The notes under the pieces were generated by a model. The model made no database searches. It was not told the DNA's origin and was given only the letters and a program-made list of their open reading frames with translations. The position numbers and the translations under genes were made by a program. Below are positions 1-64,000 of a stretch of DNA of 64,000 bases, one piece after another (the first letter of the stretch is position 1; each line of letters opens with the position of its first letter). Location of the stretch: contig NW_002060952.1 of assembly GCF_000150275.1 (NCBI RefSeq), forward strand, positions 766,482 through 830,481, read 5' to 3'. This DNA is from Trichoplax adhaerens. Lineage: Eukaryota > Animalia > Placozoa.

Positions 1-3000
1 ATGATGTAGGGTTTCAGGTAAGTATTAGCTTATTTGATAGTAAAGCTTCAATCAAATGTTTACAATTATAATGTCATTTATAGGGTACTATCATTGGTAT
101 TGTAGTTAGGAAATGAATAAATTAATGAGGACACATAGTGGATTTTTTAAATTTTGCTAATACCTTAGACGCGAATTGAAAGAGTTCATGATGACTAGAC
201 AGTAATTACTAATGGATGATGCTACGATAAAATCTGTTCCAATTAATTTAAACTGAAAATGAAGGAGATGTTGTCGGAAAATTATATAAATCTATCATTT
301 AGTACCGGCAATAATAGATTTAAGATTGTAATAATTGATAATACGCTAGTGATGGCCTATCTTATTTGTGACTAGTGAATTTGACAGACGACGATAATTC
401 TGATACGATAATATTTAAGTGATGATGTTATTGATAGTAGGCTACATTGATGCAGCTTACCAAACTGGTAGAATTGAGCTTAATGTATCGTAATTAATAT
501 AATCAATCTATTATAAGACCATGTAATGTACTATATATACGTATGTGTGTATATAACGTGTATTATTAATCATGCGGTTGAATCATTTTCTTTTCTAGAA
601 ATTTAAAATTTAATTTTAATACTATCGTACAAAATATTGATTAGGTCTACCTATTTATAACCTATGAGATCCAATTACCCGACATAATCATGGTGATTTA
701 ATTACATCAAAGTTCAAGGAATATTTGCAATTTACTCTTTAATTCGTTTTTTTTTATCCCCACTTCTGATTCGAAGGAGATGAGTTATTAGGCAGATTAT
801 TATTGTACTCTTATGCGCATCCTATAGCCTATAGTATCATACAGATCAATCAAAATAGTAAAAGGTGATCTTTTTCTAATGATCCGATCTTTGAACTTGT
901 GTAAAGCATATAGCCTTTAGTCATTGCAAGGTTTACTGTCAGCTTCTTTTAGTATTTTACTGGAAAAGATTATAGATAATAAAAAATCATAAATGCATTA
1001 GTCTACATAGCTAAACTGTTAGAATAAGACTGGAGTAGACGCAACAACAATGATGCTTTACAACAGTTTTCTGATATTGTAGCTACTTAGAATGAAAGGT
1101 ATGCTGTACTTTAGTACAAATAAATAATCGGAAAGTTATAAATAATGGCTATCTTATGCTAATTGAATGTAATTCAGTTTGATTTCGATTCAAAACTGGG
1201 CGTTGTTCATGGGAAGAAAACCTGGTTTTCATTTTATAATTTGCGAGATTAAAAACAGAGAAGCAGAAATTCTTTTTACGTGATGAGCAAGCAATTACAG
1301 TATGTTAAAAATAGCTTGAGAATTTGTTTGAAAATAGTGTACTAGAATTAGATTAGATGTTTAGATCTTAATTGTAGCGGATTGAATATATTTTTTAATA
1401 TATCTATTACATTGGATAGGTTGATATTCACCCGACATAGTCATCCATGTGAACTGCATCGGTGAAGATATACATTACTAGTAGAAAATAATTAACTAAA
1501 ATCAATTACGCCTTGTAAGGGTATTGATCAATGCTTTTATTTTTTTATTTATTATGTCTGTCATTAATTATGATGTCTATTGATATCGATCTACCTATTC
1601 TATCGTATTTCATTGATTTTGATCCAGTTAACATGAAAAGCAAGCCATTATACAATTAAAAATCAATTGACTATGACGTTATTCTCGCCCTTATGTATTC
1701 TATTTTGTTGACACTTTACCCTATTGAACTGATTATATTATAGGAATGATTTGGATATATTTCTTTTCTATTTACTATATATAGTCAAGATAATGCAATA
1801 CAGTTCTACATAATCATATTGAAGATGGGAGGGGATAGATTAAAGTATTGATACCAATTATATTCATCTTCAATCCATCTTGCTTAACAATCAATTTGTA
1901 AGACGTATAATATTCAAGGAATCGATCAATACCGTTAGTCTTCTGTATTGAATGAGTGAAATTAAATTGCTGACAATAAAAACATCGGACTATATAACTA
2001 TCGTATTGATAGTTATTAATTTTATTTATCAGAAATTTTTTAGATGTAGACATTAACGATAATTAAGGCAAGAAAATAGAAATCATTATTAGTAAAGTAA
2101 GTTATCATGTAACCGACAATATTACGAATTAATTAATCGATGATAATTTTTTTTCTCCTCATTTGCGATCATTTTTCTACATTGTTTGATTTTTTAAGAT
2201 AGAAATTTGCAGATGTTTAATTTTTTATTTTAATAATTTGGATATCGATTACTCTGTTAGGGCATTGAATATTGCAAACCGGTAAAATTGGAATTGCCCT
2301 TGGTTTATTTCATCCATCTATTTGAATATCGTGTACAATCCATATCATCTATGTTTTCTAGCACTTTTCCGCCTTCATAGAATTGGAAATCAAGCATTTT
2401 TAGCAAGTAATAATTAGTTTTACTTTACTACTATTTTCATAACGCAATATCGATTTATACACAAATTAAATAAATACTTTACCACAGCGACAGTAGAACA
2501 CTTGGATTGGAACTAAGGTAAAGTAATCATTATAATTATAATTGCTGTTGTTATTACCCGAAATTCAACTATTGCACAGGTAGACAGTTTATTAATTTGT
2601 TATTATATGTTATTTTTTGGATGGATTATGAAATTGCTATAACCAAGATGGTACAAAATCGATACTGGGTATAATTACCTTGCAAGAAATCTTTGAAATT
2701 ACGTTCTCTTCTGGCATCTATTATTCATGTGATTGGTTAGCATTATTGATGTGGTTTTATATTAGATTGAAAAAAGATTGATTCCAACTGTATAACTGGA
2801 AGAATACCTTCTTGGTGAGAGAAAGCAGGCTTTTCAACACAAAGTTGCTGTGGATAACCATTAACAAAAAGCTTTGAGTGTTCTAGACCTAAAATTTGAC
2901 ATCACTGAATAGAGAATTTTTTCCTTTTAATGACGTTTGTTCATTCTTTGCACTATTGATATTGTGGCAACTATTCAGCTATTGCTAAAATTAAACAGTC

Positions 3001-3171
3001 AAGGTATATTGATATAGGAAAGTAGAAGCCGTATAGCCGTATTACAAGATACTGGGTCATATTTTACATCCATCTACATCGAGTATAGAACTTCTTTGAT
3101 CGTCAATCTTTTGCTTTGTTATTCCAACAATCACAACCGAAGGATAACCTGGAATAAATTAAATTGCAGCG

Positions 3172-4407
3172 ATGGAAGATAATTTTTCATTAGTTTATAA
3201 TTATGGTAATCTGACAGACGATCCACTATCTAATACTCAAATTATTATCTGTTCAATTATATTAACACTAGCAACGTTACTATCGTTAATTGGCAACAGC
3301 TTGGTGATTACAGTTATTATTCGTAATCGTCCACTTCATACTAATGCTGGTATGCTTATGGCTAATTTGGCAGTGGCCGATTTTTTAGTTGGTTTAGTTA
3401 TCATGTTTCCTACCCTAATTGCATTTATATGCCAAAAAGATATTTACCCTCGGATTGCCTGTGTTGCTCAAGGATCAGCAATTACAGTTTTAGTTGGTGC
3501 TTCGACAGTGACTATATTAGCAATTACTGCTGATCGTTTTATCTCCATTTTTCTATCCTTGCGTTATAATTCAATAGTAACAACAGCTGTCATTATTGGT
3601 ACTATTGCTTTCTCATGGCTATTTGCTACCGTGGCATCTACTATTCCATTGCTTGGTTTACAGAAATATGGCCTCGGTCGTTATGAATTTCTTCATGGAA
3701 TGTCCTATTGTTGGTTAGATCCATTGCAAGTTCAACAGAATAACGTTATAATCTCTATAATTGGTTTCTACGTTGTCTTAGAAATATTTATTATTACTAC
3801 ATGTTATTTAGTCATCTTTATTTATGCTCGCCAAAGTGTACGTAAAGTAATTCATTTAAGTGTTGGTGATTTACCTAAAGGGCGGCCTAAAATAACCAAA
3901 ACAACGAAAACTGTCATGATTGTGGTAGGTGTATTTATGTTTTGTTGGATGCCGTCATTGGTCAATAAGTTCCTAATTATATTCAAAGTTAAAACATTAT
4001 CCTTATCAGTTCGATTAATCTTCACATGGCTAACATTTTTCAATTCGGCTGCAAATCCAATCATCTATAGTATATTTAATCGTAATTTTATTACTGGTGT
4101 ACGTAATTTGTTCAAGAAAAGTATGAGTGAAAGATCGATTATAGTGTCTATGTCGGAGCGGAGATCAAGATCATTTCGGCGCCGTTCTCTATCAATCACT
4201 AAATTTAGGAACTCGTTACTTCCAATGCATAGAAGTAATACTGTCCAAGATGTTCGCTTTCCATCTTGCAATCAAAGTTTACAAGTTCCTAAGATTGTTA
4301 TTGCCAAAAGTAAATCTACTGAAGCTCTTTTTAAGCGCCGACGTGATAAAATTGTTATTCATGCTACATTAAATGAAGTTCCCATCGAGATTGAAGATGT
4401 TGCTTAG
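3172..4407 (+). CDS. Intronless rhodopsin-class (class A) orphan GPCR, 411 aa
   Basis: Seven hydrophobic helices with GN (TM1), NLAVAD (TM2), C3.25, DRF, W4.50, CWMP (TM6), NSAANPIIY (TM7); long Ser/Arg-rich C-tail. No Asp at 3.32 and no Lys at 7.43. Confidence 0.95.
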   Translation: MEDNFSLVYNYGNLTDDPLSNTQIIICSIILTLATLLSLIGNSLVITVIIRNRPLHTNAGMLMANLAVADFLVGLVIMFPTLIAFICQKDIYPRIACVAQGSAITVLVGASTVTILAITADRFISIFLSLRYNSIVTTAVIIGTIAFSWLFATVASTIPLLGLQKYGLGRYEFLHGMSYCWLDPLQVQQNNVIISIIGFYVVLEIFIITTCYLVIFIYARQSVRKVIHLSVGDLPKGRPKITKTTKTVMIVVGVFMFCWMPSLVNKFLIIFKVKTLSLSVRLIFTWLTFFNSAANPIIYSIFNRNFITGVRNLFKKSMSERSIIVSMSERRSRSFRRRSLSITKFRNSLLPMHRSNTVQDVRFPSCNQSLQVPKIVIAKSKSTEALFKRRRDKIVIHATLNEVPIEIEDVA

Positions 4408-7400
4408 AAATACTATTTGGTCTGATCTGATACTTTCAAGTTCAACATGTAAATAAGATAATAGTAAATAGATTACTATCAATGATTTTAATTTTAAAGA
4501 AGGGCCTTAAAAAATATTAAGATGAAACTTTATGTAAGAATTTTCCCAGCTACTTCTTTGCTGTAATTTATCTTTAATTCTATCCTCGTATTTTATATGT
4601 CTCCATCTTTTGTGATTGATCTACTGTATTCGGACGGGAAATAAAAGATGAGCATGAAGATGCTTATTTCGCAATTTTTACGACCTAATCTTGATAAAAC
4701 AGTAGATGTAGTCAATAAGAAGCACTAAAAATCTAGACTATGAGGTCTCAAGTTGATATTGACTACCGTGTTGGCGATAGCAGACTTTATCTTTAGTTCT
4801 TATTCTAGATAAATTTGTTGTCATTTCAATATGTCTAACAAATTTTTGCAATTTCAACTTCAAAAATGCCTTTCCCAGAGATAGTAACTGATATCATAAT
4901 GTATTTAAAAATAATTCATGATAATTTGGTAAGAAACAGCACCGTATGCATGATCAATTATGATGGATTCTTTGCTGCTACATTATTCTACACTCTATGT
5001 GACCATTATACTCGTATACTCTATCAGTAGCAGGAATAGATGGTATATGAGTATTTTACTGATTTATATTCAAATAAACGACTCTAAAACTGATCAACAA
5101 TCCATGGTTAGAATTGAAATAACGCTTTACTCTAGCGTAATTTGAATAAACCAACTGTTTCTATGATAAAAGTGAATAATTTTACTTCAATGTTCTATAT
5201 ATACTATTGCAACCATTCAGCTAATCAGCTCCTAAGAAATTGGGATTTTGATCCAAACTAGAGCAATCTTGAAACCTTGTTGTTTATTTTCTACCAGATT
5301 GATTTTACCAATTTACACATACCATTGAAGAGGAATTTCAAGGCAATTTCTAAGCTTGATTGCATGATGTGTTATTTAGATAGGTGGAATAAATTACTCA
5401 ACGAGTCAAGTTCGATTTACTCTATATACGTATCACTTATATGCCATTAAGGGTGGAACTAATGGAAGTATCCTAGTTGAACCCCATCATTTCTATACAT
5501 AATTGACCATGCTCTAGTTGACCATGCTATGCTAGACTAAAAAACCTTTAATTTGCATTTAGAACGAATAGAATGCTTGGCATAGCTAAATAGTCGCCCA
5601 TCTCATTAGTACGTGTTGGTAGACAGGAAATGGGATTCTTAATTCCATGTATTTCGATATAATATTTACTGTGAGACATAGTGTTAAGAAAGTGTTAAGA
5701 GGAAATTTTAGAATTAGATACGTCATGAGCTATTATCGTAACGAATTGGAGATCCATTCGAGCAAGATTCTAATTACAAATTGATTCTGCTTGATAATGC
5801 CGATACCCTTCAGTCGAGCAATTATAGTTAGCAGCGTAATTCAATTTCATTTTTTAATGGACATGCTATATATTACTGCTATTGAATATTTCTGTTGTTG
5901 AACTATTTTTGAACGAGAAATCCTAGCTGTAACATTGCTCTATTTTAATCATGGAATGTAGAGAATCTTGATTGCACAGATTCTAATCTCGATGGAATAG
6001 CATCATTCTTAAATACTATAGTGAAGGTAAAATTTATTATTAATTATTTGGTTAATGACAAAAATATCGTATAATCGCTTATTCATGCATATCCTTAAAC
6101 AATTTTCAGTTTTTAATCAGACTTTGTTACCATTGAAGGCTAATTAATGGAAAAATGTTGTGATTCGTTATGATCTACTAAATATTTCGTGGAACTGTGT
6201 GTATTTGGCTTTTATTAAACTAAGATCGTCTTTCTAACCAAGTTTCAAAGTGGAAGTTATTCAATGTGATAAATCTCAGTGAACAATAATTCAATCGTGA
6301 TTAAGAGCCACTCTGTTAGTGATAGGCTTTGTCCATTTGTCTAATAGGATCCAAAAAAATATTGCTGTCTGTTTGACGACACAGTGGATGCATTGAAAGC
6401 TAAATGAATAGTGGAATGATTTACGTCAAAGCCAAATGAAATTATAGTTACAGATTCAAATTCGTTATAGAAAAGATAGCTTTTTATTATCCTAGGACTA
6501 TCGTTTTTCTTGTCTTCGTGAACAAAATGGATAATAGCTACGGTTGTTTGTCATGGCCAGTGCATTATTTGGCGTAGTTTTCTTGATTCTTATTTAAAGG
6601 GCTACACTAATATCCAGGATGAAAAAATAATGTTTTTAAATATAAAAAATCAATAAGAAAGTTTGTTCTTTGATCATGTATCATAGACTATTTTAATTTA
6701 GCTAATACTGTCCCATCAAGGCATTTTGTGGATAAGGCTGTAATAAAAATTGATTGCTAAACAAATAGAATGGACGACATCATTTTCAATCCATGCTATT
6801 ATCATAGACATCACATCCTTTCTCTTTAGTAAGAAATTTTTTATTTTATTTACTTATATTATTCTTTTACCTAGGGTCTAATTGATTTATAAATCAATTA
6901 CTTCAGCTAAATGAGAAATTCATAGGAGAAAGTTAAAATGATCACGCTTGGACTAGAACCCTTGACTTTTATTATTCTAATAACACAGATTGTATAATTT
7001 ATCTTCATAAGGGTATTGAAATAGTTCAATTGTATAATTATTTATAATTCAATATTGTATTTATTCACAATTAATTGTATTCAATCAATTTTTGAGGAGG
7101 CTACAGCCTGAAAAAGTAAATTTCAATGTGGAATAGTCAAGAATACCATAGTATGATTAAAGTAATGTATAGGGACGCTTTTCAATTTTCAAAAGTCTAT
7201 ATTCCTGTTCTCCTTTTGATGGGCTATTCGCAGACGTAAGATAGACAACACATTATTATTTTTTAATCCGTGGATTTTTCTTTCTGTCAAGATCAATTTA
7301 TTCCCTCGATATATTATCCCTTTCTCAGCATGATTTCTCACACGCCTATAAAGACAAACTATTTGCTTTTCTTGAGCTAGCAAGTACTGAATTGATGAAC

Positions 7401-7463
7401 TATAGTACTAAAATGTTGCATGTAGGATAAATAGTAAGATGGTGGAACCAGTCCATAGGAGAC

Positions 7464-8095
7464 TAGTGGTGTCAAAGATACCATATTTAGACATTAGAAT
7501 AGTCGAATGCTATTAGCGAGAAATTTTAGAGAGGATAGCCTTAACCTTAACCTTTTAAGTCCTTTACCATGGCAATTATACGTGACCAGAGCTAAATTTT
7601 GGCATAGTAAACTTGATCGTCAGCATGTTAATTAATGCAATATTAGGGATAGGGATTGATCGCGGATTTTCACGATGTTTAAAGTAAGATCTGAATAAAG
7701 TGAGCTACCGTTTGACGCAGGAATAAAACAAGTTACACACTGGTTTACAGCTATACAACGATATTAATGGAGAATGTAAGGTGCCTCGGTTTAGCAAGAA
7801 GTTCAGTCTGAGATCTAACTGTATCTAAATTTCATTGTCAATGTGCCTACCGTAGCATGCAATAACAAATTAAGTCATACATCGCTTTCACCTTTTAGAT
7901 CTTAGTGGCATCAAAGATACTACATTTAGGGGCTAAAATAGTCGAATTCTATTAGTGATAAATTTTAAAGAAGACAGATGTAACCTTAATGGAGAATATA
8001 AAATACTCGTTTTAGGAAGAAGTTCAGTCTGAAATCTAGATGTATCTCGATTTCCTTGTCAAAGTGGCTACTGGATTGTGCGACAGTAAAATTAT
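7464..8095. repeat. Diverged direct duplication; second copy internally deleted
   Basis: TAGTGG..TCAAAGATAC...AATAGTCGAAT and TTAATGGAGAAT...AAGAAGTTCAGTCTGA blocks occur at 7464/7763 and again, adjacent to each other, at 7903/7986. Confidence 0.75.
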
Positions 8096-8471
8096 GTCAA
8101 ACTGTTTTTATCTACTAATATTGAAAACTAGGTGATTGCGTGACTGTAGTAGGGATAGAAATGATCCTTGTTACAAATTGCATTAGCTGATAGTATGCAA
8201 ATTACTACTTCATAATCGCAACACAAACATTCTACAGTATTCATTCTATCAAGTGTTTTCTATTATCATCGATCGTCATTGGCATGATCAAGGTTGCACT
8301 CTATCCAATTACTTTGACTTTCTTGATTTTCAACGCAATACTAGGTGGAAGTGGATTTCTCTATCCATAAAAGAGTGAAATTTTTTATAGGTCAATTTCA
8401 CTCTTGATTTAAAATAATTCATTCTGTCATATTAACGTACAGTCTGCTAAAAATGATATCAAAATTTTTAG

Positions 8472-9002
8472 ATGATTGCCATTTCCAATAAGTAGCGAAA
8501 AGAAAACTCTTGCTATTGTCAAGTATTGTACGAATTAAATGTAGCGTGGAAATAAATTTTATTCTTTCTTTTTACTAGTGAGATACCTATAGTAATTAAA
8601 ATGGTTGTATAATATTTGCTATCGAGATGAAGATTAATGCTACAGCAATGATTAATAGGATGCACTATTGTCTCTACACTAGTAAATCCTACCAATAATA
8701 CATGGAAAGCTACCATAGTTGACATCGTTAGCTAAGAAATGATTGCCATATCGAATGAGTAGGGAAAAGAAACTCTGATTATTATGAGGTATTGCATGAA
8801 TTTAATATACCGTAGAAGTAAAACTTTTATTGTTCCTTTTTATTAGTAAAATGCCTATAGCGATTAAAATGATTATATAATATTTACAATCAAGATGGAG
8901 GTTATTAATACTACTAGAGTAGCTAATAGAATGTAATATTGTCTCAATGCCAGTAAACCTTACCAATACTACATGGAAAGCTAGTTAGCATCGTTAGCTA
9001 AG
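8472..9002. repeat. Diverged ~266-bp tandem duplication
   Basis: ATGATTGCCAT...ACATGGAAAGCTA...CATCGTTAGCTAAG occurs at about 8473-8735 and 8739-9002. Confidence 0.85.
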
Positions 9003-12000
9003 TTCTGTTCAATACGATTTACTTGTCCTATTGCTTAATTTTAGTATTCATACAAGTTTTCATGACTGTTTGAATCTGCCAGTAGTCTATGACAATTGTA
9101 TTCGACAATGAATTAATTGCTTTGGAAGTTTTAATCATAAAAAAAATTAATTATGACATGGTTAACCAGAATAATCCTAGAAATTGATAAGCTATTAAAT
9201 CTATTGACAAATAGCTATCATTGTTATACTTTATATTCAATGGCTTCTAATAATGACTTTGAATTATTGACAGCTCAGTATTTCGTCTTCAATGACTTGA
9301 TATAAATGATTATTGGAATCCAATCAGTTCAATCTGTTATTGCTTCCTATTTGGCTGGCGACATGGTAACGTCTAATGATATAGATAATTTGTTTTTTCT
9401 GTAAATAATTTGCGCCTGATTACATATGGAAAGATGGATAATTGACATTAGAAGAGCTTATGTAATTTAGTTGTAGTCACTTACGATATACTGTATAATT
9501 CTACAATCATTCGACATTGAACGTAGGAAAGTAAACTAGATAAATTGAAGGCGGGCTGTAAAATGGCTTAGCCTGTTGTTTATTATGCACTAGAATATCG
9601 TCAACACGGTTTAATTATCCTTGTAAAATCTAGCAGTGTCGCTTTCATTTCTGAAGGTCATTGCCGTTAAATTAAATAGCGAATAGGATTATAGACCACT
9701 CGAAGCATGCCTTATAAATGTATTGATAATAAATGGAAGGTACAGCCTGTATTCTCGCCTTGATAATTAATTTGATAGCAAGATCACACCAGCTGTTACG
9801 CTTATTCTGTATTAATCATGCATAGAAATTTTGAGCTATTATAAAATTACTTTAGCGATACCAAAAAAATCCATGATTATCAATCTATTTGTCTGCTATT
9901 CCAATCATGGAAGTCCTATTAATAGAAAATTTTAGCTCAGTCAATAAACTAGATTCTAATATCAAATCAGAAAAAAATATCAGGAGAGCAAATGATAGCA
10001 AATAAGATTTAGTTTAATAAAAGTATTAAAATGGATAGGTGAGATTCATAAATAAAGAAAAGGTAGCTAGAATTTTTAATTGAAAACCTTTGTTAATATT
10101 TGTATTTTAGTATTTCCCTGTAGTAAGACTGTTTTGTTTAGTCTGCTTATAATGTGACAGTAGATCGGTGTAAAAGATGGAAGAAGTAGCTATACTATAA
10201 AGGGAATTACAGTTGAAATAATGTAATAAAATTTTGTACAGCACCACCTGATGTAGATTAAGTAAGATCAATCGTTTGAACTATTACTGATTGGATTATG
10301 TTTAAAGTATGATCGAACATACTGTAAATCTAAGGTCAATTGTTAATATTGCTCTAACGATGTAGTTCTACTATATAGACATGCTTTATCTTCGGTAAAA
10401 TTACTTTTTGTCGCTTATGTGTCGGCTTTGCAACTTAAAAATTTCACTAGATGATGTTCTAGTTTCTTATCGATAACGGATAGCTTAAAATGATAAGATT
10501 CAGGAATACTATAGAAGTATTTAAAATTTTTGCAAACCTTCTTAATCCTTTCACTACCTATAAATCGTCACATGTATGCGGATAATTTTGTTGCAGTGCC
10601 CATCTTGGCTTTAATTAATTACAGGAATAATTTTAAACTTGGTTGGCTGAATTGGACTTATAGACGATGTTCTAGCTCTTATCGAAAACAGATAGATTAA
10701 AATGATGAGATTCAGGATTATTACAGCAGTTGTCAAAATTGTTGTAAGTATTCTTAGTTATTCCACTACCTATAGCTTGTCCTATGTTTGCGAATAATTC
10801 TGCCGGAATATCTGTCTTTGCAAAATAGCACTTAAGTGAAAACAAGAAGATAATGAAGTCAATACAGTATCGTTTGTAGATCATTTATTTCGATACAGTT
10901 ACTTAGCCTACGCCATTTGTATTATCCTATTTTCTTCATTTACAGAATTTATGATCATGTCGAGAATTCTAAATCTGAGCAGGTGAAATTTCCACTTTCA
11001 AATTCCTTTTACTTTATTCAATCGCTCTGTATGCCAATTATTTTACGCTATTTTTCCTTTGATGTATTGCAAGCCTGATTTTTCTTGATACCTTTATTAA
11101 ATTGTAGTCACTTAGTGCATTTTAATTTTACGACATGCAAATCCATGTTCTAGCCGCTCCTGAATGAAGATATACTTCATTCAATGAGGTATAAAGTGCT
11201 TTTTTTATATCAATTCAACCCGTTATAGTTAGTAATAAAAAGTAATAAAGTATTACTATAATCGATATCAACATTTCATTTATCTCAGTCTAGATGATGC
11301 AAAGTAGAAAATGCTAGCCTTAACCACCCGCATGCAATTGAAGATAGCTCTGCTATCAACTAATTATTACCACTAATTGGTAGGACTAAACAATCGGTAA
11401 TGATAATTGTAACTGATGAATTACCAAGAGAACGATAATAATTAAAGATTGATTTTATTTCTTTTAAAACAAATTTTTTACATTTCATTAATTAATAATC
11501 ACTAGGCCAGTGTTACCTCTTGTGCTGTATTTTTAGCAGTTTATTGATCTGAAATAAAAGACCAGCTGTACATAACCTAGGCTTTAATAATATGAACTAG
11601 CTAGCAATATCCGAATGAATTTTTGAATGGAGCTATTACTTTGTATTAAGTAGTATGAAAGCACTGTAGTGCACGAGTGAGTACCGATTTATTGCCTAAG
11701 CTTATACGCTCGTATATCAGCTAATTCGTTGTAGTCATCCGGAGTTCTTGACTAGATCTTGTTGTAGGTACTCCATATTACAGTTTAAGATTTCATTATA
11801 AATAAAGTTTAGTTTAATTTGGTTTTATCAATCCAGTTAGTTAGATTATTATGGATCTCAGCAAATTGATTTTATGACAATCGGTAATTATGAACACTTT
11901 GATGCAATGAGAATATGACGTGGTAACAGTTTAAAACTTGCACCATGTTGGTTAATCAATTTATTCATAAATAGAGATGAGAGATCTTATCTTTTCGCAT

Positions 12001-15000
12001 TCCATCACACCTATTCAAATTATATGTCGCCACCGATACTAGTCAAGACTAGACATAGTTGTGAAGAAATAAAGCCGATCTTGCTGCCACATTGATTAAT
12101 TAGTATAAATGGCTTGTGAAATTACTTTTATGGCTACTGGTGATATCATTATGCTATATTCAATAGATTATACGGCGTATAGTTTGTGCTTACACAGGAA
12201 TTTGACATGTGATCGCATTGGCAAAATTATTCTATATCCTGCTTCTGCATTAGCTTAATTGTTAGCAATGCTATTGAATAGTATGTTTGAGATATTTTAT
12301 ATTCTCCTACAATCACATTGCCATGGCAGGATTGTAAATAATCTTTGATAAATAAAAGATTTGTCTGCTTTGATACCTTTATAATATTTGTATCTATAAA
12401 TTTTCTATAAGTACAGACATGAGATATATCATAGCTAATGTAAAAATTGATATAAACAATGATTTTTTTATGATACTGCATAATGGGCTAATATTTTATT
12501 CTACATATAGTCTATAATTTAATTAATTTACAAATAACTATATGCATATATGTGTACCGTGTGAATCTTGAAGCAATCAATGACGGACTAGAATAATGAA
12601 TTGGAGTGATATGCACTACAGGCTCATGTAATAAAGTTCTCTACAGTTTATCGTTAAAGTAATGAATTTTCAGTGAGTTTTTAATTTCCTTTTATACGTT
12701 CAATAATTGCAATACTTACGTTTTTTTCTTTGACTTTACCGTTGACAGGGGGAATAAGATAGACAACTGTAACTGATGATATATTGAAATATAGCACTAT
12801 CTTCAATAAATGGTTCATATTGTCAGGGTGTTAGGTCGCTGTGAAATATAAATTTATTGTATTGATTGCTATAGTTTGTTATTAGGATTACAGACCAGTT
12901 CAGCTATTCATTGTAAGTAGAAATAAATATGATTCTGTTAATCTTAGAAATAACTATAACCTTTACGTTATACCGCTATGGTAAAATGTACTGCAGATAT
13001 TTCTGTGGTCTACTTGTATCTTAATCAGTAGTGAACTAATTATTGAAATCAGTTCTCCGTGATAAATATATATTTTGCTCAAGTTTACTGCAGAGACCAC
13101 ATAGACTATCTCCTTAGGCATAAACGGTAAATTTATCGAACTCACTTTATTGCCCGTACACTAAACTTAAATACCATTCCATGTATTCTTATACAACATT
13201 ACTCGTGCAAGCTATGAAATAACAGTGACATCATCCGAGGTTGATAGCATGTTACTATATCTAAATTAAAGAGTCTACTTTTACTACATAGAACTAATTA
13301 ATAAATAGATTATATCATAAGCATACACTCCAATTACCACCAAAATACGTAGGTATTGATCTCTAAAATGATGCACGATTACATAGACTAAACATGGCAA
13401 AACGCAAAGGTTTCAGTTATTTCTAACGTAAGCAGGATAATTTATATTTTCTACTTATAAACACTGTAGAGTAATACAAGCTGGTATATAACCCTATTGA
13501 CAAGTTATCTATTGTATAAAATCAGTACAATATATTTACAGTACTGTTATATTCTACGATGATCTAATGTAAGCTAATGCATAATTGTAGAATAGATCAC
13601 TGCTTAATTTATCGGTATTAGGTCGTATGCTTATGATTCTACTATATTATATAAGTTTTAATAAGTATTTATGTAGTGCCAGTAGACTCTAATTTAGATA
13701 TAGTAATATGCTATTAGTTACGGATGATGTGACTGTTGTTCCATGGTTTGTGCAATTAATGTTGCGTAAGAATTTATTAATAATATTTAACCTTAATACA
13801 TAAATGCAATAAAGGGAGTTCAGTAATTTATCGTACAAGTGTAAGGGTTAGACGGTCTATATTATGTCTGCCGCGAGATGTAAGTAAAATAGTTTATTGT
13901 TATCATGTAGTATTAATCTTGATATTAAGTTCAAGCGAGATCCGAAATAGCTTTACGTGTATTTTGTGAAAATATATATATCTAATAAATATTGCGTAAG
14001 TTTTATTGAGATGCAGCATTGATCAGACTCCAGCGTGAGATGTTAATTTAAAGCGATGAAAGTAAATTTGATAATGATACATTGGCATGCTGTTAAACCA
14101 TAGTAGGACATATGCTACTGTTTGAACTCGTGTTGAACCAATATGAGTACAATATTATTAATTGATGTATAGCATAGTATTGGGTTTTCAGAATCATTGT
14201 ATATAATAACCTTTCATTACAGTCTTTATGATATAGATCGTATATTGACCTGACCGAAGAATAATTTTCACCTTAAAAATGAAGTTGGCTTTGGGTTGTC
14301 AATGGAATAATGTTAGCGATTACGCTATATATTCTAAAAAATTATAATATGAAAACATATCAGTTCAAGCTTACAGCTCTACATGTTGATATGTTAACTA
14401 CAATATCTCTATCATCACGAAGGCGCTCTTGTATTCCTATTGGTTTTGCGGTTGGCAGCAGAGCAGCCTCTAGTGTGACTATATAATAATTTTTGTCCAA
14501 TGATGATATCATAAACGACTTAGCTGTTAAGGATTAATTAAAATAACATCGGATTATCGCAAATAAAATTCTGATGATGATAATAACAATATGGGAAATG
14601 TATTGTATATAGGCGAACCTAAATTGGCCTAAAGCTAGAAATAACCGCTATCGTAATGAAGATGATATTATAAATAAATACATTGAACATCAGAAGTAAA
14701 AAATATAGCTTAGCATTAGTGATAAAAATTTTGTATTAAGTATTTGATATTAAGATTAGCCTATAAAGATTCAATGCTATGAAGCTATGCTAACAAGATA
14801 TAGCACAGTCGTGTGTGAAAAACAATTATAGAAAGTTCAGTCTGCATGTACCGTTGATATATAGTTTATAAGACAGCTGATTGAAATTAATAAAAAGATT
14901 ATTGTAATTTTAGATAAGCTAGCTTGGTATTTTTATAGGAAGATAAAGCATTCATAATCGTAGATATAGACTACTGGTGGGTTTAGATGGCCTCAATCTG

Positions 15001-17168
15001 TAAATAGTATGGTATAAACTTTTGTAGTCGTATAGATTTTGCGTACTTTGAAAATTGCAGACTTTAGAAATTAATATTCTATACTTAATAATTTAATTGT
15101 CATATTATATAGAGACCGTATTTCTTTATATTGATTTAGATAGTGTATACAATCAGATATTAAAAACTTGGAGTAGTTCAAGTATAGTACTTAAAATTTG
15201 AGCAGGGATAACCATTTATGTAATATGGAATATTGGTAAAAATGTTTTAAAATTATCGGCATCACTTCATACGTACATATAAGTACCCTTACTACTCCCG
15301 CTATCTCTGTATAGTGACAGGATTTGAAAAATAATTTCCATGTAGCTGATACTATTTCTGAAAATTTTGATATGTTCAATCATCGAGATAAAAAAGGGGA
15401 GATTTATTGTGGCTATATATCTAAATTAGTAATTTTTTATTCAGTAAATACCAAATATCAAAACTGTTTTGAAAGCTATTCAAAATTCACACACCTCTGC
15501 CAGCTATATGGTATAGTATTTGCCTATTTCTGATAAGAGATTAAGTGATTTCCTTTTAACCTCTTTCAATTACATTATTAATGTTTCTGGTCAAGGAGTA
15601 CAAATTTATTCGTTGATTCTTCTAAGAATTTTCAGTTTTTATCGGCAAAGATATTCGGTACTATCCATTACGAGTATAATAATTTGCTAGCCCCTGGCAT
15701 TTGCGCTTATGATAATAATTTTATGAAAGCTAAAACATCTTATAATCATGATCGAAATATGGAATTTATTTTATGCTATAAAATGAGATATAGGCAAATC
15801 TATACTTTGTGTCACGGCTTGAAGTCTATATTTGACGTTCGAAACTTTAAATTTTTCATTTACGCCTGGTCTTTGTAAAATAGCGGGTTCATGAACAAAG
15901 TATGTTGATACTGATAAGCTATGTACTCATACCACTGATATTTAGAGAAAAGTAAATGACTGACTGTCCTGGCTGAACAAATAACTTTACCGATGCTAGA
16001 TATTAAACTAAGTAAATTCCGGTTTAAAATTGTATTTTCATTCTGTCTTATTCTATTCTATCTCAAAAATTGAATATTATGGTTAACATGTTATCAGCTA
16101 GAAAGTAAAGGTAGTAGATAGGACGAAAATATGTATTATTTGTTGTTGTAAGGAACTATATGCTTATAGTGTATTTTTAGATTTCAGTAAAGAGCTTCTT
16201 CGTAAATAGCAGTGATACTTTAAAATTTTACTTAGTAATCACAGTCTTAATTATATCATGAATGCCATAAACTGAATATTTGTATTGCTTCACAATTATG
16301 GGTGATTTTAAATTAATTCAAAATATAACACTAAAACCAGGGTTTCAGCTTTCAGTGTAACTTTTGCTTTTTCTGCGTAGCTCTATCTTCACTGCACTTC
16401 CATGAAACTACAAATTCAAGAAGAAATGACTCGATTTTAAGCGTATCAGGTTTGAATTGATTTTTATTGTCTTAAGTCATTATTCCCGTTATTTTAAAAA
16501 TTAATTACCAATTATAGAATTTTCCTTCTTTTCTAGCGATATTTATAATATCACTATTACACTTTAACCGTATACGGATCTATTACTGTGTAGCTTTGTT
16601 ATGCCTTCATGATGTGATTCCAAAGGTACTTGAATCTTGCCAATAGAATTGACATATGGTATATAGCAAGAAATTTATTTTAATGCCGTTTCTTTGGACT
16701 ATTGCTGATTTAAAAATTGGTATACCCATATTCAGATTAACGTTGATTAGAGACTAGTGGATTAAATGTAGATCAATTTGTTTGTATATAAGTTCTACAA
16801 TCTTCATATTTTAAAAGTATTATTCGTGAATGGATCAAATTAAATAGCAAGTAGCAGGTTAAATATAGATCAATCCGAGTATTCCTTCGTTACATTACTT
16901 CTCCACTGAATAATGGTCAATTCTGGTAAAATCTGTCCTGACTGTAAAGTGATTTCTTCCGCATTGATTAGCTAGAGTACTTTTCAACTAAATTAATGCT
17001 ATATCATAAAATGAAAATTCTCGCAATATTTACCCAAAAGTAATGAATAACTTATTTCGTAGTACAAATTATTTTAAAATTCAACCAAATTGTCCATCTC
17101 TTAAAGAGCGGTAGTTGGGGATTTCTATTAATGTAGAAGTTTCTTTTGGTAGTACATTGTCAAGAAAA

Positions 17169-18221
17169 TTATAAATGAGGTGAATATGGAAAACGCGATT
17201 TAGATTTTGAGGAACGTTGAGGAGTAGCGCCTACCGATATTCTCATCACTGTCGCTCTTTGTCTTCGATGATAACGATTTAGATCATGAACGAATGCTTG
17301 GATACTGCCTCGATAGGATTTATTAGCTAAACTATAAATAATTGGATTAGCTGCTGAATTGGTGAAAACTAAGGCTAAGCCTAGTTTTTCAAATCGATGG
17401 TTTTGGCTACTTTTTCCATTGATTAATCCATTTAAAATCATAACAATCGAGGGTAAATTACAGCATAAGAATGTACCAACGATAACCATAGTGGTTTTAG
17501 TCGTTTTAAATGACATTTTATCTCTTAAATTAAGTCGTCTAATAAGATGAATTCGCCTTCTGTTGCGCATTGCTTCACGATAAATCAAGACATAGGAAAT
17601 AAAAACTAATAATAAGCAAATTGATGTCGATGTGTAAGTTATTGCTAAATAGATACCGTTATTGACTTTCAAATTAACGTCAATCCAGCAGATAAACAAA
17701 TAATCTACATATTGGTAGGTACCTAATCCAAGATGTTGTAAATTGAATAACGGTACAGCAGACATTAATAAGGACATAATCCATGTAGCGGTGATCGCAA
17801 TAACCGTTCGATTTGTTGTAACATAGCGCGGGTATTTTAATGGTTTTAGAACCGATATTAAACGATCTACAGAAATGCATACCACGGTTAAGATAGAAGC
17901 CTGTGTACATACATTAGTAATATAGGCGGAAATAGAGCAAAAGGGCTTAAAAAAAATTTGATGACCAAGAAGAATAGAAATTGCAAATGGCGGAATAGTA
18001 AATGCACCGACAATAAAATCAGACATAGCTAAATTTGTAATAAGATAGTTAGCGTTGCTATTGAGAATCTTATAACGATAGGTTAAAATAAGAACAGCCA
18101 AATTACCTATAACAGCTGTAAAGCTAGCTATAACCATTAATACAGTAATAAAGATATCAAGATGATCATTTCGTGGCAAAGTTTCATTTGACATAGTAGA
18201 GCTATTGCGTAATGGTGACAT
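17169..18221 (-). CDS. Intronless rhodopsin-class orphan GPCR, 350 aa
   Basis: GN, NLAMSD, DRL, PLKY in ICL2, CCNLP in TM6 (W6.48 replaced by N), NSAANPIIY; N-terminal N-glycosylation sequons (NSS, NET). Confidence 0.95.
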   Translation of the reverse strand: MSPLRNSSTMSNETLPRNDHLDIFITVLMVIASFTAVIGNLAVLILTYRYKILNSNANYLITNLAMSDFIVGAFTIPPFAISILLGHQIFFKPFCSISAYITNVCTQASILTVVCISVDRLISVLKPLKYPRYVTTNRTVIAITATWIMSLLMSAVPLFNLQHLGLGTYQYVDYLFICWIDVNLKVNNGIYLAITYTSTSICLLLVFISYVLIYREAMRNRRRIHLIRRLNLRDKMSFKTTKTTMVIVGTFLCCNLPSIVMILNGLINGKSSQNHRFEKLGLALVFTNSAANPIIYSLANKSYRGSIQAFVHDLNRYHRRQRATVMRISVGATPQRSSKSKSRFPYSPHL

Positions 18222-21200
18222 TTTTCTATTTTATGAAAGTAGTATAGATGATTATTGACTTAGGTTGTCAATTACAATAACGTTAACATACGATGATGGT
18301 ATAAATGGGTAGCAAAAATGGTTTTCCAGTTCAATCCAATCCAAATTACTAATGCAAAGTCTAAATAGAGACGTTTATGTATAAAAGGCAATTATTTTTG
18401 CTTCAATCTGCTCGTAGAATTTGTTCTTGGAAGAAATCAATTCATGGAAGATGATTATTATAATACCATAGAGAGTTGGAAAAACGTTGTTCTCGCCGTA
18501 AAGTGATTAAAGTAAAAAGGATAGGAGAAAATAGCTAAAAACAATAATTTGCTATTGACTCACTAATCCGATTAAAATGTAGAATCTATATTAATCAAAT
18601 TGGAGCGATTACAGATTTAAGCGATTTGCAAATAGAGTTTCGTAACGTCACTGATTTTAGCTGCAAAGACGAATAGCGAAAGGCGCTCTTTTTTACATGC
18701 ATTTGCTATCTTGGTAAATACAGGATAAAGCTGAGCTTTTAAATCTAATAATAGTTAAACAATAATACCCTCCATTTCATAAAAACAACAAGGAAATGAA
18801 ATTATATACTGATTGAAAGTTATCACTCGTGTATAATATCATTAAATATAATGTTGTTATAAACACATTCAATATTTTGAAGAGTAATAGATAATGACTT
18901 CAATTAGCAATAATTATTTCGAGTTGAATAAATCATTGTCGTATTATTCATCTTCATCGACGCGGTATTACTTTACTAAATTAATATATAAAAGTTTATG
19001 GAATTCAAATTAAGTAATTTTCGAAGGCGGAAAAAATAACAATTATTCTTTGTTCATCTCTATTAGCGTTGACTTGTAATACAGTAACATAAATCAATCT
19101 TTGCTATTTGGATTAATTAAATCTTCTCTGACGTTCTTGTTGAAATAGGGTAAATTGAAAGCCAATTAGTTATTAAGTTAACTCTATCATGCTTCAATTG
19201 GCGAAATGTTGATTAAAATTATGAAAATTATTCTATCATTCCATGTTTATGATATATAATATGGTGCTTAACTACATAGATCTTATTGGATTGAAATTAT
19301 TGAATTGTTAATAATTTAAATAGCTTAGCAACGCTAGATTAATAAGGAATAATAAAGTGTAACAGATAGTTTGCCATATTAATACACAAATGAATCTGGT
19401 CGCAAAATGATCTATCAAATTTTGTCACATTATTTACAACTTTCTTCCTTAATGGACTTAATGTATATTAATAATGAATTATTCCAATTTTAATGGATTG
19501 GTGAAAATTTTTAACCGCGAATCTTTACTTCTTCATATCTGATCACTGCCACTGTGGACAGTGAAAAATTGATTGGATATAAATAGCAGACAACATAGAA
19601 AGCGGTTCTTTCCATATCAATTGATTAAAGACTACTTCACGAAGATGCCATAAGAAATCGTCGTTAATTAACATGTAATTTGATATCTTGAACTATTACC
19701 GCGAAATAAACATGTGTTGATGAGATCGACTTTTATTACCCTTTCAAAGTGAAAGGTAGTTGAATGAAGCAGTATCAAAAAATTAGGGAATAAGAGAGAG
19801 ATGAGATCTTGCAGGGATTAAGAATACGAAAATAACCATATACAGTATCAACGGCATATGACGTAATCGAACTATACCCGTAGCATATACCGATAGTTTT
19901 GCTCTAGCACAATTATCATAACTTTGCCAAGTGCAATGCCGGGTAGGCCGCAAAACTATATTTTATTTTAAAGTAAAAAATCTAAGCATTATGAATCTTG
20001 TGTACTTAAATATCTTGAGTTAGTATTGGCTAGATGTAGTCGCAGTAAATGAAATTTATGCTGTAGTAGCATTGTAAAGCAAGATTCAAATTTATCGCAG
20101 GTCACGATTTATTATAAAAGGTTGGTTCAGTTTCATTTTCATAATTTAAACACCGATAATAGCAAGATAATTTTATAAATTAGCATATTAGTCCTATAAA
20201 AGTTAGCCTTGTCAACTATTACAATTACTAACTTTTACAATTGCTGTAACTATCGAGAGAATGAAGTGTACTAAAACGTTTTGAAATGGACAACCATATT
20301 GAAAGATAACTTAAAGTTAAGGCTTTTGTATCGTGCTTAATGGTAATCCTATAATTATACAATCTTGAATTGCAAACCTATATACTGTATGATTGCACAC
20401 TCAAAGTAAGAAAGGTTTTAAGTAAGTATGATGATCTGGATGGATTACTACGGTCAGAAGTAAAGGTAAGGGGTACTATTTAATACTTTGTTTCGCTTCT
20501 ACTAAAGTCCAATAACAAAATTTTCCGTTTTAACACAAGTTTTTGTATGGAAATTAAAAGGATAATGAGGGTAGACATTTAATATATTTACATTTTGAAT
20601 GAGAATATTACAAACAAATGCTACAGTATAGAAGTAACAATTTAATTAAACTACATCAAAATTAACTCAATAATAACTGTTTAGTAGCTTCCACGTATAT
20701 TTTTAATAATTCAATGCAATTAGAAATGCAAACTACCGCGTGCAATCGAGGAAGACAATAGGATAAAAGTCGAACTTATAACACTCGGGTATTTATTACG
20801 AATTTTTAGTGAATAGAAGCAAGTAATCATATCAACACTTTTCCCCGGAACTTCCTGTAGAAATGATCATTCTGTACTAAAATGGAATCATCATGGCTAG
20901 TATAGAGAGGCGTTTATGGTCTATTGTTGAACTATTTAGTGAATTACATTAATCTGTGTTCTAGATTTTCAACCATGGGCTTGAGCGAAATAAAGTTGAT
21001 ATATGGAGTTTTTAAGGAAGCCTTGATCTTCCTACTTACGGAATAACAACCACTTATTTCAAGAATATTCGCATATATTTATATTATATTTGCAATATGC
21101 AAGATTGTATTTATCGATATAATCTTTCAATAATTATAAGATATTCTGTTGACTTTATCAATTTTAATTAATAGCGGAAAGGATGACATAATTGAACTGA

Positions 21201-24200
21201 TATGTCTAGAATTAAGGATTAATTAGCTAGACCATAATTAACGACCTTCTTTCTGTCTTATGGTGAAAATTGATGATTCAAGAGCTGCTTTCTATCTCTT
21301 TGAAGGTAGGTAGCAGCTATGAATTAAAAAGTATAGCAATACAAGTAGATGGGTAATTCTATGAATGCTGTGCAAGAGAAAGTCCTTGAACAAGTAGATT
21401 AAGATGTAGCTGAACATAAAGAATCATGTGCTCTTGTTCAAGACGGCGGTATAACATCCCAGTTTTTACTACTATATTTTTAATGATAAAATCTTTATTC
21501 CTTCTAATTTATGTTTCAAATTGAAATTGAAATGGTTTTAGCTCTAGCATACTGCGGTTTGATTGTTAAATTCTGAGAAATAGTTGCGTAATGATGTCTT
21601 TGCTAGTTTGCGAATTCAATGGATTTATTAACGGGACATAATGATCAGTAATTTAACAATGATGAGTATCCAAATACAATAATTCTAAAATCTGGGGTAA
21701 AAATATTCGAAATTTGGTACAGTCTGTTGAATTATATTTGAATCTAGGCCTGTTTGGGTAATTAGATACCCGGGGTACGTGTTCTTTGCATATTTTAAAT
21801 TTTGAATGATATATTGGTTAAAAATTTATGTAAGTCCGTCGCATAAATTAGTAGAAAGTTTGGAAGTGGATTAATTTCTCTTACAATCATTGATTATTTT
21901 AGTTATTTTAGTTATTTTACGAGTTCACTAAATTTGTAAACTAGTGGTGACGATGAATATGTCACATAATATGATTTATACAGAATTTGCTTTTTGTAGT
22001 CCATATTGGATAATTACTGATAGTGCAATAGAACTTTGTGCATTTTTTGAATTTGTTTAGTTAGCAAAGTAAGGGGGTATTTTCGTAGTTGTTTTTGTAG
22101 GCTTATTAACACAGCTGGAGAGCACAATAAAATGAAATATCATATTCGATACAGTAGTTTCCACATTATACCAGTCTATGTAAATATAGTTAATTATATT
22201 TACAATTTATTAATGAAGAAGTGCCCTAGTTCACATATTTGTTAAAAATCTGGTTGATTTTTGTTTATTTCATTAAAATAGAGCGTTTAGAACGAATTTT
22301 GTATGAGATTATATTCTTGAGTGTAGATACTGCAGCATAAAAATTATCCGGCCACATGTCTATTACAAGAAGTAATTCTAACCTTAAATTCTTAATATGG
22401 GTGGAATAACGGTATACCATTAGCATCGAAGATAAGGAAGATAAATCGGAAATGAATCTACATTAGCAGTAATTGCTTCAGCACTTAATAAATAGGCTCG
22501 GCACAATAATAATTTACATTTGGAAAGCCATTCTGCAAGTTAAGTGTAGATCAAATGCAGACGTCTAATAGTTTACCGTAGAGAAATCTAACGTAGCTAA
22601 TTCTAATTACCGTAAAAAACTTGCATTGATGTCAATAATTAATTATTTCGCACTATCAAGGCCTTAGGACAGACCAGCGTGCTAGTGTTAACATCCTTTG
22701 TAATGTAATTAACTAATCGAACTATGTAAATAATATTCGAAATAGCATAAAAATGCATGTAGGCATCGCGTACTTGAAGCTGATTGCAAGGGATTTTGGT
22801 AGTTCGTATTGTAATAGACTGCGTAATTTATGGATTAGAACATAATTAATTCCATTAGTAGATGTTAGATAACTGTACATAGTACTAATTTTGGTAGTAC
22901 TCTTGACTACTTAAATAAAGCTGCGGGATCTTCGAATTAAGAGAGCTGTTAGGTAGAATTACTGTATAATATATTGCAGAATAGGAATTATAGCCGTCAC
23001 ACCTTATAATCAGTACTGTGTAACAATGTTACATATAATAACGTACTAAAGTGTGGCTAACCTAATACATTAGATCACAAAATATTCCGCCTGTATTAGT
23101 AGAAGTCAACTTGCGCAACTATATGCATGTTTTAACGTCCGAGTCATTTGGTAATATCTTTTTATATCTTTAAAACAGGGTCTTGACCAAGCATTTGCAT
23201 AGTATGAGCTTGCTATCCTCCATATATTAGTAGTTTAGCATACTGAAACAAAATAGCCAAGTATGATAAAGCGATGAGAGACTTTGCTTCCATCACTAAT
23301 TTACGAAACATTGCCATAACATTTGAATAGTTTATCGCATGCAATTTCTTTTATAATTCCATTAGAGTGAAATTAATCAATAGGATTTGTTGACTCGGCT
23401 CAGTCAATATCCTGTATTTAAATAGTTAATGGATAGGATTATCAATTGCTTGAAGTAGTGGTATACACTGTCAGAATTAGAATTAATTATAGATTTTATA
23501 CAATACCATTCTATAGTGAAATATTAAATAAAGTCAATTTCGATTTTATATCAATTATTTAATGTTTAACTACGATTACTAATTGCCTATTTCAATGGAA
23601 AATTTATAAGTATAAAAAATTCTACGCCTATTTTCTGACGTTAGTTTTAAATCCCTTTATTTAAAGTGGTCTAGTAGGCAATAAATACATTATTATTAGA
23701 TTTTAGATTAGAATTAGATTTCTATTTAATAAAAAAGCGATCAAAGTTCTTGTAGTCTATCTATTGTATGACATCCGGATTAGTTAGTTTATTTTATTTA
23801 TAGGTAATAAGAAAATTTTAATTATGACAACATCTTTTGCAATTATACCATCTAATTAATTGAGCTATTTATTGCTTACTGTTATTATTATAGAATCAGA
23901 CTGTCAGTGCTAGAATAATACTCACTGGAATAAATGTAATATTGTCGTTTGGTGATCAACTATCGATAAAGATGTTAATGTATGACTTGAATATGCATAT
24001 AAATTCTGAAAACGCAGTAGATTAATGCCAATATTGTAGATATTAAAGTAATTTCCTCTCTTCGATATATCGTACCAGAGTGAACTTATACTTTTTGAAT
24101 CGTTCAGATTTTACAAAAATAAAACATATAGAGCACAATTAATGGATAAATTTGTATTTTTCTAAAGATTCCGAATTGTTTGAGGTTGAATTTGTACGGT

Positions 24201-27200
24201 TTAGAATTTATGTAGTAGTTTCGCTATTGATAGGCATTTACAAACCATTGGAATAATTTCGCGAATAATGGGTGATATACGTGTCGTGTCATATTGGAAG
24301 CCATGTGATACAATAAGAACAGTACCTATAGTAGAAGTGTATGCTCGCATGTATCACAGTAGAATCTGATACAAAGTTAACTTATACATTAATTTTGAGT
24401 TTAGTTTATTATACAGATTTTAATAGATTTTACATGAAACTGATCTGGTAATTTCAAAGGCAGTAATCATTTAGATATGTATTATGTAAGCTACAGATCT
24501 TTATGATGCAACTAGCGTCAATCTTATAGATATAAATTTATACTTTATATTTCGGTAATATAGCTCACATTTATAGTAATTGCTATTATTAACTGTTTTA
24601 TAGGTTCTATGTGATATGAAATAGCTGCTATAGATGAAAAAGCAATCTTACTTCTTTGAAAAGTTTGCAAAGAAGATAAATCTTTAGATTGATATCCCAA
24701 AAACTATTAATATGTCGTAAGGTATTAAACTATACGCAATTCGGTTGGAATAAAAAAACACAGGTATCTATTCCGAATCAAAAAGCATTGAAAATATTTT
24801 ATCTAGACCTTCCACTAGACGTTGGAGATGTTTACGTTTGTATTAAATTGTAAGATTATAAGAAGCAATCCTTTTAATCTTTTATTGTTATCATAGTTGC
24901 TGCAGATATTAAATTCCCAAGAAGGAAACCGCCTATCCAATGTTAATCGCTATTAAATTAACAGTTTTAGCTACATTATGTTGTTTAAGTCGTGATAATC
25001 ATGACGGCTTTTTTAAGAGCAACTTTTGCAGAAATTATAGCGCTGTATAATTTTATAATTCTTTCAATACGCTAAGTACACTTTTTTCTCTTAGCTATTT
25101 TGTGTTTTATGGCGATGATCCATTTCATGAGTGTAAATTGAAGTCGACAACGTAAATATACTAGTTGACGGTTTTCTAATGATATTTTGAATAATTGCTG
25201 TTATTTGATAGAGCTACTACGATTTCTATGCATACTAAGATATTCAATTTATCCTAACATACCTATCACCATTGTTAGCATTCCATTACATCAAAATAGG
25301 TTACATCGAAAGCCTTAAATAAACTCGCAGTCATATATATTAAAAATTACGCTGATCTATTTACATTTTATGGAATATATTAAATGTTTACTATTACGGT
25401 ACTTAACATTTAAGTTTATACGCATCTCAATGAGCAAATTAGATATCAATTACTCATCCACCTGGCATTCACTTGATAGATTTAATGACAATCTAGAATA
25501 AAAACCGTACATCGCTGTAACGTCTCATGCTATTCTATTTTCTGATAAATTATTTATTTCCAAATATTCTATTAAGCATTGTTGCTATAAAAATTAACTT
25601 TTTAATGCTATGAAAAAGTTCCATACATAAATTCCAATGAGAATGAGTCAGACGTAAAATAGTCTCTGTCGTAAACAATTATCTTTGATAAGTTTGACAA
25701 TACTTTCGTCCACGTGGATTATTTATTTGATGTTCTGGCTATTTAATGGTTTTGTTATTTACGCCAATAGGATATCCAATATATTTCTATATAATTCGAA
25801 AATATTTCAATCTACATTGTTGTATGATTAATTTTAGTTTTTAACTGCCTTCACTGTCCTGTTCTATGGGTATTATACCATAGGAATAGCCATATCTAAG
25901 TTGATTTTATCGATATATTAAGATTATTTGAATAGGGTTGCAGTGGGTTAAATTATTTATTGTTTCCGGGTTTTATTAGTTTTTATAGAGGATTAACGTT
26001 TTCAATCTTGCGAGTGATAAGAAGATAGTTTAACTTTGATAACACTGATGCAAGTTACTAGTAACATTCTCAGCGTACTGAATGACAATAATTATTATCG
26101 ATATGACCGTTGTACATGTACATTTAATCGTTACAACTATCAGATTTAACAGTCTGTAGCAGCTGTTTGACATTATCAACACTTTCACTTAGATATTATT
26201 AACAAGATTTAGCTTAGTCCTCAATTGGCTAAGTCGATGAAATTCTTTAAAACTTAGAAATAGTTATATCAAGCCGGAAAGAATTTTTTAGATGGATAGA
26301 TTTGTGGAACTACAGTTAGACACTGAATTTCAAGACAACTAAATTAATATTTCCCGAACAACTGAATTGAGAATAAAATTTTGAGAAACCATCGGCTGCT
26401 CTGGAAAAGACTGATAGCAAAGGATTAGCTTTTTCTTTCTTTCATCAACATCTGTATGAATTCCGATTACCCAATATGATCTTTTAATTCTTGAAAGAAA
26501 TTAGCTGTATCTAGCCATACTAAATATCTCACTGAAATTTCACGCCGTATGCATCAAAGATGAAGTAATTATTTCTGAAGGATAAGTAATTGCCTGTGGA
26601 ATTAAATAATAATACCTTTTTTTCCCATCAGTATGGTGATTGCGTAAATAAAGCATAGGGTAGTAGTCAATTTTAGTTCATTATTCCCTAGTTGATGCTA
26701 AACGTTAATGTTTAGTAGTTGAAATTGATATTTACATTATTATTTTTATGTTATTTTATTTTATAATTTCATCAAATTTTTACACCTTGGTAGTGACTTA
26801 CTTTAGAATATTTTTAATTATTGATTTGAAAAATTATTAATAATTATTTAAAGGTAGTATTAGTTAGAAATGATAGTTGAAAAGGAATATACTTAGCGGA
26901 ATAAGATAATTATTTTTATGAATTAAATGATATTAATCACTAATGTAACACAAAAAAAGTAGCAAGATGCTGGGGTTATTAACAGAAATTATTTATTAAT
27001 TCAAAATTTATCTTATTATAAGACATAGGTAAATTAAGCGCCGGTATCTATCAATATTAACTGCTCAAGCTAAAATTATCTCCTAACGTTAACCCTCGTA
27101 CTGTTTGACTTGGATAGATCAACAACTTGTAGTAGAAGATTGTTTTAGCATCGCCTACCGCGGTGACATCAATTATCTGTAATACCATGTCATCGGCCTA

Positions 27201-27655
27201 CTGCATCAATCTCGAATTATTTGAAACACTATACACGGATTTCTATATTATTACACTGGTTATTAATATTGAAATGGCTTCTATGGAACTGGAATACAAT
27301 ATATAAAGGATAAAAATTTAGTATTTGGGACTTTAATGAAGAATTTTAACAAAGCTATTTCAACGCAAATAGCAAAGACATTATTATTGCATATTGGATT
27401 ATAGAGCCTCTTGAACCTATTAATCTCACCAACTACGGCTTGCTTTGTTTGATAAATCCAACATTGTCCACCATAAATATCACTTTACCATTTAGATATT
27501 ATTCTGAGTTTATTTATTAGATACATAATAAATATAGCCCTTTCTAAATACAGCTGCTATCATCACTACTAGATTGATGAAATCAATATTACTCTCCCAA
27601 TTTTAATATCATCAATTTAGAGTGACACTAACATTCTGACTATCATTGAGTGATC

Positions 27656-28627
27656 ATGGATAGGCTAGCTGAGAGTAAAGGCCTTTTTTTGAGCAATAAT
27701 ATTACAGCCGTGCACAGTAATTATGCTACTACAACGCTATTTACGGTGATGACGGCAATTATATTTGGAAGTACTGTGTTTGGTAATATTATGTCATTAT
27801 TTGTTATCTACAAAACATCATCTTTATGGGATAATTCCGGTATTTTATTAGGAAATATGGCAGTTGCTGATTTAATCGTAGGCCTCATTTGTATGCCGAC
27901 TGCTTTTATTTCAATGTGTATCCAGCGTAGTTACCTGGCTCCAATCTTATGTGTTATAACTGGTTATATTAACACTGTTGTTATCGGAACATCATTACAA
28001 ACGTTAGCTTTTATTTGTGTTGATCGATGTATTTCAGTTCTCAAGCCCTTACATTATCATATGTACGTTACTAATAATGTATTAAGGCTTATGCTAGTAA
28101 TATCTTGGGTTTTTCCATCTGTTGTTTCAATAATACCTCTACTAGGACTACAGCAATATGGTTTAGGCAAATACTGCTTTGTCAACTATTTATCGACGTG
28201 CTGGTTAGATGTAATTCAAGTCCAACAAAATAGAGTGTTTCTATTGATGATTTATTCATTAGTGGTAATTATTCTTACTTGCATTGTAATCTGTTGCGTA
28301 CTAATACTTCTAGTTATACATAAATTAAGAAATACGGTCGCCGATATCTGCACATCATCGATTCATGCTCGGGCAGTTTCTAAGTCAACTGTTACTCTTA
28401 TGTTGATTGTAGGAGTTTTCATCTTATGCTTAATGCCTGCTGTGGTTGTTACTTTTATTACTTGCTTTACTAACGTTCAATTCCATGTAACTATTTACCA
28501 AATGGCTATTTGCTTAACTTATTTGAACTCTGCTATCAATCCCATCTTATACGGATTTTCTAGTCAAGATTTTCGCAATAGTTACTATACATTATGGAAG
28601 AGACATTTTCGTTTATATCGCTTTTAA
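27656..28627 (+). CDS. Intronless rhodopsin-class orphan GPCR, ~323 aa
   Basis: First ATG is at 27656 (the ORF track starts at an upstream GTG). GN, NMAVAD, DRC, PLHY, CLMP (W6.48 replaced by L), NSAINPILY; very short C-tail. Confidence 0.93.
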   Translation: MDRLAESKGLFLSNNITAVHSNYATTTLFTVMTAIIFGSTVFGNIMSLFVIYKTSSLWDNSGILLGNMAVADLIVGLICMPTAFISMCIQRSYLAPILCVITGYINTVVIGTSLQTLAFICVDRCISVLKPLHYHMYVTNNVLRLMLVISWVFPSVVSIIPLLGLQQYGLGKYCFVNYLSTCWLDVIQVQQNRVFLLMIYSLVVIILTCIVICCVLILLVIHKLRNTVADICTSSIHARAVSKSTVTLMLIVGVFILCLMPAVVVTFITCFTNVQFHVTIYQMAICLTYLNSAINPILYGFSSQDFRNSYYTLWKRHFRLYRF

Positions 28628-30738
28628 CAACAATCTACGTAAAGAGATAATGTTGAAGCAACTTGTTTTTAACAAATTGACATGCGACAAGTAATATTGG
28701 TATTAAACAATTTACAAATACTGTGTACTATCATTTAATGTATAATTAGTTTAATGATAGGATTTAGAAGAATAAAGTCAATTTTTCAAGCCAATCTTTT
28801 TATAATTTAAGCTATATTATTTTAATTTTGATGAGAATTATTATCTAGTTACCGGACTAAGTCATATTAATCTTGAAGTATAAATTTCTGTATGTACTAA
28901 ATGTGGCTTTGGTTTATTTCTTTCTTAACAGAAAGTTATGAATGTGTACTTTAGAAAAGAACTTAAAAGGTGTATGTTGTTCTTTTGAATAATATTTAGT
29001 ACAGTGCTGAGACACTGATCACCTTTGTTCAAGGTATGAGTATGCGTCTTAGAAAGAGATATTTTAAATAGTGTCTTTCTATTCCGGATACACGAAAGTA
29101 GAGCTAAATGAATAATAAAAATAATTTATGCTGTGGAAGTGATAAGCTTAAATTATAATTTCATGTATACAAGATATTGCAAAGTCCATTTTCATGTCCG
29201 ATTAATCACAGCAGATACTAGAATATTTGAAAGGTAGGAAAACTAAAATGGAGACTTACTTTAGACTTTAAGTTAAATGATACAATTTAGGTCCTATTCT
29301 TGGCTTTTATAGCTTAAAGTAGTGCGGTATAGCAATGTAATTTTGTCATTAAAGCTGTATTTTAAATATACACTCAAGGTCTAATCAGGTAATTAATATT
29401 TCTGGATGTAATAGCCAAGAGCAAAAGAACTGGGATGTTCTACTTAATAAATATATCTGGATGTAAAGTCCAAAATAAATTAAGATAACTGATGTATATA
29501 ATCCATTAGAATAGAAATCGTTTCACATAGCTACCGTCAATGTAATATGTGTAGTTTTAACTAAGGTACTTTCTGATTTTTAACTTGCATTGAAATTATT
29601 CCCTGCATTTAAAATAGATTTCTTCAAATAATGCTAGGTTATCATTAATCCATTATTGGGCTCTGCCGTTCATTCTAAAAACGTGCGTATATAAGATAAC
29701 CAAGCATTACTAATGGGAAAGGTTTATTAGTTAATTCGTTAAATTTGACTATGATATCTACAGTATTCATATCATTCCTTTGAAATTGCAGATTAATTTT
29801 TTCTGTATTAGCTTAAAATGCATAAATATAAATAAAGATTATAATAAATTATTATCATCTAATTCGATTGCAAGAGTCTACATAATGTCTTTCATGGTAA
29901 AGTACGTTGATTTGGTTAGAAAATATATTTTTAAGAAGTAAGGCTTCTGCTATTTTACTACTATTTTCATCTATGCTATAAATTAAGAACTGGTGTTATA
30001 ATGATAAGACAACATGGCTTTAAAAGATTCATGAAGTGCTCAAATTCATATAAACAGTCAAGTGTACCGTTCAATTTCAATCTTAGTGAAGTCGTATAAT
30101 TTTTAATTTTTATGCGAATAAATCTACCAACTATCGTATCGAAATTAATAATAAACAAATTAACTGTAATTCTCACTCATTAACCGAAATTCTACACTTG
30201 ATATAGAACCGATTTCATCGGTCTCGTTGCTAATAGGTCACCATATTGATAGTATACTTTTTTAACTGCCGAACGGTTAAGGCAGATAATACTAGCGATT
30301 GTATCTTAATAAGCAGATGTTCTATTTGTCTACTAAACAATCACTGAAGTTTGGATAAAAAAGCTTGAGCAACGAATTCTAAAGTGACACTATTCATAAT
30401 ACATAAACAGTTAAAGCTTGCCATCAATTATACATACTCACTATATCGTGATATTTGTATATCGTTAATGATCTTACCAGTGTTTTTGCTGTTTTATTTA
30501 TCTTCCGTACTATATTCTATGATATTGAGTATATAAATCGAAAATCTAAAGCGTTAATTGTGAGGGTAAAGGCAAAATAAACTGATCAACCTTCCATGGC
30601 AAATAAACAGTTTCTTTTAGATATTTTCCAATAAAAGTTTCATCATTATAGTACTGCCCTTGATTAATAAAAATTGGGTTCAGAAGTGCGGCTAGCGTCA
30701 TGTAAATATTCACGCTTGAATATTATGTTAACCTTTAT

Positions 30739-31044
30739 NNNNNNNNNNNNNNNNNNNNNNNNNNNNNNNNNNNNNNNNNNNNNNNNNNNNNNNNNNNNNN
30801 NNNNNNNNNNNNNNNNNNNNNNNNNNNNNNNNNNNNNNNNNNNNNNNNNNNNNNNNNNNNNNNNNNNNNNNNNNNNNNNNNNNNNNNNNNNNNNNNNNNN
30901 NNNNNNNNNNNNNNNNNNNNNNNNNNNNNNNNNNNNNNNNNNNNNNNNNNNNNNNNNNNNNNNNNNNNNNNNNNNNNNNNNNNNNNNNNNNNNNNNNNNN
31001 NNNNNNNNNNNNNNNNNNNNNNNNNNNNNNNNNNNNNNNNNNNN
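30739..31044. other. Assembly gap (N run)
   Basis: 306 consecutive N. Confidence 1.
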
Positions 31045-32030
31045 TTTCAGAACATGAAACTAGCGATTTTACTACATGCCATGTTTGGAAATGTGCACTT
31101 TAGACACAACGATGAATTTCGATAGACCGAAAAGTAGTATCTGTTTATAATTTTTATATCAGAACGATTTATGGTTTTTAAATTAACAAAAGCAAATTCC
31201 TAAAATGTGTTGCTAATTTGCTTTAGTTTAACAGCGCTGTAACTAGGATCTGCATTATCATCTACTTTGTATATGAATTGTGATACTTAATTACTTATTA
31301 AGATATTTACTATAATCGGTGATTCGATCCTAATAAGCTTATTAACTGAAATGCGCATGATTAACTATACTATGCACCAATAACACCTGAATAATGTCCC
31401 TATTCAAGTGTTCATGGATGATTATAAGTTACGATTTTAAAGGGATTGATAATTACATATGTTCATTATTAAAGATAAATTAGAAATCAATTTTATTTCA
31501 GACATAGGCGTTACCGACGGTAATTAGTAGCGCTTGCTAGCGCTATATATGTGATACGTAAAAATGCTACACTCTGTTTTATTATAATATTGAGATAATT
31601 ATTAATATTCTGGCCAATTTATATATTCTGACGATAACGCAGGTGCAAATTAGGACTGGATGGATAATTCAACTTGTCTACTTGCGAAAGTGTCAAATTT
31701 GGAGCATAAATATGATTGACTAACTGGTCACTTTCGTTCACAATGAGTGGAAAGGGTCACCCACAACTGCTATTATAGTATAGCTATAACTATATTTAAA
31801 GCTATTCAACAACTGCCAGTGCTATATATGAATGGCTATATCGGTTCACAATGAACGAGAATAGTGACGGTCAGTATCCGTTCATTATACGGTATAGCAA
31901 TATTTAAACTCGGTAATGCGACTGTATTATGCTGTTCATTATACGTGAAGCAATAAGCAATAAATAACTTATATCTATAAAAAAAACATAAAGATATTTT
32001 ATTTTAGTATATTGTTATTATTAGAAGATA

Positions 32031-32991
32031 CTAGTACAAACTCACGTCGCTTTGCTGACGGTTTACGATAATGTACTTATTTGTTAATAATTAACAGATA
32101 GTATTACCATTCGACATTATTTATATCCCGGTAATAGCCAGGCACTACTATATTCACAGCTATGCTTGTAGAATACTACTTTTCAATAATGCATTCACGG
32201 ATGAAATGCTATATTAAGATTAGTTGATGGTCCAAAGCACATTATGATAACTAATGTACGGTGATAGACATACCAAGTTAAGATTAGTAGGTACTGAAAG
32301 ATATCGACAGTGCGGTACAATGTCCTTGGTACTGTGGTCAATTCTATATCAATCATTATAATGTGTCTAAGGGATCGCTTGAGTATGCAAGTAAAGCTTG
32401 CTCTGTTGATAGAAACTGTTATAAGAAAATGTAACAATCAAAATGGCTGTGTAGAAAACTCTATAAAAATTCTATGTTTATTCAATTTTCATCAGAATAT
32501 TACATCAAATCAAAATTTAAAGGCCCAGTGGCCACCCTTAGTGATATAACGAATACTATTTTAATAATCAGTACTCTGCAGAAATTACTACTTTAGAGCT
32601 ATTCGTTTTACATGAAGAAATCTGGAGGTAAAAAGTACTGTAGGAATCTTATACTGACCTATTGAAATGAACCCATAATCAGAGTCATCGAACAGTAGTA
32701 TGATGAAAAACTCTACAGTATACGTATAGTAAGAATAGATATGGATAGCTAAATATGCACAGTGACCGATATATACAGTATAATAGCAATTCCCGTACAC
32801 CTCGAACAGATATAAAGAGGCATATATATCAAAATAGTTTTGAAATCAGATATAAGGGTTCACTTTCAAAGATAGATCATGCTCGATGAGAGTTGATAAG
32901 CGGTAAATGGTGGAATGAGTAAGCGTAACAACCAGCCAGTCAGCCAGCTAGCCAGGGAGACAGCTTCTCAAAAGTATATATATTTATAAGA
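32031..32991 (-). mobile_element. Non-autonomous Helitron, apparently full length (961 bp)
   Basis: On the minus strand: host A, then 5' TCTTATAAATATATATAC with a short CTGG-type microsatellite; 3' hairpin CGTCAGCAAAGCGACG about 10 nt before terminal CTAG, followed by host T; no TSD. A second copy lies at 49431-50138. Confidence 0.85.
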
Positions 32992-33004
32992 TAAGGTAAT
33001 TTAA

Positions 33005-33265
33005 ATTTAAATTATGTAGGTGATGAGTTATACAGTATTCAATATATTAGATGCAGATTATCATTTGTCAAATTTGAGTATAAATATCATTGACAAGGCA
33101 ATTTAAATTATGTTGTTGATAAATTATACAGTGTGAAATGTATTAAGTAGAGAGCATCATTTGTCAAATTTAAGTATAAATATTATTGATAAAGTGATTT
33201 AAATTATGTTGGTATTAGTTTAAACATACAGTGTTAAACGTATTAAATAGAGAGCATCATTTGTT
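33005..33265. repeat. 96-bp tandem repeat, about 2.7 units
   Basis: ATTTAAATTATGT at 33005, 33101, 33197, with a shared ...CATCATTTGTCAAATTT.AGTATAAATAT segment. Confidence 0.85.
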
Positions 33266-35177
33266 AGTAAACAACAAGAAATAGGTGAATAATGACAATT
33301 CAGCTTTGAAATTTTTGAATTTCTCATGATCTATTTACATGTACTAAGATTTACCTCAACAGTAGAATTGCCATTTATCGAATATTCATCTTCTATTAGG
33401 TACTACCGTATAAATTAAGCTTTAATATAACTTACAAAAGATACATTGAAGACATGTAGCCTAGTGCAAATAATCATTAATGAAAATTTAGTGTTAATGA
33501 GGGTAACTGCTACTACTCTAAGCAATACATTATAATTGTTATACGATTATGATACAGATAGTCCACTCAGTGACCTGTTTAGCGTTAATACAACGTAGTT
33601 TAAATGCTAAGAAATATGGGAATCTCGAGTAGATCTTGAATAATAAATAGCAACCGAATATAAAAAATGAAATTCTTTAAAACTGGAAGATTAAGGTACA
33701 GAAAATATAAAATACGCGAAATATTAAGAAAATAGAATTAATAAAGATATGTTAATACGATGAGCGAATTTCTAATATAATACAAGATATCTATTTGCTG
33801 TTAATAGGCGATGCAATATATCTTCCATGCAATGTATAATTGTTGTAATTCATCGAGTTCTATGTCGTCATCCATGACGGCATCAGTTATAGTGCTTGAG
33901 CGAATTAGAGCTGAGATAGTTGTTATTGGTGATTTCGAGCACAATTGAAGAATTTTAAAACCATAAACATTGACTATGTTTTTATTCGTCTCGTGTCAAT
34001 GAAATAGAATAGATATTATGTAAGATCTTCAACTTTGAATGATAATATTTAAATGGTACTCTTAACGACTATTGACATAAAAAAATATTGAGAAATAAAT
34101 TAGTCACAGTCCAACTATCCCGATCTAAAGAGAGTCAATTAAATTGAGGAAACAAAAGATTTTTTAGATATATGAGTTCAATATCATTTAAACTCGATAG
34201 GTATGCATATTGATAATAAGCCGTGATTTGGAGATAGAACTTGACTCTAATTTCGATTATGAAAATATCCATCATTGGAGATATTGAAAGGTAAAGAAGG
34301 TATTGTGAAAATTCTAATGATCGAATTGATTTATTGTCAAGGCACAGTCGGCTTTATTTCTTGGAACAAACACTTTAGGAAGTCATCCATTTAAATTACG
34401 GACAATAAATCAATGATTAATATGGAGACTTTTATTTATTTCTCTTCATTTTGATCTTTTCTCTATACAAACTATTGTTGAATGTATTTTGCTTTCATTT
34501 ACGGCTTAAATGCGTCTAGATAGTATAAGCGCTAATTAAGAGGACAGATAATAGCCCAAATCAAGGAAGGTCATCAATACGATTGCATGGATAGACTATT
34601 GTTGAAGAGATGACATCAAATTAGGCCCATATATTTATCAAGCACTGGCTGCTTTATCCTTGTTGTTTCTGAATGAAAAAGTGATGCATTATTTATCATC
34701 AGATACAATTGAATGTTATTAGGAAAGTGCCTTGAATTTTTTCAGGTTATTTTTTAAATCAATCTTGCGGATGTTAATCTCTTACAAGTTGAACGTTTTG
34801 TTACTATTTAAGCATCCAAATATAGTCATTAGTGATTCGAATTACAAATCGCTGTAATACACCCATTGCTACAGTTTTAAGATAGTATTTTTAAATGTAG
34901 ACTAGGCGCAAAACTACTCTTCTACATTGAATTTTCATATCCTATTGGTAGTCTTTCCCTTTTGTAGTGTTGATGAAATTTTGGATTACAACGCTTATCG
35001 TTACCAATAACCATTTGTTTAAAGTTATTCTGTGCTATAGCAATCACACCAATAACTCTTACTTTCATATTAAAGGTAGAATTACTGCATCACTACTATT
35101 AATTGGATCGATGTGATAAAAACGGAGTATCGACCGACAACAAATGTAATAAGAAATACAATTTATAATCCAACACT

Positions 35178-36383
35178 ATGGATAATTTAAGTCATAATCA
35201 ACCTCAACTCTTGCATCAGTTAAGTATTGCACCTCACGTAATAATATCTTTGTGCTTACTATTAATCAGTATTGTAAGTTTAGTTGGAAATTTAACCTCA
35301 TTATATGTAATCCGTAAAATTCTATCATTTCATACTCAACAATGGTTTCTGATATCGGTGATAATTGTCATCAATATAATCCTTGGATTATCTATACTGC
35401 CGACAACTGTCATTGCGTTCATACTCAACTATAACATATTCTCTTCATCCACATGTACATTTTTAGGATTTCTTTCTGCGTTTACTAATTTGATTCAGGC
35501 CTTTATCGTTGCTTTGACGTTAGTCCATCAAATTGCTCACTTAAATCCGACGTATCTATGTATTCGACATCGTGGTTATAAAAAATTATCCAAACCTTAC
35601 TTAATTCTATGCACTATTCTGACCTTCTTTTTCGCCATGTTACCGTTACTCAACATGGCAACTATCGGACTAGGTGAATACAAGATGATTTCTTCGATAC
35701 AAAATTGTTGGATTGATATCGGTGGCCCTAATAATAGGATAGTCTCGATCATATTTATATCTTGCTTTTTCTTGCCATATCTATTCTGCCTGTTCTGGTT
35801 GCTCGATCTGATATTATTATCGTTATCCAAGACGATATCGGGTGTGCAGTATCAATATCCTAGTCAAAATGGTGGCAGTAACGTTATACTACGGACAATT
35901 TCAACATTAATCATTGCTTATTTAAGTCTCAATTTGCCCAATATCGTTAAAATATCGGTTGAAAGAATATCACCAGGGAGAATATCTTCAACATTACAAA
36001 TGTTATTCACTTGGTTAGGATTCTTTTTTACTACTATCACACCAATAATTATGGCTTGTAATCATTCCGAATTTACTCAAGTCTATGCTCGTCTAGGAAA
36101 ATTAATCCGATCTTCAACAAGCAACAATGTAGTCCATCCAAGTGGTCGCTCCACTCCTAGGAAAACTACCATTCCTATAATTAAAATTGATAAAGTGGAC
36201 AATAGTTTGTATCCTACAACAGAGGCAAAAAACATTTATAACATCAAAAAAAGCACTAATGAAGAGGCTAATCAGAAATATCTTTCTGTGGGCAAGTCAT
36301 TAAGTTGCAATAAGCCTTACATGCATAAATCCGATGATATCGAATCTAAGGCTTCAGCAACTGCACGAGTTAGCGCAGTCTAA
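35178..36383 (+). CDS. Intronless atypical class A GPCR with degenerate activation motifs, 401 aa
   Basis: Open 401-aa frame with 7TM pattern, TM1 GN, C3.25 and the ECL2 GLGxY...CWID motif shared with the three neighbouring GPCRs; DRY replaced by HQI, NPxxY by TPIIM. Confidence 0.88.
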   Translation: MDNLSHNQPQLLHQLSIAPHVIISLCLLLISIVSLVGNLTSLYVIRKILSFHTQQWFLISVIIVINIILGLSILPTTVIAFILNYNIFSSSTCTFLGFLSAFTNLIQAFIVALTLVHQIAHLNPTYLCIRHRGYKKLSKPYLILCTILTFFFAMLPLLNMATIGLGEYKMISSIQNCWIDIGGPNNRIVSIIFISCFFLPYLFCLFWLLDLILLSLSKTISGVQYQYPSQNGGSNVILRTISTLIIAYLSLNLPNIVKISVERISPGRISSTLQMLFTWLGFFFTTITPIIMACNHSEFTQVYARLGKLIRSSTSNNVVHPSGRSTPRKTTIPIIKIDKVDNSLYPTTEAKNIYNIKKSTNEEANQKYLSVGKSLSCNKPYMHKSDDIESKASATARVSAV

Positions 36384-37971
36384 TTGCAATTATAGTAATA
36401 TTAGCTAGTATTTCCCGCTCATTCTAAATTAAATACTAAGGTCAGCTTTCTCTTAGTACATTAGCGTAAATCTTCTTATAATCTAAAGAAACGATAGATC
36501 TCTACAGTACAATATGGATAAGATGAAGATAAATTTCTATATCGCTATTTGCTATCACTTTGTGCTGTTAACAAGGCATTATATCAAATACCCTGCTGTT
36601 GTATTTTACCTCTTATGATGTTGCGATCCTTTTTGATATCATTGTTCACTACCAACATAATACAGTATTTTAACTGACAGATTTAAGATGATTGGATTAG
36701 CACGTGCATTATTGACATACATGACATTATTAAGTTGGTTTCTGGCTCAGGAAATACCGATATTTCGATGGAATCTGTAAGAACAGAGAATCAAATCGCA
36801 AAAAAATCTTACTAATATCATACTACCTTTTGTTACTATCATTTTTAACACGGCTTTAGCCTCTATAAATAATCTGAAATCAGATAATCTATTTCTGATA
36901 ATGTACTTGTATTTTGGTTTAGGATAAATATATGCTGAAAGAGTGATACTAGAATGTAATTGCTGTTAAATCTCGAATTTTATACTTCTTAACTCGTCTA
37001 TAAGACTCCAAAGTTATCCCTAATATTGCGATCATGGCTCAGCTTCGTGACATCACTATAGGTGTAATTTAGGAAGCTGTCTCTTGATATATTATCCATG
37101 AAGATGGAGTAGTAAATGAGTTACGGACTAGATAGTTCGCTATTTTATGTTAGTTTTTACGAGAGCTTATTTATTTTCAATTTCTCTTTTGTCTCTCCTA
37201 TCGTATTCTACTGATACTTTCTTTAGATTGGTATTATAGAATTTAATTTCTCATAATATTATGTCCGCTGTATTAATATTATCTAAAAATTGTCTTTCGA
37301 ATAAGAAGATTAATAGCAACTACTGAGGAATTAATAGAAAGAATATTATTACTAAATAAACATTAGTAAATAGTATTTCGTTAGATAAGAAATTTTACAA
37401 TACTATAATAACATATCATTTAAATCTGTGTGAATTAATATTGTATATATATTTGTGGTATATCTTTGCAGTGATATTCACTTAGATTATTTAATAATTT
37501 ATGGCATAGAAAGAAGGAGGCGAGAGAGAAAACCTAATTTTACAAACTTTTACTTTAAACTGCTAGGTTTCGGTTAATTACTCGTATCTATAGTTAGGAT
37601 GGTTTAATAATTAAATAAATTAAAAATACGTCAAAGAATTTGAATTGCGGATAGATAGTATTCAAATATATTTGGAGTATTCTTATCGAACTTCTGACCG
37701 ACACTATGGTAATGGTCACTGTCGCAAAACAACTTTCGTGATCGTATCTGAACTAGTCTATCTACTCCTATGGTTCTCTGACTAACTCCGGAGATCCTCA
37801 CCAAGGGAAAACTAACTTCTTCCTATACTATAGTAATCGAGTCAAACGATAGGTTTAGATTAATAAATATATTTATTACTAGCCCGTTTATGTTAGTACC
37901 GGTGTACTCTACGTTAGCCTCTGTGGAACTGAGATTAAAAATTAATAATCAAGCTTATATACAATTTCATA

Positions 37972-38245
37972 TGTCAGACAAACAACAGGAAGAGAGTCGC
38001 GGGCGGGGAAGCGAGCGGTAGTGTGGCGTAACCCGAGTTGCCGTGATACCCTACAAAGCCCGCGCGGCACGCGCAAACAGTAAAGAAACACTGACTAAGA
38101 GAACAGGAGTGAGTGGATAGATCAATGGGTTAGTTGATAAGTACATGGCCCGGTGCTAATCTTTCACCTTAAATTATATAATGTGCAATACAGGCTTGCT
38201 ATAGACTATAGTGCAATCTAGTAATAACAACGTTAAATTATTACA
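37972..38245. mobile_element. Candidate solo LTR (274 bp) with 4-bp TSD CATA
   Basis: Begins TGTCA and ends TTACA; flanked by CATA at 37968-37971 and 38246-38249; GC-rich core in an AT-rich background; TATATAA near 38175. Confidence 0.45.
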
Positions 38246-39856
38246 CATAGATTACAAAATATTAATTATACTTAATTTATAGTATTTTAGTCGTAGTGCT
38301 TTGTGAAATCTAAGAGCGATTGACAGATCAGACTATTTAAGTTACTACCGTAAGAACGACCTAAATATTGCGATAGATGTTTCAATAACGATAAATTGGT
38401 ATACTTTTTGTATCTGAATTGCAGATACTATAATCACCTCACAGATGCAGCCGATCTCTTCTTCTACAAGGCCTGATTTATGTGATAAAGAAGAATAAAC
38501 AAGAACTTGACCTTCTATTTAAGTTACTTTTAACCACTTTATTCATAGATCTAATTACATAAATACGTGTTAGACTTGATTGTAATGATATCGTCTAAAG
38601 TAAGTTAAACCATAATATCCATATCTATTGATGAGAGCATTGCGATTTGTTTATGGGTAATAATAGTTAGAATACCTTAATTTACATTTTATATATATGA
38701 TGAATTTTATGCTGAAAATTGTATCAGGATTGAACGCCTTTGCAAACAATATTAATATAAATAGGGCACAACTTCAATAAATGATTGATTATAATTCACA
38801 GTATCAGGTATTGCTATTCTTTAGTTTGCTGCATTTCATTAGGCATGCTTCTAACGTTATTATTGGCCTTGCAAAGTAAGTATTGAAAGTATTTTTGGGA
38901 TAAGATGATTAGCTCATTCGTAGTTTAAAAATAGTACAGCATTCGCGATAGGAAATCATGTAATTAGAGTAATAGCTCAGATGTATTTTATTATTCGATA
39001 GATCTCTTTAAATAATTCATAAGAGAATCAGCCGGGACTGTTGTAATGTGTTGTGATTCGAGGCTCTTTAGGAGGTAATTTCTCCTGATTAACGGCATAC
39101 ATCTCGTAGCTTAGTTTGTTTACTATTGCAGCTAGATGACAAATTATGTATTATTGCAACGGTGTCTTCCGTAGAAGTAGAGTTGTATAGTTATAGTGCG
39201 ATACATCTATTAATATGAATAGGTATCATATCATATTCATTTATAAAAGTCTCAATAATGTGTTTAGAAGGCGCAACAGTTAGGCTCTTTGCATTGCCTA
39301 TTTACGGAGCATTCCGAGGATAGTTTAATACTAAACATAGTAATAAAGATGCAAAAGAGAAGGCAGATACAAGAAAGTATTAACTCAGAACTAATTATGT
39401 CAGTAAAACTATTATTCAATTTCTGAACATATAAGCTCTTGTTACTTTTTAGCTTTAAAAGTTCGAAATAAAGCATTTAAAAAGCGATTCGTTATATTGT
39501 AATGAAATGGTAGTGTAATTATTTCATTGCATGTACGAATATAAGCTAAATTCAATCGTAGCATTATTTTATGATTATTTTGGGTACGCTATAATTAAAC
39601 ATATAAAGATCAGACGCCTGTTCGAAACACTTGTTCCGTAGCGATAGAAAAACACATCTTGAACCTATCATTTTCAATAGCAAACGTTCTGTCGTTGCTG
39701 TAGTTGAATGGTAATGGGTACGTCAATGCCAGTTACCATGATAAGCTAGAAGCAAAATTTTATATAACTACCGGTAAATATCTATCGGTTAAGTTTGATT
39801 ATTTATAAGCCGAACCCGTATTTTACTTGTATAGACGCACGGCACATACGAATATA

Positions 39857-42725
39857 TTACACTTTATCAGTCCTTTCTTGGCCAGTTTCTTGATAAAATT
39901 GGTTTAAGGTGTTAACATTTTCTAATAGTAAATCTGTATACTTCCTGAGATCTTCAAGTGTTTCTGATTCACTACGATCTTTTCCTAATGCTTTTATGAA
40001 GTTTTTTCTATAAGGTGAAGCTTTAACAGCCAACTTTAGCATGATGAGGAAAAATATAAAGTTAGTTAGCTAGTATGGTATTGATATAAAACTTTCCCAT
40101 TCATTCACGCAGTACATTATAAAATGGATAACTTTTATAACACATTCTATTTGCAACGAAATCGTACGATACCTATTCAATAATATGCAGTACAACAAAT
40201 ACGACGTAAAATATCGGCAAAGTGTAGCAAAGCTTACCGAAAAGATTCCTTTGACTATGAAACCGTGATATCGTCGAAGAGTTTGTTCGTAAGCTGTAGA
40301 AGCACAAACAGATACTTCGTCTGTAGTTTTAACTAATAAATCTAGCAAAACTGCAATAAAATTCAAAGCCCTAAAAAACATAAAGTAAAGGAGAATATTG
40401 TAAGCTAGGTAAAAGAGTGAAGAAAAAATAATAATATATATAAAATTCTTATTTTAAGGTGAAAAGATTAGAAATCCGTTCAAGATGAGGCGACCTTTTA
40501 AGCCATAGTAGAGCATCGGTAGCAGAATTTTTGACACCGGTAGTTTTTTCTGCAATCTCGCTACGTACAATTTCTTGTAGTGTGTGATACTTTTCTCTAT
40601 TTTGCTCGAATTTCTTGGTCAGCTTCTGTATTGGGGATTAAGTACGTTAATAATAATCCAATAATATCAGCTACATGATTACTTGTACACCACGCGATAA
40701 AATCTTAGTACGGAATTAAGCCATGAGTAGTGACTCAGATATACAGTAATGTTGTTCTTTCGTCTCGTTACGCAAGTTGCTATTCAATTTCATCATCAAT
40801 CAGCCTATTTCGACTTGTTCATAGCAAGTATAAGCTATCCGCCTCGCACGTGTATTGTTCGCGCAAGATTGTGATTTAGTAACTACGTTTACATCTAACT
40901 GTAGCTTAGTACTATGATAGCTAATAGATTTGTAGGCTTAAAAGGAACTATGTAAGATATACTTGTATAGCAGCTGATAACAGTTCTGTTACGGTTCTTT
41001 CGTAAAGAACATCTTCTTGTAACTTACAGAGATATTGCCATTAATATCCATTTTAACAACGGAAAATGCCGATCCGAAAACCTCTAGAATGAAATTAGAT
41101 TATCAATTTATTCAGCGATGTCTACATGAAGGAGGAAAACTAGTAATACATTGAGTTAGAAGATTGCATAGTTATTTTACTGCTGCTACACTGGTTACGA
41201 TACTATGCAGCCATTATACTGTAAAAGTTGCTAAAACATTCTAACGGAGTAATGTTATATATAACGACGTCCTTTAAGATTCCAGGAGTTTATTTAACAT
41301 TCAGACCAAATTTGAGCTGCTTACAATAAAAAGATTTTAGTAAAAGATATTGGCATAGGTTCAAATCTGAAATGTTAGGCCAAAGGAAGAAATTTTTGGT
41401 GGATGATTAAGATAAGCTTAAAATTGTATTTGCTGAATTATATTTGTTTTTGCTTACAAAGCTTCCAGTACAAGCATCACCTATTTGTATGCCAAGTCAT
41501 AACGTATTAAATGAGGCGACGATGCTATAGTTAGTAATGAAACTTGAACGGTTTTATCCGTAAGAAAGTGAAAAATATCGGTATAAGTGTTTGGATTTAT
41601 CTTCTAGGCTATTACTCTTTATACAACACGATGGCCACTTTGTTTCAGAGAATGATAATTAATTAATATTAAAACAGTAATGTTTAGAGCCTCAATTCCC
41701 AGCATTATTTTTAATAATGAAAAGATTGGAAGATAAATCTGTCAAACTGTTAGTATAATACTGCATTTTTTTATTTAACAATGCTGACTTCTGTAAATGG
41801 ATGATGGTCAATTTATTAATTTACAGTTGATTTTAATCCATAGCTCTCAATGACTAAATGACGATCAGGCTGGCCATAGTAATGCGATCATTTATTCTAA
41901 ACTATAAGCTACTTCTATCCATTGCTGTCAATGACAAGAGCAAATTATGACCAATCAGAATACTTGTTGTCACAGGAATACGATCATTTATTTTAAAATT
42001 AGCGATTTCAATCCATTGCTCTTAATGATGAGAACAAACGATGATCGATCAGCAGACTTGTTGTCACAGCAATACGATTATTGTAAAATTAGTGCTTTCT
42101 ATCGATTGCTCTCCATGACGAGAACAAAATAGGATCTCTTGGCAGACTTAGTGTTACAGGAATACCATCACTTACCACTCCATTAACTATTTCTATCTAT
42201 TACTCTCAGTGCAAAGAACAAGTGATGATCAATTAATAGACTTGTTGTTACAGGAACACAATCATGGGCGTATAATAACATTAGCGATTTGCATTCATTG
42301 CTATCTATGACGAGAACAAGTGATGATCAATCAGCAGACTTGTTCTCGGAAAACACAATCACTTATTGGTCATTACACATCAAGTTAGCGGTATCAATCC
42401 TTTGCAATCTCAGAGGAGAGCAAATGTTTATGTATCAACAGACTTGTTGTCACAGGAATACCATCATTAATGATAAAATGAGTATTATTGTGGTTAAGAT
42501 AGAATAATCAATTCTCTTTTCAGCAGAGAATCTCTAACGGAAAGTTGAACAATATGTTTACGCCGACATTAGATCAAAATGCAAAACAAAGCATCATCTA
42601 CTTGGTGTTCTATCAACTTACCGAAAATTGTGGTTAAATCGCGACAAGCATCGAGGAAAGCTTCAGTTTTAATCTCTTTATCTTCACTAGTGGATTGAAA
42701 AGTATCGATTGCCAACTTTCGCCAT
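39857..42725 (-). CDS. GLTP: Glycolipid transfer protein (GLTP domain), 5 exons, ~199 aa; exon 1 carries an apparent 1-nt insertion
   Basis: Exons 42725-42622, 41083-41028, 40625-40495, 40370-40238, 40033-39857, all GT-AG and phase-compatible. Motifs FLDAC, VKMDINGNI, SATDALLWLKRAL, AYEQTLRRYHG, ASPYRKNF. Confidence 0.9.
41836..42470. repeat. Degenerate ~90-100 bp tandem repeat (about 7 units) in GLTP intron 1
   Basis: Recurrent ATCCATTGCTCTCAATGAC.AGAACAA...AGACTTGTTGTCACAGGAATAC at about 41837, 41917, 42012, 42101, 42195, 42293, 42397. Confidence 0.85.
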
Positions 42726-43385
42726 GATTGATAGATTCAGAAAATGCAATGCTTGGAGGAGCTGATGATGAAGTTTCTAATCAGAGTGTTAAAAGACGAT
42801 GATTGGAGGTGCAATCGTCCAGCCAGTAGTTTGACGTTGATAACCATGAAAAGAAATAGTGCAAATAGTATGAAACTGGAAAACGAAATGGAGCAGTGAC
42901 CAGCTTGTCATTCCTTCATCCCCTGTGCTGTACCGTACCGCTACTGACGTACAGTACAGTGTACAGTACGTACTCAGGCACAGTGCATTGTACCGTGAAT
43001 TACTACAGTACTTACATTGTACTGGAAGGACGGGAGGTATGGACTACCGGAAGAGTCGTCTCTGATGATATTTACCTAGATACTAGATAAAATTTAAGCG
43101 CATCGCGATGATTTAATTGAATTGATTGATTTACTTATATAGTACTGTAGTGTCTCGGATATCCATATCCTTAATTTAGGATCGAGATCGTCTCCCCTGC
43201 AGAAGGAAATTTGCATCCAGCACCCGCTTGAGTGAACATTCCATTTCCTTTTCCACGATAATTGGTTGATTAATTGGTTGCAGTATCGTCATTTTTCGTA
43301 CGTGATTTATGCACAAACGGCTTAATCATTTTTCCATTGACGATCTTGATGAGGTGCGAAAGTCGTCTTAGCTAGTTGATTGCCA
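42726..43385. promoter_or_regulatory. Bidirectional promoter region between GLTP and RAD51D, with TACAG tract and CCAAT boxes
   Basis: Head-to-head ATGs 660 bp apart; TACAG/GTACC tract at 42925-43025; ATTGG twice at about 43261-43278. Confidence 0.6.
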
Positions 43386-45743
43386 ATGGCGAAATTACGT
43401 GTTGGCATGATTGATGGACTCAATCAATCGGTTATTGATGCTTGCCATAAAATTTCCGTCTCGACAGGTTATTCAACGGTTGTAATATTGATTGGCTTGT
43501 AGCCAATTTTAGATTGATTGGATATGTTTCAGTTATTTACAGCATGACTCTACCCAGGTATTGCTGGATACTATAACTCAATCTTGGAATGAATCAATTG
43601 CATGCTCAATAAATTTTTGCTGTTGATCTAGTCAAAGAGTTAACATTGGTAGAGTGTACTGTATGACGTAGATCATTGATTACTATTTCAGCAAATGCAT
43701 GATGAGCTGGCACTTTTTGATGATAAAGTTTGCCGTCCTTCGTTAATAACAGTTATCTCCAATGAATGCAAATGTGTAGGCTGGAAAGCAGCTTATTGAT
43801 ATTGGATGACACTTTATTCAGTAATGGTGCTTTATATTTTACCACTAGTAACTGACTTTATTTCTGCCAAAGTTGAGGTCATTGCAAGACAGGCATCTAT
43901 TTCTATCACGGTAAATATAAAGATCTATTCAATTCTTAAGATTGACTGGTTCGTAACTACAACATCGTTCACGATTGCTAGCTACAATAAACTACTTGTA
44001 TCATAGGAGGTTTCTTCAATGAGACGAAAATTACTCTCAAAGTATGCTTTAATGCCAATCAACGGAAGTCATTTGTATCAGATGCTCATTGATAAAATGG
44101 CCGTTATAACTACTGGTATATGTTCTACCAGATACAGTAGTTGTGAATTGTGTAACGCATTTTGATTAGCTTGCTTATTGATGATTTTTATGCGATTCCT
44201 TTTGTAGGCTGCCAGCAGTGAGTATAAGAAGCCTGAAGATTTTTAAGTGCAAACGTAGAATACCTACTACTAGACAGATTTGACAGGTATCAATAATGCT
44301 ACATTCTTAATTCAACTTTGTAGTTTAGATCATTTACTGGATGGAGGATTATACACTGGTGAAGTCGTCGAGTTTATTGGCAAGTCTGGTAGCGGAAAGT
44401 CACAGGTGTAGAAACATCATCAATGTGCTTTGTGCGCATATGATTACTATGAAGAGTCGTAATTAATTGCTCGAAATTGTAATGACCTCTTACAAGTGCT
44501 TAAACTATGTACAGTATTCAATTTGCGAGCAATCTTTGCTACCTAGCTAAGTAGCTATTCGCTATTAAAGTTGTATCGGTACTAAATTTACATATATAAA
44601 GTTTGATCAGATCGATTTACTAGAATGTGTAGCTATTACAATAATATTACAATAACGTTAAGTGTTGTAATTTTGGGACAGATTTGCATGCATATAGCTG
44701 GATTTAGTGCATCAACGACGTCAAATGGGACAATTTATATTGATACATGTGGCTCAATACAACCTAGTCGAATAAATGAAATTGTTAAAGAACATTTTTC
44801 TCATAATTCAATGGTAAAATCACTCGTAACTAATTAATTTTAATTCGCACCAGGATAAAATTAATGACATAAAAACATTTTTAGGAAAATCATGACGCGT
44901 TATCTAGACTTCTCTGTGTTAGAGTGCACGATATCTTTGAGTTAATATCCACGCTGCAGGGGTTACAAGAGAAATTAAATTTTGAAGTAAGCATGTTCTT
45001 TTTTGCCATCATTATGTATGCTCGCGACAAAAATTTAACAGAGAAAATTTCATGCTTTACCTAGTGTTCAGGCATTTATGGCAAACTTCGGTTACTAATA
45101 ATTGATTCAATAGCTTCGGTAATTACACCGGTACTAACGATACCCAATAATCATGGTAAATTGTCATTCGTTTTTAGGATGCCTTGATACATTTTGCTAT
45201 TTTTAATAGTTTATGATATCTTGATTTAGGGCACTCACTTATGACCTCATTAGCGAGAATTTTACGAGTGTTAGCTGTTGAATGCGGAATTTGTGTTTTG
45301 GTAGCTTTCCTAGCTAATGTTCATAAAAAATACATACTCTTATAATAATGAAGAATAGTATCTTATATTACTAATTATATAATTACTATATGTGACAACG
45401 AATTTATGATAGGTGACCAATTTTACTGTTACTGGCGGTAATGCAGCACTCGGTCGAACGTGGTCTTCCGTTCCTGATGTTAGGGTATCTATTCGTACTA
45501 TTGAATCTTTCAAGACTACAAAGGGTAATGAACGGATTGCTACCCTCGTTAAGTCTAGTAGACAGGTACTGCTGGGATCGTAATTTTATGAAATGCTATT
45601 TAAATCGAACTACTAGCTCGCAACATCTAATTATTAATAATGATTATTATTTTTAGCCAACACAAATATCAACCAATTTCTATATTGGAGATGGTGGTTT
45701 ATTATCCACTGCGCCGTGTAGCAGTAAATCACTTCTGAAGTAA
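43386..45743 (+). CDS. RAD51D: DNA repair protein RAD51 paralogue D, about 11 exons
   Basis: N-terminus MAKLRVGMIDGL resembles RAD51D MGVLRVGLCPGL; LDHLLDGGLYTGEVVEFIGKSGSGKSQ (Walker A), IYIDT, LLIIDS (Walker B), VTN, ALGRTWSSVP, LVKSSRQP; GT-AG introns; TAA at 45741-45743. Confidence 0.92.
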
Positions 45744-47115
45744 CTGTGAATATAGTACCAGATACTATTATAGGCTTGGTAAATTTGATGGATATTTTGA
45801 TGACGTGGCTGGAATAAGTGATGTAATTAATTGGTTCAATGTGGCTAGCATCATAGGATATTAATTAAAAAGTTACATGTATATAGTGGAGATTTTAATA
45901 CGGAGGTTGCTGATTATCACTCCTAAATCATACGAATCAGCATCGACGATACTGATATATACAGTACAGTGTTATCATAAATGACTCTATTCAATTTTTT
46001 GAGTATAGTGTATAATGACATAAATATGTATTCAGCTTCAATATTAATTAATGTGAAAAATCAATGATGTTATGTATAAATACGTAAGGTAAAACTGTTA
46101 CTTTTATATTCATACTTCCGTTTGTGCAAGGTACTAATTAATAGCCACTAAAAATCATAGTATCTAGCTATTCGTTTGTTACCGTCTGTTAAATTTTGTA
46201 TGATGTGATTGCACCAGCCCATGAGATAAAAATATAGATTTCGATTATGAGTATCTTTAGCCTCAACGTTGAATTTTGTATTATGCAGTCTTGATAATCG
46301 CTGTATCCATCGATGCTATGGCAATAAGTAAATTAATAAAAATGTAAGGAAATTCAGGTACTCATTTATGTTCATTTAAGAGTTGATAGCAGTACAGAAC
46401 TATTTTAACCCATTTAGTATTTTGCACTAAGAGTAATGATGTCGATAACGTGGTGGAATATAGCAGTGGTATCACTATTTCTTTCGGAGATTTTACTCTT
46501 GATCGAATAAATTGCAAGAAATGTTTTTAAGATTTCAAATATGAATATTTATTGCTGATTCTTGCTGTTAAGTGTTTACTTCAAACTATGTGTTATAAAT
46601 TATAATCCCTTCAACTAAAACTAGGGTAAAGTAGGCGTATTGCATTAAATATTGAAGTTATCGCCTTATCACACCGTTGATCACAGATATTCGCACACAA
46701 CGTAAAAGTATTATATCGTCACGGTATAGTGTCTCGTTTCTTATCCTTTGTTTATTAATTAGGGGGAAAAATTTGTAATGATGCAGCCATATAGCTTCAA
46801 TATGTATCTTGCAAATGTTAGGGATCATGTATATCATTTAAAGAACTATTACGTAAGGTTACTTATCAAATTTACAGTATACAACGTTCTACAATTAATT
46901 AATATAATTTATGTTACATTGATGTCATCGTAAAACACATCGTACGATATCATATTCTTACTTACATAGTTTCATAAATGATGTGAGATGACATTTTTCC
47001 ATTACACTGTTCATAGTATTATAGGATTTACAATTTAATATCTAATAAGTATCCGTTCGATTATATAATCAATACTACTTTATTTCACTACTACAGCTGA
47101 TGCAAGCTTAGATGC

Positions 47116-48075
47116 TCAGCTTCTCCTACTTGACATCCCTTGGTTGGCAAGAAGAACCTTGTCAATTTTGTTGTGTAACTCATTCAAACTATCCATTAAT
47201 CGGTCATGGTTAATTTTGATTGATTCCACGCTTGCACCTATTTTATGCATTTTATGCTGTGCTCCTTCCATGTAAGCCTGGCTCTGACTTTTGTGATACG
47301 CATCATACAGTATCTTAATTAGGCAAATTGCAAATATGATAACTGCGGAAACAAGGGGTCTATCGGCCATTTCATCAAATAGAAATGATACGTTAGAAAT
47401 TTTGTTTGCAACTGTCCATAGAATATGCTTACACCACAATGGACCAAAGTACATGTAACATATAAGTGTAAAAGAAAGGGTCATAAGACCAGTAGTGACG
47501 GAGAATATTCGTGCTGCTATATACCCAAGAATTAACCAGGTAAAAAATAATACTCTGTCATCAATATTGTGATTTGGTATGTTTGTATCTCTCCAATAGT
47601 GACCTTTACCTTGGATGAAAAGTAGAATGCAATTACTTTATATTATTCATTTAATTCTCTTACAGCTTTTGACTCCTGTATACTCGTATACAGGTATTGT
47701 ATTAATGAATATAACATCAAGCAAAACTGCAATAATTTATAATCTAGATGATAAAAGTTTTTAGCCCATTGGTCTGTTCTATACTGTCCATACTATACAA
47801 GCAATGATGATTAAATTATCTCTTAAAGTACCTTGCATATGCCAGTTTTTTTTATTATACAAATCATGCACTTGCTAAGATATCTCACCGATTTTCTCTT
47901 GTTGCTCGTAAACAAGGTTCAATAAATTCTGGTATGAGTCATGCACTGCATTTAGGGCACGTTTGATATACGCTTGGACGGTATTTTCATTGTCATAACC
48001 GTAGGTGTCGGCAGTAGAATATTGAATATAAATTATTAGGCAGAAGAACATCAGACAGGCAGAAATTGATCCCAT
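47116..48075 (-). CDS. Two-exon 226-aa membrane protein with signal peptide, 3-4 hydrophobic segments and C-terminal coiled coil (possibly BRI3BP/TMEM109-like)
   Basis: Exon 1 48075-47889 (donor GTGAGA) joins in frame to exon 2 47609-47116 (acceptor ttttcatccaag), merging two ORF-track fragments. The family assignment rests on architecture only. Confidence 0.7.
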
Positions 48076-49317
48076 CGCCGTAATCGCATCGGTTACAAAT
48101 TCTAAATAGAATACATAATACGCGTAAGATTCATGAAGGAAGCTTCTACAGCGTACGGAATGAAATACATGATGTAAATTACGCCTAAAAATAATAGTAC
48201 ATGTTTTAGAATGATAACTAGTGCATGACGTCTCGAGAACGGCGTATCGAGTGTTTTACATACTCGTATAGAGTTTCTAATTTTAAGAAGTACAAAACGG
48301 AAGAATTTCAATAATAACTAAGGCTTATCGCATTGTTTTAGCAGTTAACTGTAGTGAATTTTACCGTTGGTTATCTCAAATTCATAAACTGTGTAATAAT
48401 AAAATCTGAGTAAATGCACCATAAATGAATAATAAAAACAAGCCTGTTAATTTATAGTGCATATGAACCATATACGCGTATTGTATTGAAGTTTCAAATA
48501 TGCATACAGTGTAGTCAAGCATTTATATATGCGCAAGGACATGTGTTGTACTGTATTTATTTTTACCCTGATTCTGTTTTAGGACGCCAATTTTAACATC
48601 GCTTTGCTATAACATTATCAAAAGTTGGAGACTGAAAGTACAGTACAGTATTGCTAACGTAATTACTTACCAGCTCTTCTCTGCGCAAAATGAGTAAAAT
48701 AATGCAAAGAGCGTAGTGCCTCACTTAGCTACTGTATGTACTGTACTGTATAGCAATATTTCTGCATCTTTTACTTATTTACTCGATTGTATTATACTGT
48801 ACATATATGTATACTGTATATATATATTCTGAAATCTAGCTCATTCTACTCCGCATAGAAATTGAAGAAATTTTCCCCCATTACGTAATTGATTTTTAAT
48901 CACGACTACGTGTATTGCCATACTGTCCATACAGTACATAGTTCTTTAAAAGAGTCTGGAATATCGATCACTAAAAGTGTGAAAATTATAAAAAATATCT
49001 GTATGAGACAAATTCTATACAGGTGGATAAGTTGCTGTAAGACAAGTCTTTTGCAAATTAGAAAGCCTTTATGCAGAAGTACGAGTCCTACCACCGTCGT
49101 ATTGCAGTCGTAGGTTGTTGTGTTGGTAAGTACTGTACGATGTTGTCGATTATCACCTACACGATATAAATTGAACTTGCTCCTTGGATTGATTTCAGAT
49201 TAACATGACGCAATTTCAATTGGGAACTTCCATGTTGAATCCCATCATCATTTCATGGAAAGATTCAGCTAGATATTGAGCTTTGCTGATTCTGTCATGC
49301 GCATTAGTCCATTCTAA

Positions 49318-49405
49318 TGCAGTACAGTGTACAGTGTACACTGTACAGTACAGTATACCGTACTCATCCAACCACCTACTGTACAGTACTGTACTGTACA
49401 GTACG
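49318..49405. repeat. TACAG/CTGTA microsatellite tract in the divergent intergenic region
   Basis: CAGTACAGTGTACAGTGTACACTGTACAGTACAGTA...TACTGTACAGTACTGTACTGTACAGTAC. Confidence 0.9.
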
Positions 49406-49430
49406 TTATAAACAAGCAGCGCGCGGGGTA

Positions 49431-50138
49431 TTTATACTACTGTTCGATGACTCTGATTATGGGTTCATTTCAATAGGTCAGTATAAGATTCTTACAGTAC
49501 TTTTTACCTCCAGATTTCTTCATGTAAAACGAATAGCTTTAAGGTAGTTATTTCTGCAGAGTACTGATTTTTAAAATAGTATTCATTATATCGCTAAAGG
49601 TGGCCACTGGACCTTTCAATTTTGATTTGATGTAATATTCTGATGGAAATTGAATAAACATAAAATCTTTATAGAGTTTTCTACACAGCCATTTTGATTG
49701 TTACATTTTCTTCTAACGGTTGTTATCGACAGAGCAAGCTTTGCTTGCATGCGCAAGCGATCCTTAGACACATTATAATAATTGGTATAGAATTGATCAC
49801 AGTACTAAGGACATTGTACCGCACTGTACAGTACAGTACTGTAGATATCTTACAGTACCTGCAAACCTTAACTTGGTACTGTACAGTATGTCGATCGCCG
49901 TACATTAGTTATCATAATGTACTTTGGACCATCAACTAATCTTAATATAGCATTTCATAGCATTTCATCCGTTAATGCATTATTGAAAAGTAGCATTTTA
50001 TAAGCATAGCTGTGAATATAGTAGTGCCTGGCTATTACCGGGATGTATATAATGTCGAATGGTAATGCTATCTGTTAATTATTAACAAATGGCTACATTA
50101 TCGTAAACCGTCAGCAAAGCGACACGAGTTTGTACTAG
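49431..50138 (+). mobile_element. Second, 5'-shorter copy of the same non-autonomous Helitron
   Basis: Highly similar reverse complement of 32031 to about 32702; ends ...CCGTCAGCAAAGCGACACGAGTTTGTACTAG followed by T. Confidence 0.85.
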
Positions 50139-50223
50139 TTAATTAATTAATTGTTTGCAGTATCATCAAGTTTCATACAGTACTGTACCCAGTGTATCGT
50201 AGATCAAGTTCCATTTTGTCGTT

Positions 50224-50633
50224 CAGGGTCGGATCAGTTTTTTGGAAAAGAAGCATTTTTGAGTCCGATTTCCGAGTGAGAAATAGCATTTATTACGGAC
50301 CCTTAGTGTAGAGTTGATGTCAGATTAAAAGACTGTAATTGTACGTTAGTTTTACAGTAGTCAGAATTGTTCATTTTAAATATCAGAAAAGAAAATACAG
50401 TCCGATCTTGTCCGTCTGAAAACGAAATAAACCACAGAGTTATAGTACAGTGTACTGTACTGTAGGCTCCTTGATTGTGACTGTACACTGTACAATGTAC
50501 AGTACACGCAGTATCATACCAAAACATCACTACGTCATCTGGCGTCAGAGACGCCAGCAAAGCGTAAATTAGACTAGTACACAGTATAGCCAGACTGCTA
50601 CTCATCATACACTATATTACGTATACGACCCTG
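50224..50633. mobile_element. Possible hAT-like MITE remnant upstream of BRAP
   Basis: Inverted termini CAGGGTCGgAT / ATaCGACCCTG and several internal TCCG motifs; no matching 8-bp TSD. Confidence 0.3.
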
Positions 50634-50710
50634 ACGAGTCGACTCAACACAGTGTTATTTTGCGCTATTTCAGCTTACTACGCTAAGCGTCTTGAAGGTC
50701 TCCGATCTTG

Positions 50711-50730
50711 GCCAATGCGAAAGGATTGGC
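50711..50730. promoter_or_regulatory. Paired inverted CCAAT (NF-Y-type) boxes just upstream of the BRAP ATG
   Basis: GCCAATgcgaaaggATTGGC, ending about 15 bp before ATG 50745. Confidence 0.4.
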
Positions 50731-50744
50731 TGGGACATTAAATT

Positions 50745-53700
50745 ATGATTTCATTAATTTGCCTTCGATTTGAATTAGAAGACGGCCACTTAATTCCTTC
50801 AGATTTATCGTATACAGGTTATAGATCTTAATTCTGCTAATAAATCAATGTTACAATAGTTTTTTGGACTGTGTATTGAGGAGAGAATCAATCATAGCTT
50901 AATGTTGTTATCCTTCGGCGATGAAATTGCCTATTGGGTTAGCGCTTTTGGTGATAGATAGGCACAAACTCCATTTGTAAAATTTCATCAGATAGACCAA
51001 AATTTTGAACTTGATAGTTGCTTTAGTTGAACAATACTACTGTAGGCTTGATAAGGTTATTAGGTCATATCATTCATTCAATGTACGATGCTGTATGTAA
51101 GTGAAGGTATATGGATTATATTACGGATTAGGTCCTACGCGGATATTACAAGAAAGTTGCAGTAGAAATCATAACGCGAGCAATAACGACAGCAGAGATC
51201 GTAGTCTATCAGCTCGTGAAAAAAGCAAACATTTAGCCGCAGAGATTATGAACAAGCCGGACAATGCATCTGCTGATGCTCGAAATATACAAAAAAATAA
51301 GAGAAGTATGGCTGTCCATCTTGGTAAACGAGAAGCAAGACAATTACAAATTGAAACCATTACAAGCAAAGATCATGCTGGAGGTAGAGGCGTTAACTTT
51401 AGAAATTCTTTATTTTATTTCGCCTAAATTGTATCGTCCCAAACTTTTAAATAGTCATTGCTAATGCAATAGAATCTGCAATACCATAGCGGTAGTCAAG
51501 GGTATTATCTACGACGGCTATAGCTATAAAGTACTGTAAACAAGTAAAGGCGGACTGGAAAGCCAAGTTATGCTTGAAATCGCAATGATAGACTAATACA
51601 GTCACTCACTATACGAGTAATATCTTTAGCGGCTTTTGAGTTAAACCTGGTAGCATTGTCCTACTACTCTATACGTAAATTGTTTGGCAGTCGAAGATCG
51701 TTCAAGTGCTCTAGAAACATTTGAGAAGCCATTCTAAAGACGTAGATTGGAACTACTTAATCAGATCTCGTAGTTAAAAAGTCTCAACTGATACATACCT
51801 CGCTGATCTCCAACTGTAAATTTACATTCTCGCTATTGTTTACATCTACCACATTGCAGTTGGATTAATTGAAAGTTCGCTGCAAAAACACTAAAACTTT
51901 AAGCGTTATGTGGTATTTTAGCACTTAATTTACTATTATTATTACCCTTTACGTGGTCCTTCAGTGGCTACGACTAGTACAAAGGTTACCAATGCAAATG
52001 ATGCAGCTGGGCTAAATTCAGATTTACCTTTCTTATCTGGCAATCCAAATGTTGAGGTAACGGAAGGTATCATCCATCTATTCAAAGAGAAGTAAGTCTC
52101 TATCGAATAAGAATTAGGCTTGTACTTGTGTAAATTTGAAATATATTGGTATTATCCTTGCCATTAACTATAGCTGCTCTTTTATTCCCATCAATTAGTC
52201 AGATGACTTCTTTAGAAGAGAATGTCTTACGAAGTGAAATGTTATGTATGCTTGCAGTACCAGCTACAATGTCGTGCAATGATTTGATACAATTTGCAGC
52301 TCCGTATAGGTTTGTGTCTTAAATTGCTGTAAAATCATTATTTCCGAAACTTGTAAGATCGCACTGCTTCATTGACGTGCAAAAGTATGGCTTTGTGTGT
52401 ATGGTACTACTTTATGGATATTCAACATCAATTTATTTTGGTGTCAACTGCACAACTAGCTTACATTAAATTCTAACCTGGATCATTTTCATTGAATTAA
52501 AAACTTAGTCCAAATATCGAACATATCAAAATTATTAGAGACTCTACCCCAAACGAATATATGGTGTTGATAAAATTTAAAGATCAGGTTACAAGTTTCA
52601 TTTGATAGCTTTTTACTGTAATATTTGACAGTTAGCTAACATGAAAAATTATTGGTATCATGTTGTAGACTTGTTCTGATGAATTTTTTAAGCTTTATAA
52701 TGGACGTACCTATCATTCTTTAGAAGATAAGGTATATAAGCCTATGCGAGGCGTAATACTATGTATCATGGATTAGGAGATTGTTTATGGAATAAATACG
52801 CATAGCTACATATTGAATTTAGTAATGTTTGATTATGTTGTGTACACTAAAATTAATACTTCATTCAATAGATTTGTCATCTGGTATACGTATCGTTGGT
52901 GGAAACTATGACTTCTACAGAGGTGTTGTGATTGCAAAGTTCTATATCAACATTGGTATCTTGTAAGGATTATGCTATTATGCTAATAATTTGATTGGTT
53001 GTAATCGTAATAGGGTGCTAGCTTTCCAATACCTGGATTAACAGAGCTACCAAATTGTCCTGTTTGTCTGGAGAGAATGGTGCTCATAAAATTTTACAGT
53101 TAATCAGTATTTCATCTGTATTCTCTCGGTTAACTTACACTTTCGGATTCGAAATATGCCAGGATGAATCTGTGGAAGGCATTCTGACCATCTTGTGCAA
53201 TCATACCTTTCACATCAACTGCCTCACACAGTGGGGTGACTCCAGGTTAGTCATGTGCATGCAGACTTGGAAATTTAAAAAGTGATTATCTTGACATTGA
53301 TGTAAAATAAAATTTGTATTATATTGTTGCAGCTGTCCTGTATGTCGCTATTGCCAATCACCTGAAGTTGAAACTGAGAGTATTTGTTTTGAATGTGATG
53401 ACCAAAACGTTAGTCTAAAGTAATTTTAAACGTAGTGTATTATCCAGTACGCCTAAGGTGCAATTTAATTTTTCTTAACTGTTTCTGAAAGTGTCAAGAA
53501 AATTCAACGTAGTGGTTTGTTTTACGTTTATACAACTAATGGTAATTATATAATTTGCGTTCATAGGACTTATGGATATGCATGATATGTGGTAATATTG
53601 GTTGTGGGCGATACTCTGCAGGCCATGCTTATAGGTAATATGGCATTAGCTATCAGAGTGGATTAAACTAAAGTAGTTTCTTTACTTAAATTTCACTATG

Positions 53701-55209
53701 GCCTGTAAGACGACTGCAATTACATCGTAGTGATGGAATCGATCCAAAATTAATCGCACTCATTTCTATTTTCAGCCATTTTCAGTCAACTGAGCATGCT
53801 TATGCTATGAAATTAGATAACAATAGAGTTTGGGACTACACCGGTGATAATTATGTTCACAGACTGGTCCAAAATAAAAGTGATGGCAAGCCAGTTGCTA
53901 TTTCTAATAATGATGTGTTTGTATGTTGGATACATTACTACCCATAAATGAACTGCTTAATGGAATTACCGTAATAATTTGCGGGCTTTAAATTACAATC
54001 TGATGCATTAATAAGATATGATGCCTTTATTGATTTACTACTGTATTAGGCCGATGATGAAGATAAAAGAGATTCTTTGGCATTAGAGGTAAATAGTGCT
54101 GCTGTAGTAGTGTCGATACATTTACCTTTGCAAACCTTTAACCTTCGTATTGGCTGCTTCTTTTGGTAGTTTACGTACTTACTTACGCAGCAATTAGAAT
54201 CTCAGCGTCGATACTATGAGTCTAAGATTTTATCTCTAGAAGGAGAAACGGCTAAAAAGGTATTAAAATCCTATAGTTCTCGCAGGATTACTTTGCATTT
54301 TTATTTCTTGTAAACTAATAACAACGCTAGCTGATGTTTATTTCATATCATATCATTTCACTTAGTTAAGTCTTCGTGAAGAGGAGGTGCAACTGCTGAA
54401 GAAATCTATGTCTGTTTTGCAGCAAGAGCACACTAGTACTGTTCAACAGCGTCAGAATCTAGAAAATAAATCACTTTCGGTAAATTCTGTTACAGTAAAT
54501 AAGAGAATATTACTGTAATAGTACTTTGCATATTTCGTAACTACGTGTAATACCTATGATGTTATTCAGATAGGAAACAAATTAAAGAAACTTGCCAAAG
54601 AACTGGATGAAGAGAAGGAGGTTTGTACTACTAACAATTTACGCTACTTTAGTCTTTAGTCATATCTATGAAGGCACCCACGCAAGAAGTTTACTTTCCA
54701 CATCTTAGATGAATAAATGTATGCGGGATAATCAAGCACAGTTAATGGAACGCTTGCAGTCTAGCGATGAGAACTGGAAAAAAAAAGAAAAAGAGCATCT
54801 TCAGGTCTCGTATTTCTAAAAAATTTGATTTTAATATATGTATATATATATCTAATAAAAATTTTAATGATACCGCGAAGCGTTGACTAGTAAGTGAAAT
54901 TAGTCCCTGTGTTTTATTAGAAAATAAACGATTTGCAAGATCAGTTACGGGATGTAATGTTCTATCTTGATGCGCAGAAGAAGGTATCGCAATCACCAGC
55001 AGAAGCGCAGAAAGTATGTTTATAACCCGCAATGTCGTCACTATTTCATTTGCAACTTTTGAACTGAGCCTCATAGCAAAAATTAAAAAAATTTAATTCC
55101 CTTATAGGATATTCAGGATGGAAATATAAGTGTAGGTGCTGCTGGGTGCTCCGCGACTTCAGCTAGCAACCCTAGCCATGCCCGAAAGTCACGAAAAAAG
55201 AGGAAATGA
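50745..55209 (+). CDS. BRAP: BRCA1-associated protein (BRAP/BRAP2/IMP), RING-H2 plus ZnF-UBP E3 ligase, multi-exon
   Basis: MISLICLRFELE N-terminus; [72 protein letters not shown]..W...CPVCRY; ZnF-UBP LWICMICGNIGCGRY..GHA and RVWDYTGDNYVHRL; C-terminal coiled coil with DLQDQLRDVMFYL; basic tail RKSRKKRK. Confidence 0.95.
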
Positions 55210-56561
55210 TGTTACTATTTCGATGTAAAGAATTCCATCTAAATTTTATTTCAGCTATTGATTACGAATTCTTGTGTCCTATTCATTAATATGAAAAATT
55301 AGCAAAGAAATCAATGATTTTGTACATAACTTGACTTTAATTCTTGTTTATTCTACTGTATATTTGAGGCCATCCATTACTTATGTTAGAATATTTCCAT
55401 GATAAATTTTGCTGTGTGTTGACAAATTTGTTATTCAATGCATCGTAACATTCGTTATATTTTGATACAACTATGGAAATGGCTTATAATAGAAGAATTT
55501 ATAAATAGCAGTAGATTATCGAGCTGCATTGCAAACAGTAATTTATTTAACTTCGGCTTTGATTAATCCATTACGCAATATAATATCATGTAAAGTGAGC
55601 CAGTTGATGTTGTTTTTTGTAGACGACATCGATGAGTATCTATTAGATCAATTAATAACTTCAGTGTCTATGACTATAGTATAATGTACAGTATATACAA
55701 GCATAAGCCCATGCAAGCTACTGAGTTCACTAACTAATTAAACGAGACTATGCAGTAACGTAGATATCATTTCCTAACTGCAAATACGCCATTAATTAAT
55801 TTATATATTTATTTAAGAATTTCAACAGACGTAACATCAATTAAAGGAAGATCTTTAATAATCGTTTATAAGTTGTCAGTGAATTCGTGCTGGTTATTGT
55901 AAATTTGCAATCCTGATACTTTGGGGCTAAATTCAAAATTATTATAACATCTTAAGTTCAAGATTCAGTGCGTATTACTTAAGGACTTCAATTTAGATGG
56001 GGAAAATATTTATTAAGAATCTACCAGATTTTTATCAGTCGGTAGGATAAGGATACTTTATTGTGCAAATGTTAATACATACAGCTCCAACTTACAAGAA
56101 AGCGAAATTACGTTTTACCACCTGTCTTAGAGATTGCTATCGAAAGTTAGTATATCTGATCTAAAAGGTGAAAATAATCCATACATTTGCTGTCATTGCG
56201 GTACTATCATGGCTATAATTTGTAGACGTATTGATTCATTAGGTTTTGGATATTTTGAGTGAAAACTCATTTCTTTCAAGAATAAAACAAAAATTGCAAG
56301 CGGAAGAACTTATTACCTCCTTTTGCAGTTGAAGTAAGCTACCGAAGTATATAACTTTTCGGTAAAAATGCAACAGTCATCTCGATCAAAGAAGCAAGAT
56401 GTTTGCTTGGTTTCAATTGCCTTATACAGTTGTTTCTATATCAATTTTTTTGGTTAATAATTAATCCTAGTGGATAAGTGATAGATCAATCACTAGAGCA
56501 TTATGCTGTATGTTGTTACACGCGTAGAAGAGGCCATGAAATGCTTTAATGATAAAGATGT

Positions 56562-57625
56562 TCAAAGAGCCATGACAGCCCAACCGATGATCATCATGGT
56601 ACCACCAAAAGGCGCCAATCGACCATAAGATCTTTTTTCAGCCAAAGCGGCGATATAACAACTGCCACTAAATACTACCATACCAGCCAGTAGCAAACTT
56701 CCAGCCATATCAGCACGGTTTACATTAGCTCGAGAAAGTGCAAGCAGAGCGATTGAATGAAACATATGATATCGATTACCATTAGACCATATTTCCTTGT
56801 ATTCCTGCTTACATTTCAACCCTTAAATAAAATCATCGGATAAGTACTACGTCTATTTTAAAAGGTCGGTCTCAATTTACTGGCATATAAGCAGATAAAC
56901 TCATTTACGAGTCACTTTTTTAATATTTTTAGTAATCATATTACAGTATAGTAATCGTTATGTCAAGATACGCATAGTAGTACTTGTACCCATGACAAGT
57001 GATTTAGCAAATCATTTTTTATTTTTAATGAGGATTAAACCAAAAGTGTACAGTACATAGTCTAATTTAAAAAAATTAATTTAGCGATATGTTTCATGTT
57101 CAATGTTGGATACAAAATTTTAGATCAATATGGAGAATAAAGTTGAAGTATTTCTATATTTCTTATTCTTGATATTTAACTCATGAGTTTGCTATGATAG
57201 ATTAGGTAGATTAATGATTTTGTAGTGCTTGGCTTTTACAACCCCTTCGGTTTGTAATCGTCTAACTCAACATTGAAGCTATTCAAATTGAGCAAATTTC
57301 TAACGTGACACAAGATTAATTAGCTGAAACTACTACAGATCTGTTGGATGTTATTGCAGTTGCTATTTGTTGATGTGCAATTCTAAACCTAATACTACAG
57401 TTGAAATGCAGTGATGTCTAGGACAGCACAACACATCGCTGAATATTCAACTCTTCAATCATTCACTTTGATTATTCTTAATACGATATCCCGACATAAT
57501 ATTCACTAGACTAGTTTCACCCTACATGGCAATAATACTGTACCGTGTGCACCATAAGCTCCTAACGCGACAGCTAGAGCTCCGGAAATTCCAGCAATTT
57601 TGGAAAAGGCACTTTGATTGATCAT
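56562..57625 (-). CDS. TMEM256: Transmembrane protein 256 (DUF423 family), 2 exons, 113 aa
   Basis: Exon 1 57625-57544 MINQSAFSKIAGISGALAVALGAYGAHG; exon 2 56821-56562 with RYHMFHSIALL, FSGSCY, LAPFGGTMMIIGW. Confidence 0.93.
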
Positions 57626-57771
57626 GATCCTTTATTCAGATCGATTGCAATCTTTCCTTGAATACTCCTTTGCACCTTTTTGGGGGGCAATATAAGTTAG
57701 TCAACGAAGGCAGAGATTACCAGGTGCCTTATTTGGATTGATTGGGCTGTTATTCAAGACAGGGCTAAACC

Positions 57772-57948
57772 AGTACTGTACAGTGTACAGTACTGTATAG
57801 TAGCGTAGCCGGCTTAAGGTCTCTCGTATGATAATACAGTATACTGTAATGCATACTGTACACTGTACACTGTACTGTACAGTACTGTACTATACTGTAC
57901 AGTACACTATACTGTACAGTATGTACTATACACTGTACAGTACTGTAC
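57772..57948. repeat. TACAG/CTGTA low-complexity palindromic microsatellite upstream of TMEM256
   Basis: Nearly continuous TACTGTACAGTA-type units 150-320 bp upstream of the TMEM256 ATG. Confidence 0.9.
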
Positions 57949-57984
57949 TTATTGGCCAGGGATCTGCACCATTCGGAAAGGTCA

Positions 57985-58516
57985 ATCCGAAATCAAAATA
58001 GCCATTGGACTTTGGTAGTCTATGCAATTGGGTATCGGCATAATTATGAAGCACATTTCTACAGATGATGTGATAGTTTAGGCTATCCGAAATCAGAATA
58101 GGCATTGGAGTTTAGTAGTCTATGCATCGGAGTTTAGTAGTCCATGAAATCGGGTATCGACATAATTATGAAGCACATTTCTACAGATGATGTGATAGTT
58201 TAGGTTATCCGAAATCAGAATAGGCATTGGAGTTAAGTTGTCTATGCATTGGAGTTTCGTAATCTATGCAATTGGATATCAGCATAATTATGAAGCACAT
58301 TTCTACAGATGATGTGATAGTTTAGGTTATCTAAAATCAGAATAGGCATTGGAGTTTAGTAGTCTATGTATTGGAGTTTCGTAATCTATGCAATTGGGTA
58401 TCGGCATAATTATGAAGCACATTTCTACAGATGATGTGATAGTTTAGGTTATCCGAAATCAGAATAGGCATTGGAGTTTAGTAGTCTATGCAATTGGGTA
58501 TCGGCATAATTATGAA
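57985..58516. repeat. Young tandem repeat (minisatellite), about 4.5 units of 100/122 bp
   Basis: Units start at 57985, 58085, 58207, 58329, 58451 (ATCCGAAATCAGAATAGGCATTGG...GAAGCACATTTCTACAGATGATGTGATAGTTTAGG); the 122-bp units carry an internal ~22-bp duplication. Confidence 0.95.
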
Positions 58517-59655
58517 ATCAAATCAAATCAGCACTTGCTGACTATTTAGTTAATATCGCACACATTAACTTGAAAGATGAGTAAATAAAGGCCTGTTTAC
58601 TGCTCAATTAATATGCGTTACAAGGTATCTTCAAAATAATAAAACAAGAACTACAGTTTCTTGTAAATTATTACATAAATAAGGTAGTTCGCCTTACAAC
58701 GACCAAATTGTAATCTTAAGCTAATTTGGTGCTGCATTTTCATATAATACACTGCAAAACTTACAAGGTGAATAAATCACGGGCACTATTAGTATTCAGT
58801 TGGATGATTACTCGGTTCTATTCAACTTAAATTTCATCACAGTTTATATTCTGATCTGCCATAACTATCGACTCTGCCTTACACAATCTCATCTTCCAGT
58901 AAAGCATGTCTATTTTTTCCAACAAATATTTTACACGCCTGCAGTAATTGGCTATGTAACCTGCTTTCGATATTGCATTTCCTTCCCTTATCAGACGGCC
59001 AATTTAATCAATCAGTACAATAAGCGCAATTTTTCATACTATACTTTATTACTCTCCGATGAAAGTTTACTGTATATCTCACGTCGTCACTGGGTATTTT
59101 TACGATATACTACGTTACAGTTATCAAAAATGAAAAACGTCAAAGCGATTGCATTAGTCAAAATGAAATGCTATAACAACATTGAATCTAAAACTTAACA
59201 TCAAACATTTACTACTTATTTCATTAAATAATTATTATCATATGCGTAGTCATAAAATCAAAATTTTCGAAATACAGACATCGTCTCTATTCATGCTATT
59301 TAATCTATTTTTAATTCATAATATCGTACGCATCTTTAGTTCATATTAATTAACTATTATAAATAACACCAGAATAGAAGATTAAAATGAAAGGCAACTC
59401 AGATATTATACTTAATAAGACTGATATTCCCTTTGCAGTACCGTTGCTTACTATCAGTTGTACTAAATTTGCTACTGTTGTATCATAAGCTAAGATCATA
59501 GAGTAAAATCAGCACTTATGTGTATTCATGTCTTCGTTGTAAAATTAGGTGCGTGCGAAGGCAAATACCCTCAGTTCCGAATTATATTATGGTTACGTTG
59601 CACAACTTCAGGATTAATGAGATTACAAATAATTTGTGGAAGGCTTCGATTGAAA

Positions 59656-62600
59656 TTATTTCTTGACGCTAAGCCAATCCAATACATACGGAGCAAAATA
59701 GGTAATGATAATATCGGCACCTATATGTCAGTTATCAAGTTATCATAAATTTAATAGATAGTAACTAGACCTCATATTTTATAAATATCTTAACTATTTT
59801 AAAATAAATTAAACTTTATTAGTAATCATTAAAGTAACGATAGAACAACCTGCTCTTCGTAAGCCTGTCATAACTTCTAAAACGCCATCATCTAAATTGT
59901 AAAGGCCTTCTTCAGCACCTTTTAATAGCATCGCGTATTCACCTGAGACCTTATGTATTTCAAATAACAAGACATTAATTATACCCCATAGATTAACTAG
60001 AGTAATACACTTTCTTTTTAAATTTTAAATAATAAGATAGTATTAGCAGTTGCTTACCTGATACACAGCTAGCGGTATATCCGGAAACTGCCGTATAATT
60101 AGGACAATGATCGAAATTATTAAAAGATTGTATGCGTGCATGTGTAATTCATAAATTTAATGTTAATGTACTGATTATATTGAGATCGTAACGTACATTG
60201 CTAGATATAAATGCTTATATTAAGAAGATCTTTGCCTTAACAATTGACAAATATCCGATTAGTTACCATTGTTTTGGCATCGCGTAGAATATCTGTGTAG
60301 GCAAAGCTAGGTTTCACCATGAGCATATCTGCCCCTTCATCTATATCTCGTTTCTAGTTAAAGCGAAACTAATTTAGTTATGGGATATCATCGCGACGAT
60401 TAAATATAAGGTTATATTCGCAATTGAGCAAATAATACTTGGGAGAAGAATTTGTATGACCTACCAAGGCACGATGTGCTATCCCACTTGAAGCTGGTGG
60501 TAAGTGATACATTTTCTTGTCCTGCTTTGGTAAGCAACTCTTAGTTGCCTCCCTAGAGTTTGAATAACACATTACTATAGTAGAAGATTATTAAAGCTAG
60601 ATGTAAGCTACATTAAGAGCTTTATTGATACTTTATGAAATGGCAAAGTTATAAATTATCAAGATTTATTACTGGGAATATTAATATTACATTAACACGA
60701 TATAAAACTGAATATGAGAAATGTGACATTAATAATTCAGGTACTGTTCTCTTTTAATTAGATGTTAATCATTTGATATTTACAGGAAGGGGCCATAAAA
60801 GAATGATCTAAATTTTGCGGAGTAGCTAAGGACAGGAATCTATAAAAATAAATTTCACTCTTCATTTACAAGATTGAAATAAGTTGATGCTTACTTTGCT
60901 TAAATGAAAGATGATACGTTTAAGATAAGAAAATCTTGATATGTTGTTATCATCATCAGATATTTCGAATATTAATTAAAATTATGCTATTACAGCTTAC
61001 ATTTTTACCGATATCCTCTATGTTGTCGCCGTTAAATTTAAAGATAATTGAAGTAAATTTATGTTTCACTAGAGTAGATTCTTGATTAATGACCTCGTTA
61101 CTGGCATAACTATCGTAGTAGGATAAACAAATCAATTTATGCAAACCTTGTTGCCAAAACCGTTCTCCTTCAAAGCTGATTTAATTGCAGCAACTCTTCC
61201 ATCCATCATGGAAGATGGAGCAATGACATCGCAACCTAATAATGATAGTACATTTTATCTTTTGATTGGTACTTTATGAAAAATTTGCACGTTATGCAAC
61301 GTTAAAAGATAGAAATGCTTTTACTTTAGCGTTATAACGCCTAGTATATCGAATTTTGAATATTTTGCAGCACTTACAAATAGTATCACATTGTTATAGA
61401 ATTACGCTATACTGTGATATACTATATTCATTGTAATCGATCATAGATAACATGAAAGATCGAAATTATATCTCAACGAGATGATTAAAATTTCCGGGTT
61501 AGATGAAATAACGATAGAGTGTTTATTTCCGTATTGATATGCACTCAGTTTTCTACCTGCTTTCGCAAAATTAACAGAAATTTCAGCAAGTCTTTTTACT
61601 GAAGCATCTATGTCGATATCGCCATTGTCACAGCAAATACCTACAGCAAAAGCGTTTATAACAGAATTAGAGATGTACTATTAACAATTGCACAATGCTT
61701 TTGATCATTATTAAGAATAGGCAATGTACATACTATAAGATTATTTTATTATGATTTTACTATAAGCTATTTTACTGATTGTTTAAAAAACAGAAATTTA
61801 TAGTATAATCGATTACATCGGAATCTAAACTATTAGGGATCCAAGAATACACTAAGATTATACAATTTATACTTTTGAAATATTAATTCGAATCTAGTTG
61901 GCATGATATGCTAATACATTCTAAAAATGACTTTCAATTAAGATATCATTATAGCCCCTGTTATTTAAATATTATACAGAGTATGAAGCATTTGTAAATG
62001 TAACTTGTTGAAACACGTAGATATACTCTGTTTCATGATTACTGTAATAAAATGAGATATTTAACCTGTATAAACTTTCAAAGCGGTAAATCAATGTGAA
62101 AAAGCCACCTAACCGTATTTTACTGAGAGAGCATTGACTAACTATTACGTTTCATATTGGAGAGTATAAATTAATCCTTCAGTTTAAGAATTTCTATCCT
62201 AGCTACGACAGTATGATTTATCTTTGACAATGGTAAACAGTTAATAATTTTATAAAAATATTATGATATTATAATTCACTCGGGATTGCTAAACTGATTA
62301 AGATAGATAGCTAAATTTATAACTGTTTCCTCATTAATAAGTCATATCGGAGCGAAAAACGTAACAATAAACGAATAACTTGTTGCTGCCTTAATTTAAA
62401 CTAAAGCCTTTTCGTATACTTCACGGTCTCATTAATTAAATTAAACGATAAGATACTTGACATCTTTTAATAAAATTTAAATCCAAAGAAAATGTCAGTA
62501 GATAGTAACAGCCTTACTACAATTTAATTTATTAGGAGTCTAATGTTAACGGAGGATAAGAACTAACTATTAACAGAAAGACCTCACTTTATATACAACT

Positions 62601-64000
62601 GGTAAACATCACCTGCCATCTTACAAGTTACTACAGCTTCCTAATTAATGGTGTAGGAGCTTCTACTAACACCATAGTGTCTTATATTATCGTCTATCTT
62701 TCCAAATACGGTATAGATAACAACAACTGATTACATTGTTCATGTACTTTTAGTCGACAATACTATTATAATCATCATTTTAGATAAGATATCCCTACTA
62801 ATATAGGATCTCCTATATTAACGTTAACAGCTATTTAAATTAATTAATCTCGCTAGCGTTACACATCTTGATTACGTATTGATTACAGCGAACTGAATAA
62901 TGTAAAATAATCTATTAAGTTTTATCATAGTATTGCACCGTAGGTAAAGATAAGGTGCACTACTGCTTACAAAGAAAAAGAATAAATAAATAGATAAAAT
63001 TTACCTAATTGGTATATTTCCTACTAATCAATCATGGAATCTCTTTCTAAAATCATTGTGCTGTACAGTATAAAACCCCATGATATTTTTATTGTATCAT
63101 TATATATTGTCTGATGAATGTGATTTGAAGATATAGTTTACGTTATACTAAGATATCTTGTCAGAATTATGCCTTCTATCAATAGCTAGCACATCGTTAA
63201 GACTCATTCATGATTACAGACTATGGGGCGGCTAGGAAACTAAATAATAACATTTCCTTCTTTTGTGAACTGTTTGCACCCGCATATACGTGTCTTTGAA
63301 TGACAATTACATGACTGATCAGTTAGATTTACTTAAATAAACCCTGGGTGGCTATGGCAATTATAGGCGACAATGCTAGGCTGTATTAACAACCGATAAC
63401 TTACATGTTATAATGCGTAAAAATATATACAATAAAAGTATGTGTAAATATAAGTCTGCAAAGTGCATTAAATACTATTCAAATTAAAACGACTTTATAA
63501 ACGTAGAATATGAACATACTACAGACGATTGTTTAGTATACAACGCAAATTTATTTATACAATCAACAATGATACTTATGTTACTGAATGTCAAAGATTG
63601 CATGATTTAATAATGTCAAACAATCAATTTTGAGTAGTGCAGCCTTACCACAATGTCCAGTACTTGTATAACTACAAATGCAAACGTCCGCAATGATGAG
63701 AATATTAGGAAAGGCACTTCGTAGTTTACGAATAGCTTGCATTGCTGGGGCATTTTCCGAGTCAGCATTTGAACCACGAACATCCTGTATCATTCCAAAC
63801 GAAAAGACTGATCAAAATTATAGCTATTTGGTTGTATAATATCCCTTAGATTTCTTGGCGCAGGGAAAACTGTTACAATTTGTGCGCGATCAAGCACATG
63901 TTAAAGATAGAAATAAAGCTTGGGCATTACGATGCTGAACTAGGTGGGAGTTACCTTGGATAGGTTTTGTAAAACGCCGAAGATTAACACTGATGTTAAA
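59656..64000 (-). CDS. ALAD: Delta-aminolevulinic acid dehydratase / porphobilinogen synthase-like protein, 3' portion (5' end outside window), divergent active site
   Basis: Exons at about >64000-63955 (SVLIFGV), 63784-63649 ([14 protein letters not shown]), 61640-61557, 61235-61147 ([10 protein letters not shown]), 60839-60784 (SYSAKF..FYGPF), 60552-60462, 60354-60268 ([10 protein letters not shown]), 60087-60058, 59949-59850 (VSGEYAM), 59720-59656 (GADIIITYF). Confidence 0.93.

Follow-up and report, generated by a model that had tools for sequence, protein, structure and literature searches.

A porphobilinogen synthase paralogue of Trichoplax adhaerens with a conserved catalytic core and altered A-side lid residues

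The gene TRIADDRAFT_50678 of Trichoplax adhaerens encodes a homologue of porphobilinogen synthase (PBGS, also ALAD) in which both Schiff-base lysines and the zinc site are retained and three residues of the A-side lid are replaced. Judged from its residues, the protein may well be an active Schiff-base/zinc paralogue with altered affinity or specificity at the A-side.

TRIADDRAFT_50678 (copy A) encodes 331 amino acids in 12 coding exons on the minus strand. Of these, the final nine and a half lie in the window, the whole 64,000-nucleotide stretch of T. adhaerens DNA that was analysed (Table 1); the other two and a half, together with a non-coding exon at the 5' side, extend beyond its end (L011 4937-5900+). 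The window also has a GPCR ORF. The gene has 12 GT..AG introns: 11 are within the coding sequence and a single one is in the 5' leader. The preliminary description had called for RNA confirmation of the splice junctions, and every intron joint is present in spliced contigs of runs X8 (an RNA library) and X10, from two studies. The 331-codon frame is unbroken, the splice sites of the coding introns are all canonical and the genomic introns are ~71% A+T, in agreement with the earlier picture of an intron-rich and otherwise intact gene. Individual exons of copy A served as queries until the public protein P0270 (XP_002115384, 331 aa) was returned, which is identical to the exon model and has Leu at the split codon 209; P0270 was then used. 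The name given to this protein in public databases is delta-aminolevulinic acid dehydratase.

Table 1. Features of TRIADDRAFT_50678 in window coordinates
Feature	Position	Strand	Content	Evidence
Coding exon 3, 3' part	63955..64000	-	Runs past the window to L011 5033	RNA joints, exon table
Coding exon 4	63649..63784	-	Residues 88-132 and first base of G133; zinc motif D120, C122, C124, C132; M102 codon starts 63742; A119 for usual Cys, T129 for usual His	RNA joints, human alignment
Coding exon 5	61557..61640	-	Residues 134-160	RNA joints
Coding exon 6	61147..61235	-	C162, S168, S169 (codon 61212-61210; D in most ALADs)	RNA joints
Coding exon 7	60784..60839	-	A-site Schiff-base K199, R201, Y205, F208; 3' end is CT of codon 209	RNA joints
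Coding exon 8	60465..60552	-	Opens with G completing CTG (L209); active-site lid, L216, K218, Q219, K221, K222, M223, H225	RNA joints
Coding exon 9	60267..60353	-	R240, P-site Schiff-base K252, S254	RNA joints
Coding exon 10	60058..60087	-	Y276	RNA joints
Coding exon 11	59850..59949	-	P-side carboxylate ligand S279	RNA joints
Coding exon 12	59656..59720	-	P-side ligand Y318; stop codon 59658-59656	RNA joints
3' untranslated region, at least this extent	59468..59655	-		RNA contigs cover L011 450-700 and continue further

The family domain PF00490 matches the genome exon by exon, and PF00490.28 is listed for P0270, as in a full-length family member. A phmmer comparison of P0270 with human ALAD gave 1e-116, and the two proteins align without gaps (residues 3-328 on 3-328) at 54% identity; the numbering used here follows the human enzyme. 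Copy A scored 337.4 bits with the NCBIfam PBGS equivalog NF006762, above the cut-off of 297, and the canonical animal ALAD P0030 scored 379.8. The score of this profile is blind to the three changed residues at 209, 221 and 225. An AF2 model of copy A (pLDDT 90.1, pTM 0.91) has the TIM-barrel with N-terminal arm, and Foldseek placed it at a TM of 0.91 to both 5HMS and 1E51. Among known systems, the zinc enzymes of eukaryotes (human 1E51 and 5HMS; yeast 1H7O) are alike in this identity and fold and share with copy A the Schiff-base lysines, the Cys3 zinc site, D120, the P-site ligands, R240 and the N-terminal arm. Copy A retains K199, K252, D120, C122, C124, C132, S168, Y205, F208, R240, Y276, S279 and Y318. 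K199 and K252 are the Schiff-base lysines expected of a PBGS (EC 4.2.1.24), the D-V-C-I-C ... C motif of exon 4 is a metal site of the zinc class, and the alignment also contains the N-terminal arm and R240, the interface arginine of homo-octamers of the metazoan and fungal type. S279 and Y318 are the P-side carboxylate ligands of PBGS (PMC13465085). The gapless alignment thus bears out the earlier statement that both lysines, the DxCxCx7C zinc motif and the P-side ligands are intact.

Arg209 and Arg221, together with zinc, hold the A-site substrate of human ALAD (PMC13465085). Closure of the lid involves bonds between the carboxyl group of the substrate and basic lid residues, and an open lid results in a high Km (PMC7729013). 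Copy A has L, K and H in place of R209, R221 and Q225, as first described; the K221 codon is at 60518-60516 and the H225 codon at 60506-60504. Q225 is presumably also an A-side carboxylate and lid-clamp residue, which we take from yeast and Pseudomonas structures. The A-side carboxylate/lid clamp that marks a PBGS (R209, R221 or the Asp-type Lys, and Q225) is not present in this form in copy A. Relative to the zinc enzymes of eukaryotes, copy A also carries A201R, P216L, F218K, G219Q, C119A, H129T, C223M and G254S; the divergence reported for the lid and for KPG (now KPS) is accounted for by S254 and several lid substitutions. Basic residues are new at 201 and 218 of the lid (R201, K218), so compensation is possible, and K213 and K222 are retained. 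It is conceivable that R201, K213, K218 and K222 bind the carboxylate anew, which would make the protein an ordinary PBGS.

The replaced residues are highly conserved in the family, as had been claimed, and about 300 ALADs agree on this point. R209 is Arg in 230/231 and Q225 is Gln in 216/217 of the other homologues collected, and both are invariant (80/80) in a sample of 80 metagenome ALADs, presumably microbial, found in a scan with P0270 at 35-48% identity to it. Among these ~300 other ALADs, a single homologue, P0130, has neither R209 nor Q225, and it is also without both lysines. Lys221 does occur in some bacterial enzymes, as had been noted, but it is confined to Asp-type, zinc-independent enzymes and was found in none of the other Cys3-type enzymes sampled, so that R221K is a sharper signal than was first thought. 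By these comparisons, the L209, K221 and H225 substitutions are not chance variation. Position 169 is different. The D169S substitution, proposed as part of an A-site signature, is real, but it has no diagnostic value: E. coli PBGS carries Ala at 169, Pyrobaculum carries Gly, and the position varies in 23/80 metagenome ALADs. D169S was accordingly rejected as a functional signal.

A search of the genome for a second ALAD, as had been proposed, identified a canonical and intact copy (copy B) on another scaffold, C1413 (L010 2152-6636, minus strand, 337 aa model). The concern that copy A might be the only ALAD, and haem synthesis in this animal unusual, is thereby refuted, and an animal whose sole ALAD has no A-site is excluded. 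In copy B, codon 209 is split as CG|G and encodes Arg, and R221, Q225, D169, G219 and G254 are likewise present. Both genes share the same 11 coding intron positions and phases, with nearly equal exon lengths. The joined model of copy B was used for alignment, tree and dN/dS only. The two proteins are 52% identical, with dN of 0.43, a saturated dS of 2.7 and, given that saturation, a dN/dS of only approximate value (~0.16). Since dS is saturated and identity is only 52%, the duplication is judged to be old. The presence of canonical copy B would have freed TRIADDRAFT_50678 to change function.

Three other systems are comparable in part. The Asp-type zinc-independent bacterial enzymes (Chlorobium 1W1Z; the metagenome ADD class) share Lys221 with copy A, but their zinc cysteines are replaced by Ala/Asp/Asp, and R209 and Q225 are retained. 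The human F12L variant, a hexameric PBGS of low activity (1PV8), is a possible analogue, in that an unsecured lid leads to loose A-side substrate and high Km (PMC7729013). However, F12L has normal lid residues and a defect of quaternary structure, whereas in Trichoplax the lid residues themselves are altered. The third is the ALAD-like protein P0130 (334 aa), which keeps the Cys3 motif and was the only other homologue seen with both R209 and Q225 replaced. Unlike copy A, P0130 carries K199P and K252E, and without both Schiff-base lysines it is clearly non-catalytic. This protein is presumably bacterial.

Further copies resembling copy A were sought with several queries. Exon 4, searched against a library of 1.84 billion representatives, matched canonical ALADs and vertebrate fragments only, at a best identity of 70%, the paralogue itself lying inside a 50% cluster. 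When an animal ALAD was used as carrier together with three exon rows, the best 120 matches were all canonical, and the stop-to-stop frame around exon 4 gave no candidate in the length range taken. A profile of piled-up exons (A1, built with MAFFT and, in a local simulation, dominated by the paralogue) retrieved P0270, with no A-like matches between 158 and 71 bits, which is weak evidence of absence elsewhere. A search of the literature for TRIADDRAFT_50678, its accessions, placozoan ALAD and Q225 equivalents found no relevant paper.

The reading of codon 209 as Leu is secure enough to make an artefact, in which a misplaced splice site or an erroneous base call would hide a true Arg209, exceedingly improbable. 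The genomic frame through the acceptor of intron 7 does read AGG (Arg) just before E210, which might deceive a gene finder or a human reader. However, the spliced contigs of both runs join 60784 to 60552 as CT+G, which supports the YGPFL reading of the preliminary description; its alternative outcome, transcripts with Arg after YGPF, was not found. The Trichoplax sp. H2 genome and both public protein models have Leu, and the DNA-like run X1 has no differing base at these positions. There is no AG ahead of the in-frame AGG that a canonical acceptor could use to give Arg209, and an alternative acceptor was rejected on this ground and on the RNA.

TRIADDRAFT_50678 has been kept under purifying selection. 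It is changed at 24/123 conserved columns compared with 120/201 variable ones (p=9e-13), a strong bias of substitutions away from conserved columns. When neutral drift was simulated, the frame remained open in 0.3% of trials once residue divergence had reached 22%, and in 0/4000 once it had reached 41%. Within the genus, comparison with the H2 orthologue gives four exon changes, three of them synonymous, and hence a single residue difference; the one nonsynonymous change compares with about 3.5 expected (p about 0.1), a comparison with one strain that has little power. These data, with the intact frame and splice sites, a dN/dS to copy B of ~0.16 on a saturated dS, and spliced RNA in two studies, make it very unlikely that the gene is a transcribed but unselected duplicate in early decay. 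The features that would fit decay are a terminal branch longer than that of copy B (0.78 vs 0.41 in a 32-taxon IQ-TREE; 0.63 vs 0.46 with FastTree) and twenty-four deviating conserved columns where copy B has 12. The deviations are not evenly spread: they are enriched in the lid, residues 200-233, with 9/22 conserved columns changed compared with 15/101 elsewhere (p=0.014), and copy B deviates at 1/22 of the same lid columns. This agrees with the original observation of clustered change in one subsite of an intact gene.

Two readings in which the gene is functional have also to be weighed. An ordinary PBGS isozyme that makes porphobilinogen with roughly normal kinetics, possibly in cell types or under conditions that differ from those of copy B, is possible but unlikely. 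Here R201, K218, K221, K222 and H225 would together clamp the A-side ALA carboxylate. The wholly intact catalytic core, the score above the equivalog cut-off and the net positive lid charge maintained through residues 201 and 218 are all consistent with such an enzyme, as are the occurrence of R201 alongside a normal active site in P0135 and the function of Lys221 in Asp-type enzymes such as Chlorobium PBGS. Against this, R209 and Q225 are essentially fixed across ~300 ALADs whatever the metal type, which argues that replacing them is not easy; the lid is altered at G219, P216 and F218 as well, and Lys221 occurs in no other sampled enzyme of the Cys3 type. A non-catalytic or regulatory paralogue, acting as a P-site ALA sensor or buffer or as a tuning subunit in mixed octamers or hexamers with copy B, is likewise doubtful. 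In its favour, the residues for productive A-side binding and lid closure are lost and the octamer-interface R240 and N-terminal arm are kept, and P0130 demonstrates that a clearly non-catalytic ALAD homologue exists. C119 and C223, whose importance for the Fe-S form of the human enzyme has been reported (PMC7725820), are Ala and Met in copy A. Yet both lysines, the three zinc cysteines, D120, S168, Y205, F208, Y276, S279 and Y318 would not be needed for a non-catalytic role and all are retained, whereas P0130 lost both lysines.

An active paralogue with an altered A-side is the reading preferred here. K199, K252, the Cys3 zinc site, D120, S279 and Y318 would preserve the two aminoketone subsites, and L209, K221 and H225 stand where PBGS normally has the three residues that hold the carboxylate of the second, Km-determining A-side ALA and close the lid. 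The expected outcome would be that ALA is used poorly and with a high Km, or that a less acidic aminoketone is preferred, and ordinary haem synthesis would be carried by canonical copy B. To our knowledge, PBGS is treated as a single-function family. That TRIADDRAFT_50678 is its first member with another reaction, a mixed-pyrrole synthase, is a rather improbable extension; in this case, ALA in the intact P-site would be joined to a non-carboxylate or differently charged aminoketone (e.g. aminoacetone), and the rebuilt, more hydrophobic A-site would lead to a pyrrole other than porphobilinogen.

TRIADDRAFT_50678 is a natural, expressed homologue in which the two-Schiff-base and zinc chemistry is retained and three A-side lid residues are altered. 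As a natural lid variant with an intact core, it offers an existing test case for the role of those residues. The protein also marks a limit of annotation transfer, as it passes a curated equivalog cut-off although one of the defining subsites has changed. It could represent new pyrrole chemistry, or a regulatory subunit for ALAD, in an early-branching animal.

The divergent porphobilinogen synthase (PBGS, or ALAD) gene at the end of the window (C1405:766482-830481), here copy A, lies on the minus strand and extends past the window end. Four public sequencing runs were aligned over positions 450-5900 of a stretch fetched around it (L011, C1405:825500-835499; window coordinate = L011 coordinate + 59018). 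X8 is a declared RNA library (organism B, study P5), and X10 comes from organism A (study P6). Spliced contigs in both revealed 12 joints, whereas run X1 covered the introns without any joint, thus behaving like DNA. The preliminary description had proposed checking its splice junctions against RNA; all 12 joints proved to be GT..AG on the minus strand, with canonical AG/GT at each coding intron and an intact coding sequence of 996 nt (331 codons). Copy A is a real, expressed and maintained gene. The raised X1 depth in coding intron 4, together with breaks that leave loose contig ends at L011 3555, 3588 and 3804, suggests a repeated element there. Elsewhere in the window, four single-exon ORFs (325-411 aa) look like a local cluster of class A GPCR paralogues.

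Exons of copy A and other features of the window
Feature	Position	Strand	Basis or remark
5' non-coding exon	L011 5672 to at least 5900	-	RNA joints; in-frame stop upstream, no in-frame ATG
ATG exon	L011 5583-5471	-	RNA joints
Coding exon 2	L011 5297-5247	-	RNA joints
Coding exon 3	L011 5033-4937 = window 64051-63955	-	RNA joints
Nine more coding exons	inside window	-	RNA joints
Segment of coding intron 4 (2008 bp)	window 62562-62925 (L011 3544-3907)		X1 depth 300-408, 4-5x the ~65-86 nearby
Four single-exon ORFs	window 3172-4407, 17169-18221, 27650-28627, 35178-36383		

The public counterpart was identified with a profile (alignment A1) built from a carrier animal ALAD and the 12 exon pieces; MAFFT stacked the fragments, and a local check showed the profile to be dominated by copy A. 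In the protein database it retrieved P0270 at 158 bits, and no canonical ALAD exceeded 71 bits. This Trichoplax adhaerens protein of 331 aa is TRIADDRAFT_50678 (XP_002115384, EDV22229, UniProt B3S5A4). It holds all 12 pieces in order with matching split codons (six: H, R, G, G, L, G) and is therefore the RNA-supported model. A literature search for TRIADDRAFT_50678 found no paper mentioning the gene. Clustering at 90% groups P0270 with a single further protein, RDD46522 (P0346) of Trichoplax sp. H2, which differs solely by M102V. At window 63742 (codon 102) the reference reads ATG (Met), while all four aligned runs and the H2 genome read GTG (Val); the reference allele, Met102, is the exception. 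In H2 (NOWV01000008.1:806104-823049), the paralogue is flanked upstream by a pseudouridine synthase gene and downstream by a DUF423 gene and a BRAP2/RING gene, and the flanking 6 kb on each side contain no other haem-pathway gene.

Residues 3-328 of P0270 pair with residues 3-328 of human ALAD in a gapless alignment, so the human numbering can be used unchanged. As the preliminary description had stated, the zinc site (D120, C122, C124, C132), the Schiff-base lysines K199 and K252, and the carboxylate ligands S279 and Y318 of the P-side ALA subsite are intact; S168, Y196, Y205, F208, R240 and Y276 are also kept. The changes are C119A, H129T, D169S, A201R, R209L, A212T, P216L, F218K, G219Q, R221K, C223M, Q225H, G229A, G254S and L258T, including the Leu, Lys and His first read at 209, 221 and 225. 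Gln225 takes part in the A-side and lid clamp in the yeast and Pseudomonas complexes; a literature search found no paper stating this role. In human ALAD, Arg209 and Arg221 together with zinc bind the A-site substrate (PMC13465085). The substrate that determines Km holds the lid closed by bonding, through its carboxyl group, to basic residues of the lid; where the lid is not secured, Km is high (PMC7729013). The Fe-S form of human ALAD reportedly depends on C119 and C223 (PMC7725820). Copy A has Ala119 and Met223 and its paralogue has Arg223; therefore, at least C223 is not conserved in placozoans.

Leu209 is encoded across the joint L011 1534|1766 (window 60552|60784), where the mRNA reads TTC CT|G GAG (Phe208-Leu209-Glu210), the split codon originally proposed. 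At window 60552-60554 (-), the last two bases of coding intron 7 and the first exon base form AGG in the exon frame. Straight genomic translation through this acceptor gives Arg before Glu210, at the place of canonical R209, a coincidence that could mislead. An alternative acceptor at AGG yielding Arg209 was rejected, since no AG dinucleotide precedes it and the mRNA gives Leu.

Among the collected homologues other than copy A (mostly animal, some prokaryotic), position 209 is Arg in 230/231, 225 is Gln in 216/217 and 221 is Arg in 216/217. The sole other deviant at 209 and 225, P0130, also lacks both Schiff-base lysines. This protein (334 aa), whose source looks bacterial, keeps the three-cysteine zinc motif and carries K199P, K252E, R209D and Q225R; it is probably a non-catalytic ALAD-like protein. 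In 80 metagenome ALADs gathered independently (35-48% identity), R209 and Q225 are present in 80/80 and G219 in 76/80, and the metagenome scan with P0270 found no close relative. In that set, all 56 proteins that have Cys122 and Cys132 carry Arg221, and all 24 of the zinc-independent Ala/Asp/Asp type carry Lys221. Residue 221 thus follows metal-site class strictly among these metagenome enzymes, a covariation that, to our knowledge, has not been stated so sharply before. Lys221 had been said to occur in some bacterial enzymes; this holds for Chlorobium PBGS (Asp-type), which shares the residue with copy A, and for the metagenome Asp-type, but not for other sampled enzymes with the C122/C124/C132 site. 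Among such proteins in the first set, 214/217 have Arg, Lys occurs only in two Trichoplax proteins, and P0134 has Val. Ser169, counted earlier among the A-site changes, is present but not diagnostic, position 169 being Ala in E. coli PBGS, Gly in Pyrobaculum PBGS and mixed in the metagenome set (D57, A11, G8, N3 and C1). By this comparison the unusual core is L209 and H225, plus K221 in a three-cysteine enzyme and the rebuilt lid, because 209 and 225 are near-invariant, 221 tracks metal class and D169 varies.

An ALAD family profile found two loci only in the genome assembly (105.6 Mb, 1414 contigs). The second, copy B on C1413 (minus strand), modelled from homology and splice signals, is intact (337 aa), shares 11 coding intron positions and phases and 9/12 exon lengths with copy A, and is canonical at every listed site, including R209 (same split codon, CG|G), with the sole exception of C223 to Arg. 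The search for a canonical copy proposed earlier thus succeeded, and a single aberrant ALAD is excluded. The copies are 52% identical (NG86 dN 0.43, dS 2.7, saturated); identity to other animal ALADs is 48-60% for copy A and 53-65% for copy B. In a 32-taxon LG+G4 tree with low internal support, copy A joins homoscleromorph sponges with UFBoot 85, and copy B lies near the animal base; monophyly of both was not rejected (AU test, p=0.375). Copy A has a longer terminal branch than copy B, 0.78 versus 0.41 (0.63 versus 0.46 in a second tree). On these figures the duplication is old, and a date inside the placozoan stem fits as well as one before it.

Substitutions in copy A avoid family-conserved columns (24/123 changed versus 120/201 variable, p=9e-13). 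Those that hit such columns concentrate in the lid (residues 200-233; 9/22 versus 15/101 elsewhere, p=0.014), compared with 1/22 and 11/101 in copy B. When unconstrained mutation was simulated with intron-like base composition, the frame stayed open in 6%, 0.3% and none (0/4000) of the trials at 11%, 22% and 41% residue divergence, respectively. Copy A differs from its H2 orthologue at 4/996 exon sites (three synonymous) and 18/3950 intron sites, a low-power comparison consistent with constraint. Early decay of copy A is unlikely. An AF2 model of P0270 (40-sequence alignment) had mean pLDDT 90.1 and pTM 0.91, confidence being reduced only at the termini and in the lid (68-79, residues 211-230), which is mobile in solved ALADs too. 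The closest structural matches were human ALAD 5HMS and 1E51 (TM 0.91), and P0270 scored 337 against the NCBIfam PBGS equivalog (cut-off 297).

Judged from sequence, the A-side carboxylate and lid clamp deviates uniquely and the catalytic core is complete. A splice or base-call artefact is unlikely, as the CT|G joint is in both RNA-type runs and the public model with Leu is identical. That copy A is an ordinary PBGS isozyme with a compensated lid is plausible, though less likely than an altered A-site; R201 and K218 are new basic residues, so the lid shows no overall loss of positive charge, and a compensated carboxylate site is possible. A non-catalytic or regulatory subunit is plausible to a similar degree. 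Since the full two-Schiff-base and zinc apparatus is kept, it is most likely that each subsite of copy A still takes up an aminoketone and that the protein catalyses a condensation. A-side substrate binding is most likely altered because the clamp has changed, and this would mean that ALA is used more weakly, with a high Km, or that the substrate has a different tail.
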